From an uncultured Phycisphaerales bacterium (GTDB lineage: Bacteria > Planctomycetota > Phycisphaerae > Tepidisphaerales > Tepidisphaeraceae), in assembly GCA_963755915.1 (NCBI GenBank), contig CAVWLP010000003.1, forward strand, positions 1,248,001 to 1,312,000: a DNA stretch of 64,000 nucleotides. The letters run 5' to 3'. Positions 1 to 64,000 of this stretch are shown piece by piece (within the stretch, counting starts at the first letter, position 1; the number at the start of each line of letters is the position of its first letter). The notes beneath the pieces were generated by a model. It was not told where the DNA came from. It saw only the letters and a program-made list of their open reading frames with translations, and ran no database searches. The position numbers were made by a program, and so were the translations under genes.

Positions 1-237
1 CGGTCCGCTGGCAATGGTCAAAGTTACCGTGGAATTGTCCGTGGTAACGACGTCGCCGCTCGAATCTTCGACTGCTACCGTAATCGGCGGTGCAATTTCG
101 ATTCCCGCGAAAGCGTTAGTCGGCGGCTGGATAAAGGCGAGCTTCGCGGCGGCGCTGAATAAGACCCGCGACTCAAGAAACTCCAATTTGCATGGGGAAT
201 GAGGCGAGGGGCTCCGACGATCGTGCTGTGCACGCAT
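1..237 (-). CDS. LEPR-XLL (planctomycete extracellular) domain protein, N-terminal part, runs off the window edge
   Basis: Translated by hand (not in the ORF track): ATG at 237, MRAQHDRR...KLEFLESRVLFSAAAKLAFIQPPTNA...ITVAVEDSSGDVVTTDNSTVTLTI. LExLExRxLFS motif followed by an Ig-like segment. Confidence 0.75.
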   Translation of the reverse strand, partial: MRAQHDRRSPSPHSPCKLEFLESRVLFSAAAKLAFIQPPTNAFAGIEIAPPITVAVEDSSGDVVTTDNSTVTLTIASGP

Positions 238-421
238 GCCAACGCGGAATCGACTATTTCGCACGGGGTTCTTCACAAATTTGCTTTATCCGTGCCGGTC
301 CCCGTTTCGGATCCTCCAGCTTATTGCGAGTGTCAAGTTTTGTATCGATCCGGCCAATTCACCTTAAGTTGAGGTCCTGGCGCAAAAAGTGACGGGGCAA
401 AACCGCCGATAATACTCGCGA

Positions 422-2670
422 GTGACCGAGCGTTTCGTTGGGGGGGTCGGTGTCCCCACGCCAATTTCGCAGCAGTCGAAGTCCGCGCACAGCGTGGCGC
501 GGGGGTCATTGTTCCCATATTTTTCTGCACGCTGGTTTGCAGCTCGGCCATGCTTTTTTTTGTGGAGCCGATGTTTGCGAAGCTGCTGCTTCCGCTGCTG
601 GGTGGGACGCCGGGGGTTTGGAATACGTGCATGGTTTGCTTCCAGGCGCTGCTGCTGGCGGCATATGCGTTTGGGTACTGGTCGATCGGCCAGCTCGGGG
701 TGAAGCGGCAAACGGTGGTGCAGATATTGCTTTTGATCGCGGCAGCGCTGGCGTTGCCGGTGGCGCTGCCGCGAGGATATTACCCCCCCGCCGGGGGCAA
801 TCCGATTCTCTGGGTGATGGGAAATGTGATCGTCGCGGTCGGGCTGCCATTTTTCGCGGTGGCGACGACGGCCCCGGTGATGCAGCGGTGGTTTTCCGCG
901 ACCGGACACCGGGCCGGCAGTGATCCGTATTTTCTTTACGCCGCCAGCAACCTGGGAAGCCTCGCGGCGCTGATCGCCTATCCGACACTCGTCGAGCCGA
1001 GGGTAGGGCTGCGGCAGCAGGCGCAGCTCTGGTCAATCGGATATGCCTGGCTGGTGGCGCTAACGGCGGCCTGCGCTGTTTGTACGGCCTGGGCAGATCG
1101 TGCAGAAAATCGAGCGGGAAGGAATTTCCTGGCAACGGAGGGGCCGGTGGATTTTGCTGGCGATGATTCCCTCCAGCCTGCTGCTGGGAACGACGACGTT
1201 TATCACGACGGACATCGCGGCTGTGCCAATGCTTTGGATCGTGCCGCTGGTGATCTATCTGCTGAGTTTTATTTTTGTGTTTTCGTCGCGGCAGGTTTTG
1301 CCGCATCAACTCATGATGCGGCTTCAACCGGTTTGCGTGCTGTGGGTCGCACTGTTCATGCTCGGCCGCGTGGGCCAGCCGGTTTGGATGGTGCTGGCCG
1401 TGCACCTGGGATGCTTGTTTGTGTCGTCGATGGCGTGTCATGGAGAGCTGGCGAAAGACCGTCCGTCGGCGGGAAGGCTGACCGATTTTTATCTGATGAT
1501 GGCGCTCGGCGGGGTCCTGGGGGGCCTGTTTAATGCGCTGGCCGCCCCACTGCTGTTCAACAGCGCGGTGGAATATCCGGTGGCGCTGATCGCGGCATGC
1601 TGGGTTTGTGGGAGAAAGAAGCTCAGCCGCAGGGGAATGATCGTGGATTTCGTTTGGCCGGTCATCGTCGGGGCGCTTGCCTGGGGCGTTTTGCGCCGAC
1701 CGCCGGCGAGGCGATTTCAGCGAGGATGCTGGCCGTTGGCGTCGCAGTGATGATGGCGGGGTTGGCACTGCCCTGGCGGCGAAGGTTTGTGCTTTCACTG
1801 GCAGCACTGTTTCTGGTGGGCGGGGCGGAGGTGGGGAGGGGCGAAGTTTTGCTGGCGCGGCGGAGTTTTTTCGGGATTCACCGGGTGGTGAGGAATCCGG
1901 ATGGGCCATTCAATGATATTTATCATGGGACGACGGTGCATGGGCGGGAGTTTGTGGACGCGTCGGGCAGACCGGTGCGGGCGACAACGCCGCTGACGTA
2001 TTACAGCCGCAGCGGGCCGATCGGGGAGATCCTGGCGAAGGAGATCGCGGCAAATCCGCGGCGGCGAATTTCGGTTGTGGGGCTGGGGGTCGGAAGTTTG
2101 GCGGCTTATGCGCAGGACGGGACGCAGATCACGTATTATGAGATCGATCCGGCGGTCAGGTGGATCGCGCGGGATTCCGGATATTTTTCGTATCTGAAGT
2201 CGGCGCAGGATCGCGGAGCCGTTGTGAAGATTGTCATGGGGGACGCGCGGCTGACGCTGGGGACCGCGGTCTCGAAATCGTGTGATGTGCTGGTGATCGA
2301 TGCGTTCAGTGGGGATGCGGTTCCGGTGCATCTGCTGACCCGGCAGGCGATGCGGATTTATCTTGATAAGCTCGATCGCGGGGGGATTCTGGCGTTTCAT
2401 ATTTCGAATATGTATCTGAACCTGCTGCCGGTGTGCGCGGCGCTGGCGAGCGATGGGGGATGCGTTGCGCTATATCGAAACGATCTGGACGTGAGTCCGG
2501 AAGAAGCGATGGCGGGGAAGTCGGCGTCGCAGTGGGTCGTCATAGCGCGGGATGTGGGGGATTTGGGGGTGGTGAGCGGGGATTCGAGGTGGAAACCGCT
2601 GAAGGCGGTGGGTAAGCGGGTGTGGACGGATGATTTTTCGGACATATTCAGCGTTTTTCAGTGGAAGTGA
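422..2670 (+). CDS. Fused membrane domain / spermidine synthase-like SAM-dependent protein (frameshifted in the assembly)
   Basis: Consecutive ORFs 550-1533, 1100-1750 and 1597-2670 give a multi-TM N-terminus (LLPLLGGTPGVWNTCMVCFQ, PYFLYAASNLGS, CHGELA) and a C-terminal MTase (VVGLGVGSLA, YEIDP, GDAR, IDAFSGDAVPVHLLT, WTDDFS). Start uncertain (422-550). Confidence 0.8.
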
Positions 2671-4923
2671 TGCGACGCCGGCGCTTCAGGACGGCGAGGG
2701 TCGAGAAGAGCAGCAGACCGGCCGAGGCGGGTTCGGGGACGGCGAGGGAAAGGCCGTTGGCGGCGGCGAAGGCGTTGAGGGCCGACCAATCGGCGGCGGT
2801 GACCTGCGCATCGGCGCCGCTGTCGCCCTGGCCGAAGTTGGCGGCGAGGGCGGAGAAATCGGCGCCGTTGACGGAGGAGCTGAAGAGGAAATTTCCCTGA
2901 TCCCAATTGGTGACGCCCTTGCCGAAATTGGCGGCGAGGATGCTGAAATCACTTCCATTGACGGTACCGTCGAGATTGGCGTCGCCGAGTAGCGTGTATT
3001 TGACTTCGATTTGCCCAGAGGAAAGCCCGGCCACAACGCCGTCCTTCCCATCCGCGTAGCCGACGCCGTAGGCGTGGTTTGCCGCGGCAGCGGAGGAGAT
3101 GATTCCCAACCCGTTCCATCCGCCGTTGTTGTAGCCGGATTTGATGTAGCCAGCGATGGTGCTGAGGGGATCGCTGGAGGAATAAGTGAGGATGAAATGG
3201 TTGTTGCTGATATCAAACTGTCCCCCGGTGGAGATGGTGAGCGAGGAAAGGTTTTGCCCGCCCACATTGGGGGAGAGCTGGAGGGTGCCGGTGGGTTGAA
3301 TGGCGACAGCGACGCCGGTGGGAAGGGCGCCGGGGTCGCCGGCGATGAGGATGCCGGCGTCGATGGTGGCGGCGGAGAAGGAATTCCGGCCGGTGAGAAG
3401 GAGAATTCCGTTGTCGGTCTTTTCGATGGAGCCATCGGTGAGGGGCGCGGAGACGACGACATCGGCGGCGGCGTTGCCGTGCATGATTTCGAAGAAGACG
3501 TCTTTACCGCCGAGATCGACGTAGCCGGGGGCTTCGCCGGGACCGACGGCGGAACTGGCGATGGTGCCTGTCCCGGAGGTGGCGTCGAACGTCACATCGT
3601 AGAGATCCAAGCTGGCCGGATAAACAGGATCGGCGGAGAGGGTGATCGTGCCGCCATTCAGATACAAAAATGCCTCGGACGCGTTGAAGACAGCCCCGGG
3701 AGCGAGAGAAACGGAGCCGGCGTTTTGATAGAAGGCGTCGCCACCAGACTCTTCGAGAAGCTGCTTGGCGCCGACGGTTATCGTTCCGGTGTTGACCGTG
3801 GTTGACTGGAAGACCGTCGGCGCGTCGACGGTGATGGTGCCGCTGTTGGCGATCTCAGTGGGAGCGTAGGCGTAGTCGTCGCTGCTGGTGGAAGGGGATC
3901 CGACGGCCGTGAAGGTGAGGTTTCCGGAGTTGATGAAGGTTCCGTCGGCTTCAAGCGTTTCGGCAGTGGTTCGCGCCCGACGAGTTCGACATTCCCTGAA
4001 TTGGTCGCAGTTGAGGCTGCGAAAAAAATGATGCCACCGGAGTAGGATGCGGGATTGGGCTGGAATTGGACGGTGACGCCGGAGGGAACGCTCGACCCGC
4101 TGACGTCGCCGACAGCCCCGACAAACTGGAATGTTCCGCTACTCACGGTTGAGGAACCGAGGCTGAGGGTTGGGGCGTCGAAGCTGGAATCGTTGTTGAG
4201 GGTGACGGTGCCGGTGACGGACCCGCCGTTGTAGTTGAACGTGCCGGCGGTAAGGAGCAGAGTGCCGGCAACATTGAGATTGCCGAACCCTTGACTATAG
4301 GTGTTGGAGGTTCCAGTGAGGGAAACCGTGGAACCTGCGTCAATCGCCGTATTGGCGAGGCTGGCGATGGGAGAGGCCAGCGTTTCGTTGGCGTTGAAGA
4401 CGAGCGTGCCGTCTTCGATCGTCGTGGCGCCGGTGTATTGGTTGGGGGCATAGAGTGTGAGCGTTCCATCGCCGAGCTTGGTGAGGCCGCTGGTTCCCGC
4501 AAGCTGCGCGTCGATGGCGGTGGAGACGCCGGGACCGACGGTGATGTCGCCGGTTGCGAGCGTGAGGGTGTCGGAAGCTCCGATGAGGGTGAAGCCGGCG
4601 TTGAAGTCGAGGGAATTGGCGAAGCGGTTGGCCTGGAGCTGGATTTGGCCGACGGTTCCGAGTCCGAAGGTGAGGTCGTCGCCGGGTGCGGAGTTGGGGG
4701 GAGCGGAGTCGACGACGGCGTTGGAAGTCCAGTTGTCGGGGTTGGACCAGTTGGTTCCGTCGCCCGGAACCCCGACGGCGGCATTGCCGTCCCAGGTGGC
4801 GGAGGTTGCCAGGACCGGTGGAGGTTTGAGGAAAACCGCGGCGGCGGCGGGAATGAGCGCGGCGAGGCGCACGGATTTGGAGACGTTCTTGAAGCGCCAC
4901 GACAAATGCTTGCACTTTTGCAT
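2648..4923 (-). CDS. PEP-CTERM protein with autotransporter-associated beta-strand repeats and dockerin-like module (frameshift near 3970)
   Basis: Signal peptide; GLTKLGDGTLTLYAPNQYTGATTIEDGTL repeat; GDANLDGTVNGSDFSILAANFG; C-terminal VPEP + TM helix + RRRR. ORFs 3778-4923 and 2648-3667. Confidence 0.85.
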
Positions 4924-5159
4924 CCCACTACCCTCTTAAATGAGTTGAAGAGAGGGGCAGCATAGCGACGGAGCGGGGAATCCGTCTACAAATTTTCGTA
5001 CCGCGCCTGCGGATTGGGGTGAGAGGAGGGGGTGGTCGGGGGGCATGTCCGAAAATGTCCGGAAATGCCCGGGATTTGACGATGAGTTTTTTTCTCCCCT
5101 GGCTGGGTGCGATCTGCCGGGCCAGGCTTGGGGGGAATATGCGTGGGTGATGAGGTGCA

Positions 5160-5221
5160 TCTATATATAGGTCCGAAAGGTGTACGTTTTGTACCTATTT
5201 TTGGGAAATCGGCGGATTTTT
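5160..5221. repeat. 62-bp dispersed AT-rich repeat, copy 1 (copy 2 at 49782-49843)
   Basis: tctatatataggtccgaaaggtgtacgttttgtacctatttttgggaaatcggcggattttt; 3 mismatches to copy 2. Confidence 0.9.
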
Positions 5222-5267
5222 TTGAAATTTTTTTTCGGGGGTGGATCGTTGGGGGCGGCGAAAAGAC

Positions 5268-5300
5268 GCGCCCCGCAAGCGGGGGCGGCTACACGGGGAG
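5268..5300. repeat. REP-like hairpin (gcgccccgc-aa-gcgggggcggctacacggggag), empty-site form
   Basis: Shares the gc-aa-gc loop and the ...gcggctacacggggag tail with 16764-16819. Confidence 0.7.
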
Positions 5301-5440
5301 AGGAGAAGCAGTGTTGGGGGCGGGGGTATTATGGACCTTGGACAGATGTTAAAAAAAGGGGCTGGGGCGCGTGATATTCTACAAATCTAGAACCGATAAA
5401 TGGAGCGATGCATTTCTCTCGCCGGAGAGGCTGCGAGCGG

Positions 5441-8400
5441 ATGAAAGCGTGGTCGGCGCGGAGGCGACGAGTTTTAGCGGCGGCAGTCATTGCGCTGGTG
5501 GAAGCGCAGGGGCAGCGGCGCGCGGCGGCGATGCCGGGCGGCGGGCAGGTCGTGGCGGGGTCGGCGGGGATTTCTTCTTCGGGAAACGCGATGGTGGTTC
5601 GGCAGGCGACCAACCGCGCGATCATCAACTGGAACCAGTTTTCGGTCGGGGCCCGGGAGTCGGTGACGTTTGATCTGCCGACGAAGTTATCGGCCGTTCT
5701 GAACCGGGTTACGACGCTTACGCCTAGCGAGATCGACGGGACGCTGGCTTCCAATGGGAGTGTTTATTTGATCAATCCCAGCGGGATTATTATCGGACCG
5801 CATGGCGAGATCGACGCACAGAGCTTCGTGGCGTCGTCGCTGGACGTGAATAACACGGTTTTCATGGGAGGGGGGAATCTTGCGTTTGCGGGGTCGTCAT
5901 CGGCGGCGGTGGTGAACGAGGGGACGATCAACGCGATGGGGGGAAGCGTCGTGCTGATGGCGCAGAGGGTGCGGAACAGCGGGCAGATCAGCGCGGGCGG
6001 GGGATCGGTGAACCTGGCGGCGGGGAGCGAGGTTCTGCTTCAGCAATCGAGCACGCCGGGATTCACGGTGCGGGTGATGGGAAGCGGGTCGGTGAGCAAC
6101 AGCGGGCTGGTGCAGGCGACGATGGCGCAGCTCGCGGCCAACGGGGGGAACGCGATGGCGCTGGCGATCAACAACACAGGGATCGTTCGCGCGACCGGGG
6201 TGAGGAATGTCGGCGGGCATATTTATCTGAGCGCGGGGGGCGGGGAAGCGAGCAATAACGGGACGCTGGATGCTTCGCCCGGCGCGGGGACGGGCGGGGA
6301 AATCGTGATGACTGGGAAAGATGTGATGGTGGGGAGCGGATCGCAATTGCTGGCGACGGGAGCCAGCGGCGGCGGGGAAATCCTGGTGGGTGGGAGCTGG
6401 GAGAATGAGGATCCTTCGGTGCCGCAGTCGGTGGGAGCGGTTGTCGAGAAAGGGGCGGTGCTGGATGCATCGGCGACGCAGTCGGGGGCGGGGGGGACGA
6501 TCGTGGTGCGATCGGATGTGGAGAATGCGGATTCGGTGACGCGGGCGTATGGAACATTTCTGGCGCAGGGGGCGGGCGTTGGGATGGGCGGGCGGGTGGA
6601 GACGTCGGGGCACTGGCTGGACGCCGGCGGGGCGACGGTGTCGGCGGCGGGACCGGGGGCGCGGGGGAGTGGCTGCTGGACCCGTATAACCTGGTCATCA
6701 ATTCGTCGACGACCAATGGAATCAATGAAACGTCTTCGCCGTGGGTTCCGACGTTTAGCGGGGCGAACGTGGATGCCGCGGATATCGACACAGCGCTGAA
6801 CGGCAACAACAGCGTGACGATCTACACCGGAGGGAACAGCGGGGGTGGAGATTCGGGGAATATCACCGTCAATGCGCCTATCACCAAGTCGAGCGGGAGC
6901 GGCAACGTGACGCTGACCCTCCGGGCGGACAACAACATCATCATCAACGATCCGATTACCGCGACTTCCGGGGTAATGAACATCGTGCTGGATTCGCATT
7001 ACAGCACGGGAGGGAGCACGGCGGGCCTGATCATCCTGGACTCGAATCTGAGCACCAACGGAGGGAATGTGAGCTTCGGGACGGACCGGACATATGGCGG
7101 GGCGCTGATCGGCGGAGATGTTTATCTGAATGCAAGCAGCGCGCAGACAATTTCAACGGCTCCTTCGGCGCGGGCACCGGCGGAAGCGTGACAGTGTGGG
7201 GGCAGGTTCTGATCGCAAATCCGAATGGGCTGGCGATCGATACGGCGGGCGGGGCGGTGAATTTTGAGAGTACGGTGGATTCGGGTGATACGTATTCGCT
7301 GGGAGCGGATGGGAGCGTGACTTGGGCGCAGGCGGTGACGGATGCGCAATCGGGGACGGCGGCGGGGACGAGCGTGGGGGATACGTATCTGGCGACGATC
7401 ACGACGTCGCTGCAGAACCAGATCGCGGCGAACGCGGCGGGATATCAGCCGGCGTGGCTGGGGGGACATCGGCCGATCGTTGGGGGGACGACGAGCCAGA
7501 CCTGGTATTGGGTGACGGGGCCGCTTGGGCAGGCAAATGGGGGGACGGGGACGGCGTTTTTTACGGAGTATTACACGGACCAGGTCTCCAATGCCCCAGA
7601 TGGGACGCCGATCAATGGGGCGTTTACGAACTGGAACAATGGGGAGCCGAACAATGACGGGGGAGTGAATACGACACAGGCGGCGGAGACGACGCTGCAG
7701 TTTGAGGGAACTAACGCGCTGTGGAATGACATATCGCAGAATGACGACTACCCGTATGTGGTGCAGAAAAACCTGGCCCCCAGCACGCTGACGGTCAACG
7801 CCGGCGCGGGGCGGGTGACGTTTGCGGGATTGGTGGGGAGCAACAAGGCGCTGGCGAGTTTGACGGTCACCGGGCCGGTGACGGTGAGCGGGGGTGGAAT
7901 TACCACAACCGGCGCTCAGACCTACAACAATCCGATTGCGCTGGGGTCGTCGAGCACTTATTTCGCGGCGACGGCGAGCGATCTTACGATGGGATCGAAT
8001 ATCAGCTATACGCTGGGAACTCCGGCGACCGTCACGCTGCAGTCGTCGGGAAACATCATGCTCTCCGCCGGCACGTCGATCAGCGGAGCGGGGAGCGGCG
8101 GGCTGGGCGTGACGCTGGATTCCGCGGCCTACGGCGGAACCAGCGGCGCGATCATATCGAGCGCGGGATCCTCAATAAATTCCAACGGCGGTGACGTGGT
8201 GCTGGGCGGCGGAACAACGCCCATCTCCACCCCTGCGTATGGAAATGCGACATACATCGACGGTGTTTTGTTTCTTGCAGCAACGATTTCCACCGGAACC
8301 GGCCAGCTCACCATCAATGGACAGGGATATTCCGGAGGAACCCTGGCGGATGCGGGGGTGGCACTGACCACCAACGGCGGGTCGGGACCGGGGAGTTCGA

Positions 8401-10591
8401 TCACATCGGGTGGCGGGGCAATTTCGATCAATGGCACCGGCGGGAACAGCTCCGGGGGATCGTTGGGAATCGCGATCGTTTCCGGGTCTTCGGTTGCCGC
8501 GACCAACGGAGCGAATTTGACGATCAGCGGCACGGGAGCTCCGGGAAATGCGGTTGGCAACATTGGGGTTAACATCTTTGCATCGACGGTATCGGTGGAC
8601 ACGGGAACGCTGACCATCACCGGCACAGCCGGTGGCGGCACGGGAGGCAGCGGTGTTTTCGCGCCCAACGGCTCGCAGATTCTGTCGAGCAGCGGAGGGC
8701 CGATCGATATCATCGCTACCGGCAACAGCGGTGGGACGGCGCTGTTTCTGAGCGGCGGGGCAATCGTCGGCGGAGCATCGGCAGGTAATGTGACCCTCGA
8801 AGCCGACTCATTGAGCGCCGATCCGCAGACGCAGATCGAGGGTACGGGCACTTTGACGATCTTCCCCGTGAGCGCGGGAACGTCCATCGGCATTGGCGAC
8901 GGCGCGAATGGGACTCTCAGTCTCGATAGTACGACTCTCGGCACCATTCAGAGCGGATTTTCGGCCATCACGTTCGGCGACAATTCGCACACAAGCCAGA
9001 TTGAAGTGGCGGCAGCGAATCTGGGTGGAAATGTAAACCTGATCGCGGGTACGGGTGGAATATCAATCGACGGAAATTTTGTTGTTTCCAATGTCCTGAG
9101 TCTGACTTCCAGCGGCCCGGTGACGCAGAGCGGGCCGATTTCGGCGCAGTCGCTGCTGCTGGGCGGGAGCGGGAGCGTTACGCTGAGCGACTCGAACAAT
9201 TCTGTAGGAACCGTTGCGGGAAATGTCTCGGGGGCGGGCGTGGAATTTGTGGATTTCTCGAGCCTGACGGTGGGGAGTGTTTCGGGAACGAATGGGCTGA
9301 GCGACAGCGCGGGGGCGGTGACGCTGGTTTCCGGCTCGAATATCGTGCTTTCGCAGGGGGTTTCGGGAACGGGAAGCGGAACAACGGTGGTGCTGGCGGC
9401 GGGCGGGAATTTTGTGAATTCGGTAGGCAGCGGGGCGATCGCGACCGGGTCGGGGAGATTTTTGGTTTACTCGACGAACCCGGCGGATGATACGGACGGG
9501 GGACTGAGCGCCGGGCATCTTTATGACGAGACGTATGCCGGGAATCCGCCGGGGAGTATTGGGGCGGGTGGGAATCTTTTTCTGTATAGCTATTCGCCGG
9601 TGCTGACGTTTACGGCGGATGGCAAAACGAAAGTGTATGGAGAGGCGAATCCGGCGCTGACGTACCAGGTGGCAGGATTGGTGAATGGGGACACGCTTTC
9701 CGAGGCGATTTCGGGAACGGCGGCAGTTTCGACGAATGCCACCGCGGATTCGGGGGTGGGAAATTATGCGATTGCGCCGACGCCGGAACTCTGGATTCGC
9801 TGATGGGGTATTCGTTTGATTTTGTGGCGGGGAATCTTTCGGTCACGCAGGCGCCGCTGACGATTACGGCGAATGATGCATCGAAAGTTTACGGGGCGGC
9901 GCTACCGACGTTCAGCGCGAGTTTTTCGGGACTGCTGAATGGGGATTCTTCGAGCGTGGTTTCGGGCTTGCAGTTTTCGAGCAGCGGGAGCGCGCAAAGC
10001 GGGGTTGGGCAGTTTAGCGTAACGCCGGGCGGGGCATTGGCGGGGAATTATTCGATCAGTTATGTCGGGGGGACACTGACGGTAACGCCGGCGCCGCTGA
10101 CGATCGCGGCGGTGAATCAGGCGCGATTGCTGAACGTGCCGAACTCGGCGCTGGCGGTGGATTTTATCGGGCTGGTGAATGCGGATGTGCCGGGAGATGT
10201 TCTTAGCGTGACGCTGAGCACGACGGCACAGACGAGATCGCCGGCGGGGGATTATCCGATCATCGTCTCGGGCGGGGTAAACGGAAATTACGATATTACA
10301 AGGGTTGATGGCACGCTGACGGTTGCGCCGCTGCCGACCGAGGCAATCCAGGGGGAGTGGCAGACGGTGCAGCAGTCGGCGCCGAATTTTGGCGTGGTTC
10401 AGACCAGCATTTTGCCGACGGCGCAGACGGGGGAGCAGGCGCCGGCGAGGGGGTTGCCGGGGAATCTGGTTATGGAGGCGAATGTTCCCGGGCGGGTGAG
10501 GGGCAGAGGGAATATCGCGCTGAGCCGGGAGCAGATGATGCAGAATGCGATTATGCATGTGAGTTCGTTTGATGTGGGCGTGGCGCGATAA
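5441..10591 (+). CDS. TpsA / filamentous haemagglutinin-family exoprotein with C-type lectin and MBG-type repeats (3 frameshifts)
   Basis: TPS domain (PGGGQVVAG, IINWNQFSV, VLNRV, LINPSGI), GGRVETSG and GEWLLDP motifs, Gly-rich beta-helix repeats, C-terminal KVYG...LTV repeats. ORFs 5408-6799, 6769-7191, 7188-9803 and 9803-10591; next to TpsB. Confidence 0.85.
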
Positions 10592-10605
10592 TTGGAAAGG
10601 TTGGC

Positions 10606-12309
10606 ATGTTAAGGACGGCTTGGGTTGCGATTCTGGTGATGGGTCTTGGTTCGGCCGCATGGGGGCAGGATGCCGAGCGGCTGGCGCCGAAGGTGCCCGC
10701 GCCTGGTGGGCCGGCGCAGTTCCAAGCGCCGGGGCCGGCGACGAAGCCGGGGGGAAATGCGGTGGTGGTGGATGATTTGCGCGGGATGGTGTTTGTCGAC
10801 TCGCAGTGGGCGCTGAAGGAATCGTCGGAGGTGAAGGGGATCGACGTCAGCGGGGCGAAGCTTTTGGACAATCCGAAATTTGTGGCCCAGGTTTCGCCGT
10901 TTCTGGGCAAGCCGCTGACGATGGACGGGCTCAATGAGATTTGCCGGCTGGTGGTGCTCTATTGCCGGGGGGAGGACCGGCCGGTGGTGGACGCGATCGT
11001 GCCCGAGCAGGATGTCACGCGGGGGACGGTGCAGATTTTGCTGCTGGAGGGAAGGGTGGGGAAAGTGGTATCGGAGGGGAATCGATTTTTCCCGAGCCGA
11101 TTGTTTGTGGATGCGATTCGATCGAAGCCGGGGGATGAGATTGTGCAGTCGAGCTTGATGGACGACGTGGATTGGCTGAACCGGGATCCGTTTCATCATA
11201 CGGATTTGCTGCTTCAAAGCGGCGCAGAGGTCGGGCAGACGGATGTGGTCCTTCAAAGCGAGGACCATTTCCCGGTGCGGGTTTACGCGGGATATGAAAA
11301 CACGGGGCCGATCAGCACCGGCGGGGATCGGTGGCTGACGGGTTTTAACACCGGAAACACCCTGGGTCTGGACGACCAACTGAATTACCAGTTCACGGCC
11401 AACAGCGATATCCAGCGGTTCATCGCGCATAGCGCCAGCTATGTTCTGCCGCTGCCGTGGCGGAATATCCTGACGATTTTCGGCAACTGGTCTTCGACGC
11501 GGGTGATGACGGACCCGGAGATTTTCCAGACGGGGCAGGCGTGGCAGGTGAGCGGGCGATATGAGATTCCCCTGCCGCGCGCGGGAAATTTTCAAAGCTC
11601 GATCATTCTCGGCGGAGATTTTAAGCGCACCAACACCAACGCCGATTTCGGCGGTGACAGCGTGTTTGCATCCAACGTGGACGTCGTGCAGTTCATGGCG
11701 GGGTACGACCTGAGCGAGGCCGACTCGTGCGGGTCGGGGGATGCGTCGATCCAGGGATTTTTCTCGCCGGGATTCATCGGTGGGCAGGATGATGACGCGA
11801 GCTACGAGCAGGCGCGGGCTGGGGCGGATCCGCAGTATGGCTATGGGCTGGTCTCGGCGGATCGGACGACGAATCTGCCGGCGGGATTCTCCTGGCTTTC
11901 GAGATTTCAGGGGCAATATGCCAGCGGGCCGCTACAGGGGAGCGAGCAGCTTGGGATCGGGGGGATAGATTCGGTGCGAGGATATTTCGATCGGGAAGGG
12001 AATGGGGATGACGGCATCATTTTTTCAAATCAGCTCCAGTATCCGGTGAACCTGCCGAAGGTGGCGGGGGTGACGAACCAGGTGATGTTTTTAGCGTTTG
12101 TGGATTATGGCGTGGCCTGGCTGCGGGATGCGCAAATTGGGGAACAGAGCCAGGAGAATTTTCTGGGAGTGGGGCCGGGAATCAGCTATCGGCTGGGGTC
12201 GTGGATCAGCATTGATTATGACTATGGGTGGAGATTGGCGCGAGGGGATCCGGATGTTCATGCGACGGGGAGGAATCATTTGCGCGTCGTGGTGAGTTTT
12301 ACATATTAA
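10606..12309 (+). CDS. TpsB (ShlB/FhaC/HecB family) outer-membrane transporter
   Basis: Signal peptide, POTRA region (PEQDVTRGTVQILLLEGRVG), loop-6 motif SEQLGIGGIDSVRGY, terminal beta-strand ending SFTY. Confidence 0.9.
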   Translation: MLRTAWVAILVMGLGSAAWGQDAERLAPKVPAPGGPAQFQAPGPATKPGGNAVVVDDLRGMVFVDSQWALKESSEVKGIDVSGAKLLDNPKFVAQVSPFLGKPLTMDGLNEICRLVVLYCRGEDRPVVDAIVPEQDVTRGTVQILLLEGRVGKVVSEGNRFFPSRLFVDAIRSKPGDEIVQSSLMDDVDWLNRDPFHHTDLLLQSGAEVGQTDVVLQSEDHFPVRVYAGYENTGPISTGGDRWLTGFNTGNTLGLDDQLNYQFTANSDIQRFIAHSASYVLPLPWRNILTIFGNWSSTRVMTDPEIFQTGQAWQVSGRYEIPLPRAGNFQSSIILGGDFKRTNTNADFGGDSVFASNVDVVQFMAGYDLSEADSCGSGDASIQGFFSPGFIGGQDDDASYEQARAGADPQYGYGLVSADRTTNLPAGFSWLSRFQGQYASGPLQGSEQLGIGGIDSVRGYFDREGNGDDGIIFSNQLQYPVNLPKVAGVTNQVMFLAFVDYGVAWLRDAQIGEQSQENFLGVGPGISYRLGSWISIDYDYGWRLARGDPDVHATGRNHLRVVVSFTY

Positions 12310-12321
12310 AAACCCGAAACC

Positions 12322-13983
12322 TCACGCGTAGCTGTGAAGTCCCACGAGGAAGAAGTTCACGCCGATCCAGTTGAAGAGCATGATCCAGAAGCCCACGAAA
12401 CCCAGGAGCGCCGTCCACCACGCTTTATCGATCGTCACCACACGGACATGCACCGCAATGAGGTAAACCAACCACGTCACCAGCGCGAACGTCTCCTTCG
12501 GATCCCATCCCCACGGCCTGCCCCAGCTCTGATCGGCCCAAATCGCCCCCAGCATGATTCCCGCCCCCAGCATCCAGAACGCGAGCTGAAGGACCACGAG
12601 ATTGCACATATCGAGCGTGGCCAAGAATGAGCCGGGCGAGACGGATCGCGGGCCGGCGCCGAAATAATATTTGCCGAGCCACCAGGTGCTCAGCAGAAAC
12701 GCCCCGCCGATAAGCGAATAACTGGCCGTGACCATGGTGACGTGGATGTAGAGCCAGTAGCTCATCAGCATGCCCTGGACCTGGCCGATTTCTCCGCCGA
12801 TCTGTCGACCGGCAACATAGGGCGCCGCGAAGATGGCGACGAGCGCCAGCATTCCCACGAAGCTGAATGCGGCGCCGAAGAGGCCGCGCGATTTTCGCAA
12901 TTCCAGCGTTAGCCCCACGACCGCGCCGAACCAGGCGGAGCACATGACGCTTTCAAATTCATTTTTGATCGGCGGAAAAATTCCGCCCACCAGCCACCAG
13001 CGGATGGCGATGCCGGTGGTGTGAATGAGCAGCGCGACGATCATGAATCCGATGGCCCAGGGCCGCAGCTTGGCAATGCCCGCCTGGGCGGACATGAGGA
13101 AGAGCACGAACGACAGGAAATAAAATGCCGCCCCGGGAATCGTGAGCATGGTCAGGCGGTTGTACAGCACCTCCGTCATGCGCTTCGCGTGGGACGGATA
13201 GTTGGCCGGATTCACCTGGATGAGCAGATCGGCCAGTGCCGCGGCGCTGCGGTTGACGAGCCCGGCGTCGCGTGATTCCCACCCGTTCACGAGCCCGCCG
13301 TTGGCGGCGAAGATCTGCTCGAAAATCTCCTGCTTATCCTGATAGCCATCCAGCGGCGGCGGCGGGGTTTCGTTGTGCTGCTTGAGAATTTCAACCAGGC
13401 CCGGCACATTGCCAAGAATTTCGGTGGGCGTGTGCCAAAGCCCGTCGCCCCCGCTTGGGGCAGCGGGAATGATTTCCGCCGGGATGAAATCGTGCTGCTG
13501 GCAGATCTGGTCCATCGCTGAAAGGCCGATGAGGACCTGGTTGATCGCCTTGCTTTTGGTCACGCTGGAAGCCTGCACCTGCTGGAGGAGATTCTGAACC
13601 TCGGGCCGCTCGAGGAAGGCGAGAGAGACGGTCCCCTCCTTGACGATCCGCTGTTTTTCCGCGTCGTCGATGTTTTGCAGGTTCTGAAATTCCTCGCGAA
13701 GCGGAACATTCTCGATCTTGATGATGTCGCGGGTGACGTACTGATCGGGGTGGAAGGAAATATCGAGCAGGGTGTAAAGCGACGAATGTCCGTCGAGTTT
13801 TTCATGCCCGGTGATCTGCCAGATCGCCTGGCGGGCGAAAGTGTCGAGGGTCTTCATCGTCTGGTTATTCTGGACGGCAGCCATCTCCAGCGGAGAAAGA
13901 TCGAGCTGCTGCTCGAAATCGTCCGCGAGGGCGGCGGAGCCGAGGGCGAGTAAGGCGACGATGGCGAACAGGATCGATTTCAT
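12322..13983 (-). CDS. ccsA: Cytochrome c biogenesis protein CcsA/ResC (system II) with large periplasmic N-domain
   Basis: WWD motif GAIWADQSWGRPWGWDPKET, WLYIHV, C-terminal GLHSYA. Start MKSILFAIVALL overlaps the upstream stop (ATGA). Confidence 0.9.
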   Translation of the reverse strand: MKSILFAIVALLALGSAALADDFEQQLDLSPLEMAAVQNNQTMKTLDTFARQAIWQITGHEKLDGHSSLYTLLDISFHPDQYVTRDIIKIENVPLREEFQNLQNIDDAEKQRIVKEGTVSLAFLERPEVQNLLQQVQASSVTKSKAINQVLIGLSAMDQICQQHDFIPAEIIPAAPSGGDGLWHTPTEILGNVPGLVEILKQHNETPPPPLDGYQDKQEIFEQIFAANGGLVNGWESRDAGLVNRSAAALADLLIQVNPANYPSHAKRMTEVLYNRLTMLTIPGAAFYFLSFVLFLMSAQAGIAKLRPWAIGFMIVALLIHTTGIAIRWWLVGGIFPPIKNEFESVMCSAWFGAVVGLTLELRKSRGLFGAAFSFVGMLALVAIFAAPYVAGRQIGGEIGQVQGMLMSYWLYIHVTMVTASYSLIGGAFLLSTWWLGKYYFGAGPRSVSPGSFLATLDMCNLVVLQLAFWMLGAGIMLGAIWADQSWGRPWGWDPKETFALVTWLVYLIAVHVRVVTIDKAWWTALLGFVGFWIMLFNWIGVNFFLVGLHSYA

Positions 13984-15967
13984 TGCGCGACCAACTCCGT
14001 TTTTTTTGCGGCCGCCCTGGCGATGGCATTCTGCTTCATGCGGCGAATGACGATCGGCTTCAGGTAGAAGGCATAGAGAAGACCCGTCACGATCATGATG
14101 CAACCCGCGAGCATGATATCAACCCCGGGGCGGTTTCCGACGCCGACGGTGGAGGACTGGCCGTCCGGGTCGTAGCCCGCCTGGAAGAAAATCCAGTTGC
14201 CATGATCGTAATAGATCGGGCTGTTAAGGCTGGCGACTTGCGTTTCCGAGTCGCCGTCGGGGTCGGTCATTTCTAGGGTGGACCGGAAGTCGCGAAACAT
14301 GCCGCTGCCCGTGGTAAGCCCGCCGGGATAGGGGACCATGTCGAAGTTCTTGAGATGAAGAGCAACCGGCATGGGCCGGCAGGTAAAGCCGAGCTGGAGT
14401 TGAAGGGGAGCGCTGGCGCCGGGGATCTGCACCACGCCCATGGTCCAGGGGATCATCGGTTCCAGGAGCATGGGATCGGGCGCGGATAGAGATCGCAGGG
14501 CATGGGGACGTCCTGCGACCAGTTTCCGCAGGTGACCCGGGCGATGAGAACCTGCTTGACGCCCGATTCCCCCTGGTCCTTGATCTGATTCTGGGGCGGG
14601 GTGGGAATGACGCGGTCCTGGATTTGGAAGTGAGCCCGGCGATGAACCGTGGCCGCGGTGGGCTGGTTGTCGAGGGCAATGGAGATTTGTCCGCCCTGGG
14701 TGAAATCGGTGATTTTCGCGGGGGCGGTGAAAGTGGTGTGGATGTCGAGGAGGGATTTGTCGCCGGAGGCGAGGAAGAGGTGTTTTTCGTCGCTGCCGCT
14801 GGGAAGGAGTGCTGCCGGATCGGTCACGAGAAAATCGAGGTCGAGGTCTTTGTCGATCGGCGTTTTCTGGCGGTTGCCTTTCACGAATGGCGGGGTGGTG
14901 CTGGGATCCATCTTGAAATCGGTCTGCGTGGATTTGCCGGCGAGGATCATGCGCCAGAATTCCTTGCCGCCCGGGGGGACGATGTGAAGCGTCAGTGCCT
15001 GCACGATTTCGTGGGTGCCGAACATGGGGAAGGCGGGATTATATGATTCGACGGTGATGGTGTAGCCGGGGGAAAGCTTCGTGGCGTTGCCGATGCCCGC
15101 TTCGAATTTCTGGGGGGGCTGATTGGGGAGGGTGGCGGTTAGTGAGAAGATTCGGTTGACGGAATCGCGGATGTCGGAGACGGAGGCATCGGAAACCTGG
15201 CGGTATTCCAGTTCCGTGTTGCCGAAGAACTGGTGGGCGGCGGATGGATCGATGGTGCGAAGCATGACCGGGGGCTTGCCGTCCATGGAGACCTGGACGC
15301 CGACTTCGGAGGAGGAGGGGTCGTCGAGAATATCTTCCTGTACTTCGGCGTAGGCGTAGAAGCCGACGATGTCGATGGCGACGGGCTGCGAAACGCCGAG
15401 CCAGTCGGAGAGCTCGTTGGAGGTATCGGACTGCAGGCCGATGGGGATGAAATTGTGAATGCCGGTGAGGTCTTTGCGATGGAGGCGGTCGGGATCGTGG
15501 TCCTGGTCGTAATTGCCGAAGCGCGGCAGGGAGGGGAGCGGGCGCATGCCGTACATTTCGCCTTTCAGGACGCGGGCGTAGAGGGCGCGCTCTTCGGAAT
15601 CGTAAAAGAGATTTACAACATGGTTTACGGGGATGAGGGTTTTGCCTTCGACCTTCAGGTGGTAGTAGAGGGAGGTGCCGACGATGAGGGTGATGATGCC
15701 GCTGTGGATGCACCACACGCCATAGCGCGGCGGCGTGAGGGGGATGCGGTTGAGGGTGACCGTCGCAAGGTTCAGGCACAGCAGCAGCATCATCAGCTTC
15801 AGCGGCCAGGCGTCGAAGAATTCGAGTTCGTTGAGCTCGAAGTATTCGCGGACGGCGGGGAGTCCGGAGCCGACGGCAATATAGAGCCCGATGAGGATCA
15901 TCAGCGTGATCCCGAAGATCACGTTGTTCAGCGTGTAGGCGATGAGAATTCTGGCGAATCTGGCCAC
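13980..15967 (-). CDS. ResB/CcsB-like cytochrome c biogenesis protein (frameshift near 14470)
   Basis: Three N-terminal TM helices with HSGIITLIVG, large periplasmic domain, SLNSP...FFQAGY...V.NRPG + C-terminal TM; coupled to ccsA. Confidence 0.75.
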
Positions 15968-16068
15968 GGTGGTTGAAGATCGGCGATTCTAGAGGGGGGG
16001 CGGCGCAATTCCAGCAGGCGAATCGTCACAGGGGGACAAATCACCCCGCAATTTTTTTATTTTTCCTC

Positions 16069-16114
16069 TTTACAGTCGGTATTTGTTAGGTATTATGATA
16101 CCCTAACAAACACC
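16069..16114 (+). promoter_or_regulatory. Sigma70-like promoter overlapped by an inverted-repeat candidate operator
   Basis: TTTACA (16069) N16 TATTAT (16091); arms GGTATTTGTTAGG (16078-16090) and CCTAACAAACACC (16102-16114), 12/13 complementary; GGAG RBS at 16121. Confidence 0.6.
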
Positions 16115-16131
16115 AATCAAGGAGCAATGGA

Positions 16132-16728
16132 ATGCTGACAGTGAGATATATTGAGAGGATGTGGGAAGGGCGGAAATATCAGCGGCTTTTGGATGAATTG
16201 ATTGGCCCGCGGGTGGAGGCGCTGGCCGCCGGTGAATTGCGGGAGATGCCGACAGCAGCAGCGGCCGCGATGGCCCTGGTTCGGCTCGACGAAATGCTCC
16301 AGGCGCATGTCCCGATCTGCGGAATATTGATCCGAACCCTCATTGCCTTTCAGGACGCCGACGGGGGCTGGGGAGACGTGGCAACCACCGCCCTTTGCGT
16401 GCGGGCTCTTTCCCTTCAAAACGGGCAGGGGGCGGTCATTGAGCGGGGGATTCAATATCTCGCGATATTGCAACAGCCCGAGGGGATTTGGCCGAATATT
16501 CCGATTCGGCGCATGCCGGAGGATGCGCTGGTCTCGGCATTCGTGATGCTCCAACTTGCGGATAATTCGCGGTTTGAGGAGGTAGTAAGATTTGACGCTG
16601 CTGTCCAGTGGTTTACGGGGCGGCGAGGATTTCTGGACGAGAATGCGCGGGCGATCTGGGATCAGGCTCGCCTCCGTCTGCCGGCGCACAGCACAACCCG
16701 CGCTGGGGCGGAGGCGAGCTGGTCCTGA
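16132..16728 (+). CDS. Hypothetical protein with prenyltransferase/squalene-cyclase QW-like repeats
   Basis: FQDADGGWG.VATTAL and LQQPEGIW motifs; good RBS. Confidence 0.65.
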   Translation: MLTVRYIERMWEGRKYQRLLDELIGPRVEALAAGELREMPTAAAAAMALVRLDEMLQAHVPICGILIRTLIAFQDADGGWGDVATTALCVRALSLQNGQGAVIERGIQYLAILQQPEGIWPNIPIRRMPEDALVSAFVMLQLADNSRFEEVVRFDAAVQWFTGRRGFLDENARAIWDQARLRLPAHSTTRAGAEASWS

Positions 16729-16763
16729 TCCGGTGGGTTGGAATGGTTGATTAAGTTCGAATA

Positions 16764-16819
16764 GCGCCGGGCGGTTCGACACAGCTCACCGAAGTCAAGC
16801 CCGGCGGCTACACGGGGAG
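16764..16819. repeat. REP-like hairpin carrying a 24-bp insert (16773-16796)
   Basis: gcgccgggc[ggttcgacacagctcaccgaagtc]aagcccggcggctacacggggag. Confidence 0.75.
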
Positions 16820-16843
16820 CGATCAGGATCGTAGGATTGGGGC

Positions 16844-17933
16844 ATGGGTGAGGTTGCGGATCGGTTGCCGAAGGCTGTCGCGGTGATTGAGCGCGGTTGT
16901 GCGGCGGGATTGCATACCGGGGCGCAGATTTATGTTTTGCGCGGGGGTCAGGCCGTCGTCGATGCGGGGATTGGCAAGGCGCGGTCGGATATTCCAATGA
17001 CATCCGATTCGATTCTTCTCTGGCTCTCGGCGGGCAAGCCGCTGGCGAGCGTAATGTTCGGCAGATTGTGGGAGGCCACCGCAGTGGGCCTCGATGATCC
17101 CGTCGTCAAATTTATTCCCGAGTTTGCGGCGCGAGGCAAGGAGGGAATCACCGTTCGTCATCTGCTCACGCATACCGCGGGAATACGTATGGTCCAGTGG
17201 TCGCCCTCCTGGGAGGAGACGATCGCCCGGATCTGCGCGGCGCCGATTGAACCGCGGTGGATCCCCGGAAGAACGGCGGGCTATCACCCCCTCACGGCGT
17301 GGTACGTCCTGGGCGAAATTTTCCGGCGGGTTGATCCCGCCCATCGGCCTTATGAGCGCCTCATCGCCGAGGAGATTTTCGAGCGTGTCGGCATGAAAGA
17401 TTGTTTTCTGGCGATGACCGGCGAAGAGTTTCGCCAGCTTTCCGACAGGATCGCCCCTTTGAGCCTAACCAATGCGTCCAAGGCTTCGCCACCGACGTTT
17501 GATACTGAAGCGGGATGTTCGATCTGCTCCCCGGGGGCAAGCGCGAGGCCCAGCGCGCGAGCTCGGGAAATTTTACGAGATGCCTCTGGACGGCGGCCGA
17601 GGCGTGATTTCACCGCAGACGGTTGAAGCCCTTACCGCGCGGCATCGCGCCGGCGTCGAGGATTTGACCTTCAAGGCGATCATCGATTGGGGGCTTGGAT
17701 TTATCATCGATTCAAAGCAGTACGGGCAACAAGCACCGTATGGATATGGGCCCTATGCATCGCCGCGGACCTTCGGGCATTCGGGGAATCAATCTTCGGT
17801 GGGGTTTGCCGATCCGGAGAATGGCCTGGTGGTCGTGGTGATTTTTAATGGGATGCCCGGTGAGGAAGCCCATCAGCAAAGAAGGCGCGAGACGCTGGCG
17901 GCGATTTATGAGGACCTGGGAATCACGTCATAG
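16844..17933 (+). CDS. Serine hydrolase, beta-lactamase (class C-like/esterase) family (frameshift near 17545)
   Basis: SxxK (LSAGKP), LDDPV, TVRHLLTHTAG, PG...YH, FGHSG. ORFs 16844-17626 and 17472-17933. Confidence 0.85.
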
Positions 17934-19765
17934 CTATTTGGCGCGGGAATGCCGTAGTACGTTTTCGAGAAGCGGGTGAGTTCATCCTTGTCGCGCGAGA
18001 CGACGGCGTCTTTCGGCATACCTTCCAGCCAATCCCGCTCGATGGATTTATTGGGATCGCTGGTATCTACATCGAAGACGGTTTTATAGTTCAGGCGGGA
18101 CATGGGGATTTGATACCAGAAGGCGCTGGCGTCGCCGACGAGGTCGAGCGTGCGGTCGCCGAGAGTGCGGGTATCGACAAGGCGGAAGCCTTCGAGATTT
18201 TCCCGGCCGATCAGGGCAACTTTCGTGTGATCGATTTCCAGATATTTTCCCAGCTTCTGTACCAGGAAGACGCAGGAAAAACAGGACAGGCCCACGGCAG
18301 CGCAGGCGCACAGTGTGATCCACGGACGCGAGTCGATCATCGCAATCATCAGGACGAGAATGGGGATTGCAGGAGTCATGAAACGGCTTTGCAGATGGGT
18401 GAATCCCATCCAGAAGATCGATTGAAAAAGCAGCAAAATCGCGAGGAAGATCATGGGCGGTTTGCGGATCCCCAAAACCAGCGCCACCCCGGCGAGAGGA
18501 AAGAGGGCGTAGCCGAAGCGCGGGTCGGCGAGGACTTCATTCCAGAAGGCTTTGTGATGGCCGGAAGGTGAGCGATAGCGCGGGTCGGGAAGATAGGCGT
18601 TTTCCCATCGCTGCGCCTGGACCGGCGTGAAATGATCGCGGCCGAAAACGCTCATGGCTTCGGGGAAAACCGGATTGCCGGACCATTGCCAGTCTTTGAT
18701 GAGCCAGGGGGAAAGCAGCAAGACCGCGGCGAGAAGATAGGCGGCGATGGGCAGGAAAATGCGCGGCGATGCCGCGGCGAGAATGGCAGCAAGGGGAATG
18801 CCGACGAAGACGAGCGGAGCGACGGAAAGTTTTGTCCCCGCGGCCAGTCCCGCGAAAACGCCGGCGACGGCGAAGGTTTGCCAGGTCTTGGCGCGGAGTG
18901 ACCAGGCGATGGCGAGCGTGATAAAGAGAAGCGTGCCCCCTTCGTTATAGGCGATGGGTGCGAGGAGGCCGGTCCAGGGGGTGGCGAAGAGAAGAGCGCC
19001 GGCGACGATGCCGCGCGATTTTCCGCCGGCCGCGGCGAAAGCTGCCCAGGCGGCCAGGGCGCAGAAGCCGACGTGCATGAACTGTGCGAAGTACATTCCG
19101 GCCCAGGGACCGCCGTGGAGGAACATCGCGAGGAGATAGTGCATCTCGACGTTGAAAGGGAAAAACGAGAAAACATTGTGGTGAAGCGGATCAATTCGTC
19201 CGGCTTCGAACCATTCGCGGGGAACCTGGAGGTGATATTCGACGACGTCGTAGCCGTTGGGTTCGTCGCCCCAGAGAAGTCCCGGCGGGAAACAGGCCGC
19301 CAGGGCGATGATCCCCCCCACCGCGGCAGTGGCGATCCAAATCGCGCCGGCAGAGACCGGTTTTTGCAGCCATGCGCCGGCGTCCCAACTTTTGTTGCGA
19401 GCGTAGAGGGTGATGAGGGCGATCAGATCGCCGAGGCAGATGATGGCGACCGCGAAAATCTGGTTCATCCAGCCGAGGAGGCCGAGGAAGAGGACGAGGA
19501 GGGAAATGATTCCCAGGCCCAGCGCGATGGAGGTGACGATGAGGAGCGAGTCGATGGGGTGTGCTGGCAAAACAGATTTCGCGGCCAGCCAGCCGATTCC
19601 GCCGGCGGCGAGGAGCCAGAGGAAAGCCAAGCCGCCGTCCTGCAAAAGGCGGTAGAGGGCCAGACCCCAGGATGGGCCGGCAAGGGTGAAAAAGATTGAA
19701 AGGAAAACGATGGCGCCGACCACGAATGCAGCGGCGCGGGATTTGAGTGCGGTGGCCAGATTCAC
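17906..19765 (-). CDS. Polytopic membrane protein, probable GT-C-fold glycosyltransferase
   Basis: Many TM helices; GYDVVEYHLQVP, GTK, SPW...GNPVFP motifs. Confidence 0.6.
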   Translation of the reverse strand: MNLATALKSRAAAFVVGAIVFLSIFFTLAGPSWGLALYRLLQDGGLAFLWLLAAGGIGWLAAKSVLPAHPIDSLLIVTSIALGLGIISLLVLFLGLLGWMNQIFAVAIICLGDLIALITLYARNKSWDAGAWLQKPVSAGAIWIATAAVGGIIALAACFPPGLLWGDEPNGYDVVEYHLQVPREWFEAGRIDPLHHNVFSFFPFNVEMHYLLAMFLHGGPWAGMYFAQFMHVGFCALAAWAAFAAAGGKSRGIVAGALLFATPWTGLLAPIAYNEGGTLLFITLAIAWSLRAKTWQTFAVAGVFAGLAAGTKLSVAPLVFVGIPLAAILAAASPRIFLPIAAYLLAAVLLLSPWLIKDWQWSGNPVFPEAMSVFGRDHFTPVQAQRWENAYLPDPRYRSPSGHHKAFWNEVLADPRFGYALFPLAGVALVLGIRKPPMIFLAILLLFQSIFWMGFTHLQSRFMTPAIPILVLMIAMIDSRPWITLCACAAVGLSCFSCVFLVQKLGKYLEIDHTKVALIGRENLEGFRLVDTRTLGDRTLDLVGDASAFWYQIPMSRLNYKTVFDVDTSDPNKSIERDWLEGMPKDAVVSRDKDELTRFSKTYYGIPAPNSYDVIPRSS

Positions 19766-21156
19766 GCCTCACCGTCGGAATTAACGCTACCCCCACCCTG
19801 ACCCTCCCCTCTTCGAGCCTGAGCCTCAGAGCCGAAGGCCGGAGGATCGAGGGAGGGGGGGGAGGGGAGAGACGGCGGCTCCTCTTCGAGCTTGAAGAGT
19901 TTCTCGACGGCATGGAGATATTGGGTCATGGGGGCGTGCAGCGCATCGGACCCGCGGAGGACCTGGATGGGGTCGTGCAAGAGTTTGTTGACGATTCGGC
20001 GGGTGAGTTCTTCGAGGTGCTGCTTGTCCGTAGGCGTGATGCCGGAGAGCTTGGAGATGGTTTTGTGAAGCTCGTCGAGGGCGACGGCGTGGGAACGCTG
20101 GCGAAGGTGGTCGATGAGCGGACCGAGCATGCGGGCGCGGTGCCAGACGATGAATTCGGCGACCTGCTGGTCGACGATCTGCGCCGCGACCTGGGCGGCC
20201 GCGGAGCGATTTTCCTGGTTGGCCTCGATGGCCCGCTGCAGGTCGTCGAGGTTGTAGAGATAGACGTTTTGGATGTTGCCGACATCGGAGGCGACGTCGC
20301 GCGGGAGGCCGATGTCGATGATGAAGACGGGGCGATACCTTCGGCGGCGGATAACGGCGTCGAAGATGGGGCGGGTGATGATGGGGTGCTGGGCGCCGGT
20401 GCCGGTGATGATGATGTCGGCGGCGGTGAGGTGGTCGGGGAGATTTTCCATGCCGCAGGCCGTGGCGGAGAATTTTTCGGCCAGGAGCCTGGCCTTTTCC
20501 AGGTCGCGGTTGCAGATGAGAAGTTTGCCGGGCTTGAGGGCGGAGACGGCGCTTAAGACAAGCTCGCCCATTTTTCCGGCGCCGATGTTGAGGACGGTTT
20601 TGTCGGTGAAGACGTCAAAGATTCGCCGCGCGTATTGGACGGCGACGCTGGCGACGGAGGTGCGGCCTTCGCTGAGGGGAGTTTGGGAACGGACCTGCTT
20701 GCCCACGGCGATGGCGCGCTGGAAGAGAGGATGCAACATCGGCCCGGCCGCCCCGGTGGCGGCGGCGGCTTCGTAGGCTTCGCGCACCTGGCCGAGGATC
20801 TGGGTTTCGCCGACGACCATGGAATCGAGGGAAGCGGCGACGGAAAACAGGTGGCTGATGACGTCGCGCTCCGATTTGCTGTAGAGGTTGTTTTCGAATT
20901 CTTCGGGCGGCACGTTGCGAAGACCGGCGAGGAAACCGGTCAGCTCATGCTCGCGGGGATGGCCGTGGGTTGGGCGGGCCAGGTAAATCTCCGTGCGGTT
21001 GCAGGTCGAGAGAAGGACGGCTTCGCACTCCGGGAATTTCTGGCGGACCTCTGCCAGGGCCTGGTTTCGCTGGTCGCTCGAGAAGGCAAGGCGCTTGCGC
21101 AGCTCCAGCGGGGCGGTTTTGTGATTCAGTCCCAGGAGAAGCAGTCGTTGCATCAT
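19762..21156 (-). CDS. hemA: Glutamyl-tRNA reductase
   Basis: GLNHKTAP, LSTCNRTE, SLDSMVVGETQILGQV, IGAGKMG, DIGLPRDV. Confidence 0.97.
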   Translation of the reverse strand: MMQRLLLLGLNHKTAPLELRKRLAFSSDQRNQALAEVRQKFPECEAVLLSTCNRTEIYLARPTHGHPREHELTGFLAGLRNVPPEEFENNLYSKSERDVISHLFSVAASLDSMVVGETQILGQVREAYEAAAATGAAGPMLHPLFQRAIAVGKQVRSQTPLSEGRTSVASVAVQYARRIFDVFTDKTVLNIGAGKMGELVLSAVSALKPGKLLICNRDLEKARLLAEKFSATACGMENLPDHLTAADIIITGTGAQHPIITRPIFDAVIRRRRYRPVFIIDIGLPRDVASDVGNIQNVYLYNLDDLQRAIEANQENRSAAAQVAAQIVDQQVAEFIVWHRARMLGPLIDHLRQRSHAVALDELHKTISKLSGITPTDKQHLEELTRRIVNKLLHDPIQVLRGSDALHAPMTQYLHAVEKLFKLEEEPPSLPSPPSLDPPAFGSEAQARRGEGQGGGSVNSDGEA

Positions 21157-21160
21157 TCGA

Positions 21161-21994
21161 TTACCGGCCTGCGGGCATAAACATAACGGTGATAATGGTA
21201 GCGACCATCAGCACAAACCCGACGATGCTGAGCATGGCCGACTTCCGTCCACGAACGGCGGGCGTAATCGGCGTGTGCAGGGCGACGGCGTAAACGAGCC
21301 AGACGGAGAAGGCGAGAAGCACCTTGGGGCTGGTCATCCAGTGCGGCCCGAGGCGCGTGTTGGGCCCGGCCTGGATGATTTTCGCCACGCCCGTGACGAT
21401 CCCAATGGTCAGCAGCGCAAACCCGAAGGTGACGGCCCAGTAGGTGAAGTTCTCCAATCGTTCGAGGCTCGCCCCGGGGGCTTCGGCGATGCCCGCCTTT
21501 CGGCGCAGCCTGGCGCTGGCGAGGAGGTAGCAGGCGCCGACGGCGGCGGCAACGCCGAAGGCCGCCATGCCGGCGAAGCTGCTGGTGCGGTGGATCAGAT
21601 TCCAAAGACCAGCCGACTGATTGGCGGTCGATGGGTAGATCCCGAAAAGGGCCGAGCAGATGAGAAGCAGCATGACAACGGGAAGCAGGAACCAATCGAG
21701 ACCGGGGATGGGGCGGTGGCGCTGGATGTAAAGCGTGAAGCCGGCGAGGAGGATCGCGAGCGTCGCCATCGTTTCGAAATTGTCGGCCATGGGCAGCCAG
21801 GTTCCGCGTGCGACGGATCGCCAGATCACCGCGGCCAGGGCGAAGCAGATTCCGAAATATGCGAGGGATTTCGCGGTGAGACGAAGCGTGTTGCCAGGCT
21901 TCCAGATGCGCACGATGGAACAGAGTGCGCCGGAAAGGAAGAGGGCCGCGGAGATGAGAATCAGGGCGATCTGCCCGGCGGTGACGGAATTCAT
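21161..21994 (-). CDS. Cytochrome c assembly family (CcsA/HemX-like) membrane protein
   Basis: About 8 TM helices, SLERLE, GFALLTIGIVTG, SPKV...W; lies between the siroheme gene and hemA; lacks the full WWD motif. Confidence 0.75.
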   Translation of the reverse strand: MNSVTAGQIALILISAALFLSGALCSIVRIWKPGNTLRLTAKSLAYFGICFALAAVIWRSVARGTWLPMADNFETMATLAILLAGFTLYIQRHRPIPGLDWFLLPVVMLLLICSALFGIYPSTANQSAGLWNLIHRTSSFAGMAAFGVAAAVGACYLLASARLRRKAGIAEAPGASLERLENFTYWAVTFGFALLTIGIVTGVAKIIQAGPNTRLGPHWMTSPKVLLAFSVWLVYAVALHTPITPAVRGRKSAMLSIVGFVLMVATIITVMFMPAGR

Positions 21995-22653
21995 GCGGCT
22001 CCCTTCGGCTGATGGTCGAAGGGAGGCAGATCTGGAAATTTTTGGCGGAGCCAGCCGCAGAGGCCCGTGAAACCGCCGGATTGAAGCTGCGCGGCCGCTT
22101 CGGAAGTTGCCAGTGCGCGGAAGATTTCCCGCCGGCGGGCGATGGGCAGGCCGACAGCCTTGATTTTGGGCCGAAGGAGCTGAAGCGCGCCGGCAAGATT
22201 GATCCAGTCATCGGTGACGCTGCCGGCCAGAAGATCGCGAAGCCCCGCGGCCAGCGCCGGGGATCCACCCGCGGAGACGGCGACGATGATCGGCCCGCTA
22301 CGAAGGATCGCCGGCGAGATGAAATCGCTGGGCTCGTCAGGGTCCTCGCCATCGCCCCGCTGCACGAGAATGTTCCGCTTGCGGGCTTCTGCAACGACGG
22401 ATTCGTTGGCCGCGGAGGAATCAGTCGCGGCGAAGACGAGGTTTGCCCCCTCAAGATCGGCGGCCTCGAAGCTGGCGGTTTTTCGCTGCACCTCGGCCGG
22501 AAATTCGCGCACGAACTTCGGCGCGACAGCCCGGACGTTCTTTGCCCCGGCAGCCAGGAGTGCGGAGGCTTTTCGCGCGGCGACCGCCCCACCGCCGACG
22601 ATAAGGATCTGTCGCTCGGAAACGTCGAGGAGGATGGGATAGAGGTGCGGCAC
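21991..22653 (-). CDS. Precorrin-2 dehydrogenase / sirohydrochlorin ferrochelatase (CysG N-terminal, SirC/Met8-like)
   Basis: YPILLD, VGGGAVAARK, AATD, DFISPA, AVSAGGSPALA; likely GTG start at 22653. Confidence 0.9.
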   Translation of the reverse strand: MPHLYPILLDVSERQILIVGGGAVAARKASALLAAGAKNVRAVAPKFVREFPAEVQRKTASFEAADLEGANLVFAATDSSAANESVVAEARKRNILVQRGDGEDPDEPSDFISPAILRSGPIIVAVSAGGSPALAAGLRDLLAGSVTDDWINLAGALQLLRPKIKAVGLPIARRREIFRALATSEAAAQLQSGGFTGLCGWLRQKFPDLPPFDHQPKGAA

Positions 22654-22950
22654 GAAGCGGGGAATTTTAGAGGGTTTACCCGCTGGGGTGTAGCGACGGG
22701 GCAAAATGCCCCATTTTGCAACCCGCGATCGCCGTGCCGGCGACATGGCATGGAATGAATCGCGACACAAAGCGGCCTGGCCAGGAAATTTCACGTGCCG
22801 AGCGGAAGTGATTCTGACCATTCCGGTTTTTCGTAAGTCCAGAAAATAAAAGGATTTTAACCCAAAAATGAGCAATTTCCGGTTTGTGGGTGGGCAGGTG
22901 TCTGCTATGAAGTGAGGCTCCGGTGTGGAAGCCATTTGGGAGAGAGACGG

Positions 22951-23772
22951 ATGAACATCAAACACCGGGGGGCGACAATCGGACTTGGCTTGATTTTTCT
23001 AGCATTCGGGGCGTCGGCAGGGGCACAGACGATCAATCTCTATCAGGGCTCGACCGGAGGCACGCCACAGTTGCAGAACTGGCTTACCTATCAATACAAT
23101 CCACTTTCGACGGGTCCAAGCACCTCGAGCACCGGCGGGCCAACTGGGAATACGACCTTCGATACCACCTCCACTGACGCGGAAGAGGGTGGCTGGTCGA
23201 ATTATTCGTATAACCCCATCACCTCGTCATCGGCGATCGTGAATTCCTCGTTCCCCGCGCTGAATCCGGCCAGCGGATTCTCGGTGAACTGGGATCTGGC
23301 CGTGACTTCGGAGTCAAACACAAGCACCAATCGAGCCGGATTTGATGTGATCGTGCTGGGCAGCGATGGGAAGGGCGTGGAGCTTGGTTACTGGGGAAGC
23401 GATGTGTGGGCTCAGGAATATGTCTCCGGGACCGGGTTTGAGCAGAACCCGCTTCAGGACAGCGATACCCAGAATAACGATGTGTTCGACACTGGCCCGT
23501 CGCTGATCGATTACAACCTTTCGGTTTTGGGGGGAAACTACACGCTGACGGCCAACGGAACGACAATCCTGACCGGGGCGACGCAAGACTACAGCGGGTC
23601 GGCGATGCTGCCGTATACGCTGGATAATTTTGTGTTCATGGGCGATGACACGTCGGAGGCCGCGGCGAGTGCCACGTTTACGTCCCTGTCGGTGACCGTC
23701 CCGGAGCCGATAACAGGCATGGGCTTGCTCGGAATGGGATTGTTCGGGCTGATGCGAAGAAAGCCGCGATAA
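22951..23772 (+). CDS. PEP-CTERM protein, resembles choice-of-anchor Y type
   Basis: Signal peptide; FPALN...GF...SESN...NRAGF...KGVELGYW...WAQ; FMGDDTS; VPEP + TM + RRKPR. Confidence 0.8.
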   Translation: MNIKHRGATIGLGLIFLAFGASAGAQTINLYQGSTGGTPQLQNWLTYQYNPLSTGPSTSSTGGPTGNTTFDTTSTDAEEGGWSNYSYNPITSSSAIVNSSFPALNPASGFSVNWDLAVTSESNTSTNRAGFDVIVLGSDGKGVELGYWGSDVWAQEYVSGTGFEQNPLQDSDTQNNDVFDTGPSLIDYNLSVLGGNYTLTANGTTILTGATQDYSGSAMLPYTLDNFVFMGDDTSEAAASATFTSLSVTVPEPITGMGLLGMGLFGLMRRKPR

Positions 23773-23841
23773 TCCGCCGCCCGGCGGGATACGGGCTTTT
23801 TCCGTGGAGGGTGGCGGGAAAATCGTCTATCCTTCCGAGCC

Positions 23842-24756
23842 ATGAGCGACGTAAAGATTGGCATCATCGGTGGGACGGGGCTGGGGCAATTACTGGCAAG
23901 AGGCGATGGCCGGCGGCACGTGATGCAGACGCCCTTCGGGGCCACCAGCGATGCGATTATCGAGAGCGATTGGGAGGGATTGCCGGTGCTGCTGCTGGGC
24001 CGGCATGGTCCGGGGCATGTGATTCCGCCGAGCATGGTCCCCTTTCGCGCGAATATTTTCGCGCTGAAGCAATTGGGCTGCACGCATATTATCGCCTCGG
24101 GCGCCTGCGGGAGCTTGCGGCAGGAGTTTAAGCCGCGCGATCTCGTCGCCGCGGATCAGATGATTGACCGGACGTTCCGGCGGGCGGGAACATTTTTTGA
24201 AAATGCGGCCGTGCATGTGGAATTCGCGGAACCTTTCTGCCCGGTCCTGCGTCGAATTCTTTTGGAACAAGCGGGAACCGACGAGGCGATCACGCTGCAC
24301 GATCGCGGCTGCTATGTCTGCATGGAAGGCCCGGCGTTTTCTTCCCGCGCGGAGAGCCTGATGCACCGTCTCTGGGGCGGCGATTTGATCGGCATGACAG
24401 CCCTGCCCGAGGCGAAACTGGCGCGCGAAGCCGAGATTCCCTACGCACTGATTGCCCTGGTAACAGATTATGACTGCTGGAAAGCGGTCACGCCCACCGC
24501 CCCCGGCCAGCCGCCCCCCCCACCGCCGGAGCCTGGTGCCCTGCTCGCGGAAATTACCGCGAATTTGGAGACGGCCGCGGGAAAAGCCATGGAGTTGATC
24601 CGGCGGGTGCTGCGGAAGATTGCCGCAGAGCCGGGGATTCTGTCGGCATGCCCGGCAAAGGACGCCCTGAAATTGGCGATCTGGTCAGATAAATCGAAGA
24701 TTTCCCGCGAAGAAATTCGGCGGCTCGCACCGATTTGGGGACGCTATTTCGGCTAG
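23842..24756 (+). CDS. mtnP: S-methyl-5'-thioadenosine phosphorylase
   Basis: IGIIGGTG, RHG..H, ANIFALK, EGPAFSSRAES, GMTALPEAKLAREAEI, TDYDCW. Confidence 0.93.
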   Translation: MSDVKIGIIGGTGLGQLLARGDGRRHVMQTPFGATSDAIIESDWEGLPVLLLGRHGPGHVIPPSMVPFRANIFALKQLGCTHIIASGACGSLRQEFKPRDLVAADQMIDRTFRRAGTFFENAAVHVEFAEPFCPVLRRILLEQAGTDEAITLHDRGCYVCMEGPAFSSRAESLMHRLWGGDLIGMTALPEAKLAREAEIPYALIALVTDYDCWKAVTPTAPGQPPPPPPEPGALLAEITANLETAAGKAMELIRRVLRKIAAEPGILSACPAKDALKLAIWSDKSKISREEIRRLAPIWGRYFG

Positions 24757-24767
24757 GATATGGGGGT

Positions 24768-27700
24768 ATGACGTTGCGAGTTGCCAGTTGCCAGTTGCGA
24801 GTGAAATGCGGGGGATCTCGCCACTCATTTTCCTGCCGCGCTCTTTGTTCGCTCTGCAGTCTAATCACCATCGTGGCCATCGTGGCGCCTGCGATGGCGC
24901 AGCGGGGTTTAATTCGTTTTGGTAACGGCCCGATGGTCCCGATGCAGGGCTTCCAGGGGGTCGGGGGCGACGATGCGATGGGCGGCGTTTATGTCCGCGA
25001 TTCCGCCATCGCGATGGAGAAGCTCGCCCTCGCCCAGCGGATGGAGCGGCTGCACGAGTGGAGCAAGTCGGCCGATGTCTATCAGGAAATCCTCGACAAA
25101 TATCAGGACCGCGTCGTCCCCACGCATACGGATGAGCTAAGCCAAACCGTGGATCGCTATGCCTCGGTTACGGAAACGGTGCGCGAGTCGCTCTGCAAAT
25201 GGCCGCAGGAGGGGCTGCTGGTTTATCGCGGAAGATACGAAACGATCGCCCAAAGCCTTCTGAACGCTGCGGGAAACGACGGCATCGACAAGCTTCACGA
25301 AATCCTCGCGAAATATTTCCCAACGGAAGCCGCAAAGACCGCCGGCATTCGCCTGATGGATTTGTGCTTCGAGGAGGGGGATTACGCGGAAGTGAATCAG
25401 ATCGGCAAGGAGCTTCTGGAGTGGCATCCGGATTTAATCGCCGAGCGGCCCATGGTGCTCTACCGCACGGCCCTGGCCGCGAAACTGGCGAATCAGCCTC
25501 AGGACGTCCAGCGATATGAGACCCAGCTCCAAAACCAATTTCCCCAGGCGACCGGAGTAATCCGCGGCCAGCAGGTGGTGCTGGCCGACTCGCTGGAGAA
25601 GGAGCTGGCGAGTGCGACCGTGGTGCGGGCGGAAAGCCCGGATTCCTGGCCGATGGTCGGCGGAAACGTCGAACGCTCGCAAATCTGCATGTCTCTCGTG
25701 AAGCCGGGGGCGCGCTTATACAACATTCTGGTCACCAGGTTTAATTGGGATGCCCTCCAGGAAACCGCCGACAGGGATAACCGTGAGCACGCCAGTGACG
25801 AACAGCGTAAAAAGGGAATTGGGCTGGGGATCATGCCCGCGGTCGACAAGGGGGAGCTCTTTTACCAGGACAACACGCGTATTTACGCGCTGGATCTCGA
25901 CAGCGGCGTTCCCTTACCCCAGTGGGTGGACACCTATCCGATGCAAAACGGCGCCTTCACTCCCGCGTGGAGTCCCGCTCCAACGCCGGTGCCGCTCGGC
26001 CGCCAACTTTGCGTGACGGTGACGGACAAATACGTCGCGGCGGTGATGGGCTTGTCCGACCCGCTTTCATCCAGCGATCCCCTGCCGGGCCAGGATTCGC
26101 ATCTGGTTTGCCTTGATCGCAAGAGCGGCAAGGAGCTTTGGGAAACCTCGCCGCACGATTTCTCCGATGCCCAACTGGCACTGCGCGAGCTGCGGATGGG
26201 CGGATCGCCGCTCATCGTCGGGGACAACCTTTATGTGATCGTCCACGGAATGAAGGGGCAGTTTGAGGATTGCTATGTAGTCTGTTACGCCGCCGCAACC
26301 GGCCAGTTGCGCTGGGCGACGTTTATCGCAAATTCCAACGGCGACAATTTGCTGGAGGCCGGCGGAATCGGGTCCTACCTCTATTCCGACGCGGTTTCGC
26401 ATCTTGCCTATTCGGCGGGCCGGCTCTTTGTGATCACCAATCTTGGCGCGGTCGCGTCGCTCGATGCCTACACAGGCACGATCGCCTGGCTGAACATCTA
26501 TCGCACCGAATCCACCGGCGGAGCGATGTACAACTTTCCGCAGCGGATTATCCGTCAGATTCCGCCCGAGGATGATGAAACGCCGACGGCGCCATGGGTC
26601 TACAATCCGGCCGTTGTGCAGGATGGGAAAGTATTCGTAATGCCGTCGGACGGGCATGATTTGCTCGTCTATGACGCCGCCAGCGGAGACCTGGTCAAAC
26701 GAATCTGGCTGACCGATTTGCAGGAGGAGCGCGATCCCAACGTCCCCAGCACGCCGGACCTGCCCACCACGCTGCTGGCGGTGAAGGGGGACATGGTCTA
26801 CCTCGCCGGCGAGCGACAGGTTTGGCAGGTCCCCTGGCAACTGATTCCGCATGACGCGTCGAAAGTCGATTCGATTCCCGGATACTGGCGATCGACGGAG
26901 GGCGACCAGGATCCATCCGCGCAGGATAAAGCCGATGACGATCAGTTGGTCGAGGTCCGCGGTCGCGCGTTTGTGACCGGGGATGCAGTCTATGTGCCGA
27001 CGGAAAAATATCTGCTGCGGATTCAACTGGCATCGGGCCTCCTCGATTCAGCCAACAGCACGTTTCCAAAGAACGGCTGGGAATCGGGTAAAGAGGGGCC
27101 GGGAAATGTGATCGCGACGCAGGACCATCTGATCGTCGCCGGCGATGAGAACATCGCGGTCTATACGGATATCGCGATGGCGCAGGCGAAATTGAACCGC
27201 GAAATCGCCGAGGCCCCCGCCAGCGCCGACGCCCGGCTGCATTATGCCGAGGTGATGTTCGCTGCTGCCCAGCCCGATGCGGCCCAGCAGCGGCTTGAGG
27301 AAGGTTTTGAGCTGCTCGGCGGCACGCAATCGCTCAGGTCTGGATCGACGCGCGACCGGGCATTCAACGATGCCCTCAGCTTTGCACGGCGGTCGGAGGG
27401 GCATGAAGGCGAAGCCGATCGAATCGAGCGGTTTTTCGATCTGGCCCAGGCCGCGGCGCTTTCCACTGCGCAGCAGGTCAGCTACCGGCTGGCGCGGGCG
27501 GAATACGATTGGAAGCGCGACAATCGTGACGCCGCCTCGGCCATTGAGCTTTACCAGGAAATTCTCGGCGAGCCGACCTTCCGCGCCGTGCCCATGCCCG
27601 ACCCGCACGGCAACGCGACGATCGCGGCCGGAGATGTCGCCGACCAGGCGATCACCGAGATTAAGGGAACACCCGATGGCGTACTGGCGTACCGCAAGTT

Positions 27701-29569
27701 CGAGGAGGCCGCGGCGCAGAAGCTCGCAGCGGCGCAGGCGGCGGCGGATCCGGAGCGGCTGCTGGATATCTCTCGGGTCTATCCCAATTCGACGGTTGGC
27801 GCGACGCGATGCTGGCGGCCGCTAATTGTTACGAATCCCGCGGCGATGCGCGAATGGCAACGCAGGTCCTGCGGCAAATCCTGGCGCGTTTCAAAGATCA
27901 GACCCAGCCCGCGGTTTTGGTCGCGATGGCTCGCAATTACCTCAAGCTGCCGAACCATCTCGACGTCGCCGTTTCACGTCTCCAGCTTGCCGCCGTTCAG
28001 GACCCGACCGGCGTGACCCAGCAGGCGATGACGCTGCCGGATGGGTCGGTGCTGCCGAACGTGCCGATTACCTTGGCGCGCAATGCGCTGATGCGCTACG
28101 AAGTGGAAGCGAGCCTGCAGAGCGTTCCCGATTTGCATTTGCCGACGCACGAGCAGTCGCAGGCCTTTCGCCAGGCGACGGGGCGCTGGGCCAGGCCTTT
28201 TGTGCCGGCGTCGAAAGACCTGGAGATTCAGGGCGTCGACGCCATGGTCGTTCCGATGGAGGAATTCGCGCGCGGCGACCGGGTCATCGCCTGGTCGGGC
28301 GGCACTGGACTGACGGTCTATCCGGCCGGGTCGAACAAGGCGATCTTTGCGTGCGCGGCGATTTCGCAGCAGCCGGTCGGGGCGGCCTGGGTGGGAGACA
28401 AGCTGATCGTCTGGAGCAGGACATCCGTTTCGCAGCTCGACGGCACGTCGGGCAAGCAACTGTGGGACATGGACACCTCGTCGCTGCCGCCGATTTTGGA
28501 TCCCGACAATTCCGAGCCCACGCCGCCGGAAGTCGACATGCCCGGCGGCCCCGAGGAAGTGCTGGAAGTGAAACCGGTGGCACAGCGCGTGATCGTCTCG
28601 ACGTCGACCGGGCGGCTGCTGGCGGTCGATCCATCCGCGGGGCATATCGCCTGGCAGACGCGGGTTACAGGGCTGATCAATCCCCTGCTGGCCAACGATG
28701 ATTTCACGGTCATCCGCACGCAGGACGGGCAATCCGTGGAAATCGTGGTTTATAATTCCTTCAGCGGCGAGCTGCTGGGCAGAAAGCAATTTGGGGTGGA
28801 TACGCAGGCCTATCCGATCAACCTGGCGCTGGCGGCCGATGGGACGCTGGCCTATACGCTGCCGAATCAGCTTTGCATCAAGGATCTCTTTGAGGCGAAT
28901 CTTTCCCCAACGGGGATGGACTCTCAGATCCCGCAGACGGCTGCCCCGGACCAGCCGCAGATTTTTCTAAATGCGGCCCGGCCGGAGCCGCACCAGCTTC
29001 TCATTCACAGCGGGCGGGTGTTCGCCATTGCCAACAGCGGGAAGGATATCCGGATCTATTCTGTGGACAGCGGGGAGCCGTGGCAATATCGGCGCGACTA
29101 TTCACCGCCGATCGACTGCTCGGTCCTTCCGACGCAATCCACGAGCGGCGACGTTCAGCTTTATATCTCGGGGAATTACCTCTTCGCGCTCAGCCCCCGG
29201 AGCCTGATCGCGTACCGGCTCGATCCGCCGGGCAAGCCGTGGGAGGCTTCGTTTGATGCGACGAAGGTGACGAATTACCAGCAGCTCCTTTTCGGGCGGG
29301 ATTACCTGGGGCTGGTGGATCGCCCGAACCCGCCGGCGACGGAGAGCAACCGGCCGGGGAACCGGGTGACGCTGAATTTCTTTTTGCGCCGGGCGAAGGA
29401 TTTGCCAGATGAGGAATCGGGGCTGCTGATTTTTGATCCGGAGTTTCAATTAACGGAAGACAACCTGCAGTTGCAGGCGGTGGATGGGGGAGTGGCGTTT
29501 TTTACGGGGCGGAGGATTGAGTTTTTGATGGGGGCGAGAGAAGCGATGGGGAATTTGTCGCCGATATAG
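24768..29569 (+). CDS. Very large PQQ-like beta-propeller / TPR protein (BamB-like repeats; frameshift near 27805)
   Basis: Signal peptide, WPMVGGN..R, repeated LDxxSGxxLW blades, TPR-like helical region. ORFs 24735-28016 and 27809-29569. Confidence 0.75.
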
Positions 29570-29610
29570 AAGAGATTGCCGAATGCCAAATGCCGAATTT
29601 AGATAGCGTC

Positions 29611-29859
29611 CTAATTTGGAAAATGCTGCCACACATAAACAGCGAGGATGGCACACTGGATAGCTACTAAGGCAAACAGGACCAAAACTCCCCAGAAGAC
29701 CATTGGGGCATCGTACCTCCAATTTGCGAAAGTGGGTGGCCAAGCGCGATAAGTGCGGTTCGGTGGAAAACCTGGACGAAGCAATCTATAGATCGCTATT
29801 GGCCCAAGGAATACCCCAGACGAGAGAATCATAAGGATCAGGGTCTTTGGGCTAATCAC
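29611..29859 (-). CDS. Small hypothetical membrane protein
   Basis: 82 aa with two hydrophobic helices; TAAAAT 9 nt upstream of the GTG; visibly lower GC than the flanks. Confidence 0.5.
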   Translation of the reverse strand: MISPKTLILMILSSGVFLGPIAIYRLLRPGFPPNRTYRAWPPTFANWRYDAPMVFWGVLVLFALVAIQCAILAVYVWQHFPN

Positions 29860-29967
29860 TTGTGGGCAATTTTACCATTCGCGCACGAAAAAGCCGCCCG
29901 AGAGCGATCCGGCTTGTGGGTTCAAATTGAGACATCACCCCTGTTTTGGATCGTCTTCTTTGGCGTA

Positions 29968-30035
29968 CCGCCGATGTCCTCATCGGCGGAAGTTGGATGG
30001 GAGGGCGGGGATTCCGCCGGTGAGGACACCGGCGG
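29968..30035. repeat. Inverted REP doublet (REPIN-like)
   Basis: ccgccgatgtcctcatcggcgga (29968-29990) and tccgccggtgaggacaccggcgg (30013-30035) are 21/23 reverse-complementary; the two differences swap an A-T pair for a G-C pair in the hairpin. Confidence 0.75.
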
Positions 30036-30166
30036 CATTTTAAGCCCCCACCCTGACCCGTCCCGGAGTACCAGGGGGGAAAAGACAGAGGACGGGGAAA
30101 GAGGAGAAAAAGGCTGCGGTTGCTGGGTTATCACGCAAAGTCTATAATCAGCCGATTATCCCTGTT

Positions 30167-30430
30167 ATGCCTACCACGGTTTCCAAGCCGACCAACGAGC
30201 CATCCATGCGGGAGAAGGTCCAGACCGTGATCGACCTGATCCGGCCGGCGGTGCAGGCGGATGGGGGGGATATCGAGCTGGTGGATGTGACGGGCGAGGG
30301 CGTGGTGCAGATCCGGTTTCATGGGGCGTGCCACGGATGCCCCAGCAGCCACATGACGCTTCAGATGGGCATTGAAAGAAATCTCCGCGAGCGAATTCCG
30401 GAAGTGACGCAGGTCATTCCCGTCCAATGA
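30167..30430 (+). CDS. NifU-like (Nfu-type) Fe-S cluster carrier
   Basis: IRPAVQADGGDIELV...GACHGCPSS..TL..GIE. Confidence 0.92.
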   Translation: MPTTVSKPTNEPSMREKVQTVIDLIRPAVQADGGDIELVDVTGEGVVQIRFHGACHGCPSSHMTLQMGIERNLRERIPEVTQVIPVQ

Positions 30431-30432
30431 CT

Positions 30433-30544
30433 GGTGGTGGGTCGATTTGGGCTCCGTGTCGAGATACGAATTCCCCACGGCAGCGCGGCTCGACTGAGCT
30501 CGCCGAAGTCCGTGGGCGTTCCGGAAGCGAACGGACCCAGTACC
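30433..30544. repeat. Composite palindromic element, copy A (with 24-bp insert at 30487-30510)
   Basis: Outer IR ggtggtgggtc...gacccagtacc and inner hairpin cccacggc..cgtggg; homologous to 48407-48503 and 49899-49986. Confidence 0.88.
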
Positions 30545-30546
30545 CT

Positions 30547-31014
30547 ATGACCGACGAATCCCTAATGAAGGAGGCGGTCGCCGAGGCGCGGGGTGCGCTG
30601 GCGATGGATGAGGTGCCGGTGGGATGCGTGATTCTGCACCTGCCAACGGATCGGATCATCGGGCGGGGCCACAACCGGCGGGAGACCGACGGCGATCCGA
30701 CGGCGCATGCCGAGATGATCGCGCTGCGGGAAGCCGCGACGGCGCTGGGGCACTGGCGTTTGAGCGAATGCGCAATGGCGGTGACGCTGGAGCCGTGCCC
30801 GATGTGCGCGGGGGCGATCGTCAATGCGCGAATTGCGCGGCTCATCTACGGATGCGACGACCCAAAGGCGGGGGCGATCCGGACGCTCTACCAGATCTGC
30901 GACGATCCGCGGTTGAATCATCAGGCACAAATAACCGGCGGAGTAATGGCGGAAGAGTGCGCGAAGCTTCTTCGGGAATTCTTCCAACAGCAAAGGGCCT
31001 GTGGGAAGAAATAA
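30547..31014 (+). CDS. tadA: tRNA adenosine(34) deaminase
   Basis: EVPVGCV, HNRRE..DPTAHAE, VTLEPCPMCAGA, DPKAGA, LNH. Confidence 0.92.
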   Translation: MTDESLMKEAVAEARGALAMDEVPVGCVILHLPTDRIIGRGHNRRETDGDPTAHAEMIALREAATALGHWRLSECAMAVTLEPCPMCAGAIVNARIARLIYGCDDPKAGAIRTLYQICDDPRLNHQAQITGGVMAEECAKLLREFFQQQRACGKK

Positions 31015-31024
31015 GGACGCGGCG

Positions 31025-31540
31025 ATGAAGCATTTCGGGCTCATCCTCGTCTCGATGCTTTTGTCCGGTTGCGCGAGCGTTTCCAGCAAAGTTGCGGATC
31101 CTCCGACTACAAATCCCACTGTCGATTCACCGGACTGGTGGAAGACGGTGACGGCGCCGCTGGGTGGACAGCAGATTGTCTCTCCCGACAGCTTTGCGGT
31201 AATCGTGCCGCGGAGCGACGTGGACCTGGAATCGGAGATGGGGCAGGTTCCCGTCTCGGCGGGAATCGCGTCGCATTTTTATTTTTTCAGGTGCCCCTGC
31301 GGAAAAGTGAAATTGCTGGGGGATTTTCTGGCGCGGGATTATGAGGCGGATGACGTGATCGACGCGCTGAGGAGCGGGCAGTTTACCGTGGTTTCGATGT
31401 CGCCGATTTTGCAGAACACGCGGCCGAGCATGATGTCAATCCGGTTTCAGGCGGAGGGGGATGGGGACGATCTTGTCCAGACGCTTCGCAAGGCGCTGGA
31501 TGTTTGCTTGCGGCATTCGAAGAACGACGCCGATGAGTAA
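31025..31540 (+). CDS. Lipoprotein, DUF1259-like
   Basis: Lipobox LSGC; VPRSD..., GDF....E...VI.AL pattern. Confidence 0.55.
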   Translation: MKHFGLILVSMLLSGCASVSSKVADPPTTNPTVDSPDWWKTVTAPLGGQQIVSPDSFAVIVPRSDVDLESEMGQVPVSAGIASHFYFFRCPCGKVKLLGDFLARDYEADDVIDALRSGQFTVVSMSPILQNTRPSMMSIRFQAEGDGDDLVQTLRKALDVCLRHSKNDADE

Positions 31541-33109
31541 CGACATAGAGGCCCGTCCGGCAATTTCGGATCGAGCGGCCAGCTTTTTCCTCTGCGGCAT
31601 GCTGCTGGTCTGCACCGCGGCCGTCTATTGGCAGGCGCACACGTTTGAGTTTGTGGATTGGGATGATTTCAATGAGGTGACGCAGAATCCGCTGCTGCAT
31701 CCGCCAACGTGGGAACATCTGAAGGAGATCTGGGGTGGGCCGTATATTCAGATTTATGCGCCGCTGAGTTACACGGCGTGGTGGGGGCTGATGTGGATTT
31801 CGCCGGGGGCGGAGGCGTTTCATCTGCTGAACGTGGGACTGCACCTGGTGTGCGTGGGGTTGGTGTTTTCGATATTGCGGAAGTGCGTGAAATCGCCGGC
31901 GGCGGCGCTGGTGGGGGCGGCGATTTTTGCGCTGCATCCGATGCAGGTGGAGACCGTGGGGTGGGTTTCGGAGATGAACAACCTTCTGGCGGCGGGGCTG
32001 GCGCTGGGGGCGATTCGGGCGTTTCTGGCGGCGGGGGAAAATGGGGTGAAATGGGGATGGTATGGGGTGGCGTCGGTGCTGTTTGTGGCGGCGCTGTTTT
32101 CGAAGCCTACGGTGGTGATGACGCCGGTGATTGCGCTGGTTCTGGATGCGGGGATGCTGGGGCGGGGGTGGAAGCGGGAATTGGGGATGATGTTGCCGTG
32201 GCTGGGGGGGAGCGCGGTGTTTGCGTGGATTGCGCATCGGGTGCAGAGCGGGGTGTGGATGCCGATGGTGGATCGGCCCGTGGTGGCGCTGGATTGTGTT
32301 TCGTTTTACTGCCAGAAGGTTTTGTGGCCCGTGGGACTGACGATTGATTATGGGCGGACGCCGGCGCGGGTGATGGCGGGAAATCAGTGGATTTTGAATT
32401 GCGTGGTGATGGTGGCGCTGGGGGCGACGCTGTGGAGCGTGCGACGGATTTACCGGGGGGTGGCGGTAGGCGCGCTGGTTTCGGTGGTTGCGCTGCTGCC
32501 GGTGCTGGGGTTTGTGCCGTTTTATTTCCAGGAGTTTTCGTCGGTAGCGGATCGGTATTTTTATCTGGCGATGCTAGGGCCGGCGCTGGCGGTGGCGTCG
32601 CTACTCGCGCGGGCGCCGTGGCGGGCGGCGCTACCGATGGCGATGGGGGTGGGTGTGCTGCTGGCGATTCTGACGACGTTTCAGCTTGGGGTGTGGGCGG
32701 ATACGCCGTCGCTGGCGGCGCATGCGCTGAAAGTTGATCCGGGCAGCGCGATTGGGAATTACATCGCCGGGGAAATTGCGAGCGTGTCGGGGAATCCGCG
32801 GAAGGCGGAGGATTATTTTGCGCGTTGATCCAGCGCAATCCGGGATATCCGGATGTGCACTTCGATCTGGGTAATGTTTATCTGATGCAGGGTGAATATC
32901 AGGCTGCAATTGACGAATTTGAGGAGGCGATCAAGTGGTGGCAGAGCCCATCGATTCAGGCGATGAATAACCTGGGAGTCGCGTATGCGAAGATGGGGCG
33001 AGAGGGGGAGGCGGCGGAAGAGTTTGGGAAAATCCTGGAAATTGACCCGGAAAATGCCCAGGCAGAGCAAAATTTGAAAATCATTTCCGGCGGCGTGCCA
33101 ACGAAGTGA
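31533..33109 (+). CDS. TMTC-like GT-C membrane glycosyltransferase with C-terminal TPRs (frameshift near 32822)
   Basis: WDD..V..NP, FHLLNV.LH, FALHPMQVETVGW, SKP, ADRYFYL; TPR ORF 32825-33109. Confidence 0.8.
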
Positions 33110-33193
33110 ATTGGGCTTAAACTAGAAATCGAATGTGGCGCGGCGATCGGCCCCGACCCCTGCCCTCCCCCGAATTATCAGGGGAGGGGGAAA

Positions 33194-34108
33194 ATGCGAG
33201 AAAGGTTTCAATTGGCGCAGGCAGTACGAGCGGTGGTGAGCGTTCTGGGGAAGGACCAGAAGGGGGTGGTTGCGCGCTTTGCGACGTATGTGGCGGAGCG
33301 CGGGATCAATATCGAGGATATCGAGCAGAGGGTGGTGCGCGGGTTTTTTCTGATGGACATGCTGGTGGATCTGAAGGAACTTTCGGTCGATCTTTCGGAA
33401 TTGATCACGGGATTGCTGGAGCTGGGGAAGCAGCTTGAGATGGAAGTTCGCGTGCATCTGCACAGCGAGCGGCGATTGAAGAAAGTGGCGATTTTGGTGA
33501 GCAAGGAGCCGCACTGTTTGAAGCGGCTGTTTGATGATTTCGGGGAGAAGAAATTGAACGGGGCAATTGCGGGGGTGCTGGCGAACCATGCGAACCTGGA
33601 GCCGCTGGCGAAGGAGGCGGGATGCTCGTTTGCGTTTTATCCATCGGATGAGCCGGAGCGGCACTTCGACTGGCTGCTGAAGAATTTGCAGACGCTGAAT
33701 CCGGATTTGGTGGTGCTGGCGAGGTATATGCGGATTTTGCCGGAGCGGATCGTGGCGGCGTTTCGGCACAAGATCATCAACATTCATCCGTCGCTGCTGC
33801 CGTTTTTTCCGGGAGCGGCGCCGTATAAGCAGGCGTATGAGAGCGGGGTTCGGGTGCATGGATGCACGGCGCATTTTGTGACGGAGCAACTGGACGAGGG
33901 GCCGGTGATTTTGCAGGACGTGTTTCACATCAACGTGGGGGCGGATTCGCTGGAGGACGTGAAGGAGAAGGGTTTGAACCTGGAGGCGGACGTTTTGAGC
34001 CGAGCGGTGAAGCTTTTTCTGGACGAGGAACTGGTGGTGGTGGACGGGAAGGTGATCTTCAAGCCGGGGATCAGCCGGTTTTTCCAGCCGGGCGCGTCGC
34101 GACAGTGA
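33194..34108 (+). CDS. purU: Formyltetrahydrofolate deformylase
   Basis: N-terminal ACT domain (GKDQKGVVA), VSKEPHCL, LARYMRIL, INIHPSLLP, AHFVTEQLDEGPVILQ. Confidence 0.88.
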   Translation: MRERFQLAQAVRAVVSVLGKDQKGVVARFATYVAERGINIEDIEQRVVRGFFLMDMLVDLKELSVDLSELITGLLELGKQLEMEVRVHLHSERRLKKVAILVSKEPHCLKRLFDDFGEKKLNGAIAGVLANHANLEPLAKEAGCSFAFYPSDEPERHFDWLLKNLQTLNPDLVVLARYMRILPERIVAAFRHKIINIHPSLLPFFPGAAPYKQAYESGVRVHGCTAHFVTEQLDEGPVILQDVFHINVGADSLEDVKEKGLNLEADVLSRAVKLFLDEELVVVDGKVIFKPGISRFFQPGASRQ

Positions 34109-34896
34109 TTTTCATTGCGGAACCATATCGGGAGATTCTTGGGGGGATCGCGAAAGAGCCCCGGCGGATTTTTGACGATCCGGCGATCGTGCCGTGGCGG
34201 ACGCTGGAGGACCGGGAGAATTGCGTGTGGGAGATTGCCGGGGAAGGGAAGACGTTCCGGCTGCACGTGAAGCGATTTCGACGGCCACAGGACGCGTTGC
34301 ACGCGAAATCGGAGGCGCTGGGATATCGGGCGCTTCAGGAACGGCATATTCCCGCGGCGATGGTGGCGGCGTGGGGGCAACTGGCGGACGGACGAAGCTT
34401 TATTGCCACGGAGGATTTGGGGGCGTTCGAGCCGGCGGACAAGATGGTGGAGGGGGGATTTTCGTTTGAGCGAATTTTGAATCCGACGGCGGAACTGGCG
34501 GCGGCGCTGCACAATTCAGGGCTGCATCATCGGGACCTTTATCTGTGTCATTTCATGGTGAGCAATCATGCGGATCGGCAGCCGGAGATACGGTTGATCG
34601 ACGCGATGCGGGTGCGCGAGCTGCCTGGTCCGCTGACGCGGCGGAGGTGGATTGTGAAGGACCTGGCGCAGTTCTGGTTCAGCACGACGCGGTTGCCGAT
34701 CAGCGACTTGCAGCGGGATGCGTGGCTGTCGACGTATGTCGAGCGGACGAAAATGGGGGGCGCGGATCGGCTGCGGGGGGCGATCGTTCGGAAAAGCAAT
34801 GCGATCAGGGCGCACGATCGGCGGCTGAGGATTCGGGAGCCGGGAAGGAATATTTCGATTCCGAATCCCCAGCGGTCGAGTAACCCGGCAATTTAG
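34105..34896 (+). CDS. LPS kinase, WaaP/InaA/Kdo family
   Basis: VKR, HHRDLYLCHF, LID, RWIVKDLAQ; GTG start overlaps the purU stop. Confidence 0.85.
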   Translation: MIFIAEPYREILGGIAKEPRRIFDDPAIVPWRTLEDRENCVWEIAGEGKTFRLHVKRFRRPQDALHAKSEALGYRALQERHIPAAMVAAWGQLADGRSFIATEDLGAFEPADKMVEGGFSFERILNPTAELAAALHNSGLHHRDLYLCHFMVSNHADRQPEIRLIDAMRVRELPGPLTRRRWIVKDLAQFWFSTTRLPISDLQRDAWLSTYVERTKMGGADRLRGAIVRKSNAIRAHDRRLRIREPGRNISIPNPQRSSNPAI

Positions 34897-34897
34897 A

Positions 34898-35269
34898 TTA
34901 TCGGCGGGAAACCATGGCGAGGGCGTCGGGGCGGGTTTTGACGATGGTGAAGAGGCGTTCGAGGCAGCAGGTTCGGAAGATGCGCAGGAGCTGCGGGGAC
35001 ATGCCGCAAAGGATGAGGGTTCCGCCGCCGGAGCGGATGCGCTTGCGCATGTTGACGAAGAGGCCGAGCATGGAGCTGCCCATGTATTCGACCTGGCTGA
35101 GATCGACGACCCAGAACTGGGCGCGCTTGGGGTCGAGGGCGCCCAGGACGGAATCGATAAGGCCGTCGATTTCCATGCTGTCGAGAATCGGAGGTAGATT
35201 AAATTGCAGAATATTAGCGGAGGAATCCTGGGTGATCTGGAATCGCTGGGGCATTGGTTCAGATAACAA
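34898..35269 (-). CDS. STAS-domain anti-sigma factor antagonist
   Basis: VVDLSQVEYMGSSMLG, GG.L.LCG, IFRTCCLERLF. Confidence 0.88.
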   Translation of the reverse strand: MLSEPMPQRFQITQDSSANILQFNLPPILDSMEIDGLIDSVLGALDPKRAQFWVVDLSQVEYMGSSMLGLFVNMRKRIRSGGGTLILCGMSPQLLRIFRTCCLERLFTIVKTRPDALAMVSRR

Positions 35270-35275
35270 TATCGT

Positions 35276-36376
35276 CTATCTGACCTGAAGACTATCAGAA
35301 TCGTAAACGATGCCGAGTGGAGCGATCTCGACGGCTTTTCGGACGCCGTCTTTGACGACTTTACCGGCATTCCAGGCGTTGAACTGGACAGCCTGGGCAG
35401 CGGCGAGGCAGGCGGAAACATCGGCCGGGGCGACGTAGGCGGCGAAGCCGGCGCCCATGTTGAAGGTGGCGTAGGCCTCGCGCGTGTCGACGGGGCCGTG
35501 TTTTTGGATGAAACTAAAGATGGGGGGAACGGGGGGTAAAGCGGTGATGCGATAGACGAAGGGTTCGGGGAGGCGCATCAGTTTTCGCCAGCCGTGGCCG
35601 GTGATGTGGGAGAGGTATTTGAGGCGCAGGCCGCGGCGCTGACATTCGGCGACGAAGGGGACGTAGATGGCGGAGGGATCGAGGAGGGCCTGGCCAAAGG
35701 GGCGGCCGTCGTCGATGGGGGTCCGATAACCATCGGGAAGTTTTGCGGCGAGGGCGCGGCAGAGGGTGAGGCCGTTGGTGTGAACGCCGGTGCTGGCAAT
35801 GAGGATGATGGCGTCGCCGTCGGCGATGTCGCCGGCGATGCGAAGAGATTTGGGGCGGATTCGACCGAGGGCGGAGCCGGCGAGGACGATGGTTTGGGGA
35901 TCGACGATGCCGGAAAGGGCGGGCGTTTCGCCACCGGCCCAGACGGCGCCGGCACGGCGGCAGCCTTCGGCGAAGCCGGAGGCGAGATCTTCAGCGCGGG
36001 CGGTGTTGGCGAACCAGGAGGAGTCGCCTACGGCGGCGTGCATGGCGACGGAGATGGGGAGTGCGCCGGTGGTGACCAGGTCGTTGACGATGGTGGCGAC
36101 GGTGTCGATGCCGATGTTTGCGTAATAACTTTTGCCGGTGAGCTGGAGCATGGCGTCGGCGACGAGATTTTTGGTGCCGAGGCCTTCCTCGACGTGGGCG
36201 AGGAATTCATCGGGGGTTTCGAGGAGATAGGCGCTTTCGCCGCGGATGCCCTGGGGCTCGGTGAGGCCGTGGGATTTGAGGGCGGGTATGGTGGTGGCGG
36301 CGGCGCGCTGGCAGGCGCGTTTGAAGGCGTCGAGGGGGCCGTAGTCGACGCCGGCGGATTCGTAGGTGAGGGCCAC
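35276..36376 (-). CDS. purM: AIR synthase (PurM-like, divergent type)
   Basis: YESAGVD, EGLGTK (variant of DGVGTK), VNDL, GGETP, STGVHTNG, HITGHG, TFNMGAG. Confidence 0.8.
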   Translation of the reverse strand: MALTYESAGVDYGPLDAFKRACQRAAATTIPALKSHGLTEPQGIRGESAYLLETPDEFLAHVEEGLGTKNLVADAMLQLTGKSYYANIGIDTVATIVNDLVTTGALPISVAMHAAVGDSSWFANTARAEDLASGFAEGCRRAGAVWAGGETPALSGIVDPQTIVLAGSALGRIRPKSLRIAGDIADGDAIILIASTGVHTNGLTLCRALAAKLPDGYRTPIDDGRPFGQALLDPSAIYVPFVAECQRRGLRLKYLSHITGHGWRKLMRLPEPFVYRITALPPVPPIFSFIQKHGPVDTREAYATFNMGAGFAAYVAPADVSACLAAAQAVQFNAWNAGKVVKDGVRKAVEIAPLGIVYDSDSLQVR

Positions 36377-36454
36377 GTCTATTTCTTATTGGAAGACGGG
36401 GTGAATGCCAAGTGTCGCATGTGAGCAGCATAGTCTTGGGGTAAGATGAGGGGT

Positions 36455-37299
36455 ATGCAGCGACTGGCTTTTTCGACCAATGCATTCAAGAAAAATACGC
36501 TTGCCGAGGCGATTGAGGCGATTGCGGCGGCGGGATATGGCGGGGTGGAATTGATGGCGGATGTACCGCATGCGTATCCCCCGTCGTTTGATTCTGAAGC
36601 GCGGATGATGACGAAAAAGCGTTTGGGCGAGTTGGGGCTGGGGGTGAGCAACATCAACGGGTTTACGCTGTTCGCGGAGGGGGACACGTATCATCCGAGC
36701 TGGATCGAGGAGGACGATCGCCGGCGCGAGGTGCGCGTGGAACACACGATGGGTTGCATTGAGCTGGCGAATGCGATGGATTGCCGGACGGTGAGCCTCC
36801 AGCCGGGGGGGCCGATGATTGGGACGACGATCGATCGGAAGACTGCGGGGGAGCGATTCGCGGAGGGATTGGAGAGGCTTTTGCCGCTGGCGCAGCGGCA
36901 TGGCGTGACACTTTGCATCGAGCCGGAGCCGGGGTTGTTTATTGAGACATCCACCGAATATATGGAGTTTAAGAAGGAGTTTTTTAAGGGGGAGGCTGGC
37001 GTGCGGATGAACTGCGACATCGGGCATTTGTTTTGTGTGGGGGAAGACCCGGCGGAGGTCATCCGGTCGATGCCGGGGGAGATTGTTCATGTTCATCTGG
37101 AGGATATTGGGAAGAACCGGGTGCATCAGCACCTGGCGCCGGGGAAGGGGGCGATTGATTTTGGGTCGGTTTTTGGGCGCTGCGGGAGATTGGGTATGGG
37201 GGGTGGGTGACGGTGGAGCTTTATCCTTACGAAGCTACGGCGGGGGAAGTGGCGAAAAGGGCATTCGATTATCTCAAGTCGATCGTCGGTTCTGCGTGA
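36455..37299 (+). CDS. Sugar phosphate isomerase/epimerase TIM-barrel protein (frameshift near 37175)
   Basis: GYGGVEL, IEPEPG, DIGH, HVHLED, HLAPGKGAIDF; second frame reads GYGGWVTVELYPY...KSIVGSA stop at 37299. Confidence 0.85.
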
Positions 37300-37343
37300 A
37301 ATTCGCCTGTCGCGAGGCCAGCCCGTAGAATTGAGGATTCGCT

Positions 37344-38626
37344 ATGGACTTTTTCAATTACAAGAACGGCGAGCTTTATTGCGAAGATGTACCCGCGGAC
37401 AAAATTGCGCGCGACGTCGGGACTCCGGCGTATGTTTATTCAAAGGCGACGTTTCTGCACCATTACCGGCAGATTGCAGAGGCGTTTGCAGAGCTGAAGC
37501 CGACGATCTGCTTTTCGGTGAAGAGCTGCGGGAATATCCACATTCTGAGAATGCTGGCCCAGGAGGGGTGCAGTTTTGACGTGACCAGCGGCGGGGAGCT
37601 TTTCCGGCGCTAAAGGCGGGGGGCAAGGCGAAGGACATCATCTACGCGGGCGTGGGAAAGACGGATCAGGAGATCGCGGATGCGATCAACGCGGGGATCG
37701 CGGCGTTCAACCTGGAGTCGGAAGCGGAAATTGAGAATATCGACCGCGTCGCCAGGTCGCTTGGCAAGACCGCGGTGGGCGCGATCCGCATCAACCCTGA
37801 TGTCGACGCGAAAACGCACGTCAAGACGAGCACCGGGAAAAAAGGGGACAAGTTCGGCGTGGACATCGAACGCGCCCAGCGTGTTTTTGCCCAATATCGC
37901 GATTTGAAAAACCTTCGCGTGGCGGGAGTGCATATTCACATCGGCTCGCCGGTCAATCAGATTGAGCCGTATGTGGAAGCCGTTCGGAAAATCACCGCAC
38001 TGGCGGACGATCTGATCGAGCGCGGGTACGCGATCGAATGGTTCGACATGGGAGGCGGCTTCGGCGTGAACTACGAGCGCCCGGACCAGGCGCTTCCGGT
38101 CACGCAGCATGCGAAGGCGCTGATTCCGCTGCTGAAGGATAAGCCCTACAAGCTCGCGCTCGAGCCCGGCCGGTACATCGCCGGAAACGCGGGCATTCTT
38201 CTGACGCGCGTTCTCTATCGCAAAACGAGTGGCGAGAAGAAATACGTCATCGTGGATGCGGGGATGAACGACCTGATCCGGCCGACGTTGTATGAGAGTT
38301 ATCACTATATCTGGCCGGTGAAGCCGGACGCGGGGAACGTGCCGAATCAGCGGAACCGGGCGGCGGAGCCGCAGGGGGGAGAAATCGTGGACGTGGTGGG
38401 GCCGATTTGCGAGAGCGGGGATTATCTTGCGAAGAATCGGCCGTTGCCGGAGACGAAGCGCGGGGATCTGCTGGCGGTATTCACGGCGGGAGCCTATGGA
38501 TTCGCGATGAGCAGCAATTACAACAACCGGCCGCGCGCGCCGGAAGTGCTGGTGGAGGGGGATCGGTATCGCATTATCCGGCGGCGGGAAACGCTGGATG
38601 ATCTGATCGCGCCGGAACTCGTCTAG
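37344..38626 (+). CDS. lysA: Diaminopimelate decarboxylase (frameshift near 37606)
   Basis: GTPAYVYS, FSVKS, DVTSGGEL, RINP, KFG, HIHIGS, GGGFG, EPGR, GPICESGD, GAYG..MSSNYN. Confidence 0.93.
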
Positions 38627-38638
38627 AGCGTGCTCTAT

Positions 38639-40150
38639 ATGCAGGAAGCGGAGATCAATATCGAGCAGTCGCTGCGCGTTGCGCTGGGGCATCACCAAGC
38701 GGGGAGGCTGAAGGAAGCGAGGGAAATTTACCGGCAAATATTGGCGGCAAATCCGCAGCAGTGTGATGCGCTGCGGCTGATGGGGATGATCGCGCGGCAG
38801 GAGGGACGCGCGGAGGAGGCGGTGGATTGGATTCGGCGGTCGGTGGCGAGCGATCCCAGCCGGGCGGAGGGGCATCATAATCTGGGGGATGCGCTGAGAA
38901 GCGCGGGGAAGCGGGAAGAGGCGATTGTGGAGTATCGGAAGGCGATTGTGCTTCAGCCGGGCTGGGCGGAGGCGCATGGGGCGATGGGGGAGGCGCTGCG
39001 CGAGCAGGGGAAACTGGAGGAGGCGCTGGAGGCGTTTCGGAAGGTGGTGCAAATCAACCCGTCGATGCCGGCGGGATATCTGGCGCTGGGCAAGACGTAT
39101 CACGCGCAGGGGGAGCGAGGCAAGGCGCTGGCAGCGCTGGCGACGGCGATTCAGCTTCGGCCGAATTCGGTGGATGCGCATTACTGGCTGGGAAATGTGC
39201 TATGGGACGAGGACCGGATAGGGGACGCGATTACGGCATATAAGAAGGCGCTGGAGATCAATCCGGCGTTTGCATCGGCGAACTGGAATATCGGCAAGAT
39301 CTATATGCGGCAGGGGAAGCTTGAAGACGCGGTGATTTATTTCCGGCGGGCGGCGGAGATGAACCCGACGAATGCCAAGGCGCATTTTTTCCTGGGACAT
39401 ATATTGAAGAAGGCGGGACGACTGCCGGAGGCGGAAGCGGCGTTCCGGGAGGCGATGCGGCTGAAGCCGGATACGCCGGACTGGAAATTCAGGCTTTCGG
39501 CGCTGAGCGGGGACCGGCTGACGACGACGACGCCCCCGCAGTATGTGCGCGAGCTTTTTGATGAATATGCGGCGAAATTCGACAAGCATCTGGTGGAAAA
39601 GCTGAATTACCGCGGCCCGCAGCAATTGCTAGATGCGGTGCGCGCGGTGACGGCGCGGCAGGGGATGGACGTGCTGGACCTGGGGTGCGGGACGGGATTG
39701 TGCGGCGTGGCGATTCGTCCGCTGGCGCGGCGGCTGGTGGGGGTGGACCTTTCGCCAGCGATGCTGGCGGAGGCGCGGCGGAGGGGGATTTATGACGAGC
39801 TGATTAATGGCGAGCTTGTGCAGGCGATGGGCGGGATCAAAGAACAGTTTGATCTGATCATTGCGGGGGACGTGCTGATTTACGTGGGCGATTTGTCGGG
39901 ATTCATGCCGGCCGCGGCGGGGCTTCTGCGAAGCGGCGGGCTGATGGCGTGCTCGGTTGAAGAATATGACGGGACGGGATTTTTTCTGCACAGCGAGGAG
40001 CGGTTTGCGCATTCGCTGGCTTATATGCGCGACATGGGAGCGCCGTGCGGTCTTTCGGAGGTGGCGGCGACGAAAGTGGCGCTGAGGCGCAATGCGAGCG
40101 TGGATGTGCCGGGTTGGGTTGTGGTGATGGCGAAGGGTAATTCCGTTTGA
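38639..40150 (+). CDS. TPR-repeat protein with C-terminal class I SAM methyltransferase, copy 1
   Basis: Multiple TPRs; LFDEYAAKFD.HLVEKLNYRGP; LDLGCGTG; GVDLS..ML; RFAHS. Confidence 0.9.
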   Translation: MQEAEINIEQSLRVALGHHQAGRLKEAREIYRQILAANPQQCDALRLMGMIARQEGRAEEAVDWIRRSVASDPSRAEGHHNLGDALRSAGKREEAIVEYRKAIVLQPGWAEAHGAMGEALREQGKLEEALEAFRKVVQINPSMPAGYLALGKTYHAQGERGKALAALATAIQLRPNSVDAHYWLGNVLWDEDRIGDAITAYKKALEINPAFASANWNIGKIYMRQGKLEDAVIYFRRAAEMNPTNAKAHFFLGHILKKAGRLPEAEAAFREAMRLKPDTPDWKFRLSALSGDRLTTTTPPQYVRELFDEYAAKFDKHLVEKLNYRGPQQLLDAVRAVTARQGMDVLDLGCGTGLCGVAIRPLARRLVGVDLSPAMLAEARRRGIYDELINGELVQAMGGIKEQFDLIIAGDVLIYVGDLSGFMPAAAGLLRSGGLMACSVEEYDGTGFFLHSEERFAHSLAYMRDMGAPCGLSEVAATKVALRRNASVDVPGWVVVMAKGNSV

Positions 40151-40226
40151 ATGCCGCGAGAGTTCTTGATATTGCCACTGGGCGTCGATAGGTTCGGTCG
40201 ATGGGAAGGTATGAGAGAAGTTTGGA

Positions 40227-40316
40227 GCGCCGGAGGTTTTGGTGAAGGGGAATCGTGTTCGGGTCAACCGCAGGCGCGGTACGCCGGATGATCTGATCGC
40301 GGCGGAAATGGTTTGA
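40227..40316 (+). pseudogene. Degenerate duplicate of the last 90 bp of lysA
   Basis: Reads APEVLVKGNRVRVNRRRGTPDDLIAAEMV* versus lysA APEVLVEGDRYRIIRRRETLDDLIAPELV* (38537-38626). Confidence 0.85.
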
Positions 40317-41819
40317 ATGCCGCAAGAGCAAATCAATATCGAGCAATCGCTGCGAAATGCACTGTCGCTTCACGCGGCTGGAAAGCTGACAGAGGCCGGG
40401 GAGATTTATCGCCAGATCCTGGCGGCCAGCCCGACACATTACGATGGGCAGCGGCTGCTGGGGGTGGCGGCGATGCAGGAGGGTCGGCTCGAAGAGGCCG
40501 AGCAATTGATCCGCGGGGCGATCGCGCGTGATCCGAAACGGGCAGAGGGTTACCACAATCTTGGCGATGTTCTGCGCCGCGGAAAGAGGAATGAAGAGGC
40601 GATCGCCTCGTATCGGAAATCGATCGAGCTTCAGCCCAACTGGGCGGAGGCGCACGCGGCGCTGGGAGATACACTGCGCGAGATGGGGCAGGTGGATCAT
40701 GCGGCGGAGGAGTTTCGGAAAGTCGTCGAGCTGAAGCCGCAGTTTGCCGCGGGTCACCTGGCGGTAGCGAAGATGCTGCACGCGAAGGGCGAGCGGGCGG
40801 CGGCGCTGGCGGCGATTGCAAAGGCGCTGCAGTTGAGAGCGGATTATCCGGATGCGTATGACTGCATGGGGAACGTGCTGTGGGAAGAGGGGCGAGTGGA
40901 CGAGGCGATCGAGGCATATTCCAACGCGCTGCGGATCGACCCGTCGTGCGTGCAGGCGAACTCACACATGGGCAAAATTCTCGTGCAGCGGCAGCGGATC
41001 GGCGAGGCGCTCATCTACGTCCAACGGGCAGTCGAATTGGAACCGAAGAATGCGGAAGCCTATTTTTTTCTGGGGCACGTGCTGGCGCGGTCGGGAAGGA
41101 AGGAGGAGGCGCTGGAAACGTTCAGGCAGGGAATGCGGCTGGATCCGAACGCGCACACGTGGAAGTTTCGGGTTTCGGCGCTCAGCGGCGACGGAATGAC
41201 AAAAACTGCGCCGGCGGATTACGTGCGGGGTCTGTTTGACAGATATGCGTCAGATTTCGAGAAGCATCTCGTGGAGAAGCTGAATTACCGCTCGCCGGAG
41301 CATATTTTTGAGGCGGTGAAACAGGCGACCCAACGCAACGAGCTGGACGTGCTGGATGCCGGGTGCGGCACGGGCCTGTGTGGCAAGCTGTTTCGACCGA
41401 TGGCGCGTCGCCTGGTGGGCGTGGACCTGTCGCCGGCGATGATTGTGGAGGCCACGCGGAGCGGGATCTATGACGAGCTGATTACTGGAGAAGTCGTGGA
41501 GGCGATGGGGGCGATGAAAGAGCAGTTTGATCTAATCGTTGCGGGAGATGTGCTGGTTTACGTGGGAGATTTGTCCGGGTTTATGCCGGCCGCGGCGGGG
41601 CTACTGCGAAGCGGCGGAATGCTGGCTTGCTCGATCGAAACTTATCTTCAAGAGGGATTTATCCTGCACAGGGAGGAGCGGTTTGCCCACTCGCTGGGGT
41701 ACATGCGGGAGATGGCGTCGGCGTCAGGCCTGAAGGAGATATCGGCAACACTGGTGGCGCTGCGGCGGCACGGAGAGATTGACGTGCCGGGGTATATCAT
41801 CGTGGTGGGAAAGACATAA
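40317..41819 (+). CDS. TPR-repeat protein with C-terminal class I SAM methyltransferase, copy 2
   Basis: Collinear paralogue of 38639-40150 (INIEQSLR, LDAGCGTG, GDVLVYVGDLSGFMPAAAGLLRSGG). Confidence 0.9.
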   Translation: MPQEQINIEQSLRNALSLHAAGKLTEAGEIYRQILAASPTHYDGQRLLGVAAMQEGRLEEAEQLIRGAIARDPKRAEGYHNLGDVLRRGKRNEEAIASYRKSIELQPNWAEAHAALGDTLREMGQVDHAAEEFRKVVELKPQFAAGHLAVAKMLHAKGERAAALAAIAKALQLRADYPDAYDCMGNVLWEEGRVDEAIEAYSNALRIDPSCVQANSHMGKILVQRQRIGEALIYVQRAVELEPKNAEAYFFLGHVLARSGRKEEALETFRQGMRLDPNAHTWKFRVSALSGDGMTKTAPADYVRGLFDRYASDFEKHLVEKLNYRSPEHIFEAVKQATQRNELDVLDAGCGTGLCGKLFRPMARRLVGVDLSPAMIVEATRSGIYDELITGEVVEAMGAMKEQFDLIVAGDVLVYVGDLSGFMPAAAGLLRSGGMLACSIETYLQEGFILHREERFAHSLGYMREMASASGLKEISATLVALRRHGEIDVPGYIIVVGKT

Positions 41820-41841
41820 TCGATAAGATTGGGGAAATTGC

Positions 41842-41870
41842 TTGAACTGAGACGGCGAGGCCGATAGGTT
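41842..41870 (+). promoter_or_regulatory. Sigma70-like promoter, probably for a leaderless transcript
   Basis: TTGAAC N17 TAGGTT, then 6 nt, then ATG at 41877. Same spacing in the duplicate at 40166-40194. Confidence 0.55.
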
Positions 41871-41876
41871 CTGGCG

Positions 41877-44800
41877 ATGGGAAGGTATGGGAGAAGATTA
41901 AAGTGCCGGCGGCATTGGGCGGTGATGGGAGTGGTGGAATCGCTGGAACGGCGGCTGCTTTTTTCCGCGACGCTGCTTGGGGATGCTTTTTATTATCCGC
42001 TGGGGGATTTTGATAACGCGGGGATTTCGCTGAACGGCGGCGCGGCGATCACACAGGCCAATTATTCGAACCAGCTTCAGCTTGCCGATGGGGGCACGAG
42101 CGAATCGCGCATGCGCGTTTACGACGCAGGAGTATTCGATCGCGCCGTTCGCGACGAATTTCAACGTACAGTTCAGCGGGGCGGGGACTTCGGGATTTGC
42201 GTTCGTCCTGCAGGGAAGCGGATCGACGGCCACGGGCGGAGGGAATGCGGGGTCGGATGGGATTGCCAATAGCGTGGCGATTGAGTTTCTTTCCACCTCG
42301 TCGGGAACGGAGACGGAGCTGAACGTGAACGGCGTGGCGACGACGCCGACGCTGATCAGCCCTTCGACGATTAATCTGGCGAACAATCATGTTTTGCTGG
42401 TGAGCGTTGAATATGACGGGAGCACGCTGCTGGTGAGCGAGAGCGACAGCCAGACGACGCTGACGCCGATCACGAGCTCGCAGACTTATACGAACGTGAA
42501 CATTGCCGGGGCGACGGGGAGCAAGGCATATGTTGGATTTACGGGGGCGGACGGATCGACGGGGGTTTCGCAACTGATTCAGAGCTGGGAATTTCAGGAT
42601 GTGACGCCGACCGATACGGATATTGGTTCGCCGTTGGTGGCGGGGACTTCGACTTATGCGGCGGGCGGGCAGTATACGGTGAAAGGAGCGGGGACGGGGG
42701 CGGGATCGACTTCAGATCAGTTTCATCTGACTTCTGAGGCGATCACGGGGAACATCACGATGGTGGGCGACGTGACGGTGCCGGCGTCGGGGTCGAAGAC
42801 TGTGGAAGGGCTGATGCTGCGGGAGGGGACGGCGGCGAATGCGGCGTTTGGGGAAGTGGATGTGACCGCGAGCGGCGTACAATTTATCTCGCGCTCCAGC
42901 GCGGGATTGGCGGATGTCGTCAGCTCGACGATTGCGGAATCGGGGACGCAGTGGCTGGAGCTGGTACGGGATGGGTCGATTGTAAGCGGATATGTGTCGA
43001 CGAGCGCGGGCGGGCCGTGGACGCTGGTGGGGACGGCGGCGGTGAATGGAACGAGCAACGCTCTGGCGGGGGTGGCGGTTGCGAGCGGGAGCTCGAGCAC
43101 GCTGGCGACGGCGACGTTCAGCGGGGTTTCCCTGACGGAGACGGCGTCGGTTGGGCTGGATACCGGGGTGGTGGTGCAGGAGACGTCGCCGATCTGGGTT
43201 GACATCGTCAAGCAGAGCGGCGGGTTTTACAACACGGCGGAGACAGCGCTGGCGCCGACCAACGCCAACGGCTGGCCAACCACGGATTTCAGCATTCCCG
43301 ATTTGTTGTCGGCGACGTCGGATGAGGACGGGACGTACAGCCTGGTGATGGACTTGAGCCAAAAACCTACCGTCACATTCAGCGGTGCGACGCTTTCCAA
43401 CGCCAGCTTCAATTCGACGACGGATGTTTATACGGCGAACGTCACGATTTCAGGCGTCGGCGGCGTTTCGATGGAAGTGACGGGAACGGGCAGCGGGATC
43501 ACGGGTTTGCAGATCATCAGTCCGGGATACAGCACGACGAATCCGCCGGTGTTTACGAATTCTTACCTCACCTATCTCCAGTCGCTGCATCCGAGCGTGC
43601 TGAGGTTCATGGACTTTACGCAGACGAACAGTAACCCGGTGCAGACCTGGGCGGAGCGATCGACGCCCGCGGACGCGACGCAGTACAACCTGGCGACGAT
43701 GTACAACTACAACGGGACGGTGTACGGGAATGGATTTTTTACGGGGGTCTGCTGGGAATATGCGATTGAGCTGGCGAACGCGGTTCACGCGGATATGTGG
43801 ATCAACATTCCTGAGCAGGCAAACGACAATTACGTGGAGCAGCTTGCGAGCCTGATTCAAAACGGGGACACGATCAACGGGGTGAAGTATCCGGGGCTAA
43901 ATCCGGACCTGAGCGTTTACGTGGAATATTCGAATGAGACGTGGGATGCGGGGTTTACGGTTTACCAGTATTCGCTGGACGCGGCGGTAACGGAAGTGAC
44001 GACCGATGCCCAGAATGGCACACAATCGAACCTGAATTACGACAATCTCCCGCTGACGGAGAGCAACGGGGTTTATGAATACGGCAACACGTGGCAGCAG
44101 CGATGGTGCGCGCGGCGGCTGCTGCAGATCAGCAACGATTTCGCCAGCGTCATGGGTGAATCAGCGATCAATACGCGGATCCGGCCGGTGCTGGCGAATA
44201 TTCCGATTCCTTCGGTGCAGGCGGGGCAACTGGCGTTCATCAATGCGGAGTATGGGGCGCCCGACCAATATTTTTATGCGGTGGCGACGGCGACGTATGC
44301 GAATATGAATGGGCCGTACAATGGGACCAATACGCTCAACGGGGGGAACAGCAATCCGAATCTGACGGCGGCGCAGGTGCTTCAGGACCTTTCGGCCAAC
44401 GGATATTTTCTGCCGTGGGCGCTTTACGACGAGCTGGATTCGGTGGCGCAGCAGTACGGCCTTCAGATGGACGCGTATGAGTCGGGGCCGGATCTTTCGG
44501 GGTATCAGGACACGGCCACGACAAAGATCACCGCGGAAACGAGCCCGCAGTTCAGCACTTTCCTGGAACAATATTACGAGAGCTGGTTTTCGACCGGCGG
44601 TGGGACAGCGATTTATTACACCGCGCAGGCGAGGTCGTGGGGGGATGAGTATGGGGATTTCCAGATCGCGGACACGCAGGAAGATTTGTTTGACGCGAAG
44701 GAAATAGGTTTCCGCGCGGTCGAGGAAGCAGAGCGCCCGGCGCTGGCGCCGGCGGTGCTGACGAGCCTGACGGCGACGACGGCGTCTTCGACGCAGGTGA

Positions 44801-46713
44801 ATTTGTCGTGGGGAACGGCGTCGGCGGGGGCGACGGAATATCGCGTGGAGGCTTCGAACACGAGCGGATTTACGGCGAATGTGGTGACGCAGATTGCGCC
44901 GGCGGGATCGACGGGGTGGTCGTTTACCGGGCTGTCGCCGGGGATTTTGTATTATTTCCAGGTGATCCCGACCTCGCCCGCGGGAGATGCGGGGCCGTCG
45001 CCATCGGCAAGCGCGACGACTTCGGGAACTGCGGCAATTCCGGCGGCGCCGACGAACGTGACGGCGACCGCGGTTTCGAGCGGCCAGATTAACGTGGGGT
45101 GGGCGGACAGCTCGCTGATTGAAACGGGGTATACAATCACGGTTTCTACAAATCCTACATTTACGCAGATCGTGCAGACACTGAGCGCGGCGGCGGGGGC
45201 GACGAGCATTTCGGTGTATGGGCTAAATGGGCTGACGGATTATTACGTGGAGGTTTCGGCGAGCGATTCGAGCGGGTCATCGGCGGCAGTCGCCGCGCCG
45301 GCGACGATTACGCCGATGCCGGTGCCGCTGGCGCAATATACGTTCAGCTCGGTAACCGGAGGCACCGTGCTGGACAGCAGCGGCAACGGAACCGCGGCGA
45401 ATGGAACCATCGTCGGGGGCGTTACTCAGGTCGCGGGGCCGGATAACGGAGAGGCGCTCGCTTTCGATGGATCGACTGGCTACATCAATCTTGGAAATCC
45501 GTCGAAGCTGAATCTCGAAGGGCAATTCACCATCGGGGCGTGGATCAAACCCACGGCAGTGAGCGGGAATTCAGATATCTTCGATCAGGGTTTTGACGGG
45601 CTGGACGAGCCGATCTTTTTCAACCTCACGAGCTCCACAACCGTGAACTTTGGAACGGTGCGATACGACGGATCGTATGACAGCGTCTACGCGACCGGCA
45701 CTTCCAGCACCTCGCTGACGAACGGACAGTGGCACTACGTCGCCGGGGTTTACGATGGGCAAGACTTCAAGGTGTATATCGACGGAGTGTTGGCGGGTGA
45801 AACGGCGGATCCGTACGGAGTGACGTATGGTTGGCAGCCGACGAACATCGGGCGCGATGCTGATGGAGCAGAGAATTTCGACGGGGACATCGCCGATTTG
45901 CAGATATTCGCAAATGGTTTGTCGGCGGCGGATATCGCGAAATTGAGCGCGCCCATCTCGGATACCTGGACGGGGGGAAACTCATCGTGGACGACGGCGG
46001 GGAACTGGAGCGCGGGCGCGACGCCTGGGGGATTCAGCAGCGTGATCATCAACAGCGGGACGGTGGCGGCTGGGACGGCATTTAATGTTGGGTCGCTGGC
46101 GCTGAACGGCGGGACGCTGAACCTGGCCAGCGGGGCTGGAGAGTTCTCGGTGGCATCGCTGACGATCGGATCGAGCGCGAAGCTGAACCTGGAAAATAAC
46201 TTTCTGATGATCGATTACGCGAGCGGCAGCGATCCGATCGCGACGATTGCGGGGTATCTGAAGTCGGGAAGGAATAATGGCGGGTGGAATGGGGTGGGGA
46301 TCGAATCATCATCGGTGGCGACTTATCCGTCGTACGCGATCGGATATTCAGATGGCAAAGACGGCGTGGTGCAGGGACTGCCTTCGGGGCAGATCGAAGT
46401 GAAATTCACGCTGCTGGGGGATGCGAACCTGGATGGAACCGTCAATGGATCGGATTTCTCGATTGTGGCGGCGAATTTTGGGCTGGGAGTGACGAATTGG
46501 GATGAGGGGAATTTCCTGTATGGCACCTCTGTCAACGGATCGGATTTCAGCGCGCTGGCGGCGAATTTCGGTTTGGGCGCAAGCGAGGCAGCGGTGGCAT
46601 TACCCGCGGTTACGCAGCCGTTTTCAAACAGCTTTGCCAGCAGCGCATCCACGAGTAGTGATCCGGCGACGGATCTGGTGAAGGATAAGACACATCGGCC
46701 GCCGAAGAAGTGA
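41877..46713 (+). CDS. Large LEPR-XLL surface protein: L-type lectin-like, beta-sandwich, putative GH-A-like barrel, 2 x FN3, LamG, dockerin-like module (frameshift near 42110)
   Basis: VESLERRLLFS; GFAFVLQ and AYVGFTG; LRFMDF, WINIP, VYVEYSNETW, AYESG; FN3 (VNLSW...YYFQV); WHYVAGVYDG...YIDG; GDANLDGTVNGSDF. Confidence 0.8.
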
Positions 46714-46773
46714 GGGCGGGATTTAAGGAAAAACAAATAGTATTCCGCGGGCGGTGAAAGTAAGCTTGGGGGG

Positions 46774-47247
46774 ATGGAAGGCGTTCTCCCGCCGCAAACG
46801 GAGCGCGGCTCGGGTTTTGAGCCCGCGCGGGTTCGTCAATTCACGGTTTTCCTGGAGAACCGGGTGGGACGGCTCCAGGGGTTGCTGGGGGCGCTGGAGA
46901 CGGCGGCGCATCCGATCCGGGCGCTTTCAATCGAGGAGTCGGGGGATTCGGCGCTGGTGCGATTGATTTGCGGCGCGACCGACTCGGTGCGCATTACGCT
47001 CAAGGAGGCGGGGTTTCCGTTTGGCGAGCTGGATCTTCTGGCGGTGCAGATTCCGAAAAGGAATCCCCAGCCGCTGATCGCGATCTGCTCGACGCTTCTG
47101 GCCGCCGAGATCAACATTCACTACATCTATCCATTTCTTCTCGGTCCGCACGGGCCGGCGCTGGCGCTTTATGTGGACGAACCAACGCTGGCGGAACAAT
47201 TGCTGATCAAAAATGGGTTCGTGCTGATCGCGGAATCGGACCTATAA
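46774..47247 (+). CDS. Tandem ACT-domain protein
   Basis: RQFTVFLENRVGRL, IRALSI, LVRLI, AEINIHYIYP. Confidence 0.85.
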   Translation: MEGVLPPQTERGSGFEPARVRQFTVFLENRVGRLQGLLGALETAAHPIRALSIEESGDSALVRLICGATDSVRITLKEAGFPFGELDLLAVQIPKRNPQPLIAICSTLLAAEINIHYIYPFLLGPHGPALALYVDEPTLAEQLLIKNGFVLIAESDL

Positions 47248-47349
47248 ACGAATCACATCGCGCGGAAAACCCTAGGGCGTCGACGGTCGTGTCAGGGAAC
47301 CCAGATTGCCGATATTGACACGGCCACGCAATTCACCGGAGCGCATGGT

Positions 47350-48372
47350 TTGCAGCAGCCGATAAAATCCAGATTCTCGATTTATGGCGCTTCCGTTGCC
47401 GTTGCAAACGGATGCGGGCAGCTCGACGATGCGCTGCGGCTGTTTCTGCGCCCGTTTGAGCTCAAGCGAAATGGCGGCGAGGGGCTGGAGACGATTGGGG
47501 AGATTCGTCCATTCGAGCTGGGGGAAGTGACGCGATCCTTGCTCTCGGCGGGGGAAACGGAGCGGCGGTCGGACCCGCTGGTGGCGATTTATTCCGGCGG
47601 CGAGCGGCACTGGGTGCTGGACGACCGCTGGGGGGTTTGCGAGATCGATCTGCTGCGGCACCGGTGGCGAAGCTGGGTGCTGCCGCATACGTCGCTGGAT
47701 GCGGTGCAGCTTGTGGAGTCGGCGGTAATGCAGCCGATGGCGCAGTTGCTTCGCCCGCGCGGGGTGGAGCTGATCCCGGCGGTATCGCTGGAGCGCGGGG
47801 GGTGGGCGGCGCTGGTGATCGCGCCGTATCCGATCACGGCGGAAGTTTCGCGGGCGATTCGCGCGGGATACCGGGTGATCGGACAGAGGTGGACGGCGCT
47901 GCTGCGCAAGAGCGATCGGATCGTGCTGCGGCACGTGCCGGGCGTGATGGAACTGCCGCGCGGCGGGAAGTGGATTGGGAAGAGCATTGAGTGGAAGGAT
48001 GTCACTGGCGACAACCCCTGGGCCGCCGCGGAGACGGCCTGGTGTGACGCGGTGGTGACGATCGGCGCGGGCCGACGGTCGCGGTCGTGCGGGCGGATCG
48101 TGCCGGCGCATGAGGCGCGGGGGCTTCTGCGGCGGGCGCGGTCGAGTTCCCCCCTGCCGCTGGATTGGGCATGCCTTCAACACTGTGCGCCGGCGTTGGC
48201 GCAGCGGTGCATGTGCATGCATGTGGAGCTTTCGCGGCATGAGGAGGAATTTCTCCAGCTACTGGAGATTCTGCGGAAGCGGACGGCGGCGAAGGTGGAA
48301 GTATCGGTGTTTGGGGCGGCGACGGTGAAGCGGAATGAGAGAGTTGGAATTCGGGTGGGGAACAAGATTTGA
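47350..48372 (+). CDS. Hypothetical protein, possibly a degenerate HPr-kinase-related fold
   Basis: 340-aa ORF with host-like codon use; LIPAVSLERGGWAALVIAP resembles the HprK pre-P-loop segment, but no GxGKS/T follows. Confidence 0.5.
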   Translation: MQQPIKSRFSIYGASVAVANGCGQLDDALRLFLRPFELKRNGGEGLETIGEIRPFELGEVTRSLLSAGETERRSDPLVAIYSGGERHWVLDDRWGVCEIDLLRHRWRSWVLPHTSLDAVQLVESAVMQPMAQLLRPRGVELIPAVSLERGGWAALVIAPYPITAEVSRAIRAGYRVIGQRWTALLRKSDRIVLRHVPGVMELPRGGKWIGKSIEWKDVTGDNPWAAAETAWCDAVVTIGAGRRSRSCGRIVPAHEARGLLRRARSSSPLPLDWACLQHCAPALAQRCMCMHVELSRHEEEFLQLLEILRKRTAAKVEVSVFGAATVKRNERVGIRVGNKI

Positions 48373-48402
48373 AATTTGAAATTTGAGATTTGAGATTTCA
48401 GA
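48366..48402. repeat. Heptamer tandem repeat (RATTTGA)n
   Basis: gatttga aatttga aatttga gatttga gatttca. Confidence 0.8.
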
Positions 48403-48406
48403 ATTC

Positions 48407-48503
48407 GGTCCGCTTGGGCTCCGTATCGAAATTTGAATTCCCCACGGCAGCGCGGCTCGACTGAGCTCGCCGAAGTCCGTGGGCGTTCCGGGAGCAAACT
48501 GAC
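48407..48503. repeat. Composite palindromic element, copy B (with 24-bp insert at 48454-48477)
   Basis: Insert identical to the one in copy A. Confidence 0.88.
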
Positions 48504-48523
48504 TTACGGCCCCAAATTCCGGG

Positions 48524-49291
48524 TCATTCCCCGTCGACACGCTGATATCGGTAGGCGGCGCGATATAAGCCGCGGACTTCGTTGCTTTTGACGATGGTGG
48601 CGCGGTATTTTTCGTTGCGCGGCTGGAGGCGGACGACGGGGAGGCGGGCAGCGCCGTCCGCTTCGTAGAAGATGCGCTTGAAGGTGGTTTGGCCGTCGGT
48701 GAAGCGGATGAAGCAATCGTCGCCGTTTCTGGCGGGGAGGGATGGGGAGAAGATGACGATGTCTCCGTCGCAATAGTTGGGGGTCATGGTGTCGCCGTGA
48801 ACGCGGGCGGCGAAGGCGTCTTTGTCGGCGATGCCGGGGCAGGCGACATACTTGTCGGATGATTTGGGGGGAAAGGGGCCATCGGGCGCGTCTTCGGTGC
48901 GGTTGATGACCGGGATGGCATTGGCGGTGATGGGGGCGAGGGTATGTTCGCTTTTGGCGACGAGTTCGCGGAGGACGCCGGAGAATTCGTGGGTATCGTC
49001 GGGCGAGCCGTTGGCGCCCCCCTGCTTTCGGGTATCGAGGAGCCTTCCGAGCATGGCGCGGACATCGGAGGGGGTTCTCTGAAGATGGGCCTGGGTAAGG
49101 AGTTCGGCGCTGGCGAAGCCGAGGGATTGTTCGAGGCGTTTGAGTTTTTCGTCGCTGGGGGGATTGGGGACGCGGCCGGTCTCGATGAGGGAGAGATAGG
49201 GCTTGGAAATGCCGGTGCGGCCGGAGAGTTCGTCGAGGGTTAGGCCGAGGCGACGGCGCTGCTTGCGAAGTTTGATGCCGAGGGGTTCCAT
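48524..49291 (-). CDS. XRE-family HTH + S24 peptidase-like domain repressor (LexA/CI-like)
   Basis: LRKQRRRLGLTLDELSGRTGISKPYLSLIETG; FAARVHGDTM.P...GDIV; TFKR; LQPRNEKY. Likely ATG at 49291. Confidence 0.9.
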   Translation of the reverse strand: MEPLGIKLRKQRRRLGLTLDELSGRTGISKPYLSLIETGRVPNPPSDEKLKRLEQSLGFASAELLTQAHLQRTPSDVRAMLGRLLDTRKQGGANGSPDDTHEFSGVLRELVAKSEHTLAPITANAIPVINRTEDAPDGPFPPKSSDKYVACPGIADKDAFAARVHGDTMTPNYCDGDIVIFSPSLPARNGDDCFIRFTDGQTTFKRIFYEADGAARLPVVRLQPRNEKYRATIVKSNEVRGLYRAAYRYQRVDGE

Positions 49292-49341
49292 TTTTTCGAA
49301 ACTGGGGAATGAATAGCTGATTTGAGCGTAGAAATCAAGAA

Positions 49342-49363
49342 AAATATCTAACAAATACCTAAC
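49342..49363 (-). promoter_or_regulatory. 11-bp direct repeat, candidate operator upstream of the repressor
   Basis: Minus strand GTTAGGTATTT GTTAGATATTT; contains GGTATTTGTTAG, identical to 16078-16089. Confidence 0.55.
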
Positions 49364-49460
49364 TACGGAATTAGGATCTCACGCAGAGGCGCGGAGAAGG
49401 TAAATTTCTGTTTTCCATTGCGCCTTTGCCTCTGCGGAAGGTTTTTTCTTTCGAGGTTGA

Positions 49461-49683
49461 GGTGAGGCTGAAGGAGCGGGCAGTTCCCACATTTTCCCAA
49501 AATTTCTCACTTTTCGGGGTTTCTCACACCGAGCGATACTTTGCAGATCGGCCCCCTCCCCAACCCTCCCCCGGATTACCGGGGGCGGGGGTTAAGGCGC
49601 GCGCGAGGGCGAGCAGTTGGAGTTCGGTGAGGTTGTAGGAGCGGGAAGCTCTCACTTTATCCCAAAATATCTCACTTTCGGGG
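49461..49683. repeat. Two degenerate ~58-bp direct repeats flanking a REP hairpin
   Basis: 49461-49519 versus 49626-49683 (ggtgagg.tg.aggagcggg...cccaaaat.tctcacttt..gggg); REP at 49546-49590. Confidence 0.7.
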
Positions 49684-49781
49684 ATGGTGTTACCTGTCCT
49701 ACCCACGATTGGTTGGCGCGGTGAAGATTGCCGATTGCCAAATGCCGAATTGGAAGAGGCGCAGGGAAAAAATAGTACGCG

Positions 49782-49843
49782 TCTATATACAGGTCCAAAA
49801 GGTGTACGTTTTGTACCTATTTTTGGGAAATCGGGGGATTTTT
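49782..49843. repeat. 62-bp dispersed AT-rich repeat, copy 2
   Basis: 59/62 identical to 5160-5221. Confidence 0.9.
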
Positions 49844-49898
49844 GGGTTGAGATTGTTGAAGTTCGAAAGAATCTGCAAGGGGTTTGGGCGTAATCCGG

Positions 49899-49986
49899 GG
49901 TGGTGGGTCAGTTTGGGCTCCAGGTCGAAATACGAAATCCCCACGGCAGCGCCGTGGGCGTTCGGGGAGCGAACTGACCCAGTACC
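49899..49986. repeat. Composite palindromic element, copy C (empty site)
   Basis: Perfect inner hairpin cccacggc-agc-gccgtggg; outer IR gggtcagtt...aactgaccc. Confidence 0.88.
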
Positions 49987-50021
49987 TAATCCGGGACGTG
50001 CGAATCTTTTCTTCCATCAAC

Positions 50022-50597
50022 TCACGCCGGGCCGTTTTCTTCGAGTTGATAGAGCATGGGGCTGAAGCGACGGTTGGCCCATTTTAGGGAGTCGTGGAGG
50101 TAGTAGGCGAAGATGGCGAGGGTGATGAGGAGGAGGATGCCGGTGATGATGTGGCGGGGGCGGAATTTTCGGATGGAGGAGCCGTAGGCGATGAGGCCGA
50201 GGAGGCCGGCGACGGTGACGACGGCGTCGTAGCTGGCGCGCTGCCAGTAGAGGCCACCCAGGTGGAGCCACATGCCGAATTCGTCGAAAGTGAGGCCGAG
50301 GCCGATGGCGTAGATGACGGCGGTGAGGGAGAGCCAAGTTCCAGCGGGGCGGGCGAAGAGGAGGACGGCGCCGGTGATGCTGAGGAGAAATATGCCGTAG
50401 TTGAGGTGATGGACATGCGTGCCCTTCACGTGGAAGAAGAGTCCCGGGGGGAGTTTGCCGGCCATGATGAAGATGACCAGGATGCGGGCGATGATGAAAG
50501 TGAAGACGAAGCCTGCGAAAACCAGGCGAGCGAGGTGATTGCGCTGGAGGGTGATTTCATCGCGAGTCAAAAGCGGTGGGGAATCTTGCGCGGTCAT
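50022..50597 (-). CDS. Integral membrane protein of unknown function
   Basis: Several TM helices; HVHHLNYGI and LTFDEFGMWLHL..YW motifs. Confidence 0.75.
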   Translation of the reverse strand: MTAQDSPPLLTRDEITLQRNHLARLVFAGFVFTFIIARILVIFIMAGKLPPGLFFHVKGTHVHHLNYGIFLLSITGAVLLFARPAGTWLSLTAVIYAIGLGLTFDEFGMWLHLGGLYWQRASYDAVVTVAGLLGLIAYGSSIRKFRPRHIITGILLLITLAIFAYYLHDSLKWANRRFSPMLYQLEENGPA

Positions 50598-52480
50598 TTT
50601 TGCTCCTGGGTTATCTTGATAAGTTGAGTGGCGGTTCCCAGAGGCGTCAGCCTGTGGTCCTGGGCGCCGCGATTATAAAGGTAAAAGATGCGATCCGGCG
50701 CGATGTGGGCGTAATATTGGTAAAGGGGCCGGTCTTGATCGCCGGGCTTGGCGACATCGGAAACTGAGGGGTTGAGATCGTGGGCGCGGATGATGGGGGC
50801 GTCGTCGGGCCAGGCGACGTCGCTATTGAAGACGGGCTCTTCGGAGGGGTTGCTGCGGCCGGGGTTGAAATGAAAGAGGACTACCGCGGGGGCGGTGACA
50901 TTTTTGGAGATATCGGCGTCGATCTGCGGCAGTTCGATGGGCTTGAAATATTGATCGTAGACAAGGCGATTGAGCTGCGGCGCACCCATGAGCGCCAGCC
51001 CAGCGATGGCCGGGCACATCATCGTTCGAATCATCGCGGCCCGGGCGGGAAAAAGGTCGGCGAGAAATCGGACCGGCAGGAGGCACAAAAGGATGAAAGC
51101 CGGGAAGACCATCAGGTAATAGTGGGGCAGGACCCAGGAGAAGGCGTAGGCTGAAATGAGCAGCACAAAGACCGGGAGCATTCCCCAGACGGCCCAATAG
51201 CGGCGGTTCCACATCGCCAGGAGTGAGATGGGGAGAATGACCCAGAAGAAGGGATCGGGGACGGCGACATTGCGAATCATTTGTATTTGTGACCGGAGGC
51301 CGACGCTGACAAAGTTGATGAGCTGGTGTTGCTCAATGACGCTTTTGGCGTTGGCCTCGTAGAAAAGCTGTCTCTCGGGGAGATCGGAGACGTGCTGGGG
51401 GGCAAGGCCGGTGTGGAAGCCGAAGACGCCGGGATAGTTGGCGTCGTTATATTTGCCGAAGGGGGTGGTGAGCAAATGGCCGGTGATGTGGTGGTTGAGC
51501 GTGAGTTGGAGCAGTAGAAACGGGATAACGGGAATGATGATCGCGGCGAGAATGGGAAAGAGTTGCGAGCCAGGTTCCCTGGTCTTCTTTCGCAATTCGA
51601 GTGAGTCCCAGATCATGACGACAGCTAGAACCACTGCAAAGCAGAGCCCATCGGCCGGACGGGTAATCGCGGACCACCCCGCCGCTGCGCCAACGAGAAC
51701 AAGCCATTTCCAGTTCCTTTTTCTCCGCCACCGCAAAACTCCCCAAGTCATCAGAAGTCCCAGCAGCAGCGCGGGCGTCTGGGCCATGGGCATGATGGAG
51801 AGCATGCGAAACATCGAGGCGGTGATCGGAGCGCAGGGCAGGCAGAGCAAGATCAAAACCGCGAGGAGGGCGCACACTCCATCGAGAATCTCGGTGAAAA
51901 CGAGGTAGATCATGACGGCGCACAGGCCGCTGACGGCAAGGGGGCCGAAATAGTAGGGCAATCCGAGCCAGAGGGCGGGGACGAACATCATGGCGGCGCC
52001 CGGGAAATACATGGAGGCGTAGACCGGGATGACGAACATGTAGAAGGTTTCGAAATAGCGAGGGAGGGGAATGGGCGGCATCCAGAAATGGCCGTGGGCG
52101 AGCATGCGCATCTGGATCAGGTAGCTGAATTCGTCCTCCCATTTGGGGTGAAACGTGATCTTCTGGCATCGCTGAGACGAGTAGAGGAAAAATGTGGATG
52201 CGATCCAGATGGCCAGGCAGATCAGGCGGCGGGTGCGCGGCGATGGGTGCGCGATGGCGATGTAGAGGCGGTTGAAGGCGCGGTTGATGGGAGGGATCAG
52301 GCCGGCGATCAGGCAGGCGAGGAGGATTCGGGATTTGCGGGGCGGGCCGTAATCTCCGGCGCCCAGGACGAGCCAGCATTCGACGCCGAGGAGGAGGAGA
52401 ATTGGAACGAGCCAGCGGGCGAGGCGCGGGCTGAGCCAGGAGATTGGAGAGGGAGGAACAGTGGAGGGAATATCGCCCAT
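50594..52480 (-). CDS. Polytopic membrane protein, probable GT-C-fold glycosyltransferase
   Basis: EDEFSY, YASMYFPG, TRP, many TM helices; start MGDIPS at 52480 (C-terminal part of ORF 50594-53323). Confidence 0.7.
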   Translation of the reverse strand: MGDIPSTVPPSPISWLSPRLARWLVPILLLLGVECWLVLGAGDYGPPRKSRILLACLIAGLIPPINRAFNRLYIAIAHPSPRTRRLICLAIWIASTFFLYSSQRCQKITFHPKWEDEFSYLIQMRMLAHGHFWMPPIPLPRYFETFYMFVIPVYASMYFPGAAMMFVPALWLGLPYYFGPLAVSGLCAVMIYLVFTEILDGVCALLAVLILLCLPCAPITASMFRMLSIMPMAQTPALLLGLLMTWGVLRWRRKRNWKWLVLVGAAAGWSAITRPADGLCFAVVLAVVMIWDSLELRKKTREPGSQLFPILAAIIIPVIPFLLLQLTLNHHITGHLLTTPFGKYNDANYPGVFGFHTGLAPQHVSDLPERQLFYEANAKSVIEQHQLINFVSVGLRSQIQMIRNVAVPDPFFWVILPISLLAMWNRRYWAVWGMLPVFVLLISAYAFSWVLPHYYLMVFPAFILLCLLPVRFLADLFPARAAMIRTMMCPAIAGLALMGAPQLNRLVYDQYFKPIELPQIDADISKNVTAPAVVLFHFNPGRSNPSEEPVFNSDVAWPDDAPIIRAHDLNPSVSDVAKPGDQDRPLYQYYAHIAPDRIFYLYNRGAQDHRLTPLGTATQLIKITQEQK

Positions 52481-52500
52481 TTCCTGCCGCGAGGAGCAGG

Positions 52501-53100
52501 TTATATCCGGCGATTGGGGTCGGCGGAAATCAGGGAGAGGACTTCGGCGCGGCTGGTGGGGCTGTCTTTGAAGATTCCGCGGAGGGCGCTGGTGACCATG
52601 ACGCTGCCAGGTTTTTTTACGCCGCGGATGGTCATGCAGGTGTGAACGGCCTCGACGACGCAGGCGGCGCCGATGGGGTTCAACTCTTCCATCAGGGCAT
52701 CGGCGATTTGCGTGGTCAGGCGTTCCTGAACCTGGGGGCGGCGGGCGTAGCCCTCGACAAGGCGGGCGAGCTTGCTCAGGCCGACGACTTTTCCATCGGG
52801 CAGATAGGCGACGTGGGCGCGACCCATGAAGGGAAGCAGGTGGTGCTCGCAAACGGAATGGAAATCGATGTCGCGGAGAAGGACGATTTCGTCGTAGCGT
52901 TCGGTGAAAACGGTGCGGAGATGGGTGCGGGGATTTTCGCTGAGGCCGGAGAAAAGCTCGGCGTAGGTTCGGGCGACGCGCGCGGGGGTTTGGGCGAGTC
53001 CCTCGCGGTCGGGATTTTCGCCGACGGCGAGGAGGATTTCGCGAACCGCGCGTTCGATGCGCGGGTGGTCGACGGCGGGGGATCGGGGTTTGTCGGGCAT
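52501..53100 (-). CDS. folE: GTP cyclohydrolase I
   Basis: [48 protein letters not shown]. Confidence 0.96.
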
Positions 53101-53180
53101 GGGAGGGGCTCTCCGAAAGGGGATTATAGGCGGCGCTGCGCGAGAGAGTAGAGTGGTAGATAGTAGAGCAGTAGACAAGA

Positions 53181-53229
53181 GCCCTCACCCCCACCCTCTC
53201 CCGGAGTACCGGGCGAGGGGGTAAGAGGG
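53181..53229. repeat. REP-like element CCCTCACCCC.ACCCTCTCCCGGAGTACCGGGCGAGGGG (type copy; about 7 relatives in the window)
   Basis: Relatives near 19790-19860, 30045-30080, 33146-33190, 49546-49590, 59358-59422 (inverted) and 59446-59494. Confidence 0.8.
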
Positions 53230-53369
53230 GGGAAGGGAACATGCGATTGCCTTGGGTGGGAATCACAAAATGTTTGGAAATTCCGTCGTGTTCGGTATTC
53301 ATTCGGCATGTTTGGATTGCCAATCTGCATTCTTATCAAAGCACGGGTCATTTTGTGCAAAGGCGTTGA

Positions 53370-53398
53370 TTGAATCTCTGACCCCCCCGCCGTAATCT
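53370..53398 (+). promoter_or_regulatory. Sigma70-like promoter of the sugar-acid operon
   Basis: TTGAAT N17 TAATCT, 17 nt upstream of the ATG at 53416. Confidence 0.5.
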
Positions 53399-53415
53399 GT
53401 CCCGCCCTGTTACTT

Positions 53416-53859
53416 ATGTTGAAGACCAAGGTTTTGCATCCCGAAATGCTGGGAGGCCTAGCGTCGGCCGGCCATCTTGCCAAGGTGTTGATCAGCGATG
53501 GGAATTATCCCAGCAGCACGGTTCCCAATCCGCGCCGAAGGTTGTGTGGGCGAATTTTACGCCGGGCGTGGTGGATGCGTGCACGATCCTGCGGCTGGTG
53601 TGCGGGCAGATTCCGATTGAGGCGGTGGAAGTGATGGCACCGGCGCAGCGGGATGTATGCGATGCAGAATGATCCGCCGATCTGGGATGAGTACCGCAAA
53701 ATCCTCCGTGAGGAGGCGGATTTTCGCGGGGATCTCGTCCAGCACCAGAAACCGGAATTCAATGCGCAGGCGCGAAGCGAGAATTTGGCACTGGTGATCG
53801 CGACGGCGGAGACACAGATTTACGCGAATATTCTTTTGACGGTTGGAGTCGTTCAATAA
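53416..53859 (+). CDS. RbsD/FucU-family sugar mutarotase (frameshift near 53535)
   Basis: MLK...LHP...LA.AGH...LISDGNYP; C-terminal LVIATAETQIYANILLTVGV. Confidence 0.85.
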
Positions 53860-53875
53860 CAAAAAGGAAAGAGCC

Positions 53876-55153
53876 ATGAAAAATGAAAATCGACCTAGGA
53901 CGCTGGGAACGAAGCCGAGTTTTGGATTTGGGGATCGGCTTGGTCTGGCGACGCCGGGACATGCGGCGGCGCTGAAGCGGAGCGGATCGGGGATTCTGCC
54001 GATCTTCGCGCAGCAGTCGATCCGGGAGATGACGCGGACGAGCCGGACGCCGCAGCAGGTGATGGAGGATGCGCAGAACGGGCTTCGGCAGGCGGGATAT
54101 ACGGGAATTCAGGGGGCGGACGCCGACCATTTGAAAACGCCGGCGGATGTGGAGAGGACGGCGCAGGCGGGGTTTGTCTTTTTCACGATCGATCCATCGG
54201 GGGAAGTGGACGCGAACGCGGACGATTACAACGCGGACCAGCTTGCGGAGAAATTCAAGCCGCTGGCGGGGGAGATTGCGTGGCTGGATCAGTATGAGGG
54301 AAAGAAAATCAAGCTTTTCAGTGGGACGACGATTGATTTTTCGTCGGCGGTGTGCCGGCGGGCGGCGGTGAAATATGGCCGGGCGATCGCGATGGCGACT
54401 AAGCTGGCGAAGCACATCGAGCAGACGGCTAGAAAATTGAATCAGCCGTTCGAGATTGAATTGAGCGTGGATGAGACGCCCAAGCCGACGACGCTGGCGG
54501 AGCATTTCATCATTGCCGACCAGTGCGTGAAGGCGGGGATGAAGCTGGTGAGCCTGGCGCCGAGGTTTATCGGGGAGTTCGAAAAGGGCGTGGATTACAA
54601 GGGGGACGTGAGCGGGCTGGAGAAATCGCTGAGCGATCATGCGGCGATCGCCAAACAGCTTGGGCCATATAAGCTGAGCCTGCACAGCGGGTCGGACAAG
54701 CTTTCGATTTATCCCTCGCTGGCGCGGGCGACGAAGGGACTGTTTCACGTGAAGACAGCGGGAACAAGCTACCTGGAAGCGCTGCGAACGGTGGTTCGCG
54801 TGGATCCGAAACTTTTTCGGGAAATCATCAAGCTTTCGCGCGAGCGGTATGACACGGACAAGGCGACGTATCACGTTTCGGCGACGCTGCAATCGGCGAA
54901 GCCGGCGGATCAGATTTCTGATGCGAAGGGATTGGAGAAAGCATACCTTGGGCTTTGGGCGGATGTGCCGAAGGGGACGGGGTTGAGCGATCTGGGCCGG
55001 CAGATCGTTCACTGCACGTTTGGGTCGGTGCTTTGCGACCCGAAGCTGGGGCCGCAGGTGAAGCAGTTGATTGCCGAAAATCAGTCGCTGTATACGCAGA
55101 TTCTGGACGAACATTTTGGGAAACATCTGGATGCACTGAAAGCAGGAATGTAA
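53876..55153 (+). CDS. uxaE: Tagaturonate/fructuronate epimerase
   Basis: SFGFGDRLGLATPGH, AQQSIREMTRT, GADADHLK, ELSVDET, SLAPRFIGEFEKGVDY, KLSLHSGSDK, HVKTAGTSYLEA. Confidence 0.92.
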   Translation: MKNENRPRTLGTKPSFGFGDRLGLATPGHAAALKRSGSGILPIFAQQSIREMTRTSRTPQQVMEDAQNGLRQAGYTGIQGADADHLKTPADVERTAQAGFVFFTIDPSGEVDANADDYNADQLAEKFKPLAGEIAWLDQYEGKKIKLFSGTTIDFSSAVCRRAAVKYGRAIAMATKLAKHIEQTARKLNQPFEIELSVDETPKPTTLAEHFIIADQCVKAGMKLVSLAPRFIGEFEKGVDYKGDVSGLEKSLSDHAAIAKQLGPYKLSLHSGSDKLSIYPSLARATKGLFHVKTAGTSYLEALRTVVRVDPKLFREIIKLSRERYDTDKATYHVSATLQSAKPADQISDAKGLEKAYLGLWADVPKGTGLSDLGRQIVHCTFGSVLCDPKLGPQVKQLIAENQSLYTQILDEHFGKHLDALKAGM

Positions 55154-55165
55154 GGAATTAAATTT

Positions 55166-56248
55166 ATGATCAATGTTAAAAATGCGAAGGACGCGAAGTT
55201 TGATCTGATGAGCCTGGGCGAATGCATGATTCGCCTCTCGCCGCCGGGGCATGGGCGAATTGAGTTTGCCAACACGCTGGAGGTTTGGGCGGGCGGCGGG
55301 GAATACAACGTGGCGTATGCCCTGGCGCGGCTGGGGCTGCGGACGGGGTTTGCCAGCCGGCTGGTGGATAATCCGGTTGGGAAGATCATTTTGAATCACG
55401 CCAGATCCGTGGGGATGGACGTGAGCCACGTGGCGATCGCGAAATATGACGGCGTTGGGCGGGCCGATCGGATCGGGCTGAATTTTACGGAGGTGGGGAC
55501 GGGCGTTCGCGCCAGCGTGACGATGTACGACCGCGGGCACTCGGCGGCGAGCAATCTGAAGCCGGGGATGATCGACTTCAAGAAACTTTTTAAAGAGCAG
55601 GGGAGCCGGTGGCTGCATACGGGGGGGATCTTTACCGCGCTTTCCGATGGGACGGCCGCGGTGTGCAAGGAGGCGATTCTGGCCGCCAAAGAGTCGGGGA
55701 CGATCATCAGCTATGACCTGAATTTTCGCTCGAAATTGTGGACGGCGCAGAAGGCGCAGCAGGTGACGAAGGAACTGGTGCCACACCTGGACTGCCTGAT
55801 CGGAAACGAAGAGGATTTCCAGAAGGTGCTGGGGTTCGAAGTGGAAGGGGTTGATGAGAATCTCTCGGCGCTGGATACGTCGGCGTATAAGAAGATGGTG
55901 GAGAAGGTCGTAAAGGCTTATCCGAATGTTAAGGTCGTCGGCACGACGCTGCGGGAAGTGAAATCGGGGCTGATCAATAACTGGTCGGCGATTTTGTATG
56001 TCGATGGGAAATTCTATGAGAGCAGGCGGTTTGATAATCTGGAGATCGAAGACCGGGTTGGCGGCGGAGATGGATTTTCCAGCGGGTTTGCCTACGGCTT
56101 CCTGACCGGGAAGACGCCGCAGGAATGCGTTGACCTGGGGGCGGCACACGGCGCACTGCTTCAGACGACGCGCGGGGATACGAGCATGATCGACCTGGAA
56201 GAATTGACGCATGTGTTCAAGGGCGGGAGCGCCCGGATCAAACGGTGA
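55166..56248 (+). CDS. PfkB-family sugar-acid kinase (KdgK/KguK-like)
   Basis: GGGEYNVA, YDR, YDLNFRSKLW, GNEEDF, DRVGGGDGF. Confidence 0.9.
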   Translation: MINVKNAKDAKFDLMSLGECMIRLSPPGHGRIEFANTLEVWAGGGEYNVAYALARLGLRTGFASRLVDNPVGKIILNHARSVGMDVSHVAIAKYDGVGRADRIGLNFTEVGTGVRASVTMYDRGHSAASNLKPGMIDFKKLFKEQGSRWLHTGGIFTALSDGTAAVCKEAILAAKESGTIISYDLNFRSKLWTAQKAQQVTKELVPHLDCLIGNEEDFQKVLGFEVEGVDENLSALDTSAYKKMVEKVVKAYPNVKVVGTTLREVKSGLINNWSAILYVDGKFYESRRFDNLEIEDRVGGGDGFSSGFAYGFLTGKTPQECVDLGAAHGALLQTTRGDTSMIDLEELTHVFKGGSARIKR

Positions 56249-57216
56249 ATGAAGCGATGAAAATTTTATTGACGACGACGAGTTTTCAGGACACGCCTGG
56301 GCCGCATCACGAGGCGCTGAAGAAATCGGGATTTGAGATCGTGACGGCGCGCGGGCCGCTGACCGAAGCGGAAATGCTCGACCACGCCAAGGCGGGGTTC
56401 GATGGATTTCTGAATGGCGATGATGTGATCACCGCGGCGGTAATCGACGCGGCGCTGCCGAAGCTGAAGGTGATCGCGAAATATGGGATTGGGCTGGATT
56501 CGATCGACGTGAAGCATGCGACCGCGAAGAAAATTCCTGTGCTCTTTACGCCGGGCGTGAATCATACGACGGTGGCGGAGCATTGCTTTGGGCTGATGAT
56601 CGCGCTGGCGAAACATTTTTGGCCGCACCTTCGCTCGACGAAGAAGGGGGAATGGAAGCGGATCACGGGCAACGAGCTTTACGGCAAGAAAATCGCCGTG
56701 CTGGGCGTGGGGCGGATTGGGAAGGAAATCATCAAGCGGGCCAGGGCGTTTGATATGAAATCCGTCGGCTATGACCTCTATTGGGACGAGAATTTTGCGA
56801 AGGAGTATGACGTTCCGCGGGCGGGAACCGTTTTGGAGGCGGTTCGCGATGCGGATGTGGTTTCGCTGCACATGAACCTGGACGATAAGAATCGCGGGAT
56901 GTTCAACAAGGACCTGCTGAGCAAGATGAAGAAGGGTGCTTGGCTGATCAATACGGCCCGCGGCGGGCTGGTGGTTGAAAAGGATATCGCCGAGGCTTGC
57001 AAGAGCGGGCACCTTGGGGGATATGCCACGGACGTGCTCGACAAGGAGCCGCCGGCGGCGGACCATCCGTTCCGGGAGATCGATAATATCATCGTCACGC
57101 CGCATGTGGGAAGCCGGACGCTGGAGAGCGTCGAGCGGCAGGCGATGCGGGCGGTGCTCAACCTCGTCAATTTCCTCAAGGGCGACAAGGACTATATTCA
57201 AGCAAATCAGTTCTAG
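56245..57216 (+). CDS. D-isomer-specific 2-hydroxyacid dehydrogenase
   Basis: YGIGLDSID, VAEH, GVGRIG..., NTARG, DVLDKEP, TPHVG; no ACT domain. Confidence 0.9.
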   Translation: MNEAMKILLTTTSFQDTPGPHHEALKKSGFEIVTARGPLTEAEMLDHAKAGFDGFLNGDDVITAAVIDAALPKLKVIAKYGIGLDSIDVKHATAKKIPVLFTPGVNHTTVAEHCFGLMIALAKHFWPHLRSTKKGEWKRITGNELYGKKIAVLGVGRIGKEIIKRARAFDMKSVGYDLYWDENFAKEYDVPRAGTVLEAVRDADVVSLHMNLDDKNRGMFNKDLLSKMKKGAWLINTARGGLVVEKDIAEACKSGHLGGYATDVLDKEPPAADHPFREIDNIIVTPHVGSRTLESVERQAMRAVLNLVNFLKGDKDYIQANQF

Positions 57217-57272
57217 CTTGCCGCTTCTTGTGGTAGTCTTTCCGACCGAACTTAAAGAACGGAGTTTCGAAC

Positions 57273-58802
57273 ATGCCTCAAACCGCCGTCGCTGATATTG
57301 GGTTGATCGGTCTTGCTGTGATGGGTGAAAATCTGGCATTAAACATTGCCGATCACGGGTTCAAGGTTGCGGTGTACAACCGAACCACCGCGGTGATGCA
57401 GAAATTCATCGCTCGCGAAAAACCGCCGGGTGGGTTGGTGGGTTGCGAAACGGTTAAGGACTTGGTCCAGGCGATTAAGAAGCCGCGGAAGTTTATCATT
57501 CTGGTGAAGGCCGGCCCGCCGGTCGATGCGGTCACGAAGGAATTGATCGACGCCGGTGTGGAGAAAGACGACATTATCGTCGATTGCGGCAACTCGCTGT
57601 GGACGGACACGATCCGCCGTGAGAGGGATTACGCGGCCAAGTGCAAGTTTTTCGGGTCGGGGGTTTCGGGTGGGGAACTTGGGGCGCGGTTTGGGCCGTC
57701 GATGATGCCTGGGGGCGATCCGGATTCGTGGAAGCATCTTAAGCCGATCTGGGAAGCGGTCGCGGCCAAGGTGGATGCGAAGACCGGCAAGCCGATCGAG
57801 AATTATGCGCCGGGCAAACCGGTGATCGGCGGGCGTGCCGTGCACGGCCTACATCGGGCCGAACGGGGCCGGGCACTATGTGAAGATGGTGCACAACGGG
57901 ATCGAATACATCGACATGCAGCTCATCGGCGAAGCCTACTGGCTGCTGGTCAATCTGCTCGGGGTGAAGGCGCCGGACCTGTCTAAGATTTTCGCGCAGT
58001 GGAACCAGGGGGATCTGGATTCCTATCTGATCCAGATCAGCGCCGACATTTTGCAGCAGAAAGACCCGCTGCATCCCGAGGGATATTTCGTGGATTACGT
58101 GCTGGATGCGGCCGGACAGAAGGGAACCGGGAAATGGACGAGCACCAACGCGCTGGACATGGGGATTCCCGCCAACGCGATCGCCGAGGCGGTTTTCGCG
58201 CGTTGCATCTCGGCGCTGAAGGAAGAGCGCGTTGGAGCGTCAAAGCGCTCAAGGGCCCGGACCCGGCTTACAAGGGGGATCGCGACGAGCTGATCAACGC
58301 GGTGCGCGATGCGCTTTACTGCTCGAAAATCTGCGCGTATGCCCAGGGCTTTCAATTGATGCGGGAGGCGCAGAAGGAATACAAGTGGAAGCTGAACTTT
58401 GCCGAGATCGCGGCGATCTGGCGCGGCGGGTGCATCATCCGGGCGCGGTTCCTGCAGAAGATCACCGATGCGTATAACCGCAATTCCGACCTGGTGAACC
58501 TGCTGCTGGATCCCTACTTCGGCGAGCAGATCACCAAGTCGCAGGGCAACTGGCGGAAAGTGATCGGTCTCTCCGCGAGCAACGGCATTCCCGCGCCGGC
58601 GTTCATGAGCGCCCTGGCGTATTACGACGGTTATCGCAGCGCCCGTCTGCCGGCCAACCTGCTGCAGGCGCAGCGGGATTATTTCGGGGCCCACACCTAT
58701 GAGCGGGTGGACTCTCCGCGCGGAAAATTCTTCCATCTCGACTGGCCCGAACCCAAGCGCCCGCAGATTGCGATTCAGCCGGGCAGCGGGGGCGGGCACT
58801 AG
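57273..58802 (+). CDS. gnd: 6-phosphogluconate dehydrogenase, decarboxylating, long form (frameshifts near 57830 and 58240)
   Basis: [64 protein letters not shown]. Confidence 0.95.
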
Positions 58803-58817
58803 CGATTTCGCCGACTT

Positions 58818-59321
58818 ATGCCTCGACGCGGAACCTTTTACGCGATCACCCCGGAAGAAGCGGAGCGGCTGCTCGCGCTGGTCGGGAACGACATGGAGTT
58901 GGCGAAGGAATGCCTCGAGCTCTGGACGCCCGAGCGCCAGCGGCAACGCTTCATCGCCCCCGCCGATCACGCATGGGAAGTGCTCCACCGCTGCCTGGCG
59001 GATGGGACGTTGCGCGGAATCGGCGCCGGTTCAGACCCGCTGCAGTGGTGCGTGCTGGGCGGCAAAAACCTCCACCAGGGCAAAGAATACATCGTCTGCT
59101 ATGTCACGCCGGAGCAGACGGCGAAAGTGGCCGAGGAGCTGGATGACATTGATGTCGAGTGGTTCGTGGGACGATACAAACTGCTTCCCACGGCGGGATA
59201 TACGGGGCCGATCGATAACGAGGATTTTCAATACAACTGGGAGTATTTCACCAACGTGCGGAACCTGTATTCGAAGGCGGCGGGGGATGGGCGCGGGGTG
59301 GTGTTTGTGACGGATCAGTGA
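58818..59321 (+). CDS. YfbM/DUF1877-family protein
   Basis: DHAW..LHRCL, GG, YVTPEQ..KVA..L, L.(Y)..AA..G..V.F. Confidence 0.7.
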   Translation: MPRRGTFYAITPEEAERLLALVGNDMELAKECLELWTPERQRQRFIAPADHAWEVLHRCLADGTLRGIGAGSDPLQWCVLGGKNLHQGKEYIVCYVTPEQTAKVAEELDDIDVEWFVGRYKLLPTAGYTGPIDNEDFQYNWEYFTNVRNLYSKAAGDGRGVVFVTDQ

Positions 59322-59566
59322 ATCCGGACAGCGCTGGGCAATGTTAGAATGAGAGGTTCCCTCTTACCCCCTCGCCCGGCATGCGGGAGGCAGTCCTCCG
59401 GGAGAAGGTTGGGATGAGGGCCTAAAGCGAATCACGCAGAAAACGGCCCTCACCCGCGCTGCGCTTGCCCTCTCCCGGAGTACCGGGCGAGGGGAAAGTC
59501 TTCGGCAATCATTTTGCGTACCTATCACGGGGATTTCGGGATATCATTCTGGCTTACAGGAATCGT

Positions 59567-59784
59567 ATGACGGCAATTCTGGAAAAAGCGTTTCATAAGG
59601 CTTCGGGTTTGCCGAAAGGCGCGCAGGCGCAGTTGCGCGACAGATGCTCGACGACATCGAAGCGGAACTGAAGTGGGATAAGACGCTGGCAAATTCGCAG
59701 CCACTGATTGAGAAGATGGCGGGCAAAGCCCGTCGGGACAGAAAACGCAGAAAGACGGTCCGCAAAGGGTTCGACGAGTTGTGA
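59567..59784 (+). CDS. Putative type II antitoxin (frameshift near 59636)
   Basis: Hand-joined: MTAILEKAFHKASGLP...Q.../QMLDDIEAELKWDKTLANSQPLIEKMA...GFDEL*; stop overlaps the toxin start (GTGA). Confidence 0.7.
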
Positions 59785-60050
59785 CTTCGGAGCTCACCGC
59801 CGATTTCCGCGCCTGCTTCAGACGGCTGCCGGATCGTATTAAGCGTCAGGTGCGCAGGAATTATAAAATTTGGAAGCGAAATTCATCACATCCGAGCCTC
59901 GATTTCAAGCGGGTGGGCAGGCTGTCGCCGGTATACTCCATTCGCGTGGGGCTGGGGTGGAGAGCCCTTGGGCTGGTTGAGCACGATACCGTGACTTGGT
60001 TTTGGATTGGCTCGCACGCCGAATATGATCGGCTGGTCAGGCGAGTTTAA
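59781..60050 (+). CDS. RelE/ParE-superfamily toxin
   Basis: 89 aa, basic; F...LP..I, HPSLDFKRV, YSIRVG..WRALG, WFWIGSHAEYD. Confidence 0.8.
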   Translation: MTSELTADFRACFRRLPDRIKRQVRRNYKIWKRNSSHPSLDFKRVGRLSPVYSIRVGLGWRALGLVEHDTVTWFWIGSHAEYDRLVRRV

Positions 60051-60068
60051 AGAGGATTTGAATTCAAT

Positions 60069-61163
60069 ATGGCTACCAACTTTATCATCCCCCCCAAGCT
60101 TCACAACGATCTGGTCGCGGCGGCGTATCGCCATCGCGGATACACTGCCGACGAAGCCGCGGCCGGCGCGAAGTTTTCGGAACTGACCGCGTGGCACGGG
60201 ATCAAAACCCACAATGCGATCAAGGCGCTGCACCTCGATGAACTGTTCGGCTCCAAAGCCGGGGGCTGCAAGCCGGGGGCGAAGATTGAGAAGCTGCCGA
60301 CCAAATTTAAAGCCGTGCAGAAATGGAACGCCAACCGCAAGCTGGGGCAGGCGACGGCTTTTGAGGCGATGGACGCAGCGATGAAAATGGCGGATGAATT
60401 CGGGGTGGGCGTCGTCGCCGTCGATAATGCGTTTCACTATCTCTGGGGCGGTGGATATGTGATCGACGCGGCCAACAAGGGGTATATCGCCTACACGTCC
60501 TGCACCGCGGCTTTGGCGGAGGTCGTTCCCTTCGGCGGAAAGTTTCCGACGCTGGGGACCAATCCGCATAGCTGGGGTTTTCCGACCAAAGACGTCATTG
60601 GGTTCCCCATCTGCATCGACTGGGCGACGAGCACCGTCGCCATGGGGCGGGTGCAGCAGTTCCTGCGGGAAGGCAAGCAGCTTCCGGCGGGCTGCGGCGT
60701 TGATAAAGACGGCAACGAAACGACCGATCCCGCCAAGATCGTTGCGCTGATGACTTTCGGGCAGCACAAGGGGTATGGCCTGTCGCTGATCGACGAGATT
60801 TACGCGGCTTACATCGGCGGGTCGCTGCCGACGATTCGCAACCGGTGGGACAAGGTTCCGGCGGGCGAAAAAGGAACCTGCTGCTTCTTCTTCCAGTGCA
60901 TTCATCCCGAAGCAATCTCCAGCGGCTCGTTCGCGGCCGGGCGCTCGCAAAAGGAAAACGTAAAAGCCGTGCTGGCAGACATCATGGGCCACGGCAACAG
61001 CGGGGCGATGCTTCCCGGGCAGATCGAAGCCAACGGGGCGGCGCTGAGCGCCAAGCACGGCGGCCTGCTTTTCACGCCCGCCGAGGTCGATGCGCTCGAG
61101 CAGATCGCCCAGGAAGCCGAGTTCAAATTCGATCGATCGCAACTTCAGAAAGTGGAGCTTTAA
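60069..61163 (+). CDS. Ldh_2-family (malate/L-lactate dehydrogenase type 2; DlgD/AllD/ComC-like) oxidoreductase
   Basis: HGIKTH, N..HY..GG.Y, GTNP, DWATS, D.DG..TTDP, HKGYGL, PG. Confidence 0.88.
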   Translation: MATNFIIPPKLHNDLVAAAYRHRGYTADEAAAGAKFSELTAWHGIKTHNAIKALHLDELFGSKAGGCKPGAKIEKLPTKFKAVQKWNANRKLGQATAFEAMDAAMKMADEFGVGVVAVDNAFHYLWGGGYVIDAANKGYIAYTSCTAALAEVVPFGGKFPTLGTNPHSWGFPTKDVIGFPICIDWATSTVAMGRVQQFLREGKQLPAGCGVDKDGNETTDPAKIVALMTFGQHKGYGLSLIDEIYAAYIGGSLPTIRNRWDKVPAGEKGTCCFFFQCIHPEAISSGSFAAGRSQKENVKAVLADIMGHGNSGAMLPGQIEANGAALSAKHGGLLFTPAEVDALEQIAQEAEFKFDRSQLQKVEL

Positions 61164-61165
61164 CC

Positions 61166-61970
61166 ATGTCGTACAACGGGTTTGATATTTCCGGAAAAGT
61201 GTGCCTGATCACCGGCGGCACCAGCGGGCTTGGCAAGGCGATTTCGCTCGGCTTCGCAAAGGCGGGGGCGAAGGTGGTGGCCGGCTCGACCACGGCGGGA
61301 AAAGTTGACGCGATGCGCAACGAACTGGGGGCAGGCAATGACGCGATCCAGGTCGATGTGGCCAACGAGCAAAGCGTCGTTGCCGCGATGAGCCATGTCG
61401 CGAAGAAATATGGAAGGCTCGATGCCGTTGTAAACGCCGCCGGCGTGATTCAGCGCAAGCCGTCGCTGGAGGTTTCCGTGGAGGAATTCGAGCGGATCGT
61501 GCGGATCAACCTGACGGGCAGCTTCATCGTCGCGCGAAGCGGCGCGGATCATGAAGGAACAGGCGCCGGATAGCCGCGGCCAGCGCGGGACGATCGTCTT
61601 CATTGCCTCGCTGAACAGCTTTATCTCGCTGAGCGAGGTGCTGGCTTATGCTTCGAGCAAATCCGGCGTGCTTGGGCTGATCCGCGGGCTGGCGAACGAG
61701 TGGGCGAGGTTTGGCATTCGCGTGAACGGCATCGCTCCGGGCCTTTTCCCGACGGATTTGAACCGCTCGCTGATTGAAAATACGCCGCGCGGCGACTTCA
61801 TGAGGGAGCACACGCCCGTCGGCCGGTTCGGCGACGCCGAGGAACTGGTCGGCGCGGCGATTTACCTGGTTTCCCCGGCGGCCAGCTTTACCGCCGGGCA
61901 TACGATGATCGTTGACGGCGGATTCATGTCGCGCGGGGTTGGCTTTCCGACGGCCGCCACGCCAAAATAA
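61166..61970 (+). CDS. SDR oxidoreductase, gluconate 5-dehydrogenase/KduD/fructuronate reductase-like (frameshift near 61537)
   Basis: TGGTSGLG, VNAAG, INL.G, ASL, YASSK, RVNGIAPGLFPTDLN, TP.GRFG..EEL, VDGG. Confidence 0.88.
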
Positions 61971-61985
61971 ACCGCGCCAAAAATA

Positions 61986-62546
61986 ATGGGAACTTTTGTG
62001 GCCCGCTTTTACGAAAAACTTACGGTCGAGCTTCGCGAATTCATCGCCCAGCAGCATCTGTTTTTCGTCGCCTCCGCGGCCCGCGAAGGGCGGATCAATC
62101 TCTCCCCCAAGGGAATGAACACGTTTCGAATCCTCGCGGATGACCGCGTGGGGTACCTTGACCTGACCGGCAGCGGCAACGAAACGGCCGGGCATATTCT
62201 TCACGACGGCCGGCTGACGATTATGTTCTGCTCGTTCAACGAAAAGCCGCTGATCTTACGGCTCTATGGGCGCGGAGAGGTGGTCGGGCAAAGTGAGGGC
62301 GCATGGCCCGAGCTTATTGGCCGTTTTGATGAGATGCCCGGCCAGCGGCAAATCATCCTGCTGCAAATCGAGTCGCTGCAAACCTCCTGCGGTTTCGGCG
62401 TGCCGATGTATCAACTTGTTGAAGATCGCTCGACGCTGGTCCAGTGGTCGGAAAAGAAAGGCCCTGAGGGACTGCAGAAATACCGGACGGAGAAAAATCG
62501 CCGGACGATCGATGGACTGGAGACAGGAATCCCGTTTGGAACATAA
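61986..62546 (+). CDS. Pyridoxamine 5'-phosphate oxidase-like FMN-binding protein
   Basis: FFVASA, NLSPKG, YLDLTGSGNET, MFCSF..P.ILRLYG, TSCGFGVP. Confidence 0.88.
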   Translation: MGTFVARFYEKLTVELREFIAQQHLFFVASAAREGRINLSPKGMNTFRILADDRVGYLDLTGSGNETAGHILHDGRLTIMFCSFNEKPLILRLYGRGEVVGQSEGAWPELIGRFDEMPGQRQIILLQIESLQTSCGFGVPMYQLVEDRSTLVQWSEKKGPEGLQKYRTEKNRRTIDGLETGIPFGT

Positions 62547-62556
62547 AGATGTTGAA

Positions 62557-62666
62557 CCACGGATTACACGGATTTCATGGATAAAAAAGAAAAACGCTCT
62601 TATCCGTGCCCATCCGTGAAATCCGTGGTCGTTTCAATTTCTTCGCGTCCTTCGCGCCTTCGCGGT
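62557..62666. repeat. Inverted (ACACGGAT)n-type palindromic element plus (CTTCGCG)n repeats
   Basis: ccacggattacacggatt...atccgtgcccatccgtgaaatccgtgg; cttcgcgtccttcgcgccttcgcgg. Confidence 0.7.
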
Positions 62667-62677
62667 AATATCGAGCG

Positions 62678-63196
62678 ATGATCGAAACTCTCAAATCCCA
62701 CATTCGGGACATCGCCGATTTCCCCAAGCCCGGCGTCCTTTTCCGCGACATCACCCCCCTGCTGGCGAGCCCGTCGGCGATGGCGCTGTCGATCGAGCTG
62801 CTGGCAAATCCATTTCGTGGGAAGGGAATCGATTTAGTCGTGGGCGCGGAGAGCCGGGGGTTTATTTTCGGAACCGCGGTGGCGATGTGTCTCTCGGCCG
62901 GATTCGCGCTGGTGAGGAAGCCGGGAAAGCTTCCTCACCAGCGGATCTCAATGACGTATGACTTAGAATACGGAACGGACACGCTGGAGATGCATGCCGA
63001 CGCGATCGTCAGGGGTCAGCGGGTGCTGATCGTCGACGACGTCCTGGCCACCGGGGGCACGATGAAGGCGTGCTGCGATCTGGTGGATCGTCTCGGTGGC
63101 GAGCTGGCCGGCATCGCCGTACTCATCGAGCTCGTCGGCCTCAACGGTCGCGCCAAAATTGCTCCCAGAGGGGTTCATTCCGTACTCCAATACTAA
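62678..63196 (+). CDS. apt: Adenine phosphoribosyltransferase
   Basis: DFPKPGVLFRDITPLL, ESRGF, RKPGKLP, YDLEYG, IVDDVLATGGT. Confidence 0.96.
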   Translation: MIETLKSHIRDIADFPKPGVLFRDITPLLASPSAMALSIELLANPFRGKGIDLVVGAESRGFIFGTAVAMCLSAGFALVRKPGKLPHQRISMTYDLEYGTDTLEMHADAIVRGQRVLIVDDVLATGGTMKACCDLVDRLGGELAGIAVLIELVGLNGRAKIAPRGVHSVLQY

Positions 63197-63221
63197 ATAC
63201 TCACGAATCATCGGCCATCAA

Positions 63222-63569
63222 CTATTGCGCCGTTGGTTGAAAATAAATTCGCAACTGGTCGCCGTTGTTCAGGCCCTTGTCGAAGACGACGCGGCCGTCG
63301 ACGGTAATCTGGTTGGCGACGGGATCGACGTTGACCGACTGATTTCCGGCAAGGCCGCCGGAATAAATGATGCGATCGCCGTTGACGTCATAAACCCAGA
63401 AGGTCCCGGTCTGGGTCGCCGAGTAGGTCAACTGCTGATTGCCTGAAGACATCACCGAAGCGCCGGGGGGAATGTTGGCCATTCGATCCGACTCGCAACC
63501 AGCGAGGAAGAACATGCCAACGGCCCATAAAAACGGAACTGCAATCGCTACCGAACGTGATTTAGCCAT
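63222..63569 (-). CDS. Small hypothetical lipoprotein
   Basis: Signal peptide with lipobox LAGC, followed by a beta-rich domain. Confidence 0.7.
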   Translation of the reverse strand: MAKSRSVAIAVPFLWAVGMFFLAGCESDRMANIPPGASVMSSGNQQLTYSATQTGTFWVYDVNGDRIIYSGGLAGNQSVNVDPVANQITVDGRVVFDKGLNNGDQLRIYFQPTAQ

Positions 63570-64000
63570 AAAGGCCTCCAATAAAAGTTCTGAAGAGATG
63601 GCGAGGCAATCCAAATGCCAGAGCCCTATGAGGCCGGTTTAGGGAAGTTCGGGAGATGCGGCGCGTGTCTTTTTGTCGGCTTTGGGCGGAAATGTCGGTA
63701 CAGGTGTAAAAACGTCGGATGAATTTAGCTAATTGAATCCGTTCAAAACGCGCGAACCGCCTTTTCGGATCAAGCAATTATTTGATACTCGCTCGCGCAA
63801 TTCTTGCACTAACACCCTCCCATATGTCTTTTTTGGTTAAAAAATTGCACGAAGATGAAAATAGAATTAAATTGATAACTGGCCTATCTGGCAATTTAGT
63901 CCGATGTACTTATGTGCAACATTGGGCGCAAAACATCCAGTCGTGGGAACCCATTTGGGGCGGGTTATGACATTCAGCAGCGTTTCGCGTGACGTCAAAT

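Follow-up and report, generated by a model that had tools for sequence, protein, structure and literature searches.

A planctomycete operon that may pass sugar acids on to the pentose phosphate pathway through two opposite-handed dehydrogenases

An operon in a 64,000-nucleotide stretch of the genome of an uncultured Phycisphaerales bacterium (the window) is shared by many relatives. It probably channels sugar acids to the pentose phosphate pathway and uses a pair of dehydrogenases of opposing handedness in place of the textbook dehydratase route. The best available reading, in which we place moderate confidence, is a redox inversion at C2 that would convert mannonate to gluconate and lead to 6-phosphogluconate and Gnd. 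The conserved core is a pair formed by a D-isomer-specific 2-hydroxyacid dehydrogenase (2-Hacid_dh) and an Ldh_2-family dehydrogenase. We infer every substrate and the order of the steps; the observations themselves concern which genes are present, their conserved linkage, the protein fusions, and the phyletic distribution.

Gene content and integrity of the operon

As the initial annotation described, every gene that it named lies on the plus strand (Table 1); the frameshifts in some of them had gone unmentioned. The genes are closely packed, with 4-base overlaps at the PfkB/2-Hacid_dh and Ldh_2/SDR junctions, and the housekeeping genes folE and apt flank the cluster. The UxaE-like protein is a short form that covers positions 70-475 of the PF16257 profile, and some 70 N-terminal positions are missing. 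Against the PDB it scores 285 bits with 9lhu and 251 bits with 6il9. In a relative, L095, every gene is intact and the order is FolE (minus strand), RbsD, UxaE, PfkB, 2-Hacid_dh, Gnd, Ldh_2, SDR, and Apt. There, gnd is followed directly by the Ldh_2 gene, and neither YfbM nor the toxin-antitoxin pair is present. YfbM and the toxin-antitoxin pair are one insertion, and YfbM is probably not a member of the pathway. Other copies of the palindromic repeat found upstream of the operon lie at 59468-59494 and 49564-49590. The depth of the short-read contigs is elevated across 59180-59767. The host is a soil planctomycete.

Table 1. Features of the operon and its surroundings, in coordinates of the window
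Feature	Coordinates	Strand	Evidence or remark
GC-rich palindromic intergenic repeat, 27 nt (family D1)	53194..53220	.	Repeat search; upstream of the operon
RbsD/FucU-family mutarotase	53416..53859	+	Pfam PF05025 on both pieces, 53416-53634 and 53653-53859
UxaE-like tagaturonate/fructuronate epimerase	53843..55153	+	PF16257, E 1.4e-120, 403.6 bits
PfkB kinase, KdgK-related (clade A)	55166..56248	+	PF00294
D-isomer-specific 2-hydroxyacid dehydrogenase, PGDH-like	56245..57216	+	PF02826, PF00389 (2-Hacid_dh/2-Hacid_dh_C)
Gnd, long-type decarboxylating 6-phosphogluconate dehydrogenase	57273..58802	+	NAD_binding_2 and 6PGD, three frames
DUF1877/YfbM protein	58818..59321	+	PF08974
Putative antitoxin, small ORF	59465-59671	+	Toxin-antitoxin pair spans 59465..60050
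ParE-like toxin	59781-60050	+	PF24732 ParE_like
Ldh_2-family (L-2-hydroxyacid type) dehydrogenase	60069..61163	+	PF02615, 203 bits, E 7e-60
Sugar-acid SDR, likely 5-keto-hexonate (fructuronate) reductase	61160..61970	+	adh_short, adh_short_C2 on both pieces

In the assembly, frameshifts interrupt the genes for RbsD, Gnd, the SDR, and the antitoxin. Compared with intact L095, gnd carries a +1 shift at about 57834 and a -1 shift at about 58240, the SDR gene a -2 shift at about 61539 that leaves it in two frames, and the RbsD gene, an uninterrupted ORF in L095, a -1 shift at about 53536 and a -2 shift at about 53649. The Gnd pieces match positions 1-163, 164-301, and 297-466 of TIGR00873, on which the intact L095 ortholog scores 658 bits (cut-off 426.7). 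Near-identical short-read contigs of runs X1, X2, and X4 were aligned to the window. The contigs repair RbsD (G added after 53535, GC after 53642), gnd (one base fewer at 57830, G added after 58244), the SDR (CG added after 61530), and the antitoxin (G added after 59634). GroEL and zwf, located elsewhere in the same genome, are also broken across frames, and the completeness score of this 3-contig genome is only 81%. The frame breaks are thus consensus errors and not pseudogenes, and the genes are intact in nature.

A conserved pair of dehydrogenases

The survey covered 80 genome loci and 80 metagenome loci, 160 in total and all beyond L095; being drawn from related lineages, they do not count as independent cases. 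Ldh_2 orthologs with 61-87% identity are found in Planctomycetota and Verrucomicrobiota. In the 80 genome loci with an Ldh_2 ortholog, 2-Hacid_dh is present in 56, and it lies directly upstream on the same strand in 49. The other members there are PfkB (21), SDR (20), Gnd (8), UxaC (3), and Eda (2). Both dehydrogenases occur in 68 of the 80 metagenome loci, accompanied by PfkB in 35, SDR in 30, UxaC in 17, Gnd in 4, and Eda in 3. Gnd is linked in only 12 of the 160 loci, and UxuA was found beside the pair in none of them. The clustering is far beyond chance, because the order in L095 is identical and the parts recur in these 160 further loci.

The two dehydrogenases are also fused. In 51 protein clusters of 653-718 amino acids, an N-terminal 2-Hacid_dh is joined to a C-terminal Ldh_2, as would be expected for a C2 inversion. 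Since the fusions are found in many bacteria, the two redox steps are predicted to be consecutive, and the kinase most probably works either upstream or downstream of the pair. This argues against the order first proposed, in which the kinase stood between the redox steps as in KguK/KguD.

Within a phylum sample of 401 genomes, which includes the host's own, Ldh_2 orthologs are found in 13, and all nine other genomes with a PfkB at least 64% identical also carry Ldh_2. The gene order is permuted: 2Hacid-Gnd-..-Ldh2-..-PfkB in G369 and G136 (the latter locus also contains a GntK gene), Gnd-Ldh2-PfkB in G117, SDR-PfkB-Gnd-2Hacid in G245 and G388, and 2Hacid-Ldh2(-SDR) in G356, G100, G195, and G399. 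The operon of G195 reads 2Hacid-Ldh2-SDR-UxaC; on the D-mannonate oxidoreductase model, the SDR encoded there reaches 375 bits (cut-off 281). These arrangements support the view that PfkB, 2-Hacid_dh, Gnd, Ldh_2, and SDR form one functional unit across Planctomycetota and Verrucomicrobiota. The unit is tied to hexuronate genes, as UxaC and a D-mannonate-oxidoreductase-type SDR share operons with it. UxaE, although part of the gene set put forward at the outset, is not a conserved member. Ldh_2 and 2-Hacid_dh are absent from the best 20 UxaE loci, and UxaE is attached to the unit only loosely.

A chance neighbourhood of housekeeping genes (a serA-like dehydrogenase, gnd, a malate/lactate dehydrogenase, and a FabG-like SDR), some of them decaying, would be in keeping with frameshifts in three genes of the assembly, with the unrelated YfbM/toxin-antitoxin insertion that interrupts the cluster, and with folE and apt on its flanks. 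We judge this highly improbable. It is contradicted by the linkage, which is conserved across two phyla, by the existence of fusions, and by the frameshifts, which are assembly errors corrected in the contigs. Furthermore, the best NCBIfam match of 2-Hacid_dh, PGDH, reaches 230 bits, under the SerA cut-off of 454.

Alternatively, the pair may invert a different centre or use a different substrate, which seems rather doubtful to us. Candidates at C2 are L-gulonate/L-idonate and L-galactonate/L-talonate; others are the C5 of a uronate (e.g., L-iduronate to D-glucuronate) and small 2-hydroxyacids (lactate, glycerate). Both families are broad in substrate, and no curated equivalog is reached. 2-Hacid_dh scores 135 bits against GhrB (cut-off 492), has 1wwk as its PDB relative, and is nearest PGDH rather than known 2-ketogluconate reductases. 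Every NCBIfam equivalog of Ldh_2 falls below its cut-off, and its nearest PDB entries score only 94-108 bits. The sole difference between L-gulonate and D-mannonate is at C5. In 24 of the 80 genome loci an adjacent, divergently oriented gene encodes a GlcD-like FAD-linked oxidase, and some loci have a lactaldehyde-dehydrogenase-type gene, GH95 fucosidase-family genes, and sulfatases close to the pair. However, the GlcD-like neighbour is on the opposite strand and occurs mostly in closely related Opitutaceae, and linkage to UxaC, the mannonate-oxidoreductase-type SDR, Gnd, and GntK points to a manno/gluco pair. The pair persists without UxaC in the host's own genome and in 7 of the 12 genomes of the phylum sample that carry the module, and this speaks against its acting upstream of UxaC. 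An idonate route would require two more dehydrogenases, and these were not seen.

The kinase and the classical route

The nearest curated and solved relatives of the PfkB kinase are 2-keto-3-deoxygluconate (KDG) kinases. Its best NCBIfam match is the kinase half of a KDPG-aldolase/kinase fusion (322 bits), followed by the KDG/KDGal kinase model (186 bits), both below cut-off, and it scores 238 bits against PDB 2afb. It is the sole KdgK-like kinase in the genome. In the tree, however, it falls in clade A (SH-aLRT 100), apart from the Eda-linked KdgK. Clade A kinases neighbour Gnd, 2-Hacid_dh, or Ldh_2, but in no case Eda. Among the long homologs checked, one carries a fused KDPG aldolase and none is fused to Gnd or either dehydrogenase. 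Verrucomicrobial PfkBs adjoining Ldh_2 group in the canonical clade of Eda-linked KdgK, and some of their operons include Eda; in three of five verrucomicrobial genomes of this kind, UxuA lies elsewhere. GntK is missing in seven of nine clade A genomes and present in four of five verrucomicrobial operon genomes.

The initial annotation stated that dehydratase and aldolase are absent from the cluster, and a tblastn search of the window (E 1e-12) likewise finds neither UxuA nor Eda. Genome-wide, UxaC and UxuA are absent, and one Eda (C3:385108-385680, without sugar-gene neighbours) and one UxaA/GarD-like (GD_AH-family) dehydratase gene (C2:~4009200) are present. LarA/GntE was not found in this genome (no Lar_N match), nor was GntK, in a search confined to gluconate kinases other than the FGGY type. 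The genome also encodes eight enolase-superfamily dehydratases; together with the UxaA/GarD-like gene, these mean that a non-orthologous mannonate or altronate dehydratase may exist. UxuA is absent from 10 of the 12 module-carrying genomes; the remaining cases are one 25.7-bit match and one clear uxaC-uxuA cluster. UxaC occurs in 5 of the 12, four of them without UxuA, and Eda in 11. A second, short-type gnd adjoins zwf in the host's genome, which makes the window gnd an extra copy. In 5 relatives, no gnd-like match was found apart from the cluster gnd, and the linkage could therefore partly reflect a housekeeping gene.

These data bear on the possibility that PfkB is an ordinary KDG kinase feeding the Eda encoded elsewhere, which we consider unlikely. 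The SDR would then be a KduD/UxuB-type reductase, KDG would come from a non-orthologous dehydratase (enolase-superfamily or UxaA/GarD-like), the dehydrogenase pair would only interconvert gluconate and mannonate or serve another sugar acid, and Gnd would be the ordinary 6-phosphogluconate dehydrogenase of the cell. The kinase matches, the Eda genes, the verrucomicrobial kinases, the candidate dehydratases, and the sole gnd of the 5 relatives agree with it. Left unexplained are the repeated association, in several orders, of Gnd, 2-Hacid_dh, and Ldh_2 with kinase and SDR, the dehydrogenase fusions, and the absence of UxuA from all 160 loci and most module genomes. The separate kinase clade, the second gnd by zwf, and the lack of sugar genes around Eda also speak against it. 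The claim that the operon bypasses KDG and the Entner-Doudoroff route was nevertheless too strong, given a kinase nearest to KDG kinases, the only one of its kind in the genome, and an Eda elsewhere. The inversion by two dehydrogenases of opposite stereospecificity keeps the backing of linkage, fusions, and UxuA absence; the fusions speak against the step order proposed with it, UxaE is not a conserved member, and a KDG route may still operate.

Proposed pathway

In the favoured redox inversion, the operon would encode a branch of 5-keto-hexonate/hexuronate catabolism that dispenses with a dehydratase and runs into the pentose phosphate pathway. UxaE would convert D-tagaturonate to D-fructuronate, and the SDR would reduce fructuronate to D-mannonate. 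The window SDR meets no curated cut-off; its intact ortholog (L095:11097-11915) matches the GolD/DthD, KduD, gluconate 5-dehydrogenase, and mannonate oxidoreductase models, in each case under the cut-off. The Ldh_2 enzyme would then oxidize the 2S hydroxyl, and the PGDH-like dehydrogenase would reduce the resulting 2-keto compound again, giving the 2R (gluco) configuration. The net reaction would be a manno-to-gluco 2-epimerization across two active sites. The KdgK-related kinase would add the 6-phosphate before or after the redox pair, and Gnd would decarboxylate 6-phosphogluconate to ribulose-5-phosphate.

Since the genome lacks UxaC, free galacturonate or glucuronate is unlikely as the substrate here, and tagaturonate probably comes from an L-galactose-type sugar. 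An L-galactose-type operon of aldo-keto reductase, lactonase, and Zn-ADH genes at C2:2603812-2606614 would provide it, and the FucU-type mutarotase heading the window operon fits such a source.

Comparison with known systems

The Ashwell isomerase pathway runs through UxaC, UxuB, UxuA, KdgK, and Eda. The present system resembles it in UxaC (in relatives), a fructuronate-reductase-type SDR, a KdgK-family kinase, and an Eda in the genome. Here, however, UxuA is absent from the genome, the 160 loci, and 10 of the 12 module genomes, and the operons have the dehydrogenase pair and Gnd instead. In the GntII L-idonate pathway of E. coli, a hexonate carbon is also inverted by oxidation and re-reduction with two dehydrogenases, toward gluconate and 6-phosphogluconate. 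IdnD and IdnO, however, work on C5, and their families are Zn-ADH and SDR rather than Ldh_2 and 2-Hacid_dh. In Pseudomonas, KguK (PfkB) and KguD (a D-2-hydroxyacid dehydrogenase) likewise turn a 2-keto-hexonate, 2-ketogluconate, into 6-phosphogluconate. The 2-ketogluconate arises by periplasmic glucose oxidation, and an Ldh_2 partner is not involved. Unlike KguD, the window 2-Hacid_dh is PGDH-like and below the GhrB cut-off, and the fusions suggest another step order.

An Ldh_2 enzyme assigned to such a hexonate inversion was not found in the literature searched. The 2-ketoaldonate reductases share the D-2-hydroxyacid dehydrogenase family and the 2R product (PMC12994016, PMC4870679, in their available portions); with 2-keto-D-gluconate, only the 2R product is described in the portion of PMC12994016 consulted. 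Lactobacillus suebicus degrades galacturonate by UxaC, UxaE, and fructuronate reductase to mannonate, followed by a mannonate kinase, a 6-phosphomannonate 2-epimerase, and then Gnd, without UxuA, KdgK, or KdgA, according to the available text of PMC6978723. Phosphorylation, C2 inversion, and Gnd are thus shared. In that text, the activities are seen in extracts, no epimerase gene is assigned, and the kinase is attributed to GntK homologs, whereas the window offers candidate genes alone, with a PfkB-type kinase. In Thermotoga maritima, too, D-mannonate from the hexuronate isomerase pathway (with UxaE) is connected through D-gluconate and 6-phosphogluconate to the pentose phosphate pathway, as the accessible part of PMC7583248 describes. 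The connection uses GntK, Gnd, and GntE, a D-gluconate 2-epimerase of the LarA superfamily with a nickel-pincer nucleotide, whose 2-epimerase activity on D-mannonate is demonstrated in vitro (PMC7583248). As far as these portions go, other enzymes are already known to connect mannonate and gluconate to the pentose phosphate pathway (PMC7583248, PMC6978723). GntE is a single cofactor-dependent epimerase, unrelated to the Ldh_2 or 2-Hacid_dh families, whereas in the window system C2 would be inverted via a free 2-keto intermediate by two dehydrogenases of NAD(P) type, either fused or as separate proteins.

Gene content and reading frames of the operon

Every gene that the initial annotation had listed for the operon was recovered by open reading frame (ORF) and profile matches. 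The operon is compact, with a 4-base overlap at two gene junctions. On its upstream side, folE and the gene of a PMT_2 membrane protein are encoded on the opposite strand; a PNPOx-like gene and apt follow downstream. The remainder of the window holds housekeeping and cell-surface genes unrelated to the operon. Two tandem paralogs with TPR repeats and a SAM-methyltransferase domain are found at 38627-40150 and 40317-41819.

Features of the operon at 53416-61970 (window coordinates)
Feature	Position	Strand	Remark
RbsD/FucU mutarotase	first gene of 53416-61970	+	two frames in assembly
UxaE-family epimerase	within 53416-61970	+	PF16257, 403.6 bits
PfkB kinase	within 53416-61970	+	
D-isomer-specific 2-hydroxyacid dehydrogenase	within 53416-61970	+	PF02826, PF00389
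Long-type 6-phosphogluconate dehydrogenase (Gnd)	within 53416-61970	+	three frames in assembly
DUF1877/YfbM protein	from 58818, in 58818-60050 insertion	+	
Small ORF (antitoxin), then ParE-like toxin	in 58818-60050 insertion	+	
Ldh_2-family dehydrogenase	after 58818-60050 insertion	+	PF02615
SDR	last gene of 53416-61970	+	two frames in assembly

The locus of a close relative, a Tepidisphaeraceae MAG (L095), has the same gene order, and each gene is one intact ORF. The YfbM and ParE-like toxin-antitoxin insertion, which separates gnd from the Ldh_2 gene in the window, is absent there. The window differs from L095 by small indels at about 53536, 53649, 57834, 58240, and 61539. Short-read soil and sediment contigs of near-identical DNA carry the exact compensating insertions or deletion at 53535, 53642, 57830, 58244, and 61530, and one further compensating indel at 59634, in the antitoxin. 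Frame-split genes also occur elsewhere, namely GroEL (contig C2 of the same genome, ~2597857-2599281), zwf (C2, 4512898-4513712), and an ornithine/DAP decarboxylase (window 37335-38626). The completeness of the genome is only 81% despite its three contigs. Taken together, the intact relative, the compensating contigs, the split GroEL and zwf, and the low completeness indicate that the breaks are consensus errors, and the genes are treated as intact. A pseudogene reading of the frameshifts was rejected on the first three of these grounds. Many small indel errors in the assembly probably also lower the completeness score.

Counts in a promoter and terminator scan were not above those of shuffled sequence and were uninformative. 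Within 16 kb, the intergenic DNA contains three copies of a 27-nt GC-rich palindrome (49564-49590, 53194-53220, and 59468-59494), two of them identical. Contig depth over 59180-59767 is raised several-fold, which suggests that the repeat is a multi-copy REP-like element.

Conserved linkage of the two dehydrogenases

The 2-hydroxyacid dehydrogenase (2Hacid) and the Ldh_2 dehydrogenase form a recurrent pair. In a 401-genome sample of the phylum that includes the window's own genome, 13 genomes have Ldh_2 orthologs, and all nine other genomes of this sample with a kinase at least 64% identical to that of the window carry one. The gene orders are 2Hacid-Gnd-..-Ldh2-..-PfkB (G369, G136), Gnd-Ldh2-PfkB (G117), SDR-PfkB-Gnd-2Hacid (G245, G388), 2Hacid-Ldh2 (G356, G399), and 2Hacid-Ldh2-SDR (G100, G195), with UxaC next in G195. 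The neighbourhood expected in the initial annotation is conserved for PfkB, 2-hydroxyacid dehydrogenase, Gnd, Ldh_2, and SDR in permuted orders, while UxaE lies mostly elsewhere.

An alignment of Ldh_2 was also searched against 185,579 species genomes. At least 600 stretches matched, of which 597 were confirmed. The best 80 of these matches belong to Planctomycetota (Phycisphaerae) and Verrucomicrobiota (Opitutae), and they were analysed together with the best 80 of 604 metagenome relatives.

Genes found in the same locus as Ldh_2
Gene in locus	Best 80 genome loci	Best 80 metagenome loci
2-hydroxyacid dehydrogenase	56/80 (49 directly upstream, same strand)	68/80
PfkB kinase	21/80 (15 directly downstream)	35/80
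SDR	20/80	30/80
UxaC	3/80	17/80
Gnd	8/80	4/80
Eda	2/80	3/80
UxaE-like	4/80	1/80
UxuA	0/80	0/80

The verrucomicrobial operon has the order 2Hacid-Ldh2-PfkB-SDR-UxaC. This order recurs in metagenomes, where SDR-UxaC-2Hacid-Ldh2, 2Hacid-Ldh2-PfkB-Gnd, and PfkB-Eda-SDR-UxaC-2Hacid-Ldh2 are also found. A search for longer relatives of Ldh_2 revealed 51 clusters of proteins of 653-718 amino acids in which both 2-hydroxyacid dehydrogenase domains are fused to Ldh_2. In one of these, P0039, residues 4-316 at the N-terminal end correspond to the 2-hydroxyacid dehydrogenase and residues 350-695 at the C-terminal end to Ldh_2, which matches the order of the separate genes. The fusions come from the protein search only; among the best 80 metagenome loci none is fused, and all 68 pairs are separate. 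A 656-aa Ldh_2 of G009 that appeared to be fused was discarded, as it merely has an open upstream frame without a 2-hydroxyacid dehydrogenase part.

A GlcD-like FAD-linked oxidase gene is divergent from the pair in 24 of the best 80 genome loci (L117:7211-8689 and 23 others), mostly in Opitutaceae. G388 has GlcD/GlcE-like genes as a pair after the 2-hydroxyacid dehydrogenase, on the same strand. A GntK-type gene is linked to the pair in two loci, by a curated match in G136 and by tblastn matches. In G136 (contig C47, loci L053/L101), this gluconokinase (173 bits, above the cut-off) and two GH95 genes lie within a 2Hacid-Gnd-Ldh2-PfkB locus.

Family assignment of the dehydrogenases

The window 2-hydroxyacid dehydrogenase belongs to its superfamily (PF02826, 188 bits; PF00389, 73.8 bits). 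Its best curated model is that of phosphoglycerate dehydrogenase, TIGR01327, at 230 bits against a cut-off of 454, and it also stays below the GhrB equivalog (NF011938, 135 bits against 492). Twelve fused homologs all share the same Arg, Glu, and His (R237, E266, and H285 in the numbering of alignment A2). We take these to be the catalytic residues of D-2-hydroxyacid dehydrogenases. The window Ldh_2 is a member of PF02615 (203 bits, cut-off 38.8) and scores under the cut-off of every characterised member tested, which included DlgD/YiaK, AllD, and ComC (NF040650, 126 against 500; NF009750, 122 against 316; NF011599, 95 against 356; TIGR03175, 87 against 496).

The pieces of the window gnd span positions 1-466 of TIGR00873 with nothing lost, and the contigs restore the frame. 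The intact Gnd of L095 reaches 658 bits against a cut-off of 426.7. The window SDR stays below the cut-off of every curated model. Its intact L095 copy scores 160.8 bits with D-mannonate oxidoreductase NF006132, below the cut-off of 281, which the SDR of the G195 operon passes at 375 bits.

The PfkB kinase

The nearest curated families of the window kinase are KDG kinases, all below cut-off (NF041332, 186 against 440; NF040938, 115 against 400; NF052444, 25 against 400). It scores best with a KDPG-aldolase/kinase fusion model, NF041633, of which it matches the kinase half (322 against 700). Among solved structures it is closest to TM0067, whose deposited title is that of a 2-keto-3-deoxygluconate kinase. 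A search for long PfkB forms gave three hits, all of them MFS or Eda fusions, and none joined to Gnd or the dehydrogenases.

An alternative centred on KDG, in which PfkB is a KDG kinase of the classical route, is unlikely in our estimate. This kinase is the only KdgK-like gene in the window's genome, which, with its resemblance to KDG kinases, speaks against the proposed pathway. So does the presence of Eda in 11 of the 12 other genomes of the phylum sample that carry the gene module (module genomes). Of 19 PfkB loci retrieved for this comparison, 8 have a phylum kinase of about 50% identity that adjoins Eda or lies close to it. However, the window kinase does not group with the Eda-linked KdgK kinases. 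In a quick maximum-likelihood tree, 48 sequences fall into two clades, with an SH-aLRT of 100 each. Clade A, to which the window kinase belongs, has 13 rows, all from Planctomycetota and beside Ldh_2, 2-hydroxyacid dehydrogenase, or Gnd, and none of the 13 is beside Eda. The remaining 35 rows make up the second clade; 10 of them are next to Eda, and the verrucomicrobial kinases that adjoin Ldh_2 also belong to it. The position of these kinases in the canonical clade, with Eda sometimes in the operon, also counts against the proposed pathway, as does UxuA elsewhere in 3 of the 5 verrucomicrobial operon genomes.

GntK is present in 4 of these 5 genomes and missing in 7 of the 9 genomes with a clade-A kinase. 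This pattern, drawn from few and related genomes, fits a clade-A kinase that supplies the 6-phosphate where GntK is absent.

UxaE and a possible L-galactose-type source

The PF16257 match of the UxaE-like protein is far above the cut-off of 27.1 bits and covers profile positions 70-475. Among solved UxaE enzymes, it scores 285 bits with PDB 9lhu and 251 bits with 6il9. It has 436 amino acids against 489-507 in the solved enzymes, and the alignment begins at chain residue 84-105.

UxaE-like genes are present in 70 of the 401 phylum-sample genomes. Within ±9 kb of the best 20, neither Ldh_2 nor a 2-hydroxyacid dehydrogenase was found (0/20), and UxaE was rejected as an obligate member of the module. 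The same intervals contain one kinase, one gnd (on the opposite strand), and two RbsD/FucU genes. Recurrent neighbours are a Zn-dependent alcohol dehydrogenase (5/20), an aldo-keto reductase (5/20), and an AraC regulator (4/20). In six loci (L032, L033, L035, L036, L042, and L043), the UxaE-like gene is usually accompanied by Zn-ADH, aldo-keto reductase, a xylose-isomerase-like TIM barrel, and AraC, and the pair is absent.

In Bacteroides, the end product of the L-galactose pathway is D-tagaturonate, the substrate of UxaE. The window's genome has four GH95 genes and an operon of aldo-keto reductase, lactonase, and Zn-ADH (C2, 2603812-2606614; L164:6774-9618), a trio that resembles this pathway. 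The lactonase is L-fucono-1,5-lactonase-like (299 bits, below cut-off). By analogy, the operon could be an L-galactose or L-fucose oxidation route and a possible source of D-tagaturonate for UxaE. Such a source would account for the genes that commonly surround UxaE in relatives and for a FucU-type mutarotase as the first gene of the window operon.

Hexuronate genes elsewhere in the genome

The initial annotation had noted the lack of uxuA, uxaA, and a KDPG aldolase gene in the operon. Across the whole genome, uxaC and uxuA are missing, while one UxaA/GarD-like gene and one Eda gene are present. Eda is single-copy and has no sugar genes as neighbours. The ILVD_EDD family is represented in this genome by IlvD only, and an ILVD_EDD gene after PfkB in G009 was rejected as an Edd or sugar-acid dehydratase since it is an IlvD at 858 bits. 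A search of the window's genome for a GntK-type gluconokinase found none, and Lar_N (PF09861; GntE/LarA), present in 6 of the 18 genomes searched, has no match there. A short-type gnd adjoins zwf, which makes the one in the window the second gnd of the genome. Against the proposed pathway, five relatives have the cluster gnd as their sole gnd-like gene.

The genome encodes eight enolase-superfamily proteins, and non-orthologous dehydratases may be present, a further point against the proposed pathway. At C2, 4006900-4011200 (L166), genes for an RraA-like aldolase, an enolase-superfamily dehydratase, the GD_AH (UxaA/GarD-like) dehydratase, and an SDR are clustered. They probably constitute another sugar-acid pathway, which could in principle supply 2-keto-3-deoxy acids.

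Proposed pathway

Members of the Ldh_2 family act on L-(2S)-hydroxyacids. For the 2-ketoaldonate reductases of the D-2-hydroxyacid dehydrogenase family, one report gives the 2R product as the only one from 2-keto-D-gluconate (PMC12994016). The two families are opposite in C2 stereospecificity. In the proposed pathway, the SDR would reduce fructuronate to mannonate, and the pair would invert the manno to the gluco configuration at C2, with Ldh_2 oxidising and the 2-hydroxyacid dehydrogenase re-reducing. The kinase would yield 6-phosphogluconate for Gnd. On the basis of gene content and linkage, we lean towards this redox inversion feeding Gnd as the probable function.

The kinase would precede the pair, as it does in L. 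suebicus, or come after it. The initial annotation had placed it between the redox steps, as in the KguK/KguD route. The fusions suggest otherwise, namely that the two redox steps may be consecutive, with the kinase outside them.

A manno-to-gluco inversion is the most economical explanation because the pair is adjacent and fused, because it has Gnd and, in two loci, also a GntK-type gene in linkage, and because it is kept without UxaC in 7 of the 12 module genomes and in the window's genome. Its occurrence in operons with UxaC and mannonate reductase, and never with UxuA, points the same way. The alternative that the pair acts on a different substrate we regard as quite improbable. Two findings stand against the proposed pathway here: Gnd is linked in only 12 of the 160 best genome and metagenome loci, and the window SDR falls short of the curated models. 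Edd was rejected as a 6-phosphogluconate sink in Verrucomicrobia, with none of the 5 operon genomes reaching the Edd cut-off.

A broader reading joins these elements, and we put it forward tentatively, at rather less than an even chance. The pair would be a self-cofactor-recycling redox epimerase with two active sites and would represent the missing (6-phospho-)D-mannonate 2-epimerase gene(s). Clade-A PfkB would represent a new kinase, with mannonate, gluconate, or 2-ketogluconate as its substrate. With Gnd, they would allow Planctomycetota and Verrucomicrobiota to turn hexuronates and L-galactose into pentose phosphates without a dehydratase or an Entner-Doudoroff step.

Significance and comparison with known systems

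Pectin, hemicellulose, algal polysaccharides, and animal glycans supply hexuronates, which rank among the major carbon sources. Planctomycetota and Verrucomicrobiota stand out among the bacteria that degrade these polymers. If the proposal is correct, an unannotated gene pair explains uronate use without mannonate dehydratase in many members of both phyla. With the Ldh_2 alignment, its reach is at least 600 matching stretches in each of two collections, genomes and metagenomes. The annotations 'phosphoglycerate dehydrogenase', 'Ldh family oxidoreductase', and 'KDG kinase' would be corrected. In the open-access literature searched, no paper was found that assigns a role to the pair, though paywalled work may exist, and on 6-phosphomannonate or mannonate kinase only the L. 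suebicus work was found there.

The link from mannonate through gluconate to the pentose phosphates is known in T. maritima via the nickel-pincer enzyme GntE (PMC7583248). In L. suebicus, the link is described as made by a mannonate kinase and an unidentified 6-phosphomannonate 2-epimerase (PMC6978723). The authors of that study emphasise the value of redox-neutral conversion of galacturonate to pentose phosphate for engineering the fermentation of pectin-rich waste (PMC6978723). The pair would resemble the L. suebicus route if the kinase acts first, with phosphorylation before C2 inversion. If the proposal is correct, it would also provide candidate genes for the orphan 2-epimerase activity. 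GntE is a single enzyme, whereas the window pair consists of two dehydrogenases unrelated to it. The predicted novelty is that a metabolic link already known would be made here by two dehydrogenases, a non-homologous solution that is widespread in two phyla. It would be the third non-homologous manno-to-gluco inversion, after GntE and the L. suebicus epimerase.
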